Positions 1 through 64,000 of a DNA stretch of 64,000 nucleotides are shown here, piece by piece; position 1 is the first letter of the stretch, and the number at the start of each line of letters is the position of its first letter. A program made the position numbers and the translations under genes. Origin of the DNA: Lentisphaeria bacterium (GTDB lineage: Bacteria > Verrucomicrobiota > Lentisphaeria > JABSQK01 > JAWLHB01); NCBI GenBank assembly GCA_041690595.1, contig JAWLHB010000002.1, forward strand, positions 62,001-126,000, in the 5' to 3' direction. The notes under the pieces were generated by a model that saw only the letters and a list, made by a program, of their open reading frames with translations, searched no databases and was not told the DNA's origin.

Positions 1-1592
1 GGAAGAGCGCCACGGCAGCCAGAAACTCGATCATCGGCTCCTATGTCCCCTACTTGTGGGTCGGGGCGGAGGAACGAGGGCTCTGCGTCTTCGGCGAGAA
101 CGACAGGGGCTGGATCACGAGCACCGATCTCTCCTGCCAGGAGCTGATTCGCCGCGGCGACACACTGGAGCTGGTCCTGCGTCTGATCGCGCAACCGGCA
201 ACCATCGACGCGCCGCGCACCATCGTCATCGCCTTCCAGGCTACTCCGGTGAAGCCAATGCCGGAGGATTGGCGGCTCTGGACCTTCGGTTCCTGGCGTG
301 CGGCGCAGGTGAAAAAGGAAGGGCGCCACCTGGCCTTCTTCGGCTCCTGCTACTATTGGGGCACGGAGACACCATGCCTCGACTGGTACCCGCGCGATGG
401 CGACATGACCTACATGCACAAGCTTGCCGAGACCCGCCGCACCGGCGAAGTGGACAAGGCCTTCGTCGAGGAGTGGCTGACCGGCTTCGAGCATATCTAT
501 GCGACGGCGAAGACCCCCGAGGCGCGCAAGAACCTCGAAACCCTTTATCGCAACCACACCAATGCGGGCTTCCATACGATGAAGGGGCAGCCCGACGTGT
601 TGACCATCTACACCAACGGCCGCGGCGTGCGTTTCGATACTCCAGAAGGCAAGACCTTCCTCGACGAATGGTATCGCGATGCCTATGCCAAGCGGGATTG
701 GGGGCCGCGAGGTGGGGTGGCCTACGATCTGGATCCCGTCGCCAGCTTCCGCGATTACGCCAGCTGGTACATCAAGGTGATGTCCGACATTGTCGTCGAC
801 TCCATCTACTGGGACGACCTCTTCCTGCAGTCAAACTTCGACACCATCGGCACTCCGGCGTATGACCATCCGTCGGGGCAGGTACAACCGTCGGTGGGGC
901 TCTTCAACATGCGGGAATTCGTGCGGCGCACAGCGCGTCTCTACTTGGAGGACGATCGGCCCACGCAAAATATCGTGCACATGACCAATACCGCCATCAC
1001 GCCGGTGCTTTCCTTTGCCCAGCTCAATTATACGTGGGAAGACAAGGCAGGGGCGGCGGATTTCCAGGATCGTTACGACCGCGACTACATCCGCGCCGAG
1101 AGCATCGGCCTGCAGCAGGGCAATGTGCCGATTGCCTTGTGGCTGGTCCGCGGCACGCGGGATGCCGAGCATGAGGCGTGGGTGGAGCGCACCGGCACCG
1201 GCGTTATGCTGGTACACGAAATCAAGACCAGCGGCGCGGGGACGATCTTCTGGGGCACCTATCAGAAGATGGTGGATTATGGCTATGGTCAACCCGGGGT
1301 GGCGGTCTCCCAGTACTGGCGGGCGGATCACCCCGCGAAGGTGGAAGGTTCCGACGCGGTTTCGCTGGTTGTTTCGAAGCCCGACAGCGCCATGATCCTG
1401 GTCTGCGACTATGGCGATGGCGGCGAGCTTGGCTTGACCCTGGCGCGCGAGTCGTTGGGTCTTCAGGGGCCCATCAAGGCCACCGACATGGAGAATGGCG
1501 AGCCACTGACGGTGACGGCCGGCGGTGCGATTCAGTTCCCGCTGAAGAAACATGACTTCAAACTGATCCTGGTGGAACGTGACCAGCCGTAA
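1..1592 (+). CDS. Putative glycoside hydrolase (DUF6067-like), 5' end truncated by window edge
   Basis: Frame is open from base 3 (KSATAARNSIIGSYVPYLWVGAEERGL). Shares YLWxGAEERGL, FxENDRGW, QAxPxKPMPxDWRL, YWD and HxTN motifs with the 12576-15773 protein. Confidence 0.65.
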   Translation, partial: KSATAARNSIIGSYVPYLWVGAEERGLCVFGENDRGWITSTDLSCQELIRRGDTLELVLRLIAQPATIDAPRTIVIAFQATPVKPMPEDWRLWTFGSWRAAQVKKEGRHLAFFGSCYYWGTETPCLDWYPRDGDMTYMHKLAETRRTGEVDKAFVEEWLTGFEHIYATAKTPEARKNLETLYRNHTNAGFHTMKGQPDVLTIYTNGRGVRFDTPEGKTFLDEWYRDAYAKRDWGPRGGVAYDLDPVASFRDYASWYIKVMSDIVVDSIYWDDLFLQSNFDTIGTPAYDHPSGQVQPSVGLFNMREFVRRTARLYLEDDRPTQNIVHMTNTAITPVLSFAQLNYTWEDKAGAADFQDRYDRDYIRAESIGLQQGNVPIALWLVRGTRDAEHEAWVERTGTGVMLVHEIKTSGAGTIFWGTYQKMVDYGYGQPGVAVSQYWRADHPAKVEGSDAVSLVVSKPDSAMILVCDYGDGGELGLTLARESLGLQGPIKATDMENGEPLTVTAGGAIQFPLKKHDFKLILVERDQP

Positions 1593-1605
1593 CGCCAAGC
1601 GACGT

Positions 1606-2370
1606 ATGCGTTGGTTCTGCCTGGGAGCGGCGCTGATGCTCTCGGCACCTCTCAAGGCGCAGGAGTGGGAGAGTCCTCTCGACCGCGTTCTGACGCTCTT
1701 CAACGAAAGCATCGTCTTCCATGCGGGCTTCGAAGGAGACGCCGCACAGGCGAATCTTGCCGCCGGCCGAGGGCTGCCCCTCGCGGTGGAAGGCGAGGTG
1801 AGCTTTGCTGACGGGATCGTCGGCAGCGCGCTGGCCAATGGCGTCGTCACCTTCGAAGGTGGGCGGAACCTCGACTTCTCGATGCCGGGAACGCTGCTGC
1901 TCTGGGTCAGTATCTCGCGGGAGATCAGCCCGCCGGAATCGGAAGGCTATGCATTTCCATTGCGGGCCTATGGCAGCGATGCGTCTATTCCGCATGGAAT
2001 GCTGATGCTGGGCAAGATCGACAAGGCGAACGGCTGTGGGCTCTATGTCCATATCGAAGCCTCGGGCCAGAAGAGCGGCAATGTGCGGGGGCCGGGCACC
2101 CTCGGCTGGCGGGTGGCCGAGTGGCACATGCTCGCCATCACCTGGCGGCAGGGCGTCTATGAACTTAGTACCGACGGTCAGACGCCGGTGCAGCGCAAGG
2201 GGCCCCTGCTCCCTTCGGCGAGCAGCCGCTTCATGCTGGCCGCCCACTCCAACCCCACGTCCAACCTCTCCATCCTGATCGACGAGATGACCGTCTTCGA
2301 TCGTCCGCTCGATGCCGGGGAGATCGCCTGGATCTGGCGCACGATGATGGGTATCGACGATCCGCAATAG
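1606..2370 (+). CDS. Secreted LamG/concanavalin A-like jellyroll domain protein
   Basis: Signal peptide MRWFCLGAALMLSAPLKAQ. LamG-like motifs GTLLLWV, WHMLAITW and IDEMTVFDRPLDAGEI. Confidence 0.7.
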   Translation: MRWFCLGAALMLSAPLKAQEWESPLDRVLTLFNESIVFHAGFEGDAAQANLAAGRGLPLAVEGEVSFADGIVGSALANGVVTFEGGRNLDFSMPGTLLLWVSISREISPPESEGYAFPLRAYGSDASIPHGMLMLGKIDKANGCGLYVHIEASGQKSGNVRGPGTLGWRVAEWHMLAITWRQGVYELSTDGQTPVQRKGPLLPSASSRFMLAAHSNPTSNLSILIDEMTVFDRPLDAGEIAWIWRTMMGIDDPQ

Positions 2371-2474
2371 CGCGGCCTGCCACGTAGCTGTCCCTGCGCC
2401 AAAAGGGGTCGCATTTGACGTTTGACGGGGCATAGTACAGAGCCTGCAACCGATCCCACAAGAAGGCCCTCCGC

Positions 2475-4451
2475 ATGTCAAACATCCGCTCATCCTTGCA
2501 CTCGAAAGGGCCAACCGCCTCCGGCCCGATCATCATCGTCATCGTTGCCATTCTGATGATCGCGTCGGCGGTGTCGCTTTATCTTCTCAGCACCAGAAAC
2601 GAGAACCCGGAGCCACGCTTTCCGAAGCCGGATGTCGTCCCGCCACCGCTGCCCGCTGCCTCCGTGCCGGTGAACGTTCTGGATACCGCACCGATTCTGG
2701 AACTGGGCAGTGAGCCTCTGCCGGAAGGGGTGAGCTGGACGATAGCGGAGATCGGGCAGAGTGCCCTGGCCATCCAGGTGAGCACGCGCGACAAGACGCT
2801 GCGCCTGCGCGTACCGCCAGCTCTCATGCTGACGGTCGTGCGGGATGAGGTGACGCACACGTTCTACACGGCTTCCACCGACGTGAAGGGCGTCTCTCCC
2901 GAGGCGCCGGCCCGGCTGAACGTGGTGCTGCTGCATGAAGCGCTGACGCCGACGCAGCCACTGGAAGCCCCCTACCCCGACGTCACTCTCGAACCGTCGC
3001 CAGAACGCCTGCGTTGCTGGCTCGAGAGTTGCGGCTCTCACCGCGTTTCCTGGATTACGGCGCAAACGGGCCTCTGGGCTCTGGTACATGATGTAACGCT
3101 GGAGCAGTGGCTGCCGCTGGCGGCGACCTTTACGGTCAAGGATGACGCCGCCCTCGCCCGAGCTCGACGCCGCGCCGAACAGCTGCTCGCCACCTGCGAT
3201 GCCGGCGATGTCAGCCCGCTCCTGTTTGCCGATCTGGTGGAAGAACGACGGGCATTGCTGGCGGCGATGGGGCCGGAGCAGAGCGACGGTGCCATCATGC
3301 GGGCGATCGATACGGCTCGCGTCTTCGAGTTCGCCGGCGATCCAGCCGTGACACAGCGCCTGATCGAACTGATGACGACCAGCGAGGCGCCCCTCATCCG
3401 TCGGGTGGCGCTGAATCACCTGGTGGAGATGAAGATGATCGGGGATCAGGCGGCGCTGCGGGCGTTAATGCTCGATGCGCAGGCCCACCTCTACGTGCGC
3501 TTTGCCGCGGCCCATACCCTTTTCCAGCACGGTGATCCGGCTGCCTTCCCCTTCCTGGCGGCCCTGAACCACGATGCGATGCTCGGCCGCTACATCGCCG
3601 GCCCCCTGTCGATTGCCATCGCCAAGCGCAGTCGAACACAGCCGCGGCCGAGCGAATCGCTTGCAGCCTTCTGGGAGCGCGCCATGGGCTGGGAAAAACT
3701 GGAGCTTTCCCCTGCGATGATGGCCGAATTGCGGGCCGCGGTCGAGGCGGTCAAGGAGCAGCAGAGCCCGTGGCTGGACCTCGCGCTCGACCAGTTGGCG
3801 ACAGCAACGTCGCCGAAGGAGCGTCTGGAGGCCGCCGCCGAAGTGGTTCGCTTCCACGAGGAGCCCGCCGCCTTTCACACGATCAAGACATTGACCTATG
3901 ACGAGGATGCCCGGATGCGAATGCTCGCCCTGACCGGCATCGGCAGCTTCCATACCTTTGACCTCGAGTCGTTCTTTCTGGAGCGACTCGACGGCAGTAC
4001 CCCGGACGTTGCCGAGGCTCTGCTGACGATAGCCGCCCACCATTGCGGCAAGTATAACACCGTGATCATCGCGGCCTTGGAACACCCGGAACTGGCGATC
4101 CGTACCCAAGCCATGCGGGCGGTGGCGGCCTGCCGCATAGAGGCTCAGCAGGAGCGGCTGCTGGCAATCGCGCGCGACCACGAGAGTGCCGAAGAACAGG
4201 AGGCCGCCCGGCAAGCCCTGGCCCAGATGCGGAGCAGCCATATCCTGCCCCTGCTGCGGGAGGAGTTGCATAGCAGCGATGCCGGAAAACGGCTTGCCGG
4301 ATTCCGTCAGTTGGCCCGTTGGGGCAACAACCCCGCTGCTCTGGAGTTGCTGGCCGAGTTTCGGAACGATCCAGAGCTGGGACGGATGATTGAGCCGCAC
4401 CTGAGGCGCCATGGGTACCAGCCGCCGCCCCCCCCCGCACCAGCCGAGTAG
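2475..4451 (+). CDS. Membrane-anchored HEAT-repeat protein
   Basis: N-terminal hydrophobic helix. Repeated HEAT-like motifs (IRRVALNHL, VRFAAAHTL, MRMLALTGI, IRTQAMRAV, EQEAARQAL). Confidence 0.7.
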   Translation: MSNIRSSLHSKGPTASGPIIIVIVAILMIASAVSLYLLSTRNENPEPRFPKPDVVPPPLPAASVPVNVLDTAPILELGSEPLPEGVSWTIAEIGQSALAIQVSTRDKTLRLRVPPALMLTVVRDEVTHTFYTASTDVKGVSPEAPARLNVVLLHEALTPTQPLEAPYPDVTLEPSPERLRCWLESCGSHRVSWITAQTGLWALVHDVTLEQWLPLAATFTVKDDAALARARRRAEQLLATCDAGDVSPLLFADLVEERRALLAAMGPEQSDGAIMRAIDTARVFEFAGDPAVTQRLIELMTTSEAPLIRRVALNHLVEMKMIGDQAALRALMLDAQAHLYVRFAAAHTLFQHGDPAAFPFLAALNHDAMLGRYIAGPLSIAIAKRSRTQPRPSESLAAFWERAMGWEKLELSPAMMAELRAAVEAVKEQQSPWLDLALDQLATATSPKERLEAAAEVVRFHEEPAAFHTIKTLTYDEDARMRMLALTGIGSFHTFDLESFFLERLDGSTPDVAEALLTIAAHHCGKYNTVIIAALEHPELAIRTQAMRAVAACRIEAQQERLLAIARDHESAEEQEAARQALAQMRSSHILPLLREELHSSDAGKRLAGFRQLARWGNNPAALELLAEFRNDPELGRMIEPHLRRHGYQPPPPPAPAE

Positions 4452-4511
4452 CCTGACACCATGTCCGATAGTCGATTTCGCCTGAAGAGTTTCCACATCG
4501 GGAGATGAACC

Positions 4512-5597
4512 ATGCCAGAGAATCCAGACCATTGTTTCGCCTACGTCGGCTGCTACGGCAGCGACGGCGCCCCCACGATTCACCTTTTCGAGCTGGACCT
4601 GCGTCATGGCAGCATGCAACTGGTGCAGGAGAACAGTGATGTCGCGCAGGCTTCCTGGCTGGCGCTGCATCCCGGGGGCCGCTTCCTCTACGCGGTCAGC
4701 GAGCGCGGGAATCTGGAGACAAACGAACATGGTGCCGCGGCAGCTTTCCGCCGCGATCCGCGTACCGGGCGCATCGTCTATCTCAATCAGCAGTCGGTGG
4801 GCGACGCAGGGCCGTGTTACATCGCCATTCATCCCTCCGGGCGCTTGGCGGCCCTGGCCAACTACATGGGTGGCAGCCTCACCATCCTGACGGTGCTCGA
4901 CGACGGGACGCTGGGGACAATCCGCGACCGCCGGGTCTACAGCGGCAGCAGCACGCATGCTCGGCGACAGGCTTCGCCGCACGCTCACTCCGCGGTCTTC
5001 TCTCCAGACGGGCGGCATCTCTTCGTGCAGGATCTCGGCACGGATCAGCTGCATCAGTACAGGATCCATCAGGATGGTACACTCCTGGCCAACGATCCCC
5101 CGGCCGTGCGCGTCGAACCCGGCTCTGGGCCACGCCACCTTATCTTCCACCCCAGCCGCCCATTCGCCTACCTCACCCACGAACTCTCCAACACCGTCAG
5201 CGCCTATCGCTACGACGCCGACAGCGGTAAACTGGCGGAGGTGCGGACGCTCTCCATGCTGCCGCCAGGATTCACCGGCCACAGTCAGGCCGCGGACATT
5301 CACATCACCCCCGATGGAGCATACCTCTATGCGTCGAATCGGGGCCATGATTCCCTGATGGCCTGGCGCGTCGATCCGGATTCTGGGCAGCTCGATTCCA
5401 TCGGTGATATTGCGTGCGGCGGCGCAACGCCACGCGGCTTCGCCATCGATCCCAGCGGCCGCTGGCTGCTCGTGGCTCATCAGGAGAGCCATTCGCTGCT
5501 CTCCATGCGCATCGACAGTTCTACAGGCGGGCTCACCCCCTGCGCCTACGTCAACCTCCGCCAGCCCGTCTGCGTCTTGATGACCTTTTCCAGTTAA
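4512..5597 (+). CDS. pgl: 6-phosphogluconolactonase / lactonase family beta-propeller
   Basis: Motifs YAVSE, ANYMGG, PHAHS, DLGTD, GSGPRH, YASNRGHD and TPRGF. RBS GGAGA upstream. Confidence 0.85.
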   Translation: MPENPDHCFAYVGCYGSDGAPTIHLFELDLRHGSMQLVQENSDVAQASWLALHPGGRFLYAVSERGNLETNEHGAAAAFRRDPRTGRIVYLNQQSVGDAGPCYIAIHPSGRLAALANYMGGSLTILTVLDDGTLGTIRDRRVYSGSSTHARRQASPHAHSAVFSPDGRHLFVQDLGTDQLHQYRIHQDGTLLANDPPAVRVEPGSGPRHLIFHPSRPFAYLTHELSNTVSAYRYDADSGKLAEVRTLSMLPPGFTGHSQAADIHITPDGAYLYASNRGHDSLMAWRVDPDSGQLDSIGDIACGGATPRGFAIDPSGRWLLVAHQESHSLLSMRIDSSTGGLTPCAYVNLRQPVCVLMTFSS

Positions 5598-5670
5598 TCC
5601 AGAGTGGCGCAGACGCTGGCCACGATGTATCATAACGTTATTATTTACCTGAGAACCTGGGAGGTATGGA

Positions 5671-6807
5671 ATGGGGATTGTGACAGCCGCCAACGCGGAA
5701 CCGCTGATTGCCAATACGGAAAGCATGCGCTATCGCAGCTTTGGCCGAACTGGGCTGAAGGTCTCCGCCCTGTCTTTTGGCTGCATGCGGCTCAAGGATG
5801 ACGAGGATTACAACCGCACCCTGATTGCGACTGCGATCGACCAGGGAATCAACTACTTCGAAAGCACCCGCTATTACCTTGGTGGCACCTGCCAGCAGCG
5901 GACGGCGCCAGGGTTGGTCGGCAAGACCGCCGGTGTCATCGTCTCCGGTAAGGAAGGGATCAATCCCGATAAGAGTGCCTATCTCTTTCGCCGGGAGATC
6001 GATCGGCAGCTGGATATCCTCGGGCTAAGCCATTTCAAGTTTTTCCAGGTCGGCTGGTTCCGCTGGGAGATGATGCCCCACCTGCTCAAGCGCGGCGGCG
6101 TCCTCCAGGCCATTCGCGAGGCACAGAACGAAGGTCTCATTCAGCATATAGGCTTCACCGGCCACGATACGCCGGAGAACTTTATCAAGTGCATCGAAAC
6201 CGGGCTCTTTGACAGCCTGACCGTCCCCTACAACATGATCAATCGTGCCTATGAGCCGACGATCAAGCGCGCCGGCGAGCTGGGTGTCGGCGTGGTAGCC
6301 ATGTGCCCGGTGGCCGGCGGCGTTCTTGCCTGCGGTTCGGATCGACTCAAGGAAGCGTTAGGAATGGACCTGCCCACCCCCGAGATGGCGCTGCGTTTCG
6401 TCCTGGCCAATCCCGACGTCAGCACTGCCTGCTCCGGCATGAACACCCTCGAACAGCTCGAGCAGAACGTCCGGACTGCCTTTGCCTTCGATCCGCAAAC
6501 CGTGCAGCATGAAGCCATGTGCGAAGGGCTCGACCGCCTGCGCGAGGGACTCGGCGACCAGTTCTGCACAGGCTGCCGCTACTGCATGCCCTGCCCACAG
6601 GGTGTCGATATTCCCTACCACATGGATCTCTACCGCAACTGGATCTGCTTCGGCCTCGAAGAGCATGTCAAGGAGCGCCTCGCCGGCATGCCCGCGGAGA
6701 AGGCTTGGAGCCGGTGCACCGAGTGCGAAGCCTGCGAGGAAGCCTGCCCAAACGAGCTGCACATTACGCAAACGCTCCGTGAACTCGGAAAACTGGCAGC
6801 CAACTGA
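5671..6807 (+). CDS. Aldo/keto reductase with C-terminal 4Fe-4S dicluster domain
   Basis: MRYRSFGRTGLKVSALSFGCMRL and HIGFTGH. C-terminal CTGCRYCMPCP and CTECEACEEACP. True start may be slightly downstream. Confidence 0.85.
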   Translation: MGIVTAANAEPLIANTESMRYRSFGRTGLKVSALSFGCMRLKDDEDYNRTLIATAIDQGINYFESTRYYLGGTCQQRTAPGLVGKTAGVIVSGKEGINPDKSAYLFRREIDRQLDILGLSHFKFFQVGWFRWEMMPHLLKRGGVLQAIREAQNEGLIQHIGFTGHDTPENFIKCIETGLFDSLTVPYNMINRAYEPTIKRAGELGVGVVAMCPVAGGVLACGSDRLKEALGMDLPTPEMALRFVLANPDVSTACSGMNTLEQLEQNVRTAFAFDPQTVQHEAMCEGLDRLREGLGDQFCTGCRYCMPCPQGVDIPYHMDLYRNWICFGLEEHVKERLAGMPAEKAWSRCTECEACEEACPNELHITQTLRELGKLAAN

Positions 6808-6888
6808 AGCAGCGATAGGTTCGTGCGCCAGCTTCCGCGGTTGACGTGGCGGCTGGATTTGTTGCCGCCGATGCGCTATCAGTACCTC

Positions 6889-7245
6889 ATGAACAGGAAC
6901 GTCGAACGTCTATTTCCCTTTACGCGTCGCGCCGGTATTCTCGTCGTTGGTCGGCAGAATTTGCTGCGCGGCAAGAAGCGGCTGCACTTCATCCTCATGA
7001 CGTGCGACATCTCTGACAACAGCCGCCGCGAAATCCTCCACGATTTTGCTGGAATACCCATTGTCCAGTGCTATCACGTCGATGAAATGGAGCAGTTTTT
7101 CGGGCTCCATAACTGCAAGGTACTTGGCTTCAGCCGCTCCAGCCTTGCCGTCTCCATCTTCCGTGAACTCAAGGTGCATCGCGCCGACTGCCAGGAAGTC
7201 ACGCCCGATGACGACATCGAGGATGAGTCTTCCGGGACGGAGTGA
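6889..7245 (+). CDS. L7Ae/L30e-like RNA-binding protein (YlxQ-like)
   Basis: RRAGILVVGRQNL, FILMTCDISDNSR and EQFFGLHNCKVLG resemble the L7Ae family pattern. Start uncertain (6871 or 6889). Confidence 0.6.
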   Translation: MNRNVERLFPFTRRAGILVVGRQNLLRGKKRLHFILMTCDISDNSRREILHDFAGIPIVQCYHVDEMEQFFGLHNCKVLGFSRSSLAVSIFRELKVHRADCQEVTPDDDIEDESSGTE

Positions 7246-7272
7246 AGCGGCGAATGTGGATGCGCCAGCGCC

Positions 7273-7372
7273 GGTCTGCATGCCGAATTGCAGCACCTGG
7301 CATCTGGCGCCACCCCTTGCGCCTCCTCTCCTCGAACTCCTGGAGCTTGCCGGATATAACGTCGTCGACTGA
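7273..7372 (+). pseudogene. Decayed 3' remnant of a third copy of the 7543/8298 paralog family
   Basis: LLELAGYNVVD* aligns with LLADAGYRQDN* and LLVAAGYTLDN*. LHAEL in another frame resembles LHAPL. The same hairpin core follows 23 nt after the stop, as for the 8298 gene. Confidence 0.55.
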
Positions 7373-7392
7373 CGCCCCCGCGGACTGAATCC

Positions 7393-7436
7393 ATAAGGCC
7401 GTACTCCTTCCCATCAGGAGTACGGCCTTATTTGTT
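7393..7436 (+). terminator. Intrinsic terminator
   Basis: Perfect 16-bp stem ATAAGGCCGTACTCCT / AGGAGTACGGCCTTAT, 7-nt loop, T-rich tail. Confidence 0.8.
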
Positions 7437-7473
7437 ATTGCTTTGCTGTATTCATCCTGTATGTTTGTTTCAT

Positions 7474-7490
7474 GTGTACGGACTGTACAC
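7474..7490. promoter_or_regulatory. Candidate operator GTGTAC-N5-GTACAC
   Basis: Perfect 6-bp inverted repeat in the AT-rich region upstream of the 7543 gene. Confidence 0.35.
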
Positions 7491-7542
7491 GAAATATGTT
7501 TCTGATCCAAGCTTAGAAAGAATCTACCATGGGAGAGGAAAG

Positions 7543-8184
7543 ATGTGTAAATTTCTGAGCAGTCTGCTGGGCTTCTTCATGATGACCGGCGCTTACTCGC
7601 AGGTGTTGGTTTATCAGGGGAATATGCGCGGCTCGATAGTTGGCTTCGGCGAGACGTTTCCCATGACCATGGACTTCTACATGATGCGGGATATGGCCAA
7701 TGACAACATCTATCTTTCTACGGTCTGGCAACAGAATGGCGAGAAGTTCGTGCAACCGGAATTGATACCCCATCAGACTGCCGCCAGCTTCTTCGATCTG
7801 GGCCCCAATACGGCGGATATTGTGGTTCTCGATGGTGGAAATCGCAAGATGGAATCCTTGCGACTGCGTATCGGCGAGCCAAGCATCCAGATCGACCGTC
7901 CAGTCGTGCGCATGCAGGGTACGACCCAGGGGAACCAGGTGGCGCAGCCTGTCAGAATCGGCACTGCCGATCAAAGCACATGGAGCTTCGCCCCCGCGCA
8001 TGTCGGCACCATCATCGTCGAGCACTACTATTCTGGCGATCATGCCCTTGGTCTTCTCAATTTCTCGACCCGACTGCATGCTCCGCTCACCTTGCGTCTC
8101 AATCAGCAGGGACTGTCAGGAGAAGCTGCCGCGAACGAGATCCTCTCCCTTCTTGCCGACGCCGGCTACAGGCAGGATAACTGA
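7543..8184 (+). CDS. Secreted hypothetical protein, paralog A
   Basis: RBS GGAGAGG, signal peptide ending AYS-Q, colinear with the next gene. Confidence 0.8.
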   Translation: MCKFLSSLLGFFMMTGAYSQVLVYQGNMRGSIVGFGETFPMTMDFYMMRDMANDNIYLSTVWQQNGEKFVQPELIPHQTAASFFDLGPNTADIVVLDGGNRKMESLRLRIGEPSIQIDRPVVRMQGTTQGNQVAQPVRIGTADQSTWSFAPAHVGTIIVEHYYSGDHALGLLNFSTRLHAPLTLRLNQQGLSGEAAANEILSLLADAGYRQDN

Positions 8185-8297
8185 CTGCTGATGCGACGCG
8201 GCAGAAGGGGCACTGCATCATGCTCCACGCTGGCATGATCCATGCGAAGTGGCGCGCTTCCGTTCCGATATTCTATCACCAAAGAGGGAGAAAGAAA

Positions 8298-8918
8298 ATG
8301 GGGAAACTGTTGACGAGTCTAGTGGGGTTCTTCATCGTGGTCAGCGCATACTCGCAGGTGCTGGTCTATCAAGGAAGCATGCGCGGCACCATGATCGGAG
8401 CCGGCGAAACGGCTTTTTTGCCTTTCAACTTCTACCTGATGCGAGACATGAGCAATGACGACATCTATCTGTACTTGATCTGGCAAGACGATGGCGAGAA
8501 GCAAGTGGAGGCAACCTACCTGCCCAATCAGGCTGCCATCACCTTCTTCGATCTCGAACCCCAGACGTCGGATGTCGTGGTTCTTGATGGTGGCAACCGT
8601 AAGATCGAATCCCTGCGTCTGCGCATCGGCGGCATGGGAATGCGCCTGCAGGGTACAACCCAGGGGCCGCAGTTGGCGCAGCCTCTGAAGATCGGCACTG
8701 GCGACCAGAGCACGTGGAGCATCGCCCCCGCACATAATGGCACCATGTATCTTGAGATGACTTTCTCAGAGGAGCATGTCCTGGCTATTCTCAGTTTCTC
8801 CACCCGGTTGCACGCTCCGCTCACCATGAGTCTCAATCAGCAGGGGCTGTCGGGTGAAGCCGCCGCTGACGAGATCATCGCCCTGCTTGTCGCCGCTGGA
8901 TACACCCTGGATAACTGA
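8298..8918 (+). CDS. Secreted hypothetical protein, paralog B
   Basis: RBS GAGGGAG. Shares AYSQVLVYQG, MRDMxND, VVLDGGNRKxESLRLRIG, DQSTWS and FSTRLHAPLT with paralog A. Confidence 0.8.
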   Translation: MGKLLTSLVGFFIVVSAYSQVLVYQGSMRGTMIGAGETAFLPFNFYLMRDMSNDDIYLYLIWQDDGEKQVEATYLPNQAAITFFDLEPQTSDVVVLDGGNRKIESLRLRIGGMGMRLQGTTQGPQLAQPLKIGTGDQSTWSIAPAHNGTMYLEMTFSEEHVLAILSFSTRLHAPLTMSLNQQGLSGEAAADEIIALLVAAGYTLDN

Positions 8919-8941
8919 TCCTCAACCTCGGCTTCGTCTTC

Positions 8942-8978
8942 AGGCCGTACCCTCGAAACAGGGTACGGCCTATTTTTT
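8942..8978 (+). terminator. Intrinsic terminator
   Basis: 12-bp stem AGGCCGTACCCT / AGGGTACGGCCT followed by ATTTTTT. Confidence 0.85.
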
Positions 8979-9064
8979 GGCCCAAGGCCAGGACGTTCTG
9001 CCATTTGGCCTGCCGTAGCTCTCCGCCTACACAGCTTGTGGGCTTAATCGTACACGATAATCGG

Positions 9065-9198
9065 CATGAACCGACAACAAGGGGATTCCCTGCCGGCTAT
9101 GGTATGAAAGAGCGATACTTCAAAAGGCTCATTCCTCAAGTTCTCCCGTAGCCGGCTTCACACGCATTCTCGCACGTGCCTGTGAGGCCGGCTTTTTT
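9065..9198 (+). ncRNA. Candidate small RNA or attenuator ending in an intrinsic terminator
   Basis: GATAAT at 9056-9061. Terminator stem 9150-9162 / 9181-9193 plus T6. Alternative pairing of 9092-9102 with 9146-9156. No credible ORF. Confidence 0.35.
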
Positions 9199-9249
9199 GC
9201 GGCTCGCCCGATCCGCCTGTTCCCCTGTGGCAGAATCTCAAGCTTCCTC

Positions 9250-9292
9250 TTGCATCACAGTTGTCGGGCGACTATAATTGGACTAACCACTT
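9250..9292 (+). promoter_or_regulatory. Sigma70-type promoter with possible GntR-type operator
   Basis: TTGCAT (9250-9255) - 17 bp - TATAAT (9273-9278). TGGACTAACCA, an imperfect palindrome, lies over the expected transcription start. Confidence 0.7.
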
Positions 9293-9312
9293 ATCATCTG
9301 GAGCGTCCATTG

Positions 9313-10707
9313 GTGAACAGGCAGCCGGACATACTGGTATTCATGACCGATCAGCAGCATCATGAGACGGTGATGGGACGGCCCCATCTCGGGCGACTGA
9401 TGGCGCGCGGCACCCACTTCACGCACGCCTTTTGCCCGACGCCGATCTGCACGCCGTCACGGGCTTCAGTGCAGACAGGCCTGGTCCCTCACCGGCACAA
9501 GCTGATGCACAACACGCACAAGCAGTACCATATCGTCGAAGAGCTGGACAGCCGTCTGCCGACGCTGGGGAAGCTGCTTTCGGCAAGCGGGTACGCCACC
9601 TGCTACGTTGGCAAATGGCACGTGGGAAACCAACTGGGGCCATGCGCGCATGGGTATCGCGAGCACCTTCAGCCGCGATGCCACATCAGCGGCTGGGAAG
9701 GCTTGGAGGACGTCGTGCGTATCCCTGGCGAGGGTCGTCGCGCCGTCATTTCGGCCGCCACCTCACAACCCGCGGACGACCATGAGGCAATGCGCGTGGC
9801 CGACGCTGTCTGCGAACGCCTGGAGCGCCATGACGAGGAGCCCCTGCTGCTTTTCGCGTCGACGACCGCACCGCACGTGCCCTGGCTCTGCCCCGCATCG
9901 CATGCGCATCGGCATGACCCGGCCGCGATCCCCATGCCCGCCTCGTATGATGACGACATGCGGGGCCGACCGGGTGCCTACCTCCGCCACCAGAACCTCC
10001 ACAACGAATGCCGAATGCCCAACCGCTGGCCGGACGTTGCTCGCGCCCTCAGCCACTACCACGGTATCATCGACCTGATCGACGAGGCCCTCGGCCGCAT
10101 CCTCGACTGCCTTGCCAGGACCGGGCGCCTCGACAATACCCTGATCGTCTTCTGCTCCGACCATGGAGAGATGGCCGGCGCGCACGCCATGATCGGCAAG
10201 GGTGAATTCCTGCTCGATGACATCGTCCGTACCCCCCTCGTCATCGCGCCTCCGGGCGGTAGCGCCAGACATGTGGCCGATGAACTCGTCTCGCTGACGG
10301 ATCTGTATGCCACCCTTCTCGCCGCCGCCGGTTCTCCCGTCACGCCGCCTGATGAGAGCCGCAATCTCCTGCCGCTGCTCGATGGACCGGCGGGCTTTTC
10401 GGACCAGATATGTTTCGAACACAATGGCTCGCTCTTCCACAACAGCCTGCGCGCCATCCGTACGCGGACCCACAAGTACATCTTCCGCCCTCATGACGAA
10501 GATGAGCTCTACGATCTCTCCGCCGATCCAGGCGAAACCCTCAACCGCGCGAAAGATCCAGCCTATGCCTCCATTCTTGTCGATCTACAATCCCGCCTGC
10601 TCACATGGATGGAGGAGACGGATGACATGGCCGCCACCGGCGCCCGACGCCTGATGACCCCACCCAGCCACACCAGGGATCTCCCCCATGTCAACACTCC
10701 AGCATGA
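9313..10707 (+). CDS. Formylglycine-dependent sulfatase
   Basis: ILVFMTDQ, CTPSRASVQTG (CxPxR), YVGKWHVG, PHVP, SDHGEM, ELYDLSADPGE. Start GTG 9313 or TTG 9310. Confidence 0.9.
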   Translation: MNRQPDILVFMTDQQHHETVMGRPHLGRLMARGTHFTHAFCPTPICTPSRASVQTGLVPHRHKLMHNTHKQYHIVEELDSRLPTLGKLLSASGYATCYVGKWHVGNQLGPCAHGYREHLQPRCHISGWEGLEDVVRIPGEGRRAVISAATSQPADDHEAMRVADAVCERLERHDEEPLLLFASTTAPHVPWLCPASHAHRHDPAAIPMPASYDDDMRGRPGAYLRHQNLHNECRMPNRWPDVARALSHYHGIIDLIDEALGRILDCLARTGRLDNTLIVFCSDHGEMAGAHAMIGKGEFLLDDIVRTPLVIAPPGGSARHVADELVSLTDLYATLLAAAGSPVTPPDESRNLLPLLDGPAGFSDQICFEHNGSLFHNSLRAIRTRTHKYIFRPHDEDELYDLSADPGETLNRAKDPAYASILVDLQSRLLTWMEETDDMAATGARRLMTPPSHTRDLPHVNTPA

Positions 10708-11779
10708 AGTCGATGCCATGCTCGAAGCGCTGATCGCCGCGCAACGCCGCGGCGGCAGGGAGCGCCTCCCGCCGGAGCGCGAACTGAGCGCCCGTTGGGG
10801 CGTCTCGCGCGTCACCCTTGCCAAGGTGATTCAGGACCGCGTCAGTCGCGGCATTCTGGAGCGCCGTCGCGGCAGCGGCACCTACATCCTGCAGATGAAC
10901 GAGAGCGGCCGCACCCTCTGCCTTGGCGTCCTCCTGCGCCGCCGTTACGCCAGAAACGACGCCCATTTCATGCACCTCATCGACGGCATCGCCCGTCATG
11001 CGGACAGCCATAACTGCGACCTGCAGATCTTCGACGGGATCGAGGAGCTGCTGGAGCGGGATCCGCGACAGAACCGCCTCTTTCGCGCCATCGATGCCGG
11101 TATGGTGGACGGCCTGCTGGTGATCAGCCGAATGTCGGCCGCGATGCTGGGAGACTTGCGAGCGCGCGTGCCGATGGTCATTGTCCACAACACCGGCGGC
11201 ACCGAATCACTGCCCGCGGTCATCCCCGACTGGTCGGCCAGCGGCTTCCTGGCAACACAGCATCTGCTTCAGCGTGGCCATCGCCGCATCGCCTATGTCG
11301 CCCATCATTTCGATCAGCAACTGGTCGTCTTCGAGCAGAGCGGCTATCGGCTGGCATTCCGGGCCGCGGGGCTGCCGGAGCCGGATCCTTCCCTTCTCTG
11401 CCAGACGCGCGGCGTTGACTCCAGTTTCGACGCCGACCACGTGCGCCACTTTCTCGAAACCGTCCGCCCCACGGCTCTCTACGTACACGATGACCGCCTC
11501 GCCGCGGTCATGATAGCCGCCGCCGCCGAGATCGGCCTCGAGATTCCGCGGGACCTCTCCCTGGTTGGCTATGGGCACTTCACCCGCGATCTGCCCCTGC
11601 TACAGCGCTTGACCACCATCGATCCGGACTGGTCGGCCATCGGCCGGCGCAGCATCGAGCTGCTCAGCGGCATGATTGCCGGAGAAGCCGTCGAATCGAC
11701 CATCACGGTCATATCGCCGTCCCTCATTGAGGGCGATACCGTTGCGCCCCCATCTCCCCGGCCCCAAGCCCAACCATGA
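10688..11779 (+). CDS. GntR wHTH + LacI-type sugar-binding domain regulator (AraR-like)
   Basis: [19 protein letters not shown]...RRRGSGTY, followed by a LacI-type domain ([30 protein letters not shown]). Confidence 0.9.
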
Positions 11780-11814
11780 GATATTCCAAACTTCAACCGC
11801 AGGAGTCTGCCATC

Positions 11815-12579
11815 ATGAAGTCGCCCCTTAACGCAAGATCCATATCCACGCGTTTTACCCTGATCGAGCTGCTCGTCGTTGTTGCCATAATCGCTATTCT
11901 GGCCTCCATGCTCCTGCCGGCGCTGGGCAAGTCCCGGGAAATGGCGCGACGCTCCTCCTGCCTCAACAATCTCAAGCAGATCGGACTGGCGACGACCATG
12001 TACGCGGACGAGCACGACGATTACCTCCCGCCGCGACCGACCGCCAACTATCAGGACACCGGCCTCGCCTGGCGCTACAGCGGCACCCCCCCCCGCGAAT
12101 ACGTCACCCTCGGATGGCTGCTCCTCGGCTGGCGCGCAGGCGGCGGCGGTGCCTATCTTGGCGGTCCAGACTCCTTCTTCTGCCCATCACGTGTCGATCC
12201 AACGGGCGACATCACCCCCACCAACTTCAAGGCTCGCTTCGAGAGCACCAACTCCAGTCCCGCCACCATCAGCTACTCGGCAAACAACCACCCGTTTCTC
12301 TGGGACACCACTTATCAGCGGCTCAATCGCGCCGCGGCTATGGACTACCTCTGGGCCGCTGACCGCTACAGCCTGAACTCCAGGCAGGTCAATCACGCCT
12401 CGGCCTCCATCTACCCAGTGGGCCACAACTACCTCTTCTTTGACGGATCCGTCACCTGGTATCGCCACCTGATCGCCATGATCGACGTCAACGGGATCGG
12501 CCGGCAGAAGGGAAACACCTACTGGGATTCCGAGATGTTCAAGTATACCCGCGCCGCGCTCGAGAGGAGGTCGCTGTGA
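11815..12579 (+). CDS. Prepilin-type N-terminal cleavage/methylation domain protein (DUF1559-like)
   Basis: [29 protein letters not shown]...[15 protein letters not shown]-terminal NH...[17 protein letters not shown] at 11801. Confidence 0.9.
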
Positions 12580-15500
12580 TCAAGGCCTTCCTCCTCAGAC
12601 TGCCGGCCATCGTGGCCCTTCTTCCAGGCATGACGCTCGCGACGATGCTCGACGAGGACTTCCAGCACGACCTGTCCCCCTCGTGGAAACTCGTCTCCAA
12701 GGGCATCCAGATCGTGGCGGAGGACGAGGCAAAGCCCGACGGTAACCGCGTCGCCCGCTTCACCGCTCCCGGGCAATGGCTGGCAGGCCCTCATCTTCGC
12801 CCCGGCGACTGGCAGAGCGCCATTCAACTGGGCGATGAACTGGACGACTGGCAGGACTACAAGCTGACCTTTCGCTTCCGCGCCGGCAACATTCCCGATG
12901 TTCCCGCTCAGGTGCGTGGCAGAGGCGTCCTCTTTCGCGTCCTCTGGCGAGTCAATCCCGCCGAAGACAACCCCAACGAGAGCTACGACCTCGAGTTCCG
13001 CTGGAACCGCCATAATGGCGACTGGGAGCTGATGGGACCGCGCGTTCACTGGGCAGGCGCTGCCACTCGGCCGGAAGCCGTCGACGAACTCGGCCCGGCC
13101 GGCGGCAAGGCCGACAACGCCTGGCATACCATCGAGATCTCCGTCCAGGGCGACACCATCACCACCATGTTCGACGGCGACTTTCACATGCGCGTCCGCG
13201 ATACCCGCATCGGCCAGGGAACCATCGCCTTTCAGAGCGCCTGGAGCCCAGACATCGACCCAGGCTTCGTCGAAATTGACGACATTCATGTGGAAGCCAT
13301 CGGCACCGGCAACGCCACCGCCCTCTCGCCCAACGAGCGCCTGCTCCAGAACCTCGCGCGCGGCTGCCTCTTCGCCTATCTGCCCTCCCGCAACAGCCTG
13401 CATGCCACCTTCGACTTCAGCCGCTCCCGCGTCTACGACCGCAAGGCCGTGGCCATGGGCAGCACCTTCACCGGCGCTCACCTCCGCCTCCTCGACAAGG
13501 ATCGCCACACCCTGGCCGAAGCACGGCTCTCTCTATCGGAGGGAGTTGGCCCAGAAGTGCAACTGGAGCTTCCACCACTGCAGGGCGAGTATCGCGTCGC
13601 CTTCACACTGGAAAGCCCGGAAGGCCCCCTCACCATCGAAAAGCCCCTGCTGCGCCAGAGCTTTCCGTGGGAAGGGAACACCCTCGGCATCAGCGACCAG
13701 ATCTATCCCCCCTTTACCCCCGTCGCCGTGGACCACCTTGCCGTCGATGTCGTGCAGCGCCGCCATGCCATGAATGCCTTCGGCCTCTGGGACTCCATCG
13801 TCAGCCAGGGGCGCGAGCTGCTGGCCGCGCCCATCACCGTGCGCGCCCGCATGGCGGGAGGCGAAGCAGCCTGGCGTAACGGCGACATCAAGCTCCTGAA
13901 ACAGACAGCGGCGGCGGCACGCTTCGCCTCCACCATCGCCAGCGACCCCGTCATCATCGAAGCTCACTCCACGATCGAGTTCGACGGCTGCATGAAGGTG
14001 GAGATGACCCTCGCCCCAGGCCCACGCCCGCAACAGGTGGAGCGGCTCTGGATCGACATTCCGCTCCGCGATCTCGAAGCCCCCCTTCTCCACACCTACG
14101 TCGACGGCATGCGCATCAACCATGCGGGCGCCACCCCCGCGGGAGAAGGATCGATCTGGCAGAGCGCCATGGCACGCCGCCGCGACGAGTGGCGGAACAG
14201 CTTCTGCAGCTATCTCTGGCTCGGTGCTGAAGAGCGGGGACTGGCCTGGTTTGCCGAGAATGATCGCGGTTGGCTCACTGCCCGGGACGGTGGCAACGCC
14301 CCACTCCAGGAACTCATCCGCGAAGGAGACCGGCTGACCCTCCGGGTCTACCTCGTCAATACCCCTTCCACCATCACCACCCGTCATCATCTCGTTTTCG
14401 GCCTCCAGGCATCGCCAACCAAGCCCATGCCCGACGACTGGCGCCTCCGCGGCGACTACATGCCGCCGATATCCGGGCCGGTATCGCCATGGGGCGGCCT
14501 GAGCTGCTCCTACAAAGGACCCTATCGCGGCGACTGGACGATCGTCGATCGCATTGCCGCCGCCCACAAGAGTGGCAAGCTCGACGAAGAGTGGCTGGCC
14601 GCCTATGTCGCCGCCCACGATCCACCCCCGGTTCAGGGAACCAATCCATGGGCCGACAGCGTCCGCAAGTTCGTCGACAAGTGGGCCATCCCCCGTCGAA
14701 CACGCCCCGCCATGGTCTACTCCGAAGAGATGGCTGCCTGTACCCTTCAGCCCGAATGGTGGACCTTTCAGGACGAATGGACCATGCTCAACGCCTACAC
14801 CCAGCGGGAGCAACGCACCGACGACGCGTTCCGCAAAGGCCCCACCCCATCCTCCGCCCGTTCCGCCTTTCCCCCTTCTTACCAGGAGTACGCGCTCTGG
14901 TATCACAACGAATGGCTCAAACGCGGCATCAGCCTCTACTGGGACAACTGCCACCCTATCGCCTCCTCCAATCCCCGCACGTCGGCAGCCTATGTCACGG
15001 AGAGCGGCGCCATCCAACCCGCCCTCGTCATCTGGAACCAGCGCGACTACATGAAGCGTACCTGGAACCTGCTCCAGTACTGGAAGAGACATCAGCCCGA
15101 CGAGGTGGAGTGGTCGGTGCATCGCACCAACACCCAGCTCCTGCCGCTCCATGGCTGGGCGACGATCAGCCTCGATCTGGAGTGGAGCGCCCGCTATACG
15201 CAGCCCTTCCCGGCCGATGAAATCCGAACCACTGTGATGGGGAGACAGACCGGTGTCTACGGAGCGGATCACCGCAGCCTCTTCGGCAAGACCAACCCGG
15301 TCATGCTGGCCTATGCCGACACGCATCCCGAATGGCCCGGTCGTGCCTCGTGGGGCATGCGCATGGTGCACGAACTGGCACGCCGATCCGTGGTGACACC
15401 CGGCTTTGGCCCCGAGGCAAGCGAAGCCGCGGTCGCCCTCGACAACCTCGTCGTCAACTTCGGCTATGGTGACGATGAGGTAGCGGTTCACAACTACTGG

Positions 15501-15773
15501 GCGGACTCTCCCGCCGTGAGCATCTCCCATGATGAGGTCAAGTGGCTGGCGCTATCGAGAAACGATGGCGCCGAAGCGTTGATCGTCCTCGCCAGCTGGT
15601 CGCCCGAAGCCCTCTCAGTCGAGCTGACCCTGCACAACGCCCTCAAGGGGGCGACAACCGTCACCGACGCGGAAACGGGCGCCACGATCGCCTCCACTCC
15701 CGGTCCAACCTTTGCCATAGCGCTGCCGCCCGCTTACGGCGTTCGCGTCCTCAATCTGAAGCAGATACCTTAA
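12576..15773 (+). CDS. Large secreted putative glycoside hydrolase (N-terminal jellyroll + DUF6067-like domain)
   Basis: Signal peptide. N-terminal beta-sandwich ([34 protein letters not shown]). EFDGCMKV, plus motifs shared with the window-start paralog. Confidence 0.7.
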
Positions 15774-15786
15774 GAGGAAGAAGACC

Positions 15787-16980
15787 ATGCCCGATCATTG
15801 CCTGAAGGAACGCCTCGCCCTTGCCTGCCGCTGGCTCACCGATGTCGCGCAGGTAACCGACGCCGCGGACATCACCGATGACCACCGACGCCGCCACCGC
15901 CACCAGCACTGGACAGGCGCCATCCGGGGCGAGTATCGCGCCAGCGAACGCAAGTGGTCCTTCTTCTGCCCAGTCTGGCATACCGGTCAGGCCGTCAAGG
16001 CCCTCGTCATGGCCAGCCACCACCTTGGCGACCACCTGCTCCAACCCGCCATCGCGGGCGCCGACTTCATCCTCGCCAACCAGCTCACCAAGGGCCCGGA
16101 TGCCGGCCTCATCCTCGCCTGGGAAGATCATCCCGACAAGGTCAACACCTCCGCCATCCTTGAAGGGCTTGACGGCCTCTTCATGCTCTCCGACGCCACC
16201 GGCGACAAGCGCTACCGCGACGCCGCACTGGCCGCCCTCACCTGGATCGCCGATCATGCCTGGATTCAGGGCGAGGGACTCTTGCGCGACCTTTACGATG
16301 TCGACAACCGCCGCTTTATCGAGCGCGGTTATCTGGTCACTGGGCGACCCCTTCTGGACGACGGCATCTTCCTGCGAGGTTTCGAGGAAAATGGCGAGCC
16401 ACGCTTTCGGACGCTGGCTCTGGAGATTGCCGAACGGCTCCTGGTCGATGAGGATCCCGACGGAAATTGGGTCACCTACCCGCCCTGCAACCTGTATAAG
16501 GAGATGCTGCATCCGCGCCACGCCTTCTGGTGGGGGCGACCCATGCTCAAGGTATTCGATCATACCGGCGACAAGCGTTTCCTCGACCTCTTCAAGCGCA
16601 GCGTCAACTGGTATGTCAACGCCATGACCCTCGACGGCGCCATCATGCGCGGCACCCGGCGTGACTTCAAGACCGACTCCTTCGGCCATGCGACCTCCGG
16701 CACGGCCGGCGCTCTGCTCATGTTCGTCGAGGCCGCCACCAAGGCCTATGACAACACCCTGGCCGAGCCCATCCAGCGCGCCCTCGCCTTCTGTCTTCGC
16801 ATGCAGTTCACCAAAGCGCAGGACCCGAACCTCCAGGGAGCCATCCTCGAAAAAGTACTCCCGCCGGACGGCTCCGATGCCAGCCCCTACTATCTGCGCG
16901 ATCTGGGCACCATCTTCTTCATCCAAGCGGCCAGCGATTATCTGCATGCCGTCGACAAGGGAAAGCTCCCTCCCGCATGA
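15787..16980 (+). CDS. Putative (alpha/alpha)6-barrel carbohydrate-active enzyme
   Basis: Repeated hairpin motifs ATGDKRYRDAA, ENGEPRFRTLA and HTGDKRFLDLF. RBS GAGGA. Family not resolved. Confidence 0.6.
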   Translation: MPDHCLKERLALACRWLTDVAQVTDAADITDDHRRRHRHQHWTGAIRGEYRASERKWSFFCPVWHTGQAVKALVMASHHLGDHLLQPAIAGADFILANQLTKGPDAGLILAWEDHPDKVNTSAILEGLDGLFMLSDATGDKRYRDAALAALTWIADHAWIQGEGLLRDLYDVDNRRFIERGYLVTGRPLLDDGIFLRGFEENGEPRFRTLALEIAERLLVDEDPDGNWVTYPPCNLYKEMLHPRHAFWWGRPMLKVFDHTGDKRFLDLFKRSVNWYVNAMTLDGAIMRGTRRDFKTDSFGHATSGTAGALLMFVEAATKAYDNTLAEPIQRALAFCLRMQFTKAQDPNLQGAILEKVLPPDGSDASPYYLRDLGTIFFIQAASDYLHAVDKGKLPPA

Positions 16981-16994
16981 TTGGGCGGACAGCC

Positions 16995-19061
16995 TCAGCC
17001 AACCTCGCCGATCCGCGAATGCCAGACGCGGCCGCTCCCCTGCACGTCGCCGCACGCCCACGGGTGATTCATGTGCAGGTGCTGAACCACCAGCCGATCG
17101 GTGCGATCCGCCAGGCGAATCTCGATCCCCGTCATCTCCCAAGGCGACAACTGCTCTCCGTCGGCAAAGACCGGAACCACGCTGGCGCGTGCTGCCGGAA
17201 CGGCATCATCACTGAAGGGCACCAGCACCATCGCCATGACCAGATCGCCCCCGGTTGCCGATATCGTCATATGATCCGGATTCTGATAGGAACTGATCGG
17301 ATGTGGGCAGGGCTCGACGGCCACCTCGCCGGTCAGGCCGGCCACGGGTGCCAGCAGCACATTGCCTCCCGCGCCGCTGCTGCGCACTCCCCCTCCCGCC
17401 AGCACTGCCGAAAGCAGATGCCAATGCTGTGTATAGAGATGATCCGCCTCGCTGCCATTCGTAAACCGGTCGATCACGACCCAGTACTCCCCGCGCAGAT
17501 AGAAGACCTTGCGCCGGACGGCCACCACCGGCGCCGGCAGCCGTCGATACGCCTCATGGACCCCGCTGAACCAGCAGTGCGTCGCGGCGCTCTGCCACTC
17601 GTCCACCAGCGGCGCCTCGTTCCACCCGTAGCGATAGATCTGGACGACCGGCACGATATCCTCCCCGTCAACCGTGGTCACGTTGTGAGCGCTGCTGCCC
17701 ACCCGCCATCGTCGTTTCATCGGGTCGTTGCGAATCTCCGGAATCGACTGATAACTGCCGTCGTCAGCGGTGACATCCCCATACCAGTTGTCAACCAGCA
17801 CGCGGCGCCCGCGCACGCAGAGTTCGAGATTGAGCAGGTCGGCATGCTTGTGGCTGCTGACGGTGGGGCCGATCGGCATCGCGTTGATCGCCATCCACTC
17901 CCCATCCGGCCCCCAGCTCGAGCGCATCGCATAGAGGCCGCTCGCCCGCAGCGCCGTGTCCAGCTCCGGCTCTTCCGCCAGCAGCACGCCGTAAGCAGCG
18001 GCCAGATCCTCCCCATGATCCGGCAGAAAGCCCGGCGGCACTCCCGGCTCCAGGACTTCGACCGCTCCCTTCGCCCGCGACAGCGCGAAGCGCGCTGCCA
18101 GGCATCGCGTCACCTGCCCATAGCCGGACTCGGCAAAGACTGTCGGCTTCCAGGCGGCGCCGCCGGCGCTGGCCGACGAATCGCCGAAGAGCGGCCCGTC
18201 GCCATCCGACCCCTGCATGCGCCACGTCGCGTCGGCGATTGTCTTCATCTTCGCACTGAAATCCGCGGAAAAAGTCACGCCATGGCGTTGCGCCAGCAGC
18301 CAGAACGCCATCACGTTCGAGAAGGCAAAGGCATGATACCCGGCCGCCCCCTCGCGGGACCACCCATCCTCGGCAAAGAGCAGCGACACCTCACGCTCCA
18401 GGTAAGTCGGAGCCAGTGCCCGGAAAGGCTGCAGATTCCTGAACACCCCGAAGAGCCTGCCCGCCATCCAGAGCCCATACAGACTGTGAATGTACCAGTT
18501 ATGCCCGCTCGTACCCAGCGTCCGCTCACCCCAGCCCCGCGCCGAACGATTCTCGACAGGGGCTATCGCGCAAAGCCAGCCGATGATCGGCAGCAGCGCC
18601 GAATCCGGCACCGCGGTCAGCGGGCAGAGGCAGCGCAGCAGGTTGGCCACCCCGTGCGTAATGCCGAAGCACCAGACGTTGCGTCCCCACTCCCCCTGTC
18701 GCTCCAGCACCTTCGCCGCCAGCAGCTCTGCCCGGGCCGAGTCGATCCCCAGCGCCAGAGTCTCCGCGCCCAACGCGGCAAACGCGTTATTGTGAGGCGG
18801 AAAGAAGAGATCACCCGCCAGCGCCTTGTCGACCCGGCTCCGCGCCCGTTCCACCTCCGCCCCCGTCGCCATCTCTCTCAGCCGCTGAAGATATCCGTCG
18901 TCGAAGCCGAAGTAGTTCTCTCCCCGCCCCCGGATCACCCGCAGGGCATGCAGCACCTGCTCCATCGGAGCAGCGCTTTCCATCCCCGTCTCCAGACCCG
19001 GCTCGCTCCAGTCGATCAACTCAGCCAGCACCGAACAATCCTGCGTACTCGACATTTCCAT
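16995..19061 (-). CDS. Heparinase II/III family polysaccharide lyase
   Basis: GHNW, DGWSREGAAGYH, PLFGDS, SGLYAMRSSW, HKHADLL, LVD, SSAHNVTTVDG, YWVVIDR. Confidence 0.85.
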   Translation of the reverse strand: MEMSSTQDCSVLAELIDWSEPGLETGMESAAPMEQVLHALRVIRGRGENYFGFDDGYLQRLREMATGAEVERARSRVDKALAGDLFFPPHNNAFAALGAETLALGIDSARAELLAAKVLERQGEWGRNVWCFGITHGVANLLRCLCPLTAVPDSALLPIIGWLCAIAPVENRSARGWGERTLGTSGHNWYIHSLYGLWMAGRLFGVFRNLQPFRALAPTYLEREVSLLFAEDGWSREGAAGYHAFAFSNVMAFWLLAQRHGVTFSADFSAKMKTIADATWRMQGSDGDGPLFGDSSASAGGAAWKPTVFAESGYGQVTRCLAARFALSRAKGAVEVLEPGVPPGFLPDHGEDLAAAYGVLLAEEPELDTALRASGLYAMRSSWGPDGEWMAINAMPIGPTVSSHKHADLLNLELCVRGRRVLVDNWYGDVTADDGSYQSIPEIRNDPMKRRWRVGSSAHNVTTVDGEDIVPVVQIYRYGWNEAPLVDEWQSAATHCWFSGVHEAYRRLPAPVVAVRRKVFYLRGEYWVVIDRFTNGSEADHLYTQHWHLLSAVLAGGGVRSSGAGGNVLLAPVAGLTGEVAVEPCPHPISSYQNPDHMTISATGGDLVMAMVLVPFSDDAVPAARASVVPVFADGEQLSPWEMTGIEIRLADRTDRLVVQHLHMNHPWACGDVQGSGRVWHSRIGEVG

Positions 19062-19254
19062 GGGTAGCCCATCCTTTTGGCAAGACCGTTTCGGCCGGAA
19101 GTCACGAGACAGACAGGAAGCTATCCCCACTTTTTCCCCGAGCAAGCCCCTTTCCCCCCGCCACCACGAAAAAGGCTGGCAACCTGCGTCCACACAGCCC
19201 CGCCATCGCCCTACTCCCCCTACTTCGCCTTCCTCTCTCGCCAATACCAGCCGC

Positions 19255-19282
19255 TTGATACCGACCAGCCAAACGCTACATT
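19255..19282 (+). promoter_or_regulatory. Candidate sigma70 promoter
   Basis: TTGATA - 16 bp - TACATT upstream of the 19322 gene. Confidence 0.4.
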
Positions 19283-19321
19283 CTACTTATCAGGAACAAC
19301 CCGGCGAGTCAGGAAAAGGTC

Positions 19322-19720
19322 ATGTCCGCAAACTCAGCAGCAACGACGGCCCCTGAAGGTGTAATTGCCTGCCGGCACACGGGGTCATTCCTGATTGTCT
19401 TCTACATGTTGGCGATAATGTGGGGTCTACGCAACACCTACCAGAACACCCCTTCGGCGCTGGATCTGCTGGTACCCGTCTCCCTCGCCTTCTCCTTGGG
19501 ATGGTGGGCCATTGTCGACGCACGCCTCCGGCATTCCCCAATCCCTTTCTTATCCCAGTCGTGGTTTGTCCTCCTCGCCGCGTTCGTTGTCCCGGCCTAC
19601 GCTATCTGGAGTCGACGTTGGGCTGGCCTTGGCTGGGTCGCCTTGCATGTCGTGATCTGGCTCGTGCTGGCAACCGCGAGCATGCAGATCGGCGCCTTCC
19701 TCATCTACGGCCAGCCTTGA
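19322..19720 (+). CDS. Small multi-pass membrane protein, hypothetical
   Basis: About four hydrophobic segments. RBS AGGAAAAGG. Confidence 0.6.
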   Translation: MSANSAATTAPEGVIACRHTGSFLIVFYMLAIMWGLRNTYQNTPSALDLLVPVSLAFSLGWWAIVDARLRHSPIPFLSQSWFVLLAAFVVPAYAIWSRRWAGLGWVALHVVIWLVLATASMQIGAFLIYGQP

Positions 19721-19742
19721 ATTGACATTAGGAGAAGGATAG

Positions 19743-20117
19743 ATGGCTTCGCGCAAGAAGAAGTTGAAGGAAAAAGTCCCCGAGAAGAAGCTATCCGAGT
19801 CCTTTCTGGAGTTCGCCTGGCCACTCCTTGAGCTTGCCGACACCAATTTGGGAAAGCCGGAGATGGAGGTGATTCTCAATATCCCCTTCACCATCTGGAA
19901 CGCCGTCATCCTGGACGCCGAAGACAGCAACAACCACTTCGTAGACATGTTGCGGAAACTGACCGCAGGCGATCCGATCATTGAGCAGATGCTCGAGCGC
20001 AGAAGGACCGAGTTCGCCCACGACCGCCGGCTGATCGGTACATACACTCTCTTGCAGGAGAACGGCGAGTGGCGGCTTCGCGTGGAGCATCGGGCATCAC
20101 GTCCACCACCCAGATAA
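19743..20117 (+). CDS. Hypothetical protein
   Basis: RBS AGGAGAAGGA. Basic N-terminus and globular-looking composition (KLSESFLEFAWPLL, IWNAV, DRRLI). Confidence 0.7.
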   Translation: MASRKKKLKEKVPEKKLSESFLEFAWPLLELADTNLGKPEMEVILNIPFTIWNAVILDAEDSNNHFVDMLRKLTAGDPIIEQMLERRRTEFAHDRRLIGTYTLLQENGEWRLRVEHRASRPPPR

Positions 20118-20266
20118 CGCCACGCACAAGGTCATGCTCCCCTGCTGCCGAAGCATTTCCCGCAAGCTGCAGGCATATTCTGCGCTCCCCTGGTTGACAT
20201 GAAAAACAACAAAGCCTGACAAAGCCGCCTGCCCCATCCCGCGTCCCCAGCCTGCCCGAGCGCCAT

Positions 20267-20445
20267 CCGTCAATATGGTCAATGCCGTCAATACGGTCAG
20301 TACGGTCCCTGCCATACCTCCCCTTCTTCCCATTCCTCCCAACCCGGCACATACCTCCCCTTCTTCCCCTTCTTCGCGTCCCTGCGTCCGCGTCTCCGCG
20401 GCAAGCCCAACAGCCTTCCTCAGTGATCTCTGAGTCCTCTGTGGC
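20267..20445. repeat. Mosaic of short-period (8-9 nt) degenerate tandem repeats
   Basis: GTCAAT-type 9-mers, then CTTCTTCCC-type 9-mers, then GTCCGCGTCTCCGCGG, then CTCAGTGATCTCTGAGTCCTCTGTGG. Lies between convergent genes. Confidence 0.7.
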
Positions 20446-20472
20446 AAAGGTCCTGTCGCCTCTCCGCCCCCC

Positions 20473-21852
20473 TCACGACCAGTCGCTGCTCTCCGTGCGC
20501 GGGCGACGCCAAAGCGGCAGCTGATTCGGCAGCCGCGGGCGATGGTTGCGCAGAAAGGTCTCGAGATCCACATGCAGGGCGGCGGCGCTCGCATAGCGCT
20601 GGGCTGGATCCTTGCGCAACATGCGGGCGAGGATGTGCTGCAGCTGCGGCGGAAAGTCCGGCTGCAACTTGTCCGGCGCAAGAGGATTTGAGCGAAGCAC
20701 CCGGCGCGAAAGCTCCGAAATGTTCTCGCCCATGAAGGGCTTGGTGCCCAGCAGAAGCTCATACGCCACGACGCCGAGCGAGAAGATGTCGGAGCGATCA
20801 TCCACCTGCCCATACCGGTACCCTTCCGGCGAAAGGTAAGCCGGCGATCCCACGAACTGACTGGTCATCGTGAGATCGGAATCCGGCACCCGCACCACGC
20901 CAAAATCCGTCAGGATCGCCTGCTGATTCGAGGTGATGATGATGTTGTCCGGCTTGATGTCCCGGTGGCAGATCGCCTTGGCATGTATCTCCACCAGAGC
21001 CGACGCCATCTGGCGAATGATATCGACCTTCTGGTGCAGATCGAGCAACCCACCGTCGCGGATGTAGTGGCGAAGGGAATTGCCCTCGATGTAGCTCATG
21101 ACGAAATAGGGGACCGTCTGATCGTAGGCCAGCCCGTACTCGACGAAATGCACGATGTTCGGGTGGTCGAGCTGGGCCAGCACCTTCGCCTCGCGCATGA
21201 AACGCTCGAGGATGATCGCCTGCTTGCGATGATCGGGCGAGATCACCTTCATCACCTTGATGGCAAAGCGCCGACGCTCCCCGTTGACCTCACGCTCCGC
21301 GAGGAGGACAGTGCCCATGGTCCCTTCACCGATCGTGTCGATGATCTCGTAGCCGGCCAGGGATTCCTGCGGCCCGATGCGGCTCATCGCCTGCGCCACC
21401 TCCCGCCGGCGCATCGTCTGCGTCTTCTTCAACGCCGTCTTCACCGCCTGCCGGATCTGGTTGACCTTGAAGGGCTTCGAAATATAATCCGCCGCACCGT
21501 TGCGAATGCACTCCACTGCATCCTGAACATTGTTCTTGCCGGAGATGATGACCACCGGCATCTGCGGATCCTTCTGCTTGACCGTCTGCAGCAACTGCAT
21601 ACCCGACAGATTGGGCATCATCAGATCCGCCAGGACGACCGCCACATCATGACGCTGCAGGGCGCGCAACGCCTCCTGCCCATCGCTGGCCTCCAGCACC
21701 TGGTAGCGATCCATCTCGAGGATACGCGCCAGCAACCGCCGCACCTGCGCCTCATCGTCCACCACCAGGACAGTCTCGGCACGATGCGTATCCCCACCGA
21801 TGTCGTTGGATCCATTCGGCTCTTGCGGGTCGTTCATCTCGTCATTCACCAT
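20473..21852 (-). CDS. Receiver (REC) domain fused to Hanks-type Ser/Thr protein kinase
   Basis: REC motifs VLVVDDE, DLMMPNLSG and YISKPF. Kinase motifs IGEGTMG, AIK, HRDIKPDN, DFG, SPE and DIFSLG. Start uncertain (21876, 21852 or 21837). Confidence 0.9.
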   Translation of the reverse strand: MVNDEMNDPQEPNGSNDIGGDTHRAETVLVVDDEAQVRRLLARILEMDRYQVLEASDGQEALRALQRHDVAVVLADLMMPNLSGMQLLQTVKQKDPQMPVVIISGKNNVQDAVECIRNGAADYISKPFKVNQIRQAVKTALKKTQTMRRREVAQAMSRIGPQESLAGYEIIDTIGEGTMGTVLLAEREVNGERRRFAIKVMKVISPDHRKQAIILERFMREAKVLAQLDHPNIVHFVEYGLAYDQTVPYFVMSYIEGNSLRHYIRDGGLLDLHQKVDIIRQMASALVEIHAKAICHRDIKPDNIIITSNQQAILTDFGVVRVPDSDLTMTSQFVGSPAYLSPEGYRYGQVDDRSDIFSLGVVAYELLLGTKPFMGENISELSRRVLRSNPLAPDKLQPDFPPQLQHILARMLRKDPAQRYASAAALHVDLETFLRNHRPRLPNQLPLWRRPRTESSDWS

Positions 21853-22125
21853 GGGTTCGCAGGTCTCGTGCGTCAACCGGAAAAAAGGCGAGTCAAGCCC
21901 TTAAGTATGGCGCAATTTCCCGTGCTTGCAAATGCTTGCCGCGCCCCACGCGCGAATCTTGCATGTCGTTGCCGCCGCCATCCTGATCGAATCCTTACTT
22001 TACAACTGGGATATTGCGAGTAGGTTGTTTCATCTCGACAGGTTCTGTGTAGGCATTCAGGTGATCGGCGGCATTCGTGCGGATCCGGAACCCTTCCAAA
22101 TCCGGCGGTCCATTACCCGTTCTCC

Positions 22126-22161
22126 GGCAAAAAAAGCCCTTGCCGGCGCTTTTTTTTTGCC
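22126..22161. terminator. Bidirectional intrinsic terminator-like hairpin
   Basis: GGCAAAAAAAGC-CCTTGCCGGC-GCTTTTTTTTTGCC, with A-tract and T-tract flanks. Confidence 0.6.
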
Positions 22162-22169
22162 TGCGCCAG

Positions 22170-22227
22170 TTGCCATTCAGCCAAAGTGCATCTAAATTCC
22201 TATATCCCTACAACCTTATATGATTTT
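22170..22227 (+). promoter_or_regulatory. Sigma70 promoter of the cys operon overlapped by a probable Rrf2 operator
   Basis: TTGCCA (22170-22175) - 17 bp - TAAATT (22193-22198). Imperfect inverted repeat AAATTCCTAT...ATATGATTT covers the -10 and start region. Confidence 0.55.
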
Positions 22228-22236
22228 AAGCTCATC

Positions 22237-22665
22237 ATGAAACTGTCGTCAAAGACTCAATATGGAATGCGAATTCTGTTGCAGGTAGCCATCAGCACCC
22301 AGAAGGGCAAGCTGGCGCAAGGGAAGGAAATCGCCTCGGAGCAGAGTATCAATGAGCCCTACCTGGAACAGATCATGGTCTCCCTGAAGAGGGCGGGGGT
22401 CATTCAGGCGGTACGAGGGCGCAACGGCGGCTACCTCTTCTCCCGTGATCCAAAGAGCATAACACTTCTGGATATCATCGAACTTTTTGAAGGACCATTA
22501 TCACTGGCCGAATTCACCAACGAGAAGATACCAGATGGCGCCAGCGACTCCATCAGCGCCATCATGGAGGAGATCTCCCAGACCCTGCGCGATGAGGTCG
22601 CCTCCGTGACCCTCGCCGACATCATCGATGCCCATCGCCGCAAGGTGCCCAATTACGTGATCTGA
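22237..22665 (+). CDS. Rrf2 family transcriptional regulator, CymR-like
   Basis: MKLSSKTQYGMRILL, YLEQIMVSLKRAG, RGRNGGY, ITLLDII. No cysteines, so it lacks IscR-type Fe-S ligands. Ends PNYVI. Confidence 0.9.
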   Translation: MKLSSKTQYGMRILLQVAISTQKGKLAQGKEIASEQSINEPYLEQIMVSLKRAGVIQAVRGRNGGYLFSRDPKSITLLDIIELFEGPLSLAEFTNEKIPDGASDSISAIMEEISQTLRDEVASVTLADIIDAHRRKVPNYVI

Positions 22666-22721
22666 TGAATCACCCTCACTGGCCCGCTCAGAGCAGACGG
22701 AAGCAAACGACGATTAAAGCC

Positions 22722-23468
22722 ATGACTGAACTCAGCCCCCCAACCGATTTGTCAACCTGGCAGCAGCACACGCAGGGAATGAGCGCCGAAGCCATCCTCG
22801 CCTGGGCTGTCGAGACCTTTGGTGATGGCCTCACCTTTGCCTCCTCTCTGGGCGCCGAAGATCAGGTCGTTACCGACCTCATCGCCCAGGCTGAACTGCC
22901 GATTTCCATCTTTACTCTCGATACGGGGCGGCTCTTCCAGGAAACGTATGAGCTGATCCAGCGGACAGAGGAGCGCTACGGCCACCGGATCCGCATCATG
23001 TTTCCGGATCGGCGGGAGATCGAAGAGATGGTAGAAAAGCATGGCATCAACCTCTTCCGCGACAGCGTCGAGAAACGGCAACTCTGCTGCCGCTTGCGCA
23101 AGATCCACCCCCTGCGCCGCGCCTTTGCCGGCAAGCGCGCCTGGATCTGCGGCTTGCGGCGCGATCAGTCGGTCACGCGCGCCGAGCTGCAGCCCGTCGA
23201 ATGGGATGCCGTCAATTCACTCGTCAAGGTGTCGCCCCTGTGGGACTGGAGCAACGACCAGGTCTGGGCCTTCGTCCGCGAGCGCGGTGTGCCGTACAAC
23301 CCTCTGCACGACAAAGGCTTTCTGAGCATCGGCTGCGCTTCCTGTACACGCGCCGTGCAACCTGGCGAGGACATACGCGCGGGCCGCTGGTGGTGGGAAG
23401 AGCCAGAGAAGAAGGAATGCGGCCTGCATATTGTCAACGGCAAGGTGGTGCGCGGCGGTCAGGACTGA
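22722..23468 (+). CDS. cysH: Adenylyl-sulfate (APS) reductase, 4Fe-4S type CysH
   Basis: TLDTGRLF, CCRLRKIHPL, GLRRDQS, SIGCASCT, RAGRW, ECGLH. The CC and CxxC pairs mark the APS-type enzyme. Alternative start at 22665. Confidence 0.92.
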   Translation: MTELSPPTDLSTWQQHTQGMSAEAILAWAVETFGDGLTFASSLGAEDQVVTDLIAQAELPISIFTLDTGRLFQETYELIQRTEERYGHRIRIMFPDRREIEEMVEKHGINLFRDSVEKRQLCCRLRKIHPLRRAFAGKRAWICGLRRDQSVTRAELQPVEWDAVNSLVKVSPLWDWSNDQVWAFVRERGVPYNPLHDKGFLSIGCASCTRAVQPGEDIRAGRWWWEEPEKKECGLHIVNGKVVRGGQD

Positions 23469-23553
23469 AGAGGCATGTTTCGCCTCCATTCGTCCCCCCT
23501 ACCCGACTCAGACGCAACGTTTCAAGCAACAGCTGTAGCTCAACAGGATACCG

Positions 23554-24459
23554 ATGGAAGCACATACTCTGACCAATCTGGAAGCCCTCGAAGCCGAGGG
23601 CATACACATCATGCGCGAAGTGGCCGCCGAGTTCGAACGGCCAGTACTCCTCTTTTCCGGCGGCAAGGACTCGATCGTCATGCTCAAGCTCGCGGAGAAG
23701 GCCTTCCGACCCGGCCACTTCCCGTTCCCCATCATGCATATCGACACCGGCCACAATTTCCCCGAAGCCCTCGACTTCCGCGACCGCATCGTTGCCAAAC
23801 TCGGTGAACGGCTGATCGTCCGAAAAGTCGAAGACGCCATTGTGCAAGGCATCTGCCAGCCCCCCCCGGCCGGCGAGATCAGCCGCAATCGACTCCAGAT
23901 CCCAACCCTCCTCGCCGCCATCGAAGAGTTCAAGTTCGACGCTGCCTTCGGCGGCGGTCGACGGGACGAAGAGAAGGCGCGCGCCAAGGAGCGCATCTAC
24001 TCCTTCCGGGACGACTTCGGCCAGTGGGATCCCAAGAACCAGCGCCCCGAACTCTGGAACCTCTACAACGGCAGGATACATCCCGGCGAAAACATCCGCG
24101 TCTTCCCGCTCAGCAACTGGACGGAGCTGGATGTCTGGCAATACATTCTCGAGGAGAATATCGAGATTCCCAGCATCTACTTCAGCCATGAGCGCGACGT
24201 CTTTCTGCGTAATGGGCAATGGCTGGCCGTGGCCGACTGCAACCCACCGCGCAAGGGCGAACAGGTCTTTCACCAGCGCATGCGCTGCCGGACCGTCGGC
24301 GACATCATCTCGACTGGCATGGTCGAGTCGCCCGCCGAGTCCATCGAACAGATTATCGAGGAAGTCGCCGCGGCGCGTATTTCCGAACGTGGAGGACGCG
24401 CCGACGACCGCGTCTCCGAAGCCGCCATGGAAGATCGCAAGAAGGAAGGCTATTTCTGA
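23554..24459 (+). CDS. cysD: Sulfate adenylyltransferase subunit 2
   Basis: LLFSGGKDS, HIDTG, GGGRRDEEKARAKER, WDPKNQRPELW, MEDRKKEGYF. Confidence 0.97.
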   Translation: MEAHTLTNLEALEAEGIHIMREVAAEFERPVLLFSGGKDSIVMLKLAEKAFRPGHFPFPIMHIDTGHNFPEALDFRDRIVAKLGERLIVRKVEDAIVQGICQPPPAGEISRNRLQIPTLLAAIEEFKFDAAFGGGRRDEEKARAKERIYSFRDDFGQWDPKNQRPELWNLYNGRIHPGENIRVFPLSNWTELDVWQYILEENIEIPSIYFSHERDVFLRNGQWLAVADCNPPRKGEQVFHQRMRCRTVGDIISTGMVESPAESIEQIIEEVAAARISERGGRADDRVSEAAMEDRKKEGYF

Positions 24460-25766
24460 TGAACGCCAAGCATCATCCCCATATTGAGCTGCTCCGCTTC
24501 AGCACCAGCGGCAGCGTCGACGACGGCAAGAGTACCCTCATCGGACGGCTCCTGTACGATTGCAAACAGCTCTTCGACGATCAGATCAGCGCGCTCGAAG
24601 AAGCGACCCTGCTCAGCGGCGACTTCAACCTCGCCAACATCACCGACGGCCTCCGCGCCGAGCGGGAACAGGGCATCACCATCGATGTCGCCTACCGCTA
24701 TTTCGCTACACCCAAGCGTCGCTTCATCGTGGCGGACACCCCTGGCCACGTCCAGTACACCAGAAACATGGTCACCGGCGCCTCCACCGCCAACCTCTCC
24801 ATTGTCCTCATCGACGCTCGCAAGGGCCTGATCGAGCAGTCCCGCCGCCATGCCTACATCGCCTCCCTCCTGGGCATCCCCCACCTGGTCGTCTGCATCA
24901 ACAAGATGGACCTCGTCGACTACTCCCGCGAGCGCTACGAAGAGATCGTCGCCGACTTCCAGGATTTTTCGACCCGCCTCGATATCCACGACATCACCTT
25001 TGTCCCCATCAGCGCCCTCAAGGGGGACAACGTCGTCACCCTCTCCGAGAAGACCCCCTGGTACAACGGCCCGCCCCTGCTGGGGCTGCTGGAAACCGTC
25101 CACATCGCCAACGATGCCAACCTGCGTGACCCGCGTTTCGCCGTCCAGTACGTCATTCGCCCCCGCTCCGACGAGCACCACGACTTCCGCGGCTTCAGCG
25201 GGCTGGTCAACAGCGGTGTCTTCGAAGTCGGCGATCCGGTCATCGCCCTGCCCAGTGGTCAGCGCTCGCGCATCAAGGACATCCAGTTCGGCGGCAAGAG
25301 CCGACAGAGCGCCTGCGCCCGCCAGAGCACCTGCCTCCTCCTCGAAGACGAGATCGACATCAGCCGCGGCAACATGATCGTGCGGCAGGACAACCTCCCC
25401 TACCTCAGCAAGGAGATCGAAGCGATGGTCTGCTGGATGCATCCGCAGCCACTGCAACTGCGCAAGAAGTACCTCATCAAGCACACTACGCAGATGAGCC
25501 GCGCCATGGTGGAAATGGTCGATCATCGCATCGATATTCAGACCCTGCACAAGGAGCTGGACGTCGAGGGGCTCAAGCTCAACGAGATCGGCCGTGTCCG
25601 CCTCAAGACGCTCAAGCCCCTCATCTACGATGCCTACCGCAAGAACCGCTCGACCGGCAGCTTCATCCTCATCGACGAGGCCACCCATCATACCGTCGCC
25701 GCCGGCATGATTCAGGAGCCCACCATCATCCCCCCCGTTCCCGAGATCACCGATTACGTCATCTGA
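24459..25766 (+). CDS. cysN: Sulfate adenylyltransferase subunit 1 (GTPase), no fused APS kinase
   Basis: GSVDDGKSTLIGRLL, EREQGITIDVAYRYF, DTPGH, NKMD, GSFILID. ATG overlaps the cysD stop. Confidence 0.97.
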   Translation: MNAKHHPHIELLRFSTSGSVDDGKSTLIGRLLYDCKQLFDDQISALEEATLLSGDFNLANITDGLRAEREQGITIDVAYRYFATPKRRFIVADTPGHVQYTRNMVTGASTANLSIVLIDARKGLIEQSRRHAYIASLLGIPHLVVCINKMDLVDYSRERYEEIVADFQDFSTRLDIHDITFVPISALKGDNVVTLSEKTPWYNGPPLLGLLETVHIANDANLRDPRFAVQYVIRPRSDEHHDFRGFSGLVNSGVFEVGDPVIALPSGQRSRIKDIQFGGKSRQSACARQSTCLLLEDEIDISRGNMIVRQDNLPYLSKEIEAMVCWMHPQPLQLRKKYLIKHTTQMSRAMVEMVDHRIDIQTLHKELDVEGLKLNEIGRVRLKTLKPLIYDAYRKNRSTGSFILIDEATHHTVAAGMIQEPTIIPPVPEITDYVI

Positions 25767-25961
25767 CCACCAGGTTCTCGATGGGTTGAGCTTGCGTTCC
25801 GTACCAAAGCCACGACTGTCCTTTCCGTGTTGTTCAGCTATACTATCAGCGTGACAACAGGGCAGTTGTGGCTTTGTTGTCAGCCTCGCATCAGCGGCTC
25901 TCCCGGCTGCTTTACGTGACCTCGTTCGACCTTACCTCTGATGGATGGAGGTGGCTTCCCC

Positions 25962-26855
25962 ATGCGCAGTCTGATTCTGCCGAGAAGTCCGGAATTGCCC
26001 ATGATGCTCTCCCGCGGGCTCTTCCGGCCGCGCCCTCTGCCCAGTGGTGTGCCCTTCGGAGTCCGATCGGTGGGCTCCACGCATGCGGGACCCGGTCAGC
26101 AGGGCTTTCGAAAGCTCATCAATTTTGTAGAACTCTTCTGGTCTGTCGCTGGCGAGGCACGCATCCGCATGGATGGACGCGACTGGACGATGCCAGCCAA
26201 CCATCTCGCCTTCAACCTGCCCGGCAGTGAACATTTTCATTTTACGGAGGAGCGTTCGTGGGAATGCCGATGGATGACCCTCGACGGCCCCATTGCCATT
26301 GGCGTTATCCTCGGTTTCGGCTTCGACACAACCCGCCCACAACCCGCTGATCTCTGTCCGACCTCCCGGTTTGACAATCTCGAGACGATCGTGCGCTGCC
26401 CGGGCCCTGCCGCCGAGCGGGAAGCCAGCGCCCTCGCCTACTCCTTGCTGACCACTGCCGCTGGCTTCGCTCAACACCAGGAGGGAGCGCCGACGCCCGG
26501 TCTGATCGATGCTGCACTCAAGTACATTCACGAGAGTGGCGATGACCTCAATTTCGGCGTTGCTGAGCTTGCCGAGCACCTCGGCGTACACCGCTCCGTC
26601 CTCAGTCGCCACTTCCAGAAGCAGTTGGGGCGTTCGCCGGCCGCCTATCTCGGCTCCGTGCGGCTCCAGCGAGCCACCCACATGCTCGAACATACGGACC
26701 TCGCCGTAGGTGCCATTGCGCACCAGATCGGCTTTCGTGATGCCGGCTACCTGGCGCGGCTCATGCAGCGAGAATACGGCCTGACCCCCACTGAATATCG
26801 TCAGCGCTGTCAGCTGCGGCAGGGGGCAGAGGAGCCTCCTTCCGCCTCTGAATAG
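25962..26855 (+). CDS. AraC family transcriptional regulator
   Basis: VAELAEHLGVHRSVLSRHF...SPAAYL...IAHQIGFRDAGYLAR...GLTPTEYR. RBS GGAGG before 25962. Alternative start at 25941. Confidence 0.9.
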   Translation: MRSLILPRSPELPMMLSRGLFRPRPLPSGVPFGVRSVGSTHAGPGQQGFRKLINFVELFWSVAGEARIRMDGRDWTMPANHLAFNLPGSEHFHFTEERSWECRWMTLDGPIAIGVILGFGFDTTRPQPADLCPTSRFDNLETIVRCPGPAAEREASALAYSLLTTAAGFAQHQEGAPTPGLIDAALKYIHESGDDLNFGVAELAEHLGVHRSVLSRHFQKQLGRSPAAYLGSVRLQRATHMLEHTDLAVGAIAHQIGFRDAGYLARLMQREYGLTPTEYRQRCQLRQGAEEPPSASE

Positions 26856-27000
26856 CAGCACATGTGGATTTTGGTGACGAGTACCGGACAATGGTGATTC
26901 CCGTTCGACGCGGCCACTCCCCCACTGTATCATAGCTTCGATACACCAGCTTGGCACCATGATCACGGTCTCACGATAGTTCAAACTTGAGGATTGTCTG

Positions 27001-27897
27001 ATGAAGACGAATACGAGTCGCAGCATGAAACCGTCCACTGGGCGTTGTTTTACCTTGATCGAGCTTCTGGTGGTCGTGGCGATTATTGCCGTTCTGGCCT
27101 CCATGCTCCTCCCCGCCATGGCTAAAGCTCGCGACATGGCCCACCGCACGGGATGTCTCAACAACTTGCGCCAGAACATGCTCGGCGTCGCCTCATATGC
27201 CGCCGACTGGGACGGTTTCACCCCCGCCCAGCCGGACTCCGGTCTTAACCGCGCTACCCTCCAGTACAACATTCCGGTGTACGGTTATCCCGGCCCAGGC
27301 TATGGTCATCCTGCCCTCGACTACTTCACCGATTACCTTGGTGTCGCTCTCGTCGCGCCCACGTACGCGGCTGGAACCTTCAAGGTTTTCGCCAAACCTG
27401 CCAATGTACTGGTTTGTCCGAAGCGTGTCGGCATGCCCAAGAACTCCGACTACCCCGACGAATCACGCCTCTACGATTCGGCTTCCGCGTACATCTTTCC
27501 CGGCTTCGCCTTCAACCACTGGTGGCCCGTTCCGGCTGGTACATCGCCATGGCCCATTGGCGGGCTGGTGCGCCTTGACAGCCTCGCCGACCTGGCCAAG
27601 TTCAACGGCGAAACCTACGAGAAGGCCCTCATGGGGGACAAAACCTCCCCCGGCAGCAAGGTCGCGGACAATCATGGCACTGGCGGCAACTTTCTCTATG
27701 GCGACGGCCACGCCCGCTGGTGGGCCTACACGCAAAGCGTGGAGCTTACCGGCTCCGTCTATACCGGGCCGGTGGCACCATGGATGCCGCGCTTTCACCT
27801 CTGGCCGGATCGAGCCTACGCGAGCATGCTCCAAGGCTTCCGTACCGAGGGCGGCAGCCCCGCGTGGCACGGCACCATGTCGACGCATTATCGTTAA
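27001..27897 (+). CDS. Prepilin-type N-terminal cleavage/methylation domain protein (DUF1559-like, H-Xn-DG motif)
   Basis: [28 protein letters not shown]...[34 protein letters not shown]. Confidence 0.9.
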
Positions 27898-27915
27898 CAG
27901 CATTACACGAAGGGT

Positions 27916-30225
27916 ATGATTATGCACAAGTGGGCTATGGCATGGAGTCTCGTCGTCCTGATGGCGATCGGGCAGCAGGTCGTTCACGCTCAGGATGAGA
28001 TAGCATCCACTGCGGCCTCGCCAGCCGGCATCCAGTCGCTCAGCACCTTCGGTCCCGTAGCCACTTCGGCCGACGCCGAGGCCACGCTGGCAATCGCGCT
28101 CTCGCGCATTCACAAGGCAGGCGGCGGCATCCTGACCATCGGCCCCGAAGTCAGCCGTGACTGGGTGATGGCGGAGAATCCAGCCCCTTCCTCCACCCGC
28201 CGCGGCACCGCCTCGGTTACCATCGTCGACTACCGCAATGGCTATCCCACCATCCTCCTCCCCTCCAACGCCGCCAATACCGGCACCTCCAATTGGCTGG
28301 CACACCGCATCAGCCGTACCGTGCGCGCCCCGATCGACATGGCCTACGGCGTCCACAGCACGGTCGGCATCGATACCGCCATCGCCGGCGGTACCTCTTC
28401 CTACCTCCAACGTATTCTGGCGGACGTACAGAAGGGCGAAGATCAACGCATCTACGTGCCGACCGTGCGCGGCCTCGCCGTCGACAACGTCGTTGTCCTT
28501 TACAACCCCAACGAGCAGATCGTCATCAAGGCGCTCGGCTGGGATGCCGAAAAGCAACTGCCGTATATCGTGGCCGATGTGGCCAACGACCATGCTGCCA
28601 CTCCCTCCATCTACAAATTCGGCACCGGCACCAAGCACGTGGTCAATTCGCTGACCATCACCGACAACGCCCAATCGGACAATCAGTCGATGACCGTCAA
28701 GGCCGCCCGCAATGTCTATGCCGATGGCGATGGCTTTGTCTTTTCGGCCGTTATCCGCAATCAGGCCAACATCATGTCGAGCTTGGGGGACGAAGGGGCC
28801 TTGTGCTATGGCGCGGACATCTTCAACGACCTGCAGCCCTTCCGGAGTAACGTCGAGAGCATCGACTGGGCGAACGGCGAGCTTGTCTACGCCCCCGGCA
28901 TGACCCGCAACCATGCTCTCGGCACCGGGCGCCCGCTCATCAACATGAACCCGGAAAAGCACCTCAGCCGTGGCACGGTCCTGATCGTTGCCCCCGGCCA
29001 TCGCGATCCATGGGACCCGAACGACACGGCCAGGACCGGTCATGGCTACGAGGGGGAAATCTTCCCGGGAGGCGCCATCATCGGCAGCAAGGAGTGCGCC
29101 TGGACGCAGGAGGTGGTCGGTCGCTTTTTCGCGGTCGACGAGCCGACCGAGTATCTCGATCCGGCCAATGATCCGGCCGCCGGTTATACCGGCGCGCCCG
29201 ACCAGCGCGTCTATCGCTGGTACCATATCCGCCAACTCGACACGCGCGCCGACGGCTCCTTCCGCCTCTACGTGGAGCGCACGCGTTGGGTGAGCAGTAT
29301 CAACCAGGTGCCCCTTCTCTACCAACGCGATAACTACAGCGATACCCTCGGCAGCCAGGCGAAACTCGTGCCCCTGCGTTACCTCATCGCCCCCGGCGCC
29401 TACGTCGCCGATGTCTCCCGCGCCTGGACCGATTCGCGCGCCAGCGGCGGCCGCGTGGGTGCCAATTCCCCCCGTACCCTGCGCCTGGCCGCATCCTCCG
29501 ATGCCGGTAAGCCCCTCGATTTCGCCCCGGGCGACCCCATCGTACAGGCCATCGGCCAGGATCCGTGGAACCCAACCGGCATGCGGGTGCGCCACCACAA
29601 CTACCTCCCCAGCACCATCGAAGACTCCTCCTACCAGTCCGTCAACTATGGGCGAGTACCCGTACATAGCGCACTCGCCGTCCATGGAGGAGGCACCAGC
29701 CTGGACGATGCCGCCACGCACCGCAAAGGTGGCGGACCCGCCTACTTGCGCGCCATGGACATCGGCGCCACCTCCGCCATCGGCATTCGCTTCGGGGCCG
29801 ACGTCAGCGAAGCAGCCATCCGCTTCGACCAGCCAAATGGCAGGCCGCAGCCACTGATCTGGCAGTTGGCCCGCCCCAATGGCCGCAGCACCCTGACCGT
29901 CGACCCGCAATCCGGTAACTTCCAGCTCAAGGGCGGCGCCGCGGCCGAACTCACGGGCGTGATGGTGGGTCCCCGCGGCGGCATCAGCGCCGGCGCCCTT
30001 CCCGCCCACAACCTCCGTGGCATCGCCGTTCCGGTCCCCGCCGCCACAACCCGGCTCGACATCGCCTTCCCCGTTCCCGAACTCGATACCGCCTATTCCC
30101 TGGTAGTACAGCCCACCTGGTTCACCATGGATCGCGTGGTCGAAAAGCGCCTCGATGGCTTCACCGTGGAATTCTCCGCCCCTCCTTCAGAAGCGGCCAA
30201 CCTCGACTGGCAACTGCTGCGCTGA
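27916..30225 (+). CDS. Large secreted hypothetical protein
   Basis: Signal peptide ending VVHA-Q. 769-aa ORF tightly packed in the operon, with beta-rich composition. Confidence 0.75.
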   Translation: MIMHKWAMAWSLVVLMAIGQQVVHAQDEIASTAASPAGIQSLSTFGPVATSADAEATLAIALSRIHKAGGGILTIGPEVSRDWVMAENPAPSSTRRGTASVTIVDYRNGYPTILLPSNAANTGTSNWLAHRISRTVRAPIDMAYGVHSTVGIDTAIAGGTSSYLQRILADVQKGEDQRIYVPTVRGLAVDNVVVLYNPNEQIVIKALGWDAEKQLPYIVADVANDHAATPSIYKFGTGTKHVVNSLTITDNAQSDNQSMTVKAARNVYADGDGFVFSAVIRNQANIMSSLGDEGALCYGADIFNDLQPFRSNVESIDWANGELVYAPGMTRNHALGTGRPLINMNPEKHLSRGTVLIVAPGHRDPWDPNDTARTGHGYEGEIFPGGAIIGSKECAWTQEVVGRFFAVDEPTEYLDPANDPAAGYTGAPDQRVYRWYHIRQLDTRADGSFRLYVERTRWVSSINQVPLLYQRDNYSDTLGSQAKLVPLRYLIAPGAYVADVSRAWTDSRASGGRVGANSPRTLRLAASSDAGKPLDFAPGDPIVQAIGQDPWNPTGMRVRHHNYLPSTIEDSSYQSVNYGRVPVHSALAVHGGGTSLDDAATHRKGGGPAYLRAMDIGATSAIGIRFGADVSEAAIRFDQPNGRPQPLIWQLARPNGRSTLTVDPQSGNFQLKGGAAAELTGVMVGPRGGISAGALPAHNLRGIAVPVPAATTRLDIAFPVPELDTAYSLVVQPTWFTMDRVVEKRLDGFTVEFSAPPSEAANLDWQLLR

Positions 30226-30276
30226 CCCGCTTCAGCGGCCCTTGCAGAGGCGAAATGAAGGAGTCATAGTCATCCC

Positions 30277-33141
30277 ATGAGCTATACACGCATCGCCGAC
30301 GCAACCCGATGGCCGATAATACTCTCCCTGGCCGCCACTTTCTTCCTGGCGACCGGCGCTCTGCTCCACGCCCAGTGGCGGGAAACCTTTGCCGACACCT
30401 TCAACGGCCCCACCATCGGCCCCAACTGGCGCTGGACGCAATGCAGCGGCCGCCACTACATCGCCAAAAACCGTCTGAACCTGAGCCACACCGGCTCGGC
30501 CTTGTGCCAGGTGCCGCTGCCGCACGGCGACATGCGCGTGGAGTTCGACCTCTTGCTGCCCGAAAAATCTTGCCCGAGCGGCTCCTCCAAGTCTATGGTG
30601 ATCTGCGAGTTGCGGGGTGGCGAGGTCGGCGGCGGCGGTGCGGACGAGCGCCTGATCTTCACCGCGATTCCCCAAACAGCCTCCGGCGAGGCCTTTGCCG
30701 ACCCCACGGGAATGACGCCTGTTGCCGTGGAGCCCTACCGGCTCGACCTCGACCGCACCTACCGCATCACCATGCAGATCGTCGGCAACACAGCCTCGAT
30801 AGCGGTGGATGGCGTGCCGGTGCAGCAAGGCGACATCAACCCCGCCCACAGTGAAACGAACCGCTTCTTCGTGCTCAGCACCAAGGGGATGAACTCCGTC
30901 CCGGGCAGCGATCCCTCCATCGCCAACTTCGCCATCCATGCTGGCCCCAACGCCATCTCCCGCTTGCCGACCCCGGTGAACGCCGCCGAGAGCAACGCGC
31001 GTGCCACCGTCTTCTCACAGGACTTCATCGAGGATGCCACCAACCCGGGCCCCGACATCCAGAAGGCGATCGACTCGCTGCCCCCCACCGGTGGTTTGGT
31101 GCTCCTTCCGGCCGGCGAGATACCGTTGCGTCGCCACCTTCGCCTCCGCGACAACGTCACTCTCCAGGGGCAGGGCGCCGGGCGAACCATCCTCAAGTGC
31201 GAGCAGGGAGCGCGCGCCACCATCGCCTCTTTCGAGCGCCGGGGAGAGACCTCCATCCTGACTGTCGATGCCGGGGAAGCGACGCGATTCAAGCCTGGCG
31301 ACGGCGTCTGTTACGGTGAAAAATGGGGCCATCCCGGGTCGCTTTATCGGGAGAACAAGGATTGCGTGGTGACCGCCGTCTCCGCCTCGCAAATCACCGT
31401 CCGCGGCGTCGTGCCGGAGACCGATCCAGCGTTCCTCCACCACTTTTTCCCAGCCATTCTCGCACTTGCCGCCGAGTTCGTTGAGGTGAAAGACCTCACC
31501 ATTTCCGGCGGCGATGGCGGCTGGGGCGGTTTCGAGGCGGCGGCAGTCACCTTCGGGCAGCTCGCGGGTAGCCGCATCTCCCGCGTCCACATCACCAACT
31601 GGAACGGCGATGGCCTTTCCCTTCAGACCGGGGCCGACGCTATCTGGGTCGACAATACCGTCACCGGCACCTATCAGGGGTACCATCCCGGCACCATTAC
31701 CCAGCGCTTCCTGTGGAGCCGCAACCTCGGCGTCGGCAACCGCAGCTCCGGCCTCTACTTCTGCTATCAGAATACCGCCGGCATCTACCACCGTGGCACC
31801 GTCGACCGCTTCGATGGACTGGGCTGGCCCCACGACATCTTCAACGTCATCAGCCGCAATGACTCGATTGGCGACGCGGATCTTGCGATAGAGCAGTCCG
31901 AAGGGGGAGGCGGCATTGTCTTCAACAACCGCGCGGCCGGCCTGCGCATCGGCCATGGCAGGGAAGGCGCACCCACCTTTGACTTCCTGGTCGCGCGGAA
32001 CCGGGCCGACAAGCTGACCGTCGTCGAGGGAAAGATCGAGCGCTGCCTGCTCGCCGGCAATGTGGCCCGCTCTGACGCCATGCCGCCACTCGCCGCGCTC
32101 ATGCCCGACAAGAACGCCTTTTCCCCCACCGGCGCGGAGCTGGACCTGACCCGCTACCCGGCCGGATGCGACCGTACTGAGCCGGTTGATCCACCCCACT
32201 TGCCGGAGCCGGTACTCGACGCGCGCGCGTTGTACCAGCCGGGCAAACCCGATGCCGGATTTCAGGCCGGCCTCGACCAGTTGGCCGAAAACGGCGGCAC
32301 CCTGCTCCTTCCTGCTGGACGCTATGCTCTGGGCCAGCCCCTGACCCTCCCATCAGGGGTGACGCTGGCCGGCCGCGGCTTGGCCACCGTGCTCCATGCC
32401 GCCACTCCAGGTGCAACCCATTCCCTGATCGTGGCGGAGAACGCACCCAGCGTAACCGTTCGCGACCTCGTCCTCCTGGGCGAGTACGAACGGCGCGCCT
32501 ACCGTTCCCCCGCCCTCGCTTTTGCCGACGTGGCCAACGGCGCGGTAATCGCCGTCGACGTGCGTGGCTGGGAAGGTACCGGCCTCCAGGCTACCGGCGG
32601 CGCCATACTGGTGCGCGATTCCAGAATACTGGGCTGCGCCGGCGTCGGCCTCGTCTTCAACGACTGCGCCGTCACGTGTGAATCCAGCATCGTCCGCGAA
32701 GCAGCCAGCGGCATCCACATCACCCGGGCCAGTGCCGGTTCCTTCCTGGAGGCTTGCATTGTCGACAACAATCGCGGCCCGGGGATCATGATCGAAGCCT
32801 CTCCCGGCATGGTGATTCAGGCCAACTGCATCGCCCGCAATAACGCCGACGGGATTGCCATCCGAGACTCCGCCGAATGCATGGTGATCGCCAACATGTT
32901 CGCCGAGAACAATCAATCGGGAGCCGCCGACGGGTGCGGGCTCCGCCTGGCCGGCACCACCTCCAGATCCGCCGTGCACTACAACAACTTCCAGGACAAC
33001 CTCATGCAACCCGTCCAGCTGAAGGGCATCGTCGAAGAATCATCTGCCACCGACAACACCATCACCCATAATCTCGGCCGCGCTCTCCTCCAAACCGCCA
33101 GCCCCTCCCCAAAGGTCAACCAGAACCTCTTCTCCAGGTAG
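30277..33141 (+). CDS. Secreted right-handed beta-helix (pectin lyase-like) protein with two beta-helix modules
   Basis: Two module starts (IQKAIDSLPPTGGLVLLPAG...VTLQGQG and FQAGLDQLAENGGTLLLPAGRY...VTLAGRG) with Asn/Gly-rich repeats. N-terminal beta-sandwich. Confidence 0.85.
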   Translation: MSYTRIADATRWPIILSLAATFFLATGALLHAQWRETFADTFNGPTIGPNWRWTQCSGRHYIAKNRLNLSHTGSALCQVPLPHGDMRVEFDLLLPEKSCPSGSSKSMVICELRGGEVGGGGADERLIFTAIPQTASGEAFADPTGMTPVAVEPYRLDLDRTYRITMQIVGNTASIAVDGVPVQQGDINPAHSETNRFFVLSTKGMNSVPGSDPSIANFAIHAGPNAISRLPTPVNAAESNARATVFSQDFIEDATNPGPDIQKAIDSLPPTGGLVLLPAGEIPLRRHLRLRDNVTLQGQGAGRTILKCEQGARATIASFERRGETSILTVDAGEATRFKPGDGVCYGEKWGHPGSLYRENKDCVVTAVSASQITVRGVVPETDPAFLHHFFPAILALAAEFVEVKDLTISGGDGGWGGFEAAAVTFGQLAGSRISRVHITNWNGDGLSLQTGADAIWVDNTVTGTYQGYHPGTITQRFLWSRNLGVGNRSSGLYFCYQNTAGIYHRGTVDRFDGLGWPHDIFNVISRNDSIGDADLAIEQSEGGGGIVFNNRAAGLRIGHGREGAPTFDFLVARNRADKLTVVEGKIERCLLAGNVARSDAMPPLAALMPDKNAFSPTGAELDLTRYPAGCDRTEPVDPPHLPEPVLDARALYQPGKPDAGFQAGLDQLAENGGTLLLPAGRYALGQPLTLPSGVTLAGRGLATVLHAATPGATHSLIVAENAPSVTVRDLVLLGEYERRAYRSPALAFADVANGAVIAVDVRGWEGTGLQATGGAILVRDSRILGCAGVGLVFNDCAVTCESSIVREAASGIHITRASAGSFLEACIVDNNRGPGIMIEASPGMVIQANCIARNNADGIAIRDSAECMVIANMFAENNQSGAADGCGLRLAGTTSRSAVHYNNFQDNLMQPVQLKGIVEESSATDNTITHNLGRALLQTASPSPKVNQNLFSR

Positions 33142-33151
33142 CAAGTAAGCG

Positions 33152-33526
33152 TTACTGATAGTGCTTCTCAACCGTTGACTCGGTTCCGACTTCACGTCGC
33201 GTTCGCGTCTTCATGGGCAAGGAAGAAAAATAACCACACAACGTGGCATCTACATATACGGGCCACCAAGGTTCAAAAATCGTTCCGATTGCGATCATGA
33301 AAAGGATAAATACTAAGCAAAGTGATAAAACGACACAGATCTGCAAGCTTACCAATTTAGCAGTAATAGCGTGCTTGGAACCGTAAAAGAGAAAAGTACA
33401 ACAAATCAAGAAAAATCCTATCGATCCGAAAACAAGATGCACATTTGGAGCTGCCAGAAAGGAAGATCCAAGAAACAGCAGGTACCAAACCATAACGTAC
33501 CGCACGCTATGAAACTGGCACTTCAT
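33152..33526 (-). CDS. AT-rich small membrane protein, hypothetical
   Basis: Three to four hydrophobic helices. Visibly lower GC than its neighbours. Start ATG 33526 or TTG 33538. Confidence 0.5.
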   Translation of the reverse strand: MKCQFHSVRYVMVWYLLFLGSSFLAAPNVHLVFGSIGFFLICCTFLFYGSKHAITAKLVSLQICVVLSLCLVFILFMIAIGTIFEPWWPVYVDATLCGYFSSLPMKTRTRREVGTESTVEKHYQ

Positions 33527-33581
33527 ATGATCAGCCAAGCCAAGGGTTTTGTCGGTTTGCGATCCTTCCTTAAAGGCGACA

Positions 33582-34616
33582 TTACGACAGGGTTTGCAGG
33601 AGTTGGCGAACAGCAGTCAGAAGATCGTCCATATAGCCGAGACCGGACTGGCGTTCTTCATCGGGCAGGTCGACAGGAAAGCCGCAGCGGCTGAGCTGGT
33701 CGGCCGCGCGGGTACGCATGCATTTGCGCAGTTGAGACATCTGGAGCATGGGGGAGAGGTCGTCGAAGGGACCGGGGCGAATGCATAGCCAGATCGATGC
33801 GAGCGCGGCGAAGAGCGGGGGCCAGCCCATCCAGACCGGAGCGCGCTCCTGTACCCCCAGCAGTTGATACCAGGTAGCCGGATGGGGCAGCCAATAGTGA
33901 TATTTGCGCCCTTGGCGACGACCCCGGACCAGGCCGGACTGAGACATCTCGCCCAGGGCGTCCTGAATGGTGCGCGGGAAGTAGTAGGTGTCGCGAGCCA
34001 CGTCGCTGGCATTCGTCCTGACGTGGGTGAGAAGATACAGGATGATCTCGCAACGGGCGTTGACGCCGGCAAAGGCGCGCAGGCGTAGCCAGAGTGGCGC
34101 AATTCCGGTCGCGGGGAAGCTCTGGGACATGCCGCGCGTCTCGATCGAACTGCGCAGCCAGCCGCGAGCTGCAAAGGTCCCATCCGGCTGGCCAATGATC
34201 GGCAAGGGGGTGCCGTCAGGGCGACGGAAGAGATACTCGTCGTCCTCTTCCCGTTCGGCCCGCGGTTCGGCCAGGCGCTTCCATTTGCTCGTCGTTCCTC
34301 TTTCCGCCATGACGGCTGCCAGGGTGGCAAGGATGTCGCAGCCGGCAAAATGTTCCTCGTGCATGACGGTCTTCAGGCGCTGAATGTTGACGAAACGCTC
34401 GTTGGCGATCAGCCAGTCGAGGACCTCGTCAAAGAGGCGCGGATCGTATCGGCCGATGGTGCAGGTGAAGGCGAGCAAAGCCTCAGGATCCATCGGCCAG
34501 GGGTGCTCGACGTCCGACGCATGTCCAGCCAGCCCCAGCGCCGACCATTGCCGCCAGAGCAGATCCAGCAGATTCCGGAGGTAATCGGCCCTAAAGTCTT
34601 TCAGCAATATCGTCAT
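33582..34616 (-). CDS. Hypothetical protein with internal winged-helix domain (possible antitoxin or regulator)
   Basis: RBS AGGAG. N-terminal LWRQWSALG...DPEALL...YDPRLFDEVLDW. wHTH-like segment RCEIILYLL...ASDVARDTYYFPRTIQDALGEMSQSGLV...RQGRKYHY. Confidence 0.7.
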   Translation of the reverse strand: MTILLKDFRADYLRNLLDLLWRQWSALGLAGHASDVEHPWPMDPEALLAFTCTIGRYDPRLFDEVLDWLIANERFVNIQRLKTVMHEEHFAGCDILATLAAVMAERGTTSKWKRLAEPRAEREEDDEYLFRRPDGTPLPIIGQPDGTFAARGWLRSSIETRGMSQSFPATGIAPLWLRLRAFAGVNARCEIILYLLTHVRTNASDVARDTYYFPRTIQDALGEMSQSGLVRGRRQGRKYHYWLPHPATWYQLLGVQERAPVWMGWPPLFAALASIWLCIRPGPFDDLSPMLQMSQLRKCMRTRAADQLSRCGFPVDLPDEERQSGLGYMDDLLTAVRQLLQTLS

Positions 34617-34741
34617 GGCCACAACTCCTGAAGAACTGGCGCAGCAGTAAAGCAAAACCGTCAGAGGGATCGTAGGTCCGCACCCAACGAGCAGCGGCTT
34701 CCAGTTCATCGCCCGTCGGTTGCAGTGCAAGGAGATCATCG

Positions 34742-34783
34742 TGATAGTTGTTCCATTACTATATAATGGAACAACTATCATTC
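34742..34783 (-). promoter_or_regulatory. Perfect 17-bp inverted-repeat operator overlapping a minus-strand promoter
   Basis: TGATAGTTGTTCCATTA-ctata-TAATGGAACAACTATCA. The minus strand reads TTGAAT - 16 bp - TATAGT across it. Confidence 0.75.
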
Positions 34784-34947
34784 AAAGGGTTGCAGGCACG
34801 GACTCTAACGGTAGACCACCAAAACAGAAACCTGATCAAACGGCTCGGGCAAAATTGTTGGCGATGGTGGACATGGGGAGGGTGGTGGGGTATACGTTGT
34901 GCAGGTCATTTTCGGTAAAGATAACGCGATACATCAAGGGGAAGATC

Positions 34948-35856
34948 ATGTACGATTACAGCCGCGAGAGCATCCGCATCGGTACGCTGGCGCCGGGCAG
35001 CGCCAAGACGGGAGACTACATCTCGCAGATCCTGCACCACGGGTTCGAGAGCTTTCAGATCAACTTCTGGCAGACACTGCCGACGGATATCAAGCTGCCG
35101 GAAATCGCCAGTCGGGTCAAGGAGGCTTTGGGTGATTCCGGCGCTGTGATCAGTTGCCTGGGCATCTTCGGCAATCCGCTGGAGACGCAGCCCAAGGATC
35201 TGGAGACGCTCGACGGTTGGAAGCAGTGCATCGACAATGCGCACCTCTTCGGTTGCGACCTGGTCTGCGGCTTCACCGGCCGGCTGCGCGGCAAGGCGAT
35301 CGACGAATCGATCCCGCGCTTCAAGGAGGTCTTCAGCGACCTGGTGAAGCGGGCGGAAGACAAGGGTATCCGGCTGGCCTTCGAGAACTGCGACATGGGC
35401 GGCACCTGGAGCACCGGCGACTGGAACATCGCCCACAACCCGACGGCCTGGCAGATGATGTTCGACGCGGTTCCCAGCGACGCCCTGGGGCTGGAATGGG
35501 AGCCCTGCCACCAGATGGTCAGCCTCATCGATCCGATGCCACAGCTGCGCAAGTGGGTGGGCAAGATCTTTCACCTGCACGGCAAGGACTGCACCATTCA
35601 CTGGGATGTCGTGCGCGAGTTCGGCATTCACGGGCCGAAGCCGTTCGCCTTCCACCGTACGCCGGGCTTTGGCGACAGCAACTGGACCGATATCGTCAGC
35701 GACCTGCGCAAGGGCGGCTTCACGGGGTCGATCGATATCGAAGGTTGGCACGATCCCGTCTACCGCGGCGATCTGGAGATGACCGGCCAGGTTCACGGAC
35801 TGCATTATCTGAAGCAGTGCCGCGGCGGCCATTTCATCGACAATCCCACGACCTGA
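34948..35856 (+). CDS. Sugar phosphate isomerase/epimerase (AP endonuclease 2-type TIM barrel)
   Basis: IRLAFENC, GLEWEPCH, FHLHGKD, PGFGDSNW, GFTGSIDIE. Confidence 0.9.
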   Translation: MYDYSRESIRIGTLAPGSAKTGDYISQILHHGFESFQINFWQTLPTDIKLPEIASRVKEALGDSGAVISCLGIFGNPLETQPKDLETLDGWKQCIDNAHLFGCDLVCGFTGRLRGKAIDESIPRFKEVFSDLVKRAEDKGIRLAFENCDMGGTWSTGDWNIAHNPTAWQMMFDAVPSDALGLEWEPCHQMVSLIDPMPQLRKWVGKIFHLHGKDCTIHWDVVREFGIHGPKPFAFHRTPGFGDSNWTDIVSDLRKGGFTGSIDIEGWHDPVYRGDLEMTGQVHGLHYLKQCRGGHFIDNPTT

Positions 35857-35871
35857 TCCACCTCGGAACAC

Positions 35872-35902
35872 GGCGAAACCGGGGGCCGGCTCCGGTTTCG
35901 CC
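35872..35902 (+). other. Intergenic GC-rich hairpin without U-tract
   Basis: 11-bp stem GGCGAAACCGG / CCGGTTTCGCC between co-oriented genes. Confidence 0.5.
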
Positions 35903-35915
35903 ACGGGAGTCCCGC

Positions 35916-36977
35916 ATGAAGATCCTCTCGCACACGATCATCTATCGTGACGCAGCGTGGTACGCCACCTTTCCCTGCCTGACACGTACGCTCAAAGGCG
36001 ACCTGCTCTGCGGATTCCGTCGTGCGCCCCGCGAAGCGGAAGGGCACAGCCACCTGCATTCGCGCTCGCGCGCCATGTTTGTGCGCAGCAGCGACGACGG
36101 CGAAAGCTGGTCGGCCCCGGCGGCCATCTGCCCCCAGGATGAGCTGGGCCAGCAGGATCCGCAACTGGCAACCCTCTCGAACGGGAGGATGATCGCCAGC
36201 TTCTTTCGCTGGCAGGCTCATGCGCCCACCGAGACGGAAAGCGTCGTCGGCCTGCGCACGCACACGAGCAAAGGCTGTCTGTGGAGCAATGCGGGGGTCG
36301 CCAGCTGCATCAGCAACGATCATGGCCGGACGTGGAGCGATCTGGTGCGGCTGCCGATGCCGTGGCAGGAACGTGGTGGTGCGTCGCGGGCGCCGGCCGT
36401 GGAGCTGCCCGGCGGCCGTCTCCTTCTGCCCTGCTATGGCAACGACGGCAGCATGACACCCGACAAGGCGTACCTGATGCGCAGTGACGACCAGGGAGCA
36501 AGCTGGCAATTCCATGCGGTCATGGCGGAGAGCGGCGATGCCGCCGACCCTTTCCAGTGCCAGGAACCCTACGTGGTGCTGACTGCCGGCGGCGACCTGA
36601 TCTGCTTCCTGCGCAGCTATGGCGAAGGTGGCCGCATGCGGATGACTCGCAGCAGGGACGGCGGCGAGAGCTGGAGCCCGGTTGTGGAGACCGGCGTCTG
36701 GGGCTTTCCGCAGACGGCGCTGAGGCTGACGGATGGACGTATCCTCCTGGCGTACGGGCACCGGCGCGCCCCCCTTGGCGTGCGCGCCCGTCTCCTGGAT
36801 GCCGACGGCGCCAATGTGGAGCAGGCACCCGAGATCGGCATCCGCGAAGATGGCGTCAGCACCGACCTGGGCTACCCGACCGCCATACAGCGCCGCGATG
36901 GAAGCATCCTGCTGGCTTATTACATTCATCTGGGTGACGGCATCCGCCATATTGCCGCCACCCTCCTGGAGCCCTGA
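35916..36977 (+). CDS. Sialidase-family (BNR/Asp-box) beta-propeller protein
   Basis: Four Asp-boxes (SSDDGESWS, SNDHGRTWS, SDDQGASWQ, SRDGGESWS). YATFP at the N-terminus and DLGYP near the C-terminus. Confidence 0.85.
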   Translation: MKILSHTIIYRDAAWYATFPCLTRTLKGDLLCGFRRAPREAEGHSHLHSRSRAMFVRSSDDGESWSAPAAICPQDELGQQDPQLATLSNGRMIASFFRWQAHAPTETESVVGLRTHTSKGCLWSNAGVASCISNDHGRTWSDLVRLPMPWQERGGASRAPAVELPGGRLLLPCYGNDGSMTPDKAYLMRSDDQGASWQFHAVMAESGDAADPFQCQEPYVVLTAGGDLICFLRSYGEGGRMRMTRSRDGGESWSPVVETGVWGFPQTALRLTDGRILLAYGHRRAPLGVRARLLDADGANVEQAPEIGIREDGVSTDLGYPTAIQRRDGSILLAYYIHLGDGIRHIAATLLEP

Positions 36978-36989
36978 CGCGGAGCGCGG

Positions 36990-38618
36990 TCAGCGATCCT
37001 TCAGCCATTCCTTGATGATGGCCTTGTCGGGGATCTGACCGGCGCTCTTGAGCTGATAGCGGGCGATGACCACGGCCGGAGTCTGCTCGGGAAGGACACC
37101 GAATGCAAGCATCTGCTCGCGGTCGGTGATGGCACAGATCTCGGTGGTGTCGCCCAACTCGGTGACCGCGGTTTCGACACTCTCGCGCAGCTTCCGCACC
37201 GCATCGGCGCTGGGGTCACCGAGGATGTAGAGCGTCTGCCGCTTCTCGCGGATCTTGAGGCGCAGCTTCTCGAGGATGCGCTTCTGAACGGCCGCCACCA
37301 GCTCGTCGCGGGAGGGGATGCGCGACACGAAGGTGATCTGGCCGTCGATGCAGATGGTGGGGATGTTCTTCACCATCAGCGAGGTCATGAAGACCAGCGC
37401 TTCGCGGTACTTGATCTTGTGTTCCCGCCATTCCACGATGCCTTCGAAGTGAGGCGCCACCGCCTTCACCGATTCGACCATGTACTGGCAGGGCGCGCAG
37501 GCTTCCGAGTCCAGCGTGATGATGTCGACGATCACCTTGTTGCTCAAACCGTACTCGCGCAGATCGAGGGCGTTGTCTTCCAGTGCGCTTGCCTGGAGGG
37601 TCCGGGCGATATCGCGCTCATAAGGGTCATGCACTACCCGCGCGACAGCCTCGAGATTCTCCGGTGGCGTGGCATAAGGCAAATCACAGCCGGGGGCGAG
37701 GATGAAGCCGCGCAGCTTGCCGATGTCCATGCAGGCGAGGGCATTGCGCTGTGCATCCTGCGGCTTGCCAAGGAGCAGCACCGTCGTCAACTGCATGTTG
37801 CCGCCGAAACTGATGCCGCGGGCGAGGCACTGCTCGGCCACGAAGTCGAGCGGGATATTCTCATCCACCGACACATTGTCGGGGCGGCACTCGCACATGG
37901 CCTCGATATTCTGCTGCGCATGGCCGCAGACGAAGAAGGAGCTGAGGGCGCCCAAGCGGCGAATCTCGTCGAAGAGCGGCTTCATGTGAGGCGAGACAAA
38001 GGCGCGGAACTGCTGCGGGCCGATCTGGCTGGTCATCGGGTCGACGACGGCGATGACATCGCAACCCGCCTCGATGTAGTAGCCGGCAAGAGCCTTGCCC
38101 ACCTCCGAGCCAAAGGCCATCAGCTCCTTGACCGACTCCTCATCCTCGAACATGCGCATGAAGATCTCGGTGCCGAGCAGGTGCAGCGCGAGGGTGAAGG
38201 GGCCGGTGATGAGACCGTACAACGCGAGGTCCGGGTACATCCGGCGCAGTCGCCGCGTCGCCCCGAGCGCGATCGGCAAGCGCCCGTCGGTCGCTTTGGG
38301 GATGGACAGATCCGCCAGATTGACGCCATCGTTCAGGACGTGGCTGATCACGGCAGGCGGATTCTCCGCGGACCAGTTCAGCTTGCTGCCGAAGATCTCG
38401 GCCTCGATCTGCAGATCGAAAACCACCGGAATGCCATCCGGCTGGTAGCGCTCGATCGCACTGGCAATACCGTTGACGATGTGCTCCTCGCTCTTCAGGA
38501 ACTCTTCCGCGCTGACCCCGATCAGCGCGCCGGCGTGGCAGCCGACAAATGGCACCCATGGCGTCCGTTCCACCTCTTCGCAGTGGAATGCCTTGACGAT
38601 GATCTCCTTCCCCTTCAT
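36990..38618 (-). CDS. URO-D / MtaA-CmuA family protein fused to C-terminal thioredoxin-like domains
   Basis: PWVPFVG, DLQIEAE, GPFTLA, FVCG, GGN, FILAPGCDLPYATPPENL. Then ACAPC and a second Trx-like segment. Confidence 0.85.
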   Translation of the reverse strand: MKGKEIIVKAFHCEEVERTPWVPFVGCHAGALIGVSAEEFLKSEEHIVNGIASAIERYQPDGIPVVFDLQIEAEIFGSKLNWSAENPPAVISHVLNDGVNLADLSIPKATDGRLPIALGATRRLRRMYPDLALYGLITGPFTLALHLLGTEIFMRMFEDEESVKELMAFGSEVGKALAGYYIEAGCDVIAVVDPMTSQIGPQQFRAFVSPHMKPLFDEIRRLGALSSFFVCGHAQQNIEAMCECRPDNVSVDENIPLDFVAEQCLARGISFGGNMQLTTVLLLGKPQDAQRNALACMDIGKLRGFILAPGCDLPYATPPENLEAVARVVHDPYERDIARTLQASALEDNALDLREYGLSNKVIVDIITLDSEACAPCQYMVESVKAVAPHFEGIVEWREHKIKYREALVFMTSLMVKNIPTICIDGQITFVSRIPSRDELVAAVQKRILEKLRLKIREKRQTLYILGDPSADAVRKLRESVETAVTELGDTTEICAITDREQMLAFGVLPEQTPAVVIARYQLKSAGQIPDKAIIKEWLKDR

Positions 38619-38904
38619 CTTCCCCAGTCTCCCCTGTAGTCCCAATTGACACTTTGGCGACAGTCCGCCGCAAACAGCTAAAGTAGACCGACACCTCAGC
38701 CTTTCCATGCCGTCTCGACGATTTCACAACGTGAAAAAGCGGTCGCCCTGTCCACGCGATGGCACAATGCGCTGGTGTGGCCGGCTGAAGTAGATTTTTT
38801 CGGGCGAATGTGCTTGCGAGTGGCGGCTTCGCGGCGATAGTCTCTGAGAGCGAAAGCCCGCCGCATGCCAGGGCCATTTTTCATCATTCAGCACCGGAAG
38901 ATCC

Positions 38905-39657
38905 ATGGGAGCCCCACTTCGCGCCGTCGCCGTCATTCCCGCGCGCCATGCCAGCACGCGCTTTCCAGGCAAACCTCTGGCGCTCATCGCCGGAAAACCC
39001 ATGATCCAGCGGGTCTACGAGCGCGTGCTCCAGGCGAAGCGCGTCGACCGGGTGATCGTCGCCACGGACGACGAGCGCATCCGCGCCTGCGTTCAGGCCT
39101 TTGGCGGGCAGGCGATGATGACCGCCGCGGACCATCCGACCGGCACCGACCGTATTGCCGAAGCGGTCCGAGAGATCGATGCGGATCTGGTCCTCAACGT
39201 GCAGGGAGACGAACCGCTGATCCCCCCTTCCGTACTCGACGACCTGCTGGCGCACATGCAGGCGCACCCGGAGTTGCCGATGGGAACGGTGGCCGTGCCG
39301 ATCGATCCCGACGGTCCCGACTTTGCGGACCCGAACGTGGTCAAGGTGGTTCTGGATCGCGAGCAGCGAGCGCTCTATTTCAGCCGGTCGCCGATACCCT
39401 ATGCGCGAGGCGAGCGGGGAGCCGGCGCGCAGCCGCTGCATCACTGGGGCGTCTACGCCTATCGTCGCGACTTTCTTTACGCGTTCATCGGTTGGCCGCA
39501 GGGCACGCTGGAAGAATGCGAGAAGCTGGAGCAGTTGCGGGCGCTGGAGCATGGGGCGCGCATCTTCGTTCACATCAGTCATGAACACCCGGTCGGAGTC
39601 GATGTACCCGCCGACGTCGCCAGGGTGGAAGCGCTCTTGAAGGAGATGGAAGGATGA
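38905..39657 (+). CDS. kdsB: 3-deoxy-manno-octulosonate cytidylyltransferase
   Basis: VIPARHASTRFPGKPL, VATDDERI, GTDR, NVQGDEP, ALYFSR, EKLEQLRALE. Confidence 0.97.
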   Translation: MGAPLRAVAVIPARHASTRFPGKPLALIAGKPMIQRVYERVLQAKRVDRVIVATDDERIRACVQAFGGQAMMTAADHPTGTDRIAEAVREIDADLVLNVQGDEPLIPPSVLDDLLAHMQAHPELPMGTVAVPIDPDGPDFADPNVVKVVLDREQRALYFSRSPIPYARGERGAGAQPLHHWGVYAYRRDFLYAFIGWPQGTLEECEKLEQLRALEHGARIFVHISHEHPVGVDVPADVARVEALLKEMEG

Positions 39658-40490
39658 GCAACGACATTGGCTTCGAGATCTCGCCCGGCGTAGGGCTTGG
39701 CGATGCGTATCCGCTGCTGGTCATCGCGGGACCGTGCGTCATCGAGAGCGAGGAGCTTTGCCTGGCGGTGGCGGGCCGGATGAAGGAGATCTGCCGGCGG
39801 CTTGGGCTCTCCTATGTCTTCAAGGCAAGCTATGACAAGGCGAACCGGACCAGCGTCACCTCCTTTCGCGGTCCGGGTCTGGAGGCGGGGCTGGAGATTC
39901 TTCGCAAGGTGAAGGAGCTTCACCAAGTACCGATCCTGACGGATGTGCACGACGAGAGCCAGATCGCCGCGGTTGCCAAGGTGGCGGACATCCTGCAGAT
40001 CCCGGCCTTTCTCTGCCGGCAAACCGATCTGCTGGTGGCTGCCGGCGAGAGCGGCTGCGTGGTCAACATCAAGAAGGGGCAGTTCACGGCACCGCAGGAC
40101 ATGGAGCGGGCAGCCGCCAAGGTCATGAGCACGGGCAACCGGCGCGTCTGCCTCACGGAACGGGGCACCACCTTCGGTTATCACAACCTCGTGGTGGACA
40201 TGCGATCGCTGCCGATCATGCGGGGCTTCGGCCTGCCGGTCATCTTCGATGCCACCCACTCGGTGCAGCTGCCCAGCGGCCAGGGCGGCTCCTCGGGCGG
40301 TCAACGCGAGTTCATCGCGCCCCTCCTTCGCGGCACGCTGGCGGTCGGCGTCGACGGGCTCTTCATGGAAACTCATCCCGCGCCGGAGCAGGCCCTCTGC
40401 GACGGCCCAAACTCCATGCCTCTCGACGAGATCGAGGAGCTTCTCACTTCAGGACGTGACATTCATGAGCTTGTCCGCAAGAGCCGCTAA
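39654..40490 (+). CDS. kdsA: KDO 8-phosphate synthase
   Basis: IAGPCVIE, FKASYDKANRTS, QIPAFLCRQTDL, KKGQF, DATHSVQ, ALCDG. Confidence 0.97.
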   Translation: MSNDIGFEISPGVGLGDAYPLLVIAGPCVIESEELCLAVAGRMKEICRRLGLSYVFKASYDKANRTSVTSFRGPGLEAGLEILRKVKELHQVPILTDVHDESQIAAVAKVADILQIPAFLCRQTDLLVAAGESGCVVNIKKGQFTAPQDMERAAAKVMSTGNRRVCLTERGTTFGYHNLVVDMRSLPIMRGFGLPVIFDATHSVQLPSGQGGSSGGQREFIAPLLRGTLAVGVDGLFMETHPAPEQALCDGPNSMPLDEIEELLTSGRDIHELVRKSR

Positions 40491-40986
40491 GATCAAGGCC
40501 GTCATCTGCGATGTCGATGGCGTGATGACGGATGGAGCCATCGGCTTCTCCGCGCAGGGAATCGTCAAGTTCTTTAACGTGCGGGATGGCCATGCCATCA
40601 AGATGGCGCTCCGGGCGGGGCTGCTGGTAGGCGTGCTGAGCGGCAGGGACGATGCGGTGACGCGGCAGCGTGCCGAGGAATTGGGGATGTCCTTCATCCA
40701 CGTTGGCCAGAAGCGCAAGCTGGACGCCTTCGCGAAGATCCTGGAGGAGTTCGCCCTGGAGCCGGAGGAGTGCTGCTATGTGGGAGATGACGTGGTGGAC
40801 ATACCGGTGATGCGCCAGGTGGGGCTGGCGGTCTGCGTTGCCGATGCAGATCCGGAGTTGCAACCCTACAGTCACTGGCGTACGGAGCTGGGCGGCGGCC
40901 GCGGCGCCGTGCGCGAGGTGCTCTTCCGCCTCCTGCGAGAACAGAACAAGTGGCAGGAAGCGATGGCCCGCTACGTCGAGGCGTGA
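40465..40986 (+). CDS. kdsC: KDO 8-phosphate phosphatase (HAD family)
   Basis: DVDGVMTDG, FNVRDG, YVGDDVVD, GGRGAVRE. Directly follows kdsA. Confidence 0.93.
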   Translation: MSLSARAAKIKAVICDVDGVMTDGAIGFSAQGIVKFFNVRDGHAIKMALRAGLLVGVLSGRDDAVTRQRAEELGMSFIHVGQKRKLDAFAKILEEFALEPEECCYVGDDVVDIPVMRQVGLAVCVADADPELQPYSHWRTELGGGRGAVREVLFRLLREQNKWQEAMARYVEA

Positions 40987-40996
40987 AACCCCGCCG

Positions 40997-42142
40997 TCAG
41001 CCGCGCGCTTCCACCAGCTCGACAATCTTCTCGTAGTTGCGCATGGTCAAGTCGGAGACGATGCGGCCGTATGGCGCGGCGGAGGGCATCAGAACGAAGC
41101 CGCGGCCGTCGCCAGCGGTTCCTTCATCGAGGGCACGCTGGACCCGCTCCGCGAACTGGGGCGTGGGCATGGTCTCGATGTCGGAGATCTCCAGATTGCC
41201 GAAGAGGACCAGTTGCCGGCCATAGTTCTGGCGGACATAGGCGAGGGAGACGTCCCCTTGATTGGGAGGCTCGATGGGGTCGAGCCCATCGCATCCGGTC
41301 GAGGCGATGTGGTCGAGGATCGACTTCAGGCGACCATGGGAGTGCACCCGCACGTATCCGCCGCCGCGATGGATGATGTCGGTCATTTCGCGCACGTAAG
41401 GGACTACGTACTCGGCGAAGAGACGTGGCGGCAGGTAGGGAGGCGAGGCGTACTCGGGGCCGTAGATGCGCCAGAGATAGCCGGGCATGGCCTCGGCAAT
41501 GGCTTCGACCCGGGGCAGCAGCCAGTCGGCACACTTGTCGAGCGCCTGCTTGAAGAGCTCCGGCTCGGTCAGGGCGATAATGGTGTAGTCCTCCATGCTG
41601 AAGAGGGGGGCCACCATGCAGAGCGGGTCGCAGGTGTCGAGAATCACCAGGCCGGTTTCGCCAATCTCGCGTTCCATCTCCCGGGTCGGCCCGGGGTCGA
41701 CATCGGTGGGAGGTGCGCCGATCGGCAGATCGAGCCAGGCTTTGAAATCGTCGAGATCCTTGAGAAGATGTTCGAGGCACCAGGAGGTGTTGATGTCGGG
41801 ATCGCGGCGGGAATGAGTGGTGAGGGTGCGCGAGCCGGCCTGGATGGTGCTGCGCGAATGACGGCTGCCGTTGTCGTCTTCCCATTCGGTAACGGTGGTC
41901 AGCTCGGCCAGAGGGTCCGGAGGGGTGGTCCGATAGCCGACGCGGCCAAAGACCATGCGATCGGTCTTCTCGCGGGCGAGGTCGAGGAGGGGCTGCCAGG
42001 AGGGATCCGAGAAGACGTTGTGGGAATCGGAATCGGTGGGATCTTCGCTGTAGCCATTGATCTCGTAGAAGGAGACCGGTGGCCGATCGACGGGCTCACC
42101 GCGCATCGAGCGGAGCAGCCGCTCACGTCGCGTCATGGACAT
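40997..42142 (-). CDS. Uroporphyrinogen decarboxylase family protein
   Basis: MTRRERLL...VDRPP, RVHSHG, DGLDPIEPP, LFGNL, GFVLMPS. Confidence 0.8.
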   Translation of the reverse strand: MSMTRRERLLRSMRGEPVDRPPVSFYEINGYSEDPTDSDSHNVFSDPSWQPLLDLAREKTDRMVFGRVGYRTTPPDPLAELTTVTEWEDDNGSRHSRSTIQAGSRTLTTHSRRDPDINTSWCLEHLLKDLDDFKAWLDLPIGAPPTDVDPGPTREMEREIGETGLVILDTCDPLCMVAPLFSMEDYTIIALTEPELFKQALDKCADWLLPRVEAIAEAMPGYLWRIYGPEYASPPYLPPRLFAEYVVPYVREMTDIIHRGGGYVRVHSHGRLKSILDHIASTGCDGLDPIEPPNQGDVSLAYVRQNYGRQLVLFGNLEISDIETMPTPQFAERVQRALDEGTAGDGRGFVLMPSAAPYGRIVSDLTMRNYEKIVELVEARG

Positions 42143-43265
42143 GGGCAACAACCTCTGGCTGGGAATGTATCTCGTTCGCTGGGCCATAGCTGCAGAAGGG
42201 TTCGGGGGCGAGATAATCGCCGGTCATGGCGTAAGCTCTGGCACGCGAACCGCCGCAGAGTTCGCGATGGCTGCACGCGCCGCACATCCCCTTGAGCAGG
42301 GAGGCGTCGCGCAGCTCGCGAAAGAGCGGGTGATCGCGGTAGATATCGATGATCGACGTCTCCCGCACATTGCCGGCGACGATGGGGAGGAAGCCGCTGG
42401 GGGTGACATCGCCGACGTGATCGACGAAGCAGAAACCCTTACCGGAATTGACGCCGAGCAGGGCACGGCCGGCGCGGCCACGCTGACCATGGTGAACGCT
42501 GCCGATGGCGCCCCCCTTCATCCGCAGCGAAGCGCCATGCTGGACCGAGCGCTGCGCGGAGACGTAGACCCGGTAATGGGGCGCTTCCGTCACCTTGATG
42601 ACAAAGTCCACCTTGCGACTCAGCGTGTAGAGTTTGGCGAAGAGGGCCTCATACTGCTCCGTGGTGCTGTTGGCGACGACGCTGCCGCGGCCGGTGGGCA
42701 CGAGAAAGAAGACCTCCCAGAAGACGACGCCGAGATCCTGAACCAGCTGCGCCAGTTCATCGAACTCATCGGTATTCCAGGCAGCAAAGACGGTGTTGAT
42801 CTGCAGGGGCATGCCGACCTCGTGGGCCCAGCGTGCCGCAGCCATTGCCTTGGCGAAGGAGCCGGGGACGCCGCGGAAGCTGTCATGGCGATGCGGGGTG
42901 GAGCCGTCGATGCTGAGGGCCATCTGGTCGAGCCCGGCCTCGCGAAGGGAGCGCACGCGTTCGCGGGTGAGGCGCGGGGTGGTGGCGGGGATGGAGCCGA
43001 CGCGAAGGCCGATGCTCTTGGCGTGGGTGATCAGGACTTCAAGGTCCTGTCGCTGCAGGGGGTCGCCGCCAGTGAAGATGACGAGAGGGGTGCCCATGGC
43101 GCGGGTATCGTCCAGGAGCTTCTTGCCTTCATCCGTGGTCAGCTCGTCGGGATGGCGCTTGTCGATAGCTTCAGCGCGGCAATGGAGACAGGCCAGAGCG
43201 CAGCTTCGGGTGGTTTCCCAGATGAGCAGCAGCGGGGCCTGGTTGAAATCGAGGTCTTGAAACAC
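42123..43265 (-). CDS. Radical SAM/SPASM domain protein (NirJ/AhbC-like group)
   Basis: WETTRSCALACLHCRA, FTGGDPL, SIDG, VPTGRG, C-terminal CGAC...CGGSRARA...EPFC. GTG start after RBS GAGGAGG. Confidence 0.88.
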   Translation of the reverse strand: MFQDLDFNQAPLLLIWETTRSCALACLHCRAEAIDKRHPDELTTDEGKKLLDDTRAMGTPLVIFTGGDPLQRQDLEVLITHAKSIGLRVGSIPATTPRLTRERVRSLREAGLDQMALSIDGSTPHRHDSFRGVPGSFAKAMAAARWAHEVGMPLQINTVFAAWNTDEFDELAQLVQDLGVVFWEVFFLVPTGRGSVVANSTTEQYEALFAKLYTLSRKVDFVIKVTEAPHYRVYVSAQRSVQHGASLRMKGGAIGSVHHGQRGRAGRALLGVNSGKGFCFVDHVGDVTPSGFLPIVAGNVRETSIIDIYRDHPLFRELRDASLLKGMCGACSHRELCGGSRARAYAMTGDYLAPEPFCSYGPANEIHSQPEVVAHVHDAT

Positions 43266-43278
43266 AGAGTGAGCCTCC

Positions 43279-43575
43279 TCAGCCAATTCGGTTACGTGAG
43301 GTCGGCTCGACCATGTCGGCCGACCATTTGGGCTCCCAAACCAATTCAACGGCAACAGATCGAACGCCGCTCACACTTTGCCGGATCATCGCTTCGGTCA
43401 TGCCGGTAATGTAGCTCGTGAGCGGGCAACTGCGATGTGTCATGCTCATCTGGATACGAACATTCCCCTGATCTTCGAGGATGCCGTAGACCAGGCCGAG
43501 GTCGACGATGTTGACGCCAACCTCTGGGTCGTAGACCTCCTGCAGGGCACAGATGATGTAGGGTACCAGAGACAT
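43279..43575 (-). CDS. Metal-sulfur cluster assembly factor (SufT/DUF59)
   Basis: VYDPEVGVNIVDLGLVY, MTHRSCPL, VELVWEPKW. Confidence 0.9.
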   Translation of the reverse strand: MSLVPYIICALQEVYDPEVGVNIVDLGLVYGILEDQGNVRIQMSMTHRSCPLTSYITGMTEAMIRQSVSGVRSVAVELVWEPKWSADMVEPTSRNRIG

Positions 43576-43790
43576 GCGACCGCGGTGCTGGGGATGGATG
43601 GACAGAAGCTACCGCAAGATCCGTAGCAGGAGCAATGCCATCTTACCTTTCGCCGGCTTAGCCAGCCTCAAATGAAGGCCCAGGAGAGAGGTCTTGGCGC
43701 GAGAAACCGGCGCAAAAAGAGCCCTCTTCGTTTCCGATTACAGCGATCATATCCGAAAACGGAAAGATTTGAGCTGTCGCGCAGGGGCGG

Positions 43791-44324
43791 TCAACTGAAG
43801 GGCCAGGGATGATCGTTGCGGCGATAGCGCCCACCCTCGAAGTCATGAAAGAACATGTTCAGCATCGGGTGACGAATCGGTTCCAGAGAGGTATCGGGCT
43901 GAAGACTGCTTTCGGCCGCGTAGGTGACTTGGGTGGAGCCGTCGACCAGGACATGATACCAGGGCTGATTGCGGGCGGGCTGCGTACGGTTGGATCGGTA
44001 CCACTTCTCGTCCGCCTGGCAACTGAGATCGAAACCGACGATGACGCCGCGGTAGCCGTAGCGGCAATGCTTCACCAGTTGCCCCGGCACGAAACGGCGA
44101 TCACGGCCGATGTTGACCGCGGCTGCGCCCAGGCGGGCAAGGAGGGGCTGAAGGCGTTCGCGGGCGATCTCCTCGATGGGCTCGTCCAATTCCTCAAGGG
44201 CAGCAGGGAGGCTCTCGCCGAACTCTTCGAGACGCGCCAGAACATTCTGCTGGATCTCGGGCGACTCGTCGGCAAGCAGGTTGAGAAGATGAGGAATCTG
44301 GTCACGATCAGGCTTGTCAGTCAT
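43791..44324 (-). CDS. hspQ: HspQ/YccV domain protein with N-terminal helical extension
   Basis: FVPGQLVKHCRYGYRGVIVGFD, QPWYHVLVD, TYAAESSL, IRHP. Start 44324 or 44333. Confidence 0.8.
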   Translation of the reverse strand: MTDKPDRDQIPHLLNLLADESPEIQQNVLARLEEFGESLPAALEELDEPIEEIARERLQPLLARLGAAAVNIGRDRRFVPGQLVKHCRYGYRGVIVGFDLSCQADEKWYRSNRTQPARNQPWYHVLVDGSTQVTYAAESSLQPDTSLEPIRHPMLNMFFHDFEGGRYRRNDHPWPFS

Positions 44325-44464
44325 TGTGGTCATGAGATACTGGGTAGGGATTGGCGAGAGCGGGCCGATGTTGTACTATACCTTCCGGGCGTTCCAGAAA
44401 GCAACGCTCAGCCATGCCCCCACCCCTCTGAGCCGGCACTCCTCCATCCATTTCCAGGTATTCC

Positions 44465-46564
44465 ATGAAAATAGTCTGCTTCGGTGACAGTCTGACGGCG
44501 TGCGGCGGCACCTCCGGCCGCTACAGCGATATTCTCCAGCAGCGCTTTCCCGATCATCACGTCGTCAATCGTGGCAAGGGGGGAGAGACGCTGGCGGAAG
44601 GCTGGGAACGTTTTCAGGAGGATGTCCTGGACGAGCATCCAGACGTGGTGCTCTTCGAGCTGGGAGCATGCGACTGGTGGGCCGACGAACGGTCGCCGGA
44701 AGCATGCGCCGACGATCTGGATGCCTACCTCACCAAGCTGGACGAGGCGGGGGTGAAGAGCATCGTTCTGGGAGTCTTCGGCGATTATCTGGACGAAGCG
44801 GGGAATCGCCGCCCGAAGACGTATGGGACGGATGAGCGCGCAGTTGCCTATCGTGAGCTGGAGGCGGAGATCGCGGAGCGCCATGGCGCTCCGTATATCG
44901 CCAACATCCAGGAGCGCATCATCGGGGATCGCTGCGCCTGGAGCGACCGCAACCACCCCAACGAATACGGCAACCGGCTGGTGGCCAACTGCATCGAGCC
45001 CGAGCTGAAGCGGCTTCTGGGCACCGAACCCTTGCCGATACGCACCGCGGCGCCGAAGACGACGCTCGACTTCTGGCGGGAGGCGGTGGCCTTGCGTCCG
45101 GATCACTGCGCCGTGATCGACGGCGAGCGTCAGCTCACCTATGCGGCGGCGAATGAGCAGGTGGAACGGCTTGCCGCGGGGCTGGCCAGGCTGTCCGGTG
45201 CGACTCGGCCCAAGGTGGCGGTCTACCTGCCGAACTGTCTGGAGTACTATCTGCTCTACTGGGCGCTGGTGCGCCTTGGCGGGACGATCGTGCCGCTGAA
45301 TACATGGCTCAGCGAGGAGAACCTGGCATCGATTTTCGAGCGGGTCCAGCCGGATCTGCTGGTGTGCGAATCGCCGCGCGACCGGCATCTTCTGGCGATA
45401 GCGCCGGCGGGGCTCCCCGTCTGCATGCTGCACGGGGAGAGCGATCATGACTTTGCCGCCCTGGCGGCGACGCCGGAGCGGGCAGCAGAGGTTGATGTGC
45501 AGCCGGACGATCTCGCCATCGTCATGCATACCAGCGGAACGACCGCGGCGCCGAAGGGGGGGATGATGCGTCATCGCGACCTGATCTTCAACGTCATGGC
45601 CGCGATCAACGCGCATCAGTTCTCGCCGGACGATGTGCATCTGCTGGTCAACCCGATGTTTCACTGCACGGCCCTTTACAGCTCGCTGCCGAGCGCGGCT
45701 TACCAGAAGTCGACGCTGGTAATCACCGCGGATACGCATGCGGAGGCCCTTCTGCGGCTGGTTGAGCGCCGGCGCATCACGACCTTTCTGACCATTCCCA
45801 CCATCTGCCAGCGGCTCGTTTCACAGCCGAATCTGCATGCGTTCGATCTGAGCACGCTGCGGATCCTGGCGTACGCCGGATCGATGATGCCGGTCTCGAC
45901 CATCCACCAGTTGCAGAAGAATCTTCCAGAGGTGGAGCTGCACAACTTCTTCGGGCTCACGGAGACAATCTCGATGACGCACGTGCTGACGGGGGAGCAG
46001 GCCGAGGAGCGCCCTGACTCGATCGGGCGGCTGCTGCCATACGTGGAGGCGATCGTGGTGGGGGAGGATGGGCAACGGGCCGCGGCCGGCGAGGTGGGAG
46101 AGCTGCTCTTTGCGCGGGAGAATGTCATTCCCGGCTATTACGGCCGTCCAGGGCTGCTGGAGGAATCGCTGGTGGAGTTGGAAGGTCGAAGCTGGTTCGT
46201 CACGGGGGATCTGGCGAGTATCGACGAGGATGGTTTCTTCTTCATCAAAGGGAGGAAGAAGGACATGATCATCGTGGGGGGCGAGAATGTCTATGCGGCG
46301 GAGGTGGAGGCGATCCTGATGAGCCACGACGGCGTGAAGGAAGCGGCGGTGACGGGGGTGCCGGCAACGGGCATCCGCTCCAGCCTTGGCGAGCTGATCC
46401 ATGCCTTCGTGGTCAAGGGCGATGCCGGGCTGACGGAGCGCGACCTGCGGCGCCACTGTCATCAGCGGCTGGCTTCCTTCAAGATCCCGACCTTCATCAC
46501 CTTTGTGGAGGAGCTGCCCCGGAATCCATCCGGCAAAGTCGTCAAAGCCGAGCTGCCGGTATAG
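44465..46564 (+). CDS. SGNH/GDSL hydrolase fused to AMP-binding acyl-CoA synthetase
   Basis: SGNH blocks FGDSLT, GKGG, LGACD and DRNHP. Adenylation motifs HTSGTTAAPKG, FGLTE, TGD, RKKDMIIVGGENV and PRNPSGKV. Confidence 0.9.
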   Translation: MKIVCFGDSLTACGGTSGRYSDILQQRFPDHHVVNRGKGGETLAEGWERFQEDVLDEHPDVVLFELGACDWWADERSPEACADDLDAYLTKLDEAGVKSIVLGVFGDYLDEAGNRRPKTYGTDERAVAYRELEAEIAERHGAPYIANIQERIIGDRCAWSDRNHPNEYGNRLVANCIEPELKRLLGTEPLPIRTAAPKTTLDFWREAVALRPDHCAVIDGERQLTYAAANEQVERLAAGLARLSGATRPKVAVYLPNCLEYYLLYWALVRLGGTIVPLNTWLSEENLASIFERVQPDLLVCESPRDRHLLAIAPAGLPVCMLHGESDHDFAALAATPERAAEVDVQPDDLAIVMHTSGTTAAPKGGMMRHRDLIFNVMAAINAHQFSPDDVHLLVNPMFHCTALYSSLPSAAYQKSTLVITADTHAEALLRLVERRRITTFLTIPTICQRLVSQPNLHAFDLSTLRILAYAGSMMPVSTIHQLQKNLPEVELHNFFGLTETISMTHVLTGEQAEERPDSIGRLLPYVEAIVVGEDGQRAAAGEVGELLFARENVIPGYYGRPGLLEESLVELEGRSWFVTGDLASIDEDGFFFIKGRKKDMIIVGGENVYAAEVEAILMSHDGVKEAAVTGVPATGIRSSLGELIHAFVVKGDAGLTERDLRRHCHQRLASFKIPTFITFVEELPRNPSGKVVKAELPV

Positions 46565-46586
46565 CCGGCGGGCGGCGCAACCCGGA

Positions 46587-47606
46587 TCAGGTGCGGCGTT
46601 CGGCGATGGCGGTTTCGACGGCGGAGCGGGAAATGGAGAGGGCAATCAGGCCGTCGAGACCGGTGGCGAGATAGCCGGATTCGCCAGTGCGACAGGCTTT
46701 GGCAAAGGCGTCGTACATGCCGGCGAAGTTCTTCTCGGGCGCCCAGGGAAGAAGCTGTGTGCCCTTGTCGTTGCGCAGTTCGAGCAGTTTGGCATTGCGA
46801 TCGTAGCGGATGAGGCCGCGGGTGCCAATGATATCGTAGGTGAAGAGGCTGACTGGCGCGACGGCCGTGTGCGCATAGGAGTAGCTGATCTCGACCATGG
46901 TGTGGGCGCCATTCTCGTGATCCATGTGCAGATAGACGTGATCGGGCGCTTCGTACTCGTCTACCCAGGCGGCAGCGGCATGCCATTCGCTGACTTCGCT
47001 CTGGAGCCAGAAGCGGGCCAGGTCGATCTGGTGGACGCCGCAGTCGACAAGCGGACCGCCTTCGGCCATCCGGTTGTCGCGGCGGGGTGCGGTGACGAGC
47101 TTGCCGTCGGAGGTGGGCAGATACTTGCCGTGACAGCTCCAGATGTAGATGAGGCGCATGGAGCGGACGTCGCCGATGTCGCCATTGGCGATGGCGCGTC
47201 GAATGGCAATGGCGGCGGAGCTGAAGCGATAGTCGAAGCCGGTGAAGAGGTGCACCTTGGCTTCGGCGGCAGTGTCGATCATGCGCCGACCTTCCTCTTC
47301 AGTCATGGCGAGAGGCTTTTCGCAGAGGATGTGCTTGCCGTGCCTGGCCGCGGCGAGGGCGTTCTCGACATGGTAGGGAGCGAGGGAGGTGATGGTAACC
47401 GCCTCGATGTCACTGTTGAGGAAGGCCTCCTGATCGGTGAAGGCGCGGGGGACGTTGAACTTCCGGCGCGCGGCTTCGCAACGGCCTTGATCCGGGTCGA
47501 AGACGGCGGACAAGGTGAAATCGGTGCTCTGTTTCAGTGCGGGCAGATGGCCATAGTCGGCCACCGTACCACATCCCATCAAGCCAATCCTGACCGGTTG
47601 ACTCAT
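46587..47606 (-). CDS. Gfo/Idh/MocA family oxidoreductase
   Basis: IGLMGCG, GKHILCEKPLA, GGPLVDCGVHQID. Confidence 0.93.
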   Translation of the reverse strand: MSQPVRIGLMGCGTVADYGHLPALKQSTDFTLSAVFDPDQGRCEAARRKFNVPRAFTDQEAFLNSDIEAVTITSLAPYHVENALAAARHGKHILCEKPLAMTEEEGRRMIDTAAEAKVHLFTGFDYRFSSAAIAIRRAIANGDIGDVRSMRLIYIWSCHGKYLPTSDGKLVTAPRRDNRMAEGGPLVDCGVHQIDLARFWLQSEVSEWHAAAAWVDEYEAPDHVYLHMDHENGAHTMVEISYSYAHTAVAPVSLFTYDIIGTRGLIRYDRNAKLLELRNDKGTQLLPWAPEKNFAGMYDAFAKACRTGESGYLATGLDGLIALSISRSAVETAIAERRT

Positions 47607-47630
47607 AGAGCTGGCATGCCTTCAAGCTGG

Positions 47631-48086
47631 TTAGTTGAACTCATAGAGAATGTAATCGACCTGAACGGGAGGCGCATCTTCGCTCCCCCCATTGGGCTGG
47701 AGGACCACAACGTAGTTTCCCTTGGGCAGATCGATATCCTGGAGGACCGCGGCCGATTTGTCGAGGGCGCGAGCGACGGCTTCGATGGCCATGAGGGGAT
47801 TCTCTTCCTCGCCGAGGTCCTGGGGATCGAAGTTGTCGATGGCTTCGACATTGAAGAGGAACATGTTGATCCTGCTGTCGGGAGTCATCACCTTTGCTTC
47901 GATCTTGAGCTTGCCGCTGTCCGTGGCCTCAATGGGGATCTCATGCACCTCTTCCCAGGGTATGGTGGCGCTTTCATTGATGAATTCCCGGTAAGAGGGC
48001 TTTCTGCTATAGACAAACCAAGCGATTGTGCCTGCAACCAGAACAACCGCGACAATTGTCTGCACAACGCTTTTTTCTGCGAGCAT
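47631..48086 (-). CDS. Membrane-anchored hypothetical protein
   Basis: N-terminal TM helix followed by an acidic beta-rich domain. RBS GGAG. Confidence 0.65.
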   Translation of the reverse strand: MLAEKSVVQTIVAVVLVAGTIAWFVYSRKPSYREFINESATIPWEEVHEIPIEATDSGKLKIEAKVMTPDSRINMFLFNVEAIDNFDPQDLGEEENPLMAIEAVARALDKSAAVLQDIDLPKGNYVVVLQPNGGSEDAPPVQVDYILYEFN

Positions 48087-48215
48087 ACGAGCAGATCTCC
48101 ATACGTAAGGACTGTGAGAAAGGTGGTTCCGCTCGATGCGGCGGCGGGGCTCTCTTAATGTAGATGCTAGTTGGCGTTAGCCAAACAGGAAGAAAATGAA
48201 AGAGCTTTCGGGGGT

Positions 48216-50063
48216 TCAGATCGGCGAGGCGGAGGCCAGGTTGCGATAGTTGTTGTGAACGAGTCCTTCGGGTACGCCGTGGCGGTGGACTTCGAGTTCG
48301 GGAATGGTCTCGACATCGCCCTGCTGGAGTTCGCGGAGGCGCCGATCGAGTTCGCCGTAGCGGGCAATCTGGCCACTCAGGCGAATCTGCTGGACTTCGA
48401 AACCGAAGGGTTTGTTGTGCGCCATCCAGACGGCGCGCAGGGACTCGAGGAAGGCGCCCAACGCGGTGCGCAGCTCGTCGATCCTGGGTCGCAGGGCGGC
48501 CAATGCGGCGAGGTCATCCGCGGCGTAAGCGGCAATGAGGGTTTCGGCCAGCTCGGTCTTGCGGGCGAGGAGGTCGGCAAGGATGGCGGCATGGCGCAGA
48601 TTGCCAGCGGCAGTATCCCCGGCATGACCGGCCAGGCTTTCGGCGATGGCGCGATAGTCGGCGGCAGCGGCGAGAAGGGAACCTTTATTCTCCTGTCGCG
48701 CATGCTGCAGGAAGATCATGAGCAGGGGATCGTCCCAGATGACCGCGGCCGGATTGAGGATCTGGCAGAGCTCCGCGGCGCGGCAGTTGGCCGCATAATC
48801 GCCGCCGCACACAGCCTGATACCGCCCCCTCAGCAGCTCGTCGTCGACACTGCCGGCAAATGCCTGTTCGGCCATCAGCGCGAGGCCGGCGAAAGCGGAG
48901 TCGAAGTCGCAGTAGCCGCCATCGTCTCCCCACATGGTGAAGAAGAGCTCCTTGAGACCGGCTTCGCGTGAGGCGGCGATGCAGGGAGTGCCCTGAGTCT
49001 GGGTGAGATGCTGATCGTGCCAGAACTTGCCCCAGGTCCAGATTCCGGAACCCATGATCGGCTCGAAGCCCATGTCGCGATGGCGCTGGATCCAATCGAG
49101 GTAGAAGGCTATGTCCTTATGGTAATAATCCCAGTAGACAAGCTGAGCCTGGTGCGGAATCTGCTCGATGACGTCGGCCGGGATCTTGCACGCGGGGTCG
49201 TAGTACTCGCCGGTGGCGCTGCCCATGCGGAAGTACATATCACTCCAGATCATGGGCTGCAGGCCGTGCTTCTCGCAGAGGGCAACGACGCGGGAGAGGT
49301 GCTCGTTGAAGATGTCGAAGCCGCGTTTGTAGCCGAAGCGGTCCATGAAGCGGCCGCGGCCGAGATCGTGGGTTTCGTCCATGCCGAGATGAATGCGGCG
49401 GGTGCGGTAAACGCTCTTCCAGTGAGCGAGCATCTTGTCAATGAGGATATAGGTCTGTTCCTCGCCCGCGAGAAGGACGGAGCGGGTATCGCACACCTCG
49501 CGGTAGGCAAACCACTTGAGCATCTGTTCGAGATGACCGAGGGTCTGAATGCAGGGGACCAGTTCGATGCCCAGACTGGCGGCGACATCATCCAGTTCGC
49601 GCAGTTCGTCGGCAGTGTAGGCGCCGCGCAGGTAACCAAACCATGGTTCATCGGGCAGCTCGTAGGTGTCTTCGGTATAGAGCATGGCCTGATTGTAGCC
49701 GAGGAGGGCCAGGCGGGTCAGCCAGCGCTTCAGATGCGGCACGGTCATGACGGCGTTGCGTGAGCAGTCGAGCATGATGCCGAAGCTGGTGAAGGGGGAG
49801 CTTTCCTGGCGGCTCTCGCCATCGCCGATGGAACCGGCCAGCAGGGAGGAGACGGCCCGCAGGGCCATGGCGTCGGTGCCTCCGGCAATGGTGACGCGGG
49901 CGCCGTTGCGGCTCACTCGGCAACTGGCGGCATCACCGGCACTGAAGGCAACGGTGAGGTCGGCAGGGGCGTCCTCCCGGAGCGGATACGTTTCACCGAG
50001 CGTGCGCAGTGCGGTGGCAAGCGAGGCGGGGGTGGTAGCGGGAGACCATGCGAGAACAGGCAT
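48216..50063 (-). CDS. GH20 beta-N-acetylhexosaminidase
   Basis: GIMLDCSRNAV, LYTEDTY, PCIQTLGH, HLGMDE (catalytic DE), MIWSDM, VYWDY, TMWGDDG. Confidence 0.9.
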   Translation of the reverse strand: MPVLAWSPATTPASLATALRTLGETYPLREDAPADLTVAFSAGDAASCRVSRNGARVTIAGGTDAMALRAVSSLLAGSIGDGESRQESSPFTSFGIMLDCSRNAVMTVPHLKRWLTRLALLGYNQAMLYTEDTYELPDEPWFGYLRGAYTADELRELDDVAASLGIELVPCIQTLGHLEQMLKWFAYREVCDTRSVLLAGEEQTYILIDKMLAHWKSVYRTRRIHLGMDETHDLGRGRFMDRFGYKRGFDIFNEHLSRVVALCEKHGLQPMIWSDMYFRMGSATGEYYDPACKIPADVIEQIPHQAQLVYWDYYHKDIAFYLDWIQRHRDMGFEPIMGSGIWTWGKFWHDQHLTQTQGTPCIAASREAGLKELFFTMWGDDGGYCDFDSAFAGLALMAEQAFAGSVDDELLRGRYQAVCGGDYAANCRAAELCQILNPAAVIWDDPLLMIFLQHARQENKGSLLAAAADYRAIAESLAGHAGDTAAGNLRHAAILADLLARKTELAETLIAAYAADDLAALAALRPRIDELRTALGAFLESLRAVWMAHNKPFGFEVQQIRLSGQIARYGELDRRLRELQQGDVETIPELEVHRHGVPEGLVHNNYRNLASASPI

Positions 50064-50170
50064 TGTGCATTCCTCTTCAGATTGGATGAGCGGCTGAAAG
50101 ATTTGGGCTTACCAGAATCCAGCCGCGCCAGATGTCAACAATGCGACGGGATTATCGCCGGCGGCGTGAC

Positions 50171-51619
50171 TCAGCGCTTGATCTGGAGGCGAGTGGTGCC
50201 CTGCTTGCCGCCGCTGCCCTTGAACGAGTTGATCAGCAGCCAGACCCCGAACCCCAGGATGGGCAGAAGACCGCCGATGGTGGCGGTCAGCATCAGGGTG
50301 CGGCTGGGAAAGAGGGCGATGATGGCCGCGGCGGCGCCTTCGGGCTGGGAGATGGCCATGTAGGCCAGCAGCGCCAGAAGAGCAGCGCAGGCAATCATGA
50401 CGGCGGCGAGTTTCCTGGCAGTCTTCGCACTGAAGAAGCTCAGGCGAGCCAGCCCTTTGGGCTCGATCAGGCGATGGGTGTTACGCAGCATGTGCTGCAA
50501 CTCACCGAAGAACTGCTTGAGTTCGCGGACGCTGGTCATGGGCAGGGCGATATACGCCTCGTCCCCCGCATCGTCGCGATACTTGATGTCGATGGTGAGG
50601 TGCGAGACATCCTGATCGGCCATGAGGATGCTGGGAACAGGAACGATGACAGCTTCCTCTGCCGGCATGAAGTCGCTGGGGTGATAGCCGTCCTTGATGG
50701 CGGTACGGGTTTCCTCGATGTCGCTGGCGTTCAACTTGCAGGCGAAGAAGGAGCCCTGAACGATGCCGAAGACCGTGTGGAGGGAGCTCTCGAGATTGGA
50801 GAAAACAAGCGGGGGGCGTTCGAGGAACTCGGGTGGGATGACCTTGGCCTCGGCATCGCGCCTGAGGCGCAGATCGGGTTTGCCTTCGCGCTTCTTCGGG
50901 TCGATACGCAACGCCTCGGCTTCGGGGCGAAAGCCTTGACTCCAATCGACCTGTTCGGGCTCCTCGACTTCTTCTTCGAGCTTGGGCGCCTTTGGCGGGG
51001 TGGCGGGGACCGGATAGCTATCCGGCGATTTCGGGGGTGCCTTGGGTGCCATGGCCCGGAGCTGGGGCGTGGTCGGCATCTTGGGGATCTCGAACGTTGC
51101 TTCCTGGATGCCTTCCGGCGTTGGCGGCTCAGTGGCGGCCTTGCGTATGGTGAGTTCGCTGGCCGGTCGCAGCTTGTCGGCGGACGTCTCTGGGGCCTTC
51201 GGTTGCATCGCCCGAAGCTTCAACTCCTGGGGTGGCTCGAGGGGCGGACTGGCCTGCTCGGGCTTTTCCGGGGCGTATGGTGGATCGGCGGCGATGGTCT
51301 CATCCATGGCGGACAAGGGCATCTTCGGTTTGATGGAGAGGATCTTCGGCGGCTCGAGAAGCTCGTCGCCTTCCTCCACAACCGTATCGCCCGGCGAATC
51401 CGGGAGCCGCAGGGCTTCGCGGGTCGGTTCGAGAGAGGAATCCGACTGGCGCGGAGAGGATAGCTCGGGCTTCGGCGGGAGGCTCCTCGGGGTCGGAGCC
51501 ACAATGCGCGGGCGAAGCTTCGGCGCAATACCGGGAATACGACTGCCGGAACGCTGAACGCTCGGCTTCTTATCCGAGTCATCCTCAGTCTGGTCATCGC
51601 CATTCTGGCGGGTGCTCAT
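50171..51619 (-). CDS. Hypothetical protein: Pro-rich disordered N-half, globular middle, two C-terminal TM helices
   Basis: P/E/K-rich first approximately 250 aa and two hydrophobic segments near the C-terminus. Confidence 0.7.
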   Translation of the reverse strand: MSTRQNGDDQTEDDSDKKPSVQRSGSRIPGIAPKLRPRIVAPTPRSLPPKPELSSPRQSDSSLEPTREALRLPDSPGDTVVEEGDELLEPPKILSIKPKMPLSAMDETIAADPPYAPEKPEQASPPLEPPQELKLRAMQPKAPETSADKLRPASELTIRKAATEPPTPEGIQEATFEIPKMPTTPQLRAMAPKAPPKSPDSYPVPATPPKAPKLEEEVEEPEQVDWSQGFRPEAEALRIDPKKREGKPDLRLRRDAEAKVIPPEFLERPPLVFSNLESSLHTVFGIVQGSFFACKLNASDIEETRTAIKDGYHPSDFMPAEEAVIVPVPSILMADQDVSHLTIDIKYRDDAGDEAYIALPMTSVRELKQFFGELQHMLRNTHRLIEPKGLARLSFFSAKTARKLAAVMIACAALLALLAYMAISQPEGAAAAIIALFPSRTLMLTATIGGLLPILGFGVWLLINSFKGSGGKQGTTRLQIKR

Positions 51620-51773
51620 GTGCATCGACTCCCTGGTGGCGGTTCTGACCGGCAGGACGCGCTTGCTTTTCTGGGTCTCCCGGCTCTCAGCCGCGAAAGA
51701 TGTACCATACCCGCAAATGGCGACATTTCCAGTTGTGAGAGGCGATCAGGAGGATGCTCGCACAACCACGCGG

Positions 51774-51994
51774 ATGGAACCACGCGGATGGAACCACGGA
51801 GACACGGAGACACGGAGGCGAGGCGAGAGGGTGATACTTCACCTACTTGAGCATCTGATGCTATAAAGATCACCACGAAGAACACGAAGATTGCGAGAAG
51901 TAAATCAAGGTGGTATATGTGATGTTACTAATGACTTACCGTTATTTCTATAGCCTAACAACCCATTCTTCGTGCTCTTTGTGCACTTCGTGGT
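51774..51994. repeat. Short tandem repeat tracts including an inverted CCACGAAG-type pair
   Basis: (AACCACGCGGATGG)x2 and (CACGGAGA)x about 3. ACCACGAAGAACACGAAG at 51872-51889, with an inverted triple copy at 51968-51994 around a 78-bp AT-rich spacer. Confidence 0.75.
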
Positions 51995-52088
51995 TAATCC
52001 GTTCGATTGGGATCCCCTTCTGGATGACCGCATTTTCGGATCTTTCTTCATGAAGTATGCTGGAGGTGGGCGGGCCGTTGGGGCAAGC

Positions 52089-52190
52089 GGGCGAAAGGAG
52101 ATCTGGACGGATCTGACGGATCTGACGGATCTGACGGGCGAATGGGAGCGAGGGTCGTAAGCAACGGGCCTCGCGGGTCGGAGAACCCCT
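52089..52190 (+). repeat. Left copy of an approximately 100-bp direct repeat
   Basis: GGAGATCTGG(ACGGATCTG)x3...ATGGGAG...CGTAxGCAACGG...TCGCGGxTCGGAGAACC, matching 53752-53856. Confidence 0.8.
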
Positions 52191-52247
52191 CATCAATAAG
52201 TCCCGTGGAGTTGAGCTTGGGCGGGGAGGGGGCAATGGCAATGGCGC

Positions 52248-52297
52248 GGAATGTCTGCCCCACTTTCCGAGCAGGCAGACAGGAATGTCTGCACTAC
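52248..52297 (-). repeat. Two REP-like elements of a second family
   Basis: Minus strand reads GTAG-T-GCAGACA-TTCC-TGTCTGC (perfect 7-bp hairpin) and a partial GTGGG-GCAGACATTCC. Confidence 0.65.
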
Positions 52298-52322
52298 GGG
52301 GAAGACTATTTTCCTTGCCCTC

Positions 52323-52350
52323 TTGACTTTTGGGTTATGTGTGATATACT
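52323..52350 (+). promoter_or_regulatory. Near-consensus sigma70 promoter with extended -10
   Basis: TTGACT - 16 bp - TATACT, with TG one base upstream of the -10. Confidence 0.7.
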
Positions 52351-52400
52351 CTGAAGTATCATTCTGGTGGTAATTCACAGGCTCTTGGGAGGGAGTGGTG

Positions 52401-52897
52401 ATGAGTGGGCTCAGCGGGAAGATGTGGCGGTTTGGGAGGGAGTATGTGAAGGACTTCTGTGGGGAGAAGGCGGCACTTCGGGCGGGTTATTCGGAGTCGT
52501 TTGCGAAGGGGCGAGCGACGGAGCTGCTGGGGGATGGTCGCGGTTCGGGGAACCGATGTGCCGGGACCGAGGAATCGACCGAGGTTTTGGGATGGGGCGA
52601 GGCGCGGGAGGCCACTCAGGCGAGTGGCGTGCCTGGGATGGGGTCGCCGCTCGGAGAGCGGCTCAGTCGCGGTTCGGAGAACCCCTCCCACGTTGTCGGG
52701 CCTGTCGAGGCAAGCGCTAATGAAATTGCGCTCACGCGGGGAGATGGCAAGGGTTCTAGTCGCGGTTCGGAGAACCCCTCCCACGTTGTCGGGCCTGTCG
52801 AGGCTAACGCTAATGAAATTGCGCTCACGCGGGGGGATGGCAAGGGTTCTAGTCGCGGTTCGGAGAACCTCTCCCACGTTGTCGGGCCTGTCGAGGC
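52401..52897 (+). CDS. Terminase small subunit-like N-terminal HTH fused to 31-aa repeats (3' end undefined: frame enters the gap; may be a pseudogene)
   Basis: RBS GGAGGG 7 nt before ATG. LSGKMWRFGREYVKDFCGEKAALRAGYSESFAKGRATELL matches the Terminase_2 N-terminal pattern (F..EY..D.....AA.RAGYS...A......LL). Confidence 0.55.
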
Positions 52898-53552
52898 NNN
52901 NNNNNNNNNNNNNNNNNNNNNNNNNNNNNNNNNNNNNNNNNNNNNNNNNNNNNNNNNNNNNNNNNNNNNNNNNNNNNNNNNNNNNNNNNNNNNNNNNCGC
53001 TAATGAAATTGCGCTCACGCGGGGAGATGGCAAGGGTTCCAGTCGCGGTTCGGAGAACCCCTCCCACGTTGTCGGGCCTGTCGAGGCAAGCGCTAATGAA
53101 ATTGCGCTCACGCGGGGAGATGGCAAGGGTTCTAGTCGCGGTTCGGAGAACCCCTCCCACGTTGTCGGGCCTGTCGAGGCTAACGCTAATGAAATTGCGC
53201 TCACGCGGGGGGATGGCAAGGGTTCTAGTCGCGGTTCGGAGAACCTCTCCCACGTTGTCGGGCCTGTCGAGGCAAGCGCTAATGAAATTGCGCTCTCGCT
53301 GGGAGATGGCAAGGGTTCCAGTCGCGGTTCGGAGAACCGCTCCCACGTTGTCGGGCCTTTGGAGGCTAACGCTAATGAAACTGCGCTCACGCGGGGAGAT
53401 GGCAAGGGTTCCAGTCGCGGTTCGGAGGACCCCTCCCACGCTGTCGGGCCTGTCGAGCCTAACGCTAATGAAATTGCGCTCACGCGGGGAGATGGCAAGG
53501 GTTCTAGTCGCGGTTCGGAGAACTCCTCCCACGTTGTCGGGCCTGTCGAGGC
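52665..53552. repeat. 93-bp tandem repeat array of REP-like hairpin units (9 visible cores, interrupted by a gap)
   Basis: Units start at 52665, 52758, 52851, 53041, 53134, 53227, 53320, 53413 and 53506. The core reads on the minus strand GTGGGAG(G/C)GGTTC-TCC-GAACCGCGA. Confidence 0.95.
52898..52997. other. Scaffold gap (100 N)
   Basis: Run of 100 N inside the repeat array. Confidence 1.
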
Positions 53553-53751
53553 GACGCCAAATCGCCGCGCGCAGAACGGCTCCCGCCTTGCCGAAGGGCA
53601 GACCGAGGATTTGACCGAGGTTTTTGGGGGAAGTGAGGCGCAGGAGGCCACTCCGGCGAGTGGCGTGCCCGGGAATGCGACCGACATTTCGACCGAGGAA
53701 TCGACCGAGGTTTTGGGATGGAGCGGCATCGTTGAGGGCAATGGGGATAGA

Positions 53752-53856
53752 GGGCAAAAGGAGATCTGGACGGATCTGACGGATCTTACGGATCTGCGGG
53801 CAAATGGGAGGGGGGGCCGTAGGCAACGGCCCCAGTCGCGGTTCGGAGAACCACCT
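53752..53856 (+). repeat. Right copy of the approximately 100-bp direct repeat
   Basis: GGAGATCTGGACGGATCTGACGGATCTTACGGATCTG...ATGGGAG...CGTAGGCAACGG...TCGCGGTTCGGAGAACC. Confidence 0.8.
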
Positions 53857-53901
53857 GGTTGGGCCTGTCGCGGTGCGGAGAGTGCCTCGCTCAACAGTGA
53901 G

Positions 53902-55008
53902 TCAGGTGCTGGCGAGGATTCTGCCGGAGTCGACGTTGAAGACGATGGCGGGGGAAAGCTCGGCGAGGGCATGATCGCCGGTGGCGACGAGGAAGGTCTG
54001 GTCGGCGCGGCGCAGGTGCTCGTAGAAGGCATGGCGGGCACGGGCATCGAGTTCACCAACGACGTCGTCGACGAGCCAGATGATGGGGAGTTCGCGGGTG
54101 TCGGCGATGAGGAGGTCACCGGCGGCCATCTTGAGGGCGAGGACCGCCAGCCGGCATTGGCCTTCGGAGCCATACAGGTCGAGGGGGTGATCGTCGAGGG
54201 CGAGGCGAATCTCGTCGCGGTGGGGGCCGCGCGTGGTATGCTGGCGGGCGAGATCCTGCTGGCGATGGGCGTTGAGTTCCTCCTGGAAGGCCTGGCGGAG
54301 CGCTTCCGGGGGCGGCTGCTGGAGGGCGAGGCGAATGGAGGGCAGGTACTCCAGCGTCAACCGCTGTTCGGCGGAGAAGAGCTGGGAGCCGACGGTCCGG
54401 AGGCGCTCGGCGAGGTTGGCGAGCAGCGTCGCGCGATGGATCATCAGGCTGGCGCCGCGGTCGATCAGGACCTTGTCATAGGCGCGAATGGCGGCATCGC
54501 TGGGCTGGGGATGGCGGAGAAGGGCATTGCGGGCCTTGAGGGTGTGGGCGTACTCCTGGAGGAGGGGCATGCAGCCGGGGACCAGCTGAGTCGTGAGCAT
54601 GTCGAGAAAGCGACGCCGGTCGCTGCCGGTCCCTTTGACGAGTCCTATATCTTCCGGGACGAAGGTGTTGCAGCAGAAATGGCGAATGAAGTCGCTGGCG
54701 CGGGAGACGAGGGAGCCGTCGACCATCAGGCGTCGCTGCGGTCCATGTTCGACGGCCAGACGGCGCTCGCCGTGATCGGTGGAGAGTTCGCCGCGCAGCC
54801 GGAAGAGGCGGGTCCCCCAGCGGTGCAGGTGGCTCAACCGGGTGGTGCGGAAGGAGCGGAGGAGGGAGAGGAACTGAATGGCCTCCAGGAGGTTGGTCTT
54901 GCCCTGTCCGTTGGCGCCGACCAGCAGGTTGAGTCCGGGCACCAGCTCGAGGTCGAGCTTGTCGTAGTTCCGGAAGTCGCTGAGATGGAGGGCGTGCAGG
55001 TGGGGCAT
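53902..55008 (-). CDS. recF: DNA replication and repair protein RecF
   Basis: FRNY, GANGQGKTNLLEAI, RSFR, RRRFLD, RNALL, GPHRDE, GSEGQCR, LVDDVVGELD. Confidence 0.95.
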   Translation of the reverse strand: MPHLHALHLSDFRNYDKLDLELVPGLNLLVGANGQGKTNLLEAIQFLSLLRSFRTTRLSHLHRWGTRLFRLRGELSTDHGERRLAVEHGPQRRLMVDGSLVSRASDFIRHFCCNTFVPEDIGLVKGTGSDRRRFLDMLTTQLVPGCMPLLQEYAHTLKARNALLRHPQPSDAAIRAYDKVLIDRGASLMIHRATLLANLAERLRTVGSQLFSAEQRLTLEYLPSIRLALQQPPPEALRQAFQEELNAHRQQDLARQHTTRGPHRDEIRLALDDHPLDLYGSEGQCRLAVLALKMAAGDLLIADTRELPIIWLVDDVVGELDARARHAFYEHLRRADQTFLVATGDHALAELSPAIVFNVDSGRILAST

Positions 55009-55109
55009 GGGGAGGCTTTGCGGCTAAAGAGGTTTTGGTATACAAGACCAGCCGGAGCGGAATCTGCAAGTCCCCGGCGCAGGGCGGGCGAAATCCAGTG
55101 GAGAATGCC

Positions 55110-55138
55110 TTGCAATTGCCAGGCGAGGCCTGTAGCCT
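55110..55138 (+). promoter_or_regulatory. Candidate sigma70 promoter
   Basis: TTGCAA - 17 bp - TAGCCT upstream of the M42 gene. GTACAA and TTGTAC half-sites lie just downstream. Confidence 0.45.
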
Positions 55139-55213
55139 TAAGATGTTCGTACAAATAATCGATTTGAATCAGCCATAAGAAATGCCAGTTGTACGTATCA
55201 CTGTGAGGGACGC

Positions 55214-56272
55214 ATGAATGACTCCGAGTTGAGTTTCCTCCGCCAGTTGCTGACCACCCCGGGTCCGGCCGGATTTGAAAGCCAGGTTCAGGCGCTGTGG
55301 TGCGAACGAACCCGCCCCTTTGCCGAAACGGTCCAGCTCGATGTGCATGGCAATGCCTATGCGGCGCTGAACAGCAGCGCGGCCTGCCGCGTCATGCTTG
55401 CCGGCCATGCCGACGAGATCGGCCTCATGGTGATGGCAATCGGTGAGGACGGTCTGCTCAAGGTCGGCGCCATCGGCAGTTTCGATTGCCGCTTCGCGCC
55501 GGGCACCCCCGTCCAGATCATGAGCGCGAACGGCTTGATCGACGGCATCATCGGCAAGCCACTCAGGTCCGAGGATGGGGATGGGGGGGACGAGCGGCCG
55601 CCCCGTATCGGGCAACTCTGGGTGGACATCGGCGCGCTGGATCGCGAGGACGCGGCCCGCCATGTTGCCGCCGGCGATCCCATGGTGATGGCTCCCACCT
55701 GCCGCAGCCTCCTCAACAACCGATGGGCGACGCGCGCGGCGGATGATCGCGTCGGGGTCTTCATGTGTTCGGAGGTTGTGCGCCGACTGGCAGGCAAGCC
55801 GCTGAAGGTCGCGCTCTGGTCGGTCTCCACCGTGCAGGAAGAGGTGGGCTCGCGCGGGGCGCGCAGTGCGGCCTTTCGCCTGGATCCAGCGATCTGCCTG
55901 GTCTTCGACGTGGTTCATGTCAGCGACTATCCCACGGCCGATGTGGCGCGCTTCGGCGATGTGCGTTTGGGTCGCGGTCCGGTCCTGGTACGGGGCGCCA
56001 ACGCCAATGCGAAGCTGAACGGGATCATCGAAGCCGCGGCGAGAGAGGCGGGCATTCCCTACCAGATTTCGCCAGTGCCAACGGTCACCTACACGGATGC
56101 CAACCCGATCCAGATGCATCGGGGCGGAGTCGCGACGGCGCTGATCAAGGTGCCGGTGCGCTACATGCATTCGGCGACGGAACTCTTTTCGCTCGACGAT
56201 CTCGAACATGCCACCGCCCTGGCCGCCGCCACTGTCGAGCGGCTGGACGGGGAAGAGTCTTTCATTCCTTGA
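55214..56272 (+). CDS. M42 family metallo-aminopeptidase
   Basis: PGPAGFE, AGHADEIG, WVDIGA, ADDRVG, VQEEVGSRGA, TDA, PVRYMHS. Confidence 0.92.
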   Translation: MNDSELSFLRQLLTTPGPAGFESQVQALWCERTRPFAETVQLDVHGNAYAALNSSAACRVMLAGHADEIGLMVMAIGEDGLLKVGAIGSFDCRFAPGTPVQIMSANGLIDGIIGKPLRSEDGDGGDERPPRIGQLWVDIGALDREDAARHVAAGDPMVMAPTCRSLLNNRWATRAADDRVGVFMCSEVVRRLAGKPLKVALWSVSTVQEEVGSRGARSAAFRLDPAICLVFDVVHVSDYPTADVARFGDVRLGRGPVLVRGANANAKLNGIIEAAAREAGIPYQISPVPTVTYTDANPIQMHRGGVATALIKVPVRYMHSATELFSLDDLEHATALAAATVERLDGEESFIP

Positions 56273-56275
56273 CAC

Positions 56276-58246
56276 ATGAGGGAAGCCGACATGGGTTCGA
56301 TCACAAGGTTGCGGAGTGAACATCTGCAGGCGGATATCGATAACGATACCCTGGCGGTGGTGGTGACGGACCGGCGCAACGGCACCGTTTGGCGCATGCA
56401 GAATTCGGGCCCGGGGGACATCGGCTTGAAGGGGCACTGCGGCCCATGGCAGGGCATGGCCTTTGCCAGCGCGCGCGAACGGCGTTGGGAGGCGAGCGAG
56501 AGCGAGGCGGAGGTGATTCTGGGCGGATGGCCGTATGCGGCCAACGTCTGGTCTCCTGCCGCGCTGGGGGTGATCATACGCTTCTCGCTGCAGGGGGCGG
56601 CCCTGCGCATCGGCCTCTCGCCACATCGCCCGGAGCATGGCGAGATCTCCCTCATCGACAGCTATTACCCGCGCGGCTTTCTCTTCCCCGAAGGCGACAG
56701 CGGCAAGCTTGTCCTTCCCTATGGCCAGGGGTGCCTCCTCGACCGGGACTTCCCCCATGACCTCGACATGGTCCAGCCCGGCTGGGTGGGGATCGGCTTC
56801 ACCATGCCCTGGTGGGGACAGCTCACTGGCGGCGGGAGTGGGCTGATTGCCCTTCCCGAGACGCCCGACGACCTCGGGTTCCGCCTCAAGACGGAGTCCC
56901 CCGGCGGGCTCACGGTGCATCCCTACTGGCAGGCGTCTCTTGGTGGTCTCCGCTACGAGCGAGCCATCACCTACGAGTTCCATGCGACGACCACCGTCCC
57001 GCAACTGGCCCGGCGCTACCGGCAGCATGCCGAGGCCCGCATGAGCGTGACGACGCTGGCGGAGCGGGCTGTCGAACGCCCCTCGGTCGACCTGCTGCGC
57101 GGCGGCATGCAGGCGGCCGTCTGGGCCATGTCCACCTTCCCGGATCGTATCCTCCAGGCGGATTTCGCGACCTGCACCAAGCGCTATCGACGGCTGATGG
57201 AGGGTGCCGGCATCGAGCGCGCCATTTGCCACGTCGACGGCTGGGGCAAGGACGGTTACGACTACAATCACCCGGACGTGCTGCCGCCGGACGAGCGGCT
57301 TGGCGGCTGGGAAGGGTTGCGCCGCATGGCCGACGAGGTGCGCGCGCTCGGTCATGGCTTCCTGCTCCACGACAACTATGTGGACTACTATGCGCACACC
57401 GCGGCTTTCCAGAATGATGATGGGGTCCTGGATTTGAGCAACATGCATTCGGAGAGTACCGAGTGGCTGGGCGGGCGGCAGCAGTGGCTTTGCGCCACGC
57501 GCGCCATGCGGTACGCGCGGCAGAATGCCGAAGAACTGGCCGAGCGACTGCCAATGGACGGCATCTATGTGGATTGCTGGACAATCGGTCATCTGCGCGA
57601 GTGTTTCGATCAGCGGCATCTGGCCGACCGGGCGGCCGCGCGTCGCGCCTGGAGCGAGGTGTTCGCCATGTTCCAGGGGCTTGGCTGGCTCTCCAGCTCG
57701 GAAGGTGGCAACGATTGGGCCGTGCCCGTGGTCGACTTCTGCCACACCGTGCAGCCCGAAGTCATCCCCCACCCGCTTCGGGATATCGCCGCCAGCTTCG
57801 GTACACCGATCCCCCTGTACGCGATGGTCTGGCATGACTGCCTGGGCGTCCCTGGCTGGATCGAGATGAAGCCCAGCCGGGCGGTCATCCGCGAAGGCTG
57901 CGTCGTCCAGCAGAAGCGCGATATGCGGCTGTGGACGCTGCTCTGGTGCGGCATCCCCTCCTTCCGCACCCCTTCGCTGGAGATCCGGGGTATTCCCGAC
58001 GGCAGCGCGGCGTTCGAGGAGGAGGTCGCCTTCGTGCGCGAGCTGAAGGTGATTGCCGACTTCAGTGCCAAGGCCGGCTTCCTGCCGCTCACGCACTGGG
58101 AATGTTCGTCCGACGGCGAAGAACAGAGCGCCACGTACGGTGGCGAGGCCACCGTGACCGTCGATTTCAATCGGAACCGCTACGTGCTCAAGGCACCTGG
58201 CCTGGAGAGAAGCGGCAGTTTTGGGTCCGAAACCAAGCAGCCATGA
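56276..58246 (+). CDS. GH129/GH101-like (DUF5696-type) glycoside hydrolase, possible alpha-N-acetylgalactosaminidase
   Basis: LVLPYGQG, FTMPWWG, HVDGWGKDGYDYNHPDVLPP, GGWEGL, HDNYVD, GIYVD, SSEGG, IPLYAMVWHDC. Start 56276 or 56291. Confidence 0.7.
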   Translation: MREADMGSITRLRSEHLQADIDNDTLAVVVTDRRNGTVWRMQNSGPGDIGLKGHCGPWQGMAFASARERRWEASESEAEVILGGWPYAANVWSPAALGVIIRFSLQGAALRIGLSPHRPEHGEISLIDSYYPRGFLFPEGDSGKLVLPYGQGCLLDRDFPHDLDMVQPGWVGIGFTMPWWGQLTGGGSGLIALPETPDDLGFRLKTESPGGLTVHPYWQASLGGLRYERAITYEFHATTTVPQLARRYRQHAEARMSVTTLAERAVERPSVDLLRGGMQAAVWAMSTFPDRILQADFATCTKRYRRLMEGAGIERAICHVDGWGKDGYDYNHPDVLPPDERLGGWEGLRRMADEVRALGHGFLLHDNYVDYYAHTAAFQNDDGVLDLSNMHSESTEWLGGRQQWLCATRAMRYARQNAEELAERLPMDGIYVDCWTIGHLRECFDQRHLADRAAARRAWSEVFAMFQGLGWLSSSEGGNDWAVPVVDFCHTVQPEVIPHPLRDIAASFGTPIPLYAMVWHDCLGVPGWIEMKPSRAVIREGCVVQQKRDMRLWTLLWCGIPSFRTPSLEIRGIPDGSAAFEEEVAFVRELKVIADFSAKAGFLPLTHWECSSDGEEQSATYGGEATVTVDFNRNRYVLKAPGLERSGSFGSETKQP

Positions 58247-58283
58247 GCTGGGCTGGATCAATCTTTCAAAGGAGGAGAAGACC

Positions 58284-60917
58284 GTGAAGAGACAAGTCAA
58301 ACGGATAGAATGCAGACTGGCCGTGGTGCTGCTTCTGGGGGTGTGCCTTTTGTCGTCGCGTGCGGATGAGCCGCCGGATGGAGCGCCCGATCCTGCCTGG
58401 GGCAAAGCCTTGCGTTGGAGCCAGGTTGCCAGCGTCGAGACGCTTCCCGGTATGCAGGCGATCGCCAAGCTGAACGACGGCGATCCCATGACCAGCGGCA
58501 TCTGGTGTCCGGGGACGGAAGGTGGCGGCGAGGTGGCGATCCGCTTCCCCGAGCCGTTGGAGATCACTCAGTTCCGCTTCCTCCAGCGCGGTGGCGGCGC
58601 GACGAAGGTCAGGCTGAGCGCGGATACCGACGGCGAAGGATTCACGACGGTCATCGCCGAGCGCAACGATCCCAAGGCGGTCACCGGGAGCTTCATTTCA
58701 ATTCCCGTGAACCGCAAGGTACTCGGGCTGAAGCTGACCTGTCTGGAAGGCACCAGCGGCTACCGCGCCCCGTTCCCCATTCTTGGGGAAATCGAGATCT
58801 ACAGCACAACGCCGATGCCCGCCGCCCCACGCTCCGCCGCCACTGCGCCGGCCCTTCGCCTCGGCGCGAAGAAAGCGCTCCCGGCGTTCACGCGCAAGGA
58901 GATCGATATTCGACTCTGCATCGATACCTGGCATGCCGGGCTCCACGCGAAGGCGGACCCCGCCAAGCTGGAAGAGAATCCAGCCTTCCTGGCGATGCTT
59001 GCGCGGTTCAAGGAGGCCGACGCCAACAGCGCGCGCCTCTTCTGCGAGACTGGCTGCAGTTCCGACCAGATGCCGTGGAAGAGCGAAAAGCTGTGGCCTG
59101 GGCATGGCATGGATCACCTGGGACCGCTCAGCCAGGCGCTGCACAAGAACGGGCTGAAGCTCTACTTCTTCACGCACGCCTGGATGTCGCCGTTCCAGAA
59201 GCGAGGTGAACGCGCCCAGATGCCCTACTGCCGTTGGGACTATCCGTATGAGCAGAGCGACCGCCTGGTTGGTGTAGACGATCACTACAAGGTGACCTAT
59301 CCATGCGTCATCAGCGACCCCGGCTTCCACGACAACTGGCTGCAACTCCTGCGCGAAGCGCTTCAAGAGGGCGCCGACGGTGTCTATGCGATGCCCGACG
59401 AGTACTATTTCAAGGGGCACAACCTGTCGCGCGTGGACTGCCCGCCTTGCGAAGCCGCGTTCAAGGAGATGTATGACTACGATTCGCTGCCAACGGGCGG
59501 GGGCTTCACGGTGGACAGGAGCGGCGGCACCGTCGTGATCAACCGCGGACAGATCGAAGACACGGAGAAGTACCGCAAGTGGAAGCTCTTCGAATATCGG
59601 AAGCTCGCCGACCTCTTCCACTCGGTATCCGCGAAACTGCGCAACGAGTTTCCCGAGGCCGAGATCGTGATGAGCGACAACAAGATCACCGAGGATCTGA
59701 GCGGTCGACTGGAACATACGATCGCGCTCGACATCATCGAGAATGACCCGCATGCCGACCTCGCGCAGATGTACGGCAACGCGGTGCTCGACCGGGTTGG
59801 CTGGATTTCCGCCTACGTACGGCGCATCGCGGCCGCGGCAGGTGAAGAGAAGCTTCTGGCCAGCATCCAGTGGCTCGGGGTGCAAGGCGCTCCGCTCGAT
59901 TACCCGATCCAACTCCACGGCTATGCGTTGCCACAGATCATGCTCGGCGCCCGGGCTTACGAAAACTACCGGCTCAACTACATGTACGATAAGGGCTGGT
60001 GGCCCACCGCCGTGGAATGCCACAAGATGATCCGCCTGCTGGAGCAGTGGGGCGTGCGCGAGGCCGTGACGCCGGACGTGGCGTGCCTGATCCAATCGCG
60101 CGCCTCGGAGGATTGGTGGCGGACGAAGCTGGAAGGCATGACCGATGCATCCGCCAGCGACGATGTGGCCTTCCACCTGCTTTACGCTGGTGAAGATATC
60201 AACAAATCGGCGGCCAAAGCCGAGGGCTCGGAGCGCGATCGCCTGCTGAAACTGCACGCGTTGCGCGGCGTGGGGAGCAAGCTGAGCATGGAGAGCCTCC
60301 TGTGCGAAGCGGGCATCCCGTACCGCGTCGCCTTCGCCGAGCGTATCGACAATCTGCGGGAGCTCAAGCGGCACAAGCTGCTGATCATGCCCTTCTGCTA
60401 TTCGCTGTCGACAGCGGCCTTCGCGGAAATCAAGGAAGCGGTGGAGGCCGGTTCCACACTGGTGATCTTCGGGCCGCTGGCGCCGACGGACGAATACGGC
60501 AGCCCGCATCCGGAGCCGCTGCTCAAGTCGCTGGTCGGTCGGCCCAACGTGATCCATGTGGAAGACGATCTGGCCACCGTCGGCAACAGCGTCGCCAAAC
60601 GAGCCGAGTATGCGAAGCTATTCGAGCCGGTGCTCAAGCCGCTGGGATACGGGTGCGAGGCGAACGGGCAGCAGGTCGAGTGCCTGGTCCGGGCGCTGCC
60701 GGAGGGTCAGGGCTACCTTGTCTATCTCGGCAATTGGGACAATGCGCCCTCCCGCCCCATCGTCTCCCTGCCGCCGCTGGCCGGCAAAGCGAAGCTGGAG
60801 GTATACAGCTCCGCGACCAGTGCGCTCGCGGATGCGGAGGTTGGGGATCTGACATCTTTTGCCGTGGAGCTTGCCCCGGCGGAAGTGAAGTTGCTGCATG
60901 TCCGGCGCGAGGACTGA
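58284..60917 (+). CDS. Secreted putative glycoside hydrolase (discoidin-like N-domain, TIM barrel, GH42-type trimerisation-like domain)
   Basis: RBS GGAGGAG plus GTG, signal peptide. LNDGD...W...EIEIY module, DGVYAMPDE, and C-terminal HKLLIMP...VEAGSTLV...DEYG. Confidence 0.6.
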   Translation: MKRQVKRIECRLAVVLLLGVCLLSSRADEPPDGAPDPAWGKALRWSQVASVETLPGMQAIAKLNDGDPMTSGIWCPGTEGGGEVAIRFPEPLEITQFRFLQRGGGATKVRLSADTDGEGFTTVIAERNDPKAVTGSFISIPVNRKVLGLKLTCLEGTSGYRAPFPILGEIEIYSTTPMPAAPRSAATAPALRLGAKKALPAFTRKEIDIRLCIDTWHAGLHAKADPAKLEENPAFLAMLARFKEADANSARLFCETGCSSDQMPWKSEKLWPGHGMDHLGPLSQALHKNGLKLYFFTHAWMSPFQKRGERAQMPYCRWDYPYEQSDRLVGVDDHYKVTYPCVISDPGFHDNWLQLLREALQEGADGVYAMPDEYYFKGHNLSRVDCPPCEAAFKEMYDYDSLPTGGGFTVDRSGGTVVINRGQIEDTEKYRKWKLFEYRKLADLFHSVSAKLRNEFPEAEIVMSDNKITEDLSGRLEHTIALDIIENDPHADLAQMYGNAVLDRVGWISAYVRRIAAAAGEEKLLASIQWLGVQGAPLDYPIQLHGYALPQIMLGARAYENYRLNYMYDKGWWPTAVECHKMIRLLEQWGVREAVTPDVACLIQSRASEDWWRTKLEGMTDASASDDVAFHLLYAGEDINKSAAKAEGSERDRLLKLHALRGVGSKLSMESLLCEAGIPYRVAFAERIDNLRELKRHKLLIMPFCYSLSTAAFAEIKEAVEAGSTLVIFGPLAPTDEYGSPHPEPLLKSLVGRPNVIHVEDDLATVGNSVAKRAEYAKLFEPVLKPLGYGCEANGQQVECLVRALPEGQGYLVYLGNWDNAPSRPIVSLPPLAGKAKLEVYSSATSALADAEVGDLTSFAVELAPAEVKLLHVRRED

Positions 60918-60925
60918 GTACGACC

Positions 60926-63274
60926 ATGAAGGTCATCTATCCGGCAGATGGCGAGAAGGTGTACGGGATCGCGGCCGCGGCATTCGTGGACTATTGGCAG
61001 CGGATCACGGGAGAGTTGCTTACCGCCACTCCCGTCGCTTCGCGCGAGTTGCCGGCGGGCGATCTGGTGCTGATCGGCAGCGACGCCGCCAATGCGCTCA
61101 CGCACCTGCTGATCAAGCAGCGCTTCGTCGCCCGCCTTCGCCTCCGCTATGGCACCGACGACTATCAGTTGCTTTCGGTAACGGAGGGCTCCCGCCAGAT
61201 TCTGCTGCTTGCCGGCGGTTGCGGGCGTTCCACGCTGTACGCGGTCTATGACTTCTTCCGGCTTCGCGGCAAGGTGGAGTACTTCTGGGACGGCGACAGC
61301 TTTCACCATCACGGGCCGATCGACATCGCCAATCTGGATCACGCCGAACGCCCCCACTTCCACTATCGCGGTCTGCGCTACTTCGCTCATCGTGGCGCTC
61401 ACCGCTTCTTTCCGGAGATGTGGAATCTCGCGGAATGGCAGCATGAGATCGACTGGATACTGAAGCGCCGCATGAACCTGTTTATGCTGCGCATCGGCAC
61501 GGACGACCTCTTCCAGCGGGCCTTCGACCTCCCGTATCCGCCTGAAGACGGTCCTGATCCCGACGACGAAGCGCTGCCGCATGCGCGCACGGCGCTGTGG
61601 TCACTCGCCAGGCGGGGGGAGCTGCGCCGGCAGGTGCTGGCTTACGCTCGCGACCGGGGGCTGCTCCATCCTGAAGACACCGGCGCCATGTCCCACTGGT
61701 ACACGCCGGCGCCCTCGTCCTTCTTCCGGAAATTCCCCGACCTTCCCATGCTCGGTGGTGAACGCACCGACTGGTACTCGCACAAGAAGGTGGCCGTCTG
61801 GGATGTCGAATCCGATCAGGCCATGCAGCTCTACTGGCAGCTTACGGAGGCGCACATCGATGCCTTCGGTGGCGGTCGCCCCCGGCTCTTTCACACCATC
61901 GGCCTTGCCGAGCGGCTCTACGGCGACACCGAGGACGAGAACCTGCAGCTCAAGCTCTACACCCTGCGGCGCACCCAGGAGATCATACGCCGGCATTATC
62001 CCGATACGCCCATGCTGATCGCCGGGTGGGACCTGGCCATGTGGTGGAAGAGCGGCGACGTGCGGGATCTGCTGGACGAACTGGATCCGGCCACCGCGAT
62101 CGTCTTCGACTACAATGCCGACCAGGCGGGCCGCCGCACCTTCCGCGATTATGGCCTTCCCGGTCGGTTGCCATGGATCTTCGGCATGCTGCATGCGTTT
62201 GCCTTCAACAACGAGATGCGCGGAGATTACGCCATGCTGGGCGAGCGGCTCGTCGAGGCGGCCGGCGATCCCATGTGCCGCGGCTTCCTCTTCTGGCCGG
62301 AGCTTTCGCACAGCGACACCTTCGCCCTCGACTTCATTGCGGAGAAGGGTTGGCGCCCCGACCGGCTCACGCCGGCCGAGCTGGTCGAGGACTTCTGCCG
62401 GCGTCGCTATCCGGCGCATCTGCGAAAGAGCTGGGAGGCGATCTGGCAGCGTGCGCTCCGTCTGATCTCGCTGGTGCGCTGGGGCGAGGGCGAATGGCCC
62501 ATCAGCGCCTTTGATCTGGAGTTTCATCATCGCCTGCTGGAGAGCGATCAGTTCCGTCACCTCACTCCCGAACGCCTTGCGTACTACCAGGAGCGCTGCG
62601 GGCAGGTGCATCCCCAGCTTGCCAGTCTCGTCTCGCTGCTCGACTCGATGGTCGCCATGGCCGGTCTGAGCGGCGACGATCCACGCCTGTGCCGCGACCT
62701 GATCGACATCGCCCGCGCGGGCGCCAATCTGAGCCTGCGAACCATGTTCATGGACTACTGCGTCCGCCTGGAAGCGTGGCGCCATGGCCGGCAGAGAGCT
62801 GAAGATCTCGCCGGTGCCGAGGGGGTTATCCGCACTACCTTCCAGGCCCTTGCCGACCTGCTTGAACAGAACGACGACTTCTCGTTGCGCCTGACGCTGG
62901 AACGGCTGTCGAGCTTCGCGCCGCTCAATCCGGCCGCCGAGGCAACGCTGAAGAAGAACGCTTCCAGCTCCTACTGCCGCAACCAGACTTATGAAGTGGT
63001 CCGCTGCCTCTACTTGCCCGAGTTAGAAGTTTACTTCGAGCAGATGAAAGCCAAGCTGGCCCGCGACGACCGGTCGCCGTTCCAGGCGATCGAAGAGGAA
63101 AACGGTGCCATGGAAGCGGCGCGGCAGGGCATCTCCCGGAGTTTCATGGCGACGCCGCTCGCCCAGATGACCTTCACCAGCCTCCAATCGCCGGAGGAGC
63201 TTGCCTGCATTCTCACGACGCTGAAGCAGGAGGTCGAGCACTACCTTGCGGCAGCCTCAGGTCTCTTTACTTGA
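60926..63274 (+). CDS. GH89-like (alpha-N-acetylglucosaminidase-related) protein
   Basis: N-terminal LVLIG...LLAGG...TLYAVYDF module, then YRGLRYF...WNLAEWQHEIDWILKRRMNL and VLAYARDRG, resembling the GH89 TIM domain. Confidence 0.55.
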   Translation: MKVIYPADGEKVYGIAAAAFVDYWQRITGELLTATPVASRELPAGDLVLIGSDAANALTHLLIKQRFVARLRLRYGTDDYQLLSVTEGSRQILLLAGGCGRSTLYAVYDFFRLRGKVEYFWDGDSFHHHGPIDIANLDHAERPHFHYRGLRYFAHRGAHRFFPEMWNLAEWQHEIDWILKRRMNLFMLRIGTDDLFQRAFDLPYPPEDGPDPDDEALPHARTALWSLARRGELRRQVLAYARDRGLLHPEDTGAMSHWYTPAPSSFFRKFPDLPMLGGERTDWYSHKKVAVWDVESDQAMQLYWQLTEAHIDAFGGGRPRLFHTIGLAERLYGDTEDENLQLKLYTLRRTQEIIRRHYPDTPMLIAGWDLAMWWKSGDVRDLLDELDPATAIVFDYNADQAGRRTFRDYGLPGRLPWIFGMLHAFAFNNEMRGDYAMLGERLVEAAGDPMCRGFLFWPELSHSDTFALDFIAEKGWRPDRLTPAELVEDFCRRRYPAHLRKSWEAIWQRALRLISLVRWGEGEWPISAFDLEFHHRLLESDQFRHLTPERLAYYQERCGQVHPQLASLVSLLDSMVAMAGLSGDDPRLCRDLIDIARAGANLSLRTMFMDYCVRLEAWRHGRQRAEDLAGAEGVIRTTFQALADLLEQNDDFSLRLTLERLSSFAPLNPAAEATLKKNASSSYCRNQTYEVVRCLYLPELEVYFEQMKAKLARDDRSPFQAIEEENGAMEAARQGISRSFMATPLAQMTFTSLQSPEELACILTTLKQEVEHYLAAASGLFT

Positions 63275-64000
63275 TCTGAGCCGGAGCAGAACAGGCTGCA
63301 GCGCCTCTGCCAGGTTCTGGCCGATCAGCATGTGGCCGTAATCGCTGGGATGCACCATGTCGATGGTCATCCCGCCGATATCGGGCATCATCTCTCTTCC
63401 CTCGATGAGGAGTAGAGCATGTCGTGCGGCCAGCTCGCGCAGGATTGCGCTGAATTCCTCCTTGCGCCGACGCTGTGCGGCTTCGGCGGGGGCGAAATCG
63501 GAGAAGTGGGGAAATGGCGTCACCAGCACCAGCGGCCGCTCCGGGTGAGCGTTGTGGAGCGTCTCCACAAAATACGTGGCCCGCTCCCGGAAGGCATCGC
63601 CATCGAAGCGCCCGAGCATGTTGATGCCGAGTTCCAGGAGGGCGATGTCCCACTCCAGATCGTGGGCGAAGAAATCTGCAATCTCGGGCTCCAGCCAGCA
63701 GGATCCTCCCATCCCATAGTTGAGCACGTCCGCGCCCAACCGTCTGGCAAGATGCTGCACGTAGTGCCCGTCGACGCGCCCTGCCAGTGCCCCTTCCGTC
63801 AGGGACGAGCCGTAGGCGAGCAGGCGGATATCGGGCTGCTCGGAAGGGGTCGGTGGCCGTACGGGATGGCCGAAGGTCTGGAGGCGGTGATAGACCACAT
63901 GCAGTGGCGGCAGCAGCACCCGCCAGAGAGAGGGCGGGAAGCGCTGCCCCTTCCAGGCGTCGGGATCCACGTCGTTCAGCCGGGCTGGCGGCTGCAGGTG
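63257..64000 (-). CDS. SGNH/GDSL hydrolase, 5' end beyond window edge
   Basis: YGSSLTEG, NYGMGG, ELGINM, DMVHPSDYG. Confidence 0.85.
   Translation of the reverse strand, partial: HLQPPARLNDVDPDAWKGQRFPPSLWRVLLPPLHVVYHRLQTFGHPVRPPTPSEQPDIRLLAYGSSLTEGALAGRVDGHYVQHLARRLGADVLNYGMGGSCWLEPEIADFFAHDLEWDIALLELGINMLGRFDGDAFRERATYFVETLHNAHPERPLVLVTPFPHFSDFAPAEAAQRRRKEEFSAILRELAARHALLLIEGREMMPDIGGMTIDMVHPSDYGHMLIGQNLAEALQPVLLRLRSSKET

Follow-up and report, generated by a model that had tools for sequence, protein, structure and literature searches.

The small terminase (TerS) gene at 52401 in the window (the whole 64-kb stretch of DNA that was analysed, part of contig C2 of genome G000) belongs to a family of about 48 promoter-headed cassettes, referred to here as islands, and we give an even chance to the reading that these cassettes are pac-like packaging starts of a phage-derived, GTA-like system split over at least four loci, with the window copy as a truncated member. 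This reading is drawn from an operator-like motif that the islands have in common with intact terL, capsid, portal and scaffold genes, from selection on the full-length terS copies, and from the spacing and orientation bias of the islands. In the proposed mechanism, a CI-like repressor would keep all of the promoters off, and induction would lead to the head, terL and replication modules being expressed together with the islands. Full-length, HTH-bearing TerS from seven islands would supply the DNA recognition that is missing from the terL-linked TerS, and its binding to promoter and repeat regions would start a directional headful series along the chromosome; host DNA would enter capsids much as it does in lateral transduction, though starting at many sites. 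The window copy would act in cis through its promoter, first 47 codons and repeats, most likely contributing as DNA, and its HTH-plus-repeat protein probably arises as a side effect of keeping the transcript under translation.

Table 1. Features of the window copy and its flanks (positions within the window).
Feature	Position	Strand	Remark
Mosaic of several dispersed REP-like repeat families	51764..52292	+	Upstream flank
A/T-rich tract 5′ of the −35	52305..52313	+	Putatively UP-like; weak conservation by column information over 45 sites
−35 TTGACT, 16-nt spacer, TATACT with TG (extended −10 TGATATACT)	52323..52350	+	Sigma-70-type promoter by sequence match
Putative operator, imperfect palindrome T(A/G)ACY-N4-RGTTA	52324..52337	.	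Over the −35; also before phage modules
RBS	52388..52393	+	From sequence; ATG at 52401
SF6/SPP1-type small terminase, first 47 codons	52401..52541	+	Three-helix DNA-binding domain only; PF03592
Degenerate REP core at deletion junction	52538..52553	+	Same junction in the C39, C46 and C5 copies
Direct repeats, first cluster	52552..52584	+	Family-specific core ACCGA[G/T]G, three times; in the promoter's orientation; candidate pac boxes
93-bp tandem array, read as a 31-aa repeat	52665..53552	+	Each unit has a single REP core and a single small hairpin
Direct repeats, second cluster	53602..53710	+	Two 12-bp doublets (four copies) on either side of a second REP family
Last REP core	53836..53851	+	3′ end of the island
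recF, host gene facing the island	53902..55008	-	Island frame runs on in register antisense

The near-consensus promoter claimed by the original prediction was borne out, with 10 of 12 consensus positions matched and a TG before the −10, and sites this good were found twice in 51600-55250 compared with 0.5 ± 0.7 times in 50 shuffles. It is of the type common to the island family and resembles the promoter of a head operon on contig C4. The ribosome-binding site and ATG start were found where they had been predicted, and the expected TerS-type N-terminus was recovered by an HMM search with PF03592, in which residues 8-43 matched above the cut-off (E 1.2e-6, 29.6 bits, cut-off 26.1), spanning only profile positions 5-40 of 141. 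A match to phrog_51 (E 6e-7) agrees with this assignment, as do the best three PDB sequence matches, all of which are SF6 small terminase chains, with weak scores (E 0.06-0.2). The TerS part of the gene stops directly after helix 3 of a modelled full-length paralogue, the oligomerisation helices and the C-terminal strand region being deleted. As had also been stated, no large terminase was found in the window; the single match to PF03237 in the genome lies outside it, and PF04466 has no match genome-wide.

The view of this gene as a lone one, or as a one-off domesticated chimera, was not supported by a search of the genome. Querying the 8.1-Mb genome by tblastn with the first 50 residues yielded 16 solo terS paralogues, all with a similar promoter, ribosome-binding site and ATG, and terL lies on the same contig as the window copy, 52 kb away. 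Seven of the paralogues are full length, covering PF03592 from profile positions 1-3 to 128-132, and nine are cut back to the HTH with little or nothing more. Within 6 kb of the solo genes, neither terL nor any other recognisable phage gene was seen (0 of 16; neighbouring genes were called by a purpose-built dicodon model and judged by eye). A promoter matrix identified 47 sites above 20 bits in the genome and none above 18 bits in a locally shuffled genome, and these 47 comprise 15 terS copies, 31 islands without terS that are reduced to the promoter and direct repeats, and the promoter of the head operon; a divergent copy on C12 and a degenerate copy on C3 are included in the total of about 48 islands. 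Direct-repeat clusters lie just 3′ of the island promoter, in the same orientation, in 41 of the 47 cases, and five of the other six are 800 bases or less from a contig end. The 12-mer GACCGAGGTTTT occurs 195 times in the genome, 159 times forward and never in reverse within islands; the tail's REP core, with 97 genome occurrences, is found inside islands 24 times forward and 0 times in reverse.

The modelled full-length paralogue (pLDDT 82; helices 6-18, 21-27 and 35-44) is best matched by the SF6 small terminase (Foldseek 3zqq, E 3e-4), and superposes on the DNA-binding domain 4zc3 with a TM score of 0.89 on the target. TerL paired with the C-terminal half of solo TerS scored 0.27 against a mark of 0.32. 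No close homologue of the full-length TerS was found outside the genome among 3151 near-length candidates (three matches, all its own). A TerS profile search gave 2808 matches, the top six of which agree in length and score with copies from the genome itself, the one after these having E 9e-16, and a scan of metagenome contigs gave one distant locus. Among 60 relatives, PF03592 had one match in seven genomes and more than one in none. Several of the profile-search matches contain two to three matched stretches, and on a metagenome contig (L153:1615-2649) a solo gene among host genes apparently consists of two fused TerS units.

The islands probably spread and swap parts by recombination between repeat-rich intergenic regions. 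The copy on C5 clusters with that on C29 in the head tree, yet it has the C2/C39/C46 junction; upstream REP-like mosaics similar to that of the window copy precede most other terS copies; and an alignment of the 16 upstream flanks contained no common boundary, transposase or island-specific terminal repeat. Two further islands differ in composition: at C27:105300-105830 (minus strand) an island that has lost the promoter and terS head shares its junction and tail with the window copy, and on C8 a group II intron-type reverse transcriptase gene (L013:8807-10126) lies between the terS head and the repeat cluster. Upstream of the window copy, positions 51829-52073 hold a dispersed A+T-rich element with inverted repeats at 51872-51880 and 51986-51994, of which about ten similar copies are present in the genome.

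As predicted, the TerS similarity of the window copy ends at a degenerate REP core, which sits at the deletion junction, and the head is followed by an in-frame repeat array that is open on both sides of a 100-N assembly gap (52898-52997), with 2.5 copies at 97% in the 5′ part (52665-52897) and six copies at 93% in the 3′ part (52998-53552). If the array units are contiguous across the gap, its true size would be 3 + 93k bases and the open reading frame would extend over at least 886 codons; in four sediment DNA runs from one study, which provided short contigs only, the gap was unspanned and no empty site was seen. The repeat frame 3′ of the gap does run, as had been noted, without a stop through antisense recF to 55156-55158, but because an open in-register antisense frame is present in 417 of 1378 genes of recF's length, this run-on is ordinary. 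The synonymous differences between units that had been pointed out carry no signal, with four of 14 single-base variants in the array being synonymous and ten non-synonymous (26% synonymous expected, P 0.52). The 93-bp unit is in any case free of stops in two of its three reading frames, no selection on the repeat peptide was found in the array variants of the window copy, and the amino acid sequence of the tail looks neutral at the protein level.

Across the family, the reading frame is retained. The tails of the 14 gap-free terS islands contain 20 in-frame stops versus 142 and 96 in the other frames, and the terS open reading frame covers 89% of the island compared with 39% in frame-scrambled controls (maximum of 300 scrambles 52%; 14 gap-free copies), which upholds the description of the tail as REP sequence with a frame kept open. 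Repeat spacing is a multiple of three for 95 of 103 intervals in terS islands versus 129 of 235 in promoter-only islands, and the latter change frame freely. In the promoter-only islands, open-frame coverage is 0.86 versus 0.80 in scrambles (28 gap-free of 31), a difference inseparable from composition, and stop triplets occur at 0.36 of expectation in the sense direction and 1.0 antisense, a count that is inflated by repeated modules. What is kept would thus appear to be translation across the island and not the peptide.

Selection on the heads differs between full-length and truncated members. The full-length terS copies are under purifying selection, with dN/dS of 0.09-0.52 in 15 of 15 pairs among six copies (the pairs are not independent), and pN/pS over the HTH is 0.11 among full-length copies and 0.55 among truncated ones. 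For the head of the window copy, dN/dS against its three nearest paralogues is 0.38-0.53 at few sites (Fisher P 0.32 for the nearest), and constraint is weak. The original alternative of a terS relic colonised by REPs describes the protein of this copy well enough, but it does not extend to the family, given the promoter, the spacing and the full-length members under selection.

The islands are evenly spaced on the chromosome, with one pair within 40 kb versus 9.5 expected (P 8e-4, counting orphan tails at contig ends) and similar results at 20, 60 and 80 kb, whereas 49 control REP mosaics gave 13 pairs within 40 kb versus 8.7 expected. The next gene is co-oriented with the island in 35 of 38 cases, against a background of about 0.58, with nine more islands at contig ends; the window copy, facing recF, belongs to the three that depart from this pattern. 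By eye, the genes 3′ of the islands mostly appear to keep their own promoters. According to a skew proxy, 22 islands lie on the leading strand, six on the lagging strand and 19 are unclear, and genes are evenly split.

Within the island promoter (45 sites), the columns of TTGACTTTTGAGTTAT carry close to 2 bits and the immediately adjacent ones 0.1-0.2 bits, and this sharp drop leads us to predict a protein-binding palindrome over the −35. The same operator-like motif precedes repressor/terS/terL, head, replication and tail-like modules on four contigs, the phage modules having been identified by PHROGs and Pfam. Module sites were first found by an island-only matrix or a fixed pattern; a second matrix was built partly from module sites, and their top ranks there are non-independent. 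On C2, a CI-like repressor gene (HTH and S24 domain) is divergent from a small open reading frame, terS and terL. The TerS encoded here has 109 aa and no HTH, matching PF03592 only at profile positions 52-129, and the adjoining terL, the sole PF03237 gene in the genome, keeps 106 of 107 family-conserved positions (81 sequences, 80 homologues). The repressor gene (L016:9362-10222) encodes two separate HTH matches, at residues 17-58 and 86-134, before the S24 domain.

The head operon on C4 consists of 12 genes, including scaffold, major capsid (PF20036, E 2e-72) and portal genes together with weak holin and neck matches, and its island-like promoter contains a palindromic site. In an atlas search, a protein of this operon matched viral clusters of unknown function with low recognition. 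A class 3 lipase gene in the operon (L021:8755-9522) adjoins the holin-like gene and may serve lysis. The replication module, on C20, encodes a DnaC-like loader and a DnaD-like initiator, the latter with 33-bp repeats. Part of the initiator occurs a second time at C3:12570-13122 (L026; 87% identity over 518 bases), again with an operator-like site and 33-bp repeats, and this is possibly a second phage-type origin. The three-gene module on C54 is probably a tail module, being tail-like by eye and by one weak PHROG match, without a clear family match; an atlas search with a C54 protein gave no usable match. Since the modules yielded neither a full tape-measure gene nor an endolysin, several of their open reading frames being without assignment, the particle may be incomplete.

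Every phage module has host genes on its flanks and a host-like GC content and codon score, and none of the eight tyrosine-integrase matches in the genome lies on a module contig. An intact temperate prophage was rejected as an explanation, as the modules are spread over four contigs within host genes and no integrase match occurs there. Regulation by SOS/LexA was likewise set aside, the upstream regions of recA and lexA being absent among the motif matches, as was an iteron role for the island repeats, for the initiator's 33-bp repeats differ in sequence and the island repeat motif is absent from the three modules tested. Domestication usually shows as conservation in kin. A search of 350 other genomes from the class turned up the capsid family in none, and terL relatives were found in two of 300, both sets being without a same-family genome. 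A separate lambda-type prophage in one piece lies at about 60000-98200 on C5 (L150, L151), and its genes include a gpA terminase, a lambda portal, a protease-capsid fusion, a tape measure and a serine recombinase. It carries neither the operator motif nor the island repeat, and could lend tail parts to the split system.

A second case was found in an unrelated Reyranellales genome (G352), which has 18 PF03592 matches and a promoter motif that differs from the island motif, with 23 copies versus 0 in the control. This motif precedes solo terS genes as well as terS-terL, head-tail connector, tail, endolysin-like and internal-virion genes on different contigs, and 11 of the 13 open reading frames chosen for scanning have a PHROG match. 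G352 thus has the same layout with its own promoter, and six or more PF03592 copies are present in seven of 61 genomes of the Reyranellales family. We put forward more tentatively, and at somewhat less than an even chance, the wider proposal of a pac-directed GTA: a domesticated, split, co-repressed phage whose packaging would be aimed by dozens of evenly spaced, oriented promoter-terS-repeat cassettes, with parallel lateral-transduction series over the whole chromosome upon induction, which would have arisen at least twice from unrelated phages (G000 and Reyranellales) and whose genomic signature would be multi-copy solo terS with a common promoter.

The SPP1 pac region is described as spanning promoters and the start of terS and containing direct repeats (PMC4737164), and terS/pac put into the Salmonella chromosome is reported to increase transfer of downstream markers (PMC11260489). 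In the GTA accounts cited, small terminases lack an HTH, genes are often at several loci and no pac sites are known (PMC6854486, PMC11841831), and DsGTA is described as giving seven packaging peaks at regular intervals, with no associated motif (PMC5786225). Taken together, these facts would by analogy favour packaging starts. Isolated SF6/SPP1 HTH domains are described as binding DNA weakly and without clear sequence preference, with pac boxes not specifically recognised (PMC4737164), so the island repeats need not be TerS sites.

As in the GTAs described in PMC11841831 (RcGTA, CcGTA and DsGTA), packaging and head genes here lie on distant loci, no integrase is present on the gene contigs, and the short terL-linked TerS is without an N-terminal HTH. 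In gene content, intact packaging and head genes at several loci form an incomplete phage set, which agrees with a GTA. That account has no identified pac sites and no HTH-bearing TerS for GTAs, in contrast to the 16 extra HTH-bearing terS, about 48 motif-defined islands and CI-like repressor with a common operator-like site found here, which would argue against the GTA trait of packaging without site preference or a DNA-binding TerS. The nearest architecture with a replication module, in the part of the literature covered, is BaGTA of Bartonella (bioRxiv 10.1101/2024.11.20.624540), described as having separate replication and capsid/packaging modules under joint control; there, one region is amplified by run-off replication to bias transfer and an antiterminator coordinates, whereas here there are many dispersed cassettes and a repressor-type palindrome.

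The islands are like SPP1/SF6 G1P (PF03592) and its pac region in fold and in combining promoter, terS start and direct repeats as one unit, but they are multi-copy, have no terL 3′ and carry most direct repeats downstream in the tail, the window copy retaining the HTH only. P22 lateral transduction and chromosomal pac-like sites (PMC11260489) resemble the proposed islands in that a chromosomal terS/pac starts one-way headful packaging. In the P22 case, as described there, the site either belongs to an intact prophage or is a short sequence resembling pac on which an outside phage acts, unlike the multiplied whole promoter-terS cassettes and resident packaging genes here. As in REP/REPIN and RAYT (Y1_Tnp) systems, a degenerate Y1_Tnp gene on C11 is accompanied by inverted pairs of the tail's REP core; unlike in REP/REPIN arrays, the island cores have one orientation and are read in frame, as accretions that do not define the island. 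The system would be a variant of the GTA/lateral-transduction kind, and the full texts searched (mostly open-access) held nothing on multi-copy solo terS or on split prophages with many packaging starts.

Among the observations that run against the islands being packaging starts are that the 31 promoter-only islands lack the terS start that SPP1 pac includes, that packaging leaves co-orientation with the next gene unexplained, and that the head of the window copy is only weakly constrained. The main rival reading, which is rather unlikely, has the same biochemistry with a different beneficiary: a GTA-like agent would package randomly through the HTH-less TerS, and the islands would be selfish drive elements with a borrowed operator, whose HTH-bearing TerS favours their own loci and whose non-autonomous offspring (HTH-only and promoter-only) would be related to them as MITEs are to a transposon. 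Such parasitism fits a decay series from full-length (7) through HTH-only (9) to promoter-only copies (31), plus the promoter-less C27 copy, and it fits the shuffling of parts seen in the C5 copy and the patchy distribution in the Reyranellales family; co-orientation with a next gene that retains its own promoter would amount to harm avoidance. However, the even spacing is more easily explained by selection on chromosome-wide coverage, and the flank alignment offers no island-specific transposase or terminal repeat.

The remaining two readings are less likely than either of these. It is improbable that the islands are functionless debris, in which a prophage was scattered by rearrangement and a terS/promoter segment multiplied passively through gene conversion between REP arrays, with no packaging. 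The neutral tail of the window copy, the two open frames of its repeat unit, the relaxed truncated heads, the partial second initiator copy and the incomplete tail and lysis genes could all be read in this way, but debris does not account for intact terL, capsid, portal and scaffold genes with host-like codons, the low pN/pS of the full-length HTH, position-specific promoter conservation, the scarcity of in-frame stops in 14 tails, the even spacing or the recurrence in G352. Least probable is a defence or suicide role, with islands as decoy pac sites and dominant-negative TerS against an invading pac phage, or as targets at which induced TerL would cleave the chromosome in many places, killing the infected cell. 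Although the HTH-only copies are intact through helix 3, a second, lambda-type prophage resides on C5 and extra chromosomal pac sites lower P1 productivity (as cited in PMC11260489), an operator common to islands and capsid, scaffold and portal genes is superfluous for a pure decoy, the resident prophage has a gpA-type terminase with neither operator nor repeat, and the isolated HTH is described as binding DNA weakly. The packaging decoy entertained in the original prediction is weakened in the same way by the apparent co-regulation with capsid and terL genes.

If the islands are packaging starts, they would be named, countable and directional, and the profile of packaged DNA could be predicted in advance. 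Recognition of GTAs from sequence and the choice of the host DNA that they package are listed among the open questions of the field (PMC11841831). The packaging-start reading would also link GTAs with lateral transduction, with the chromosome, or a selfish element in it, steering its own transfer. The signature to search for combines numerous solo PF03592 genes with a single promoter motif that lies in front of them and of dispersed phage modules alike, and its copy-number part already singles out the seven Reyranellales genomes in a family unrelated to that of G000.
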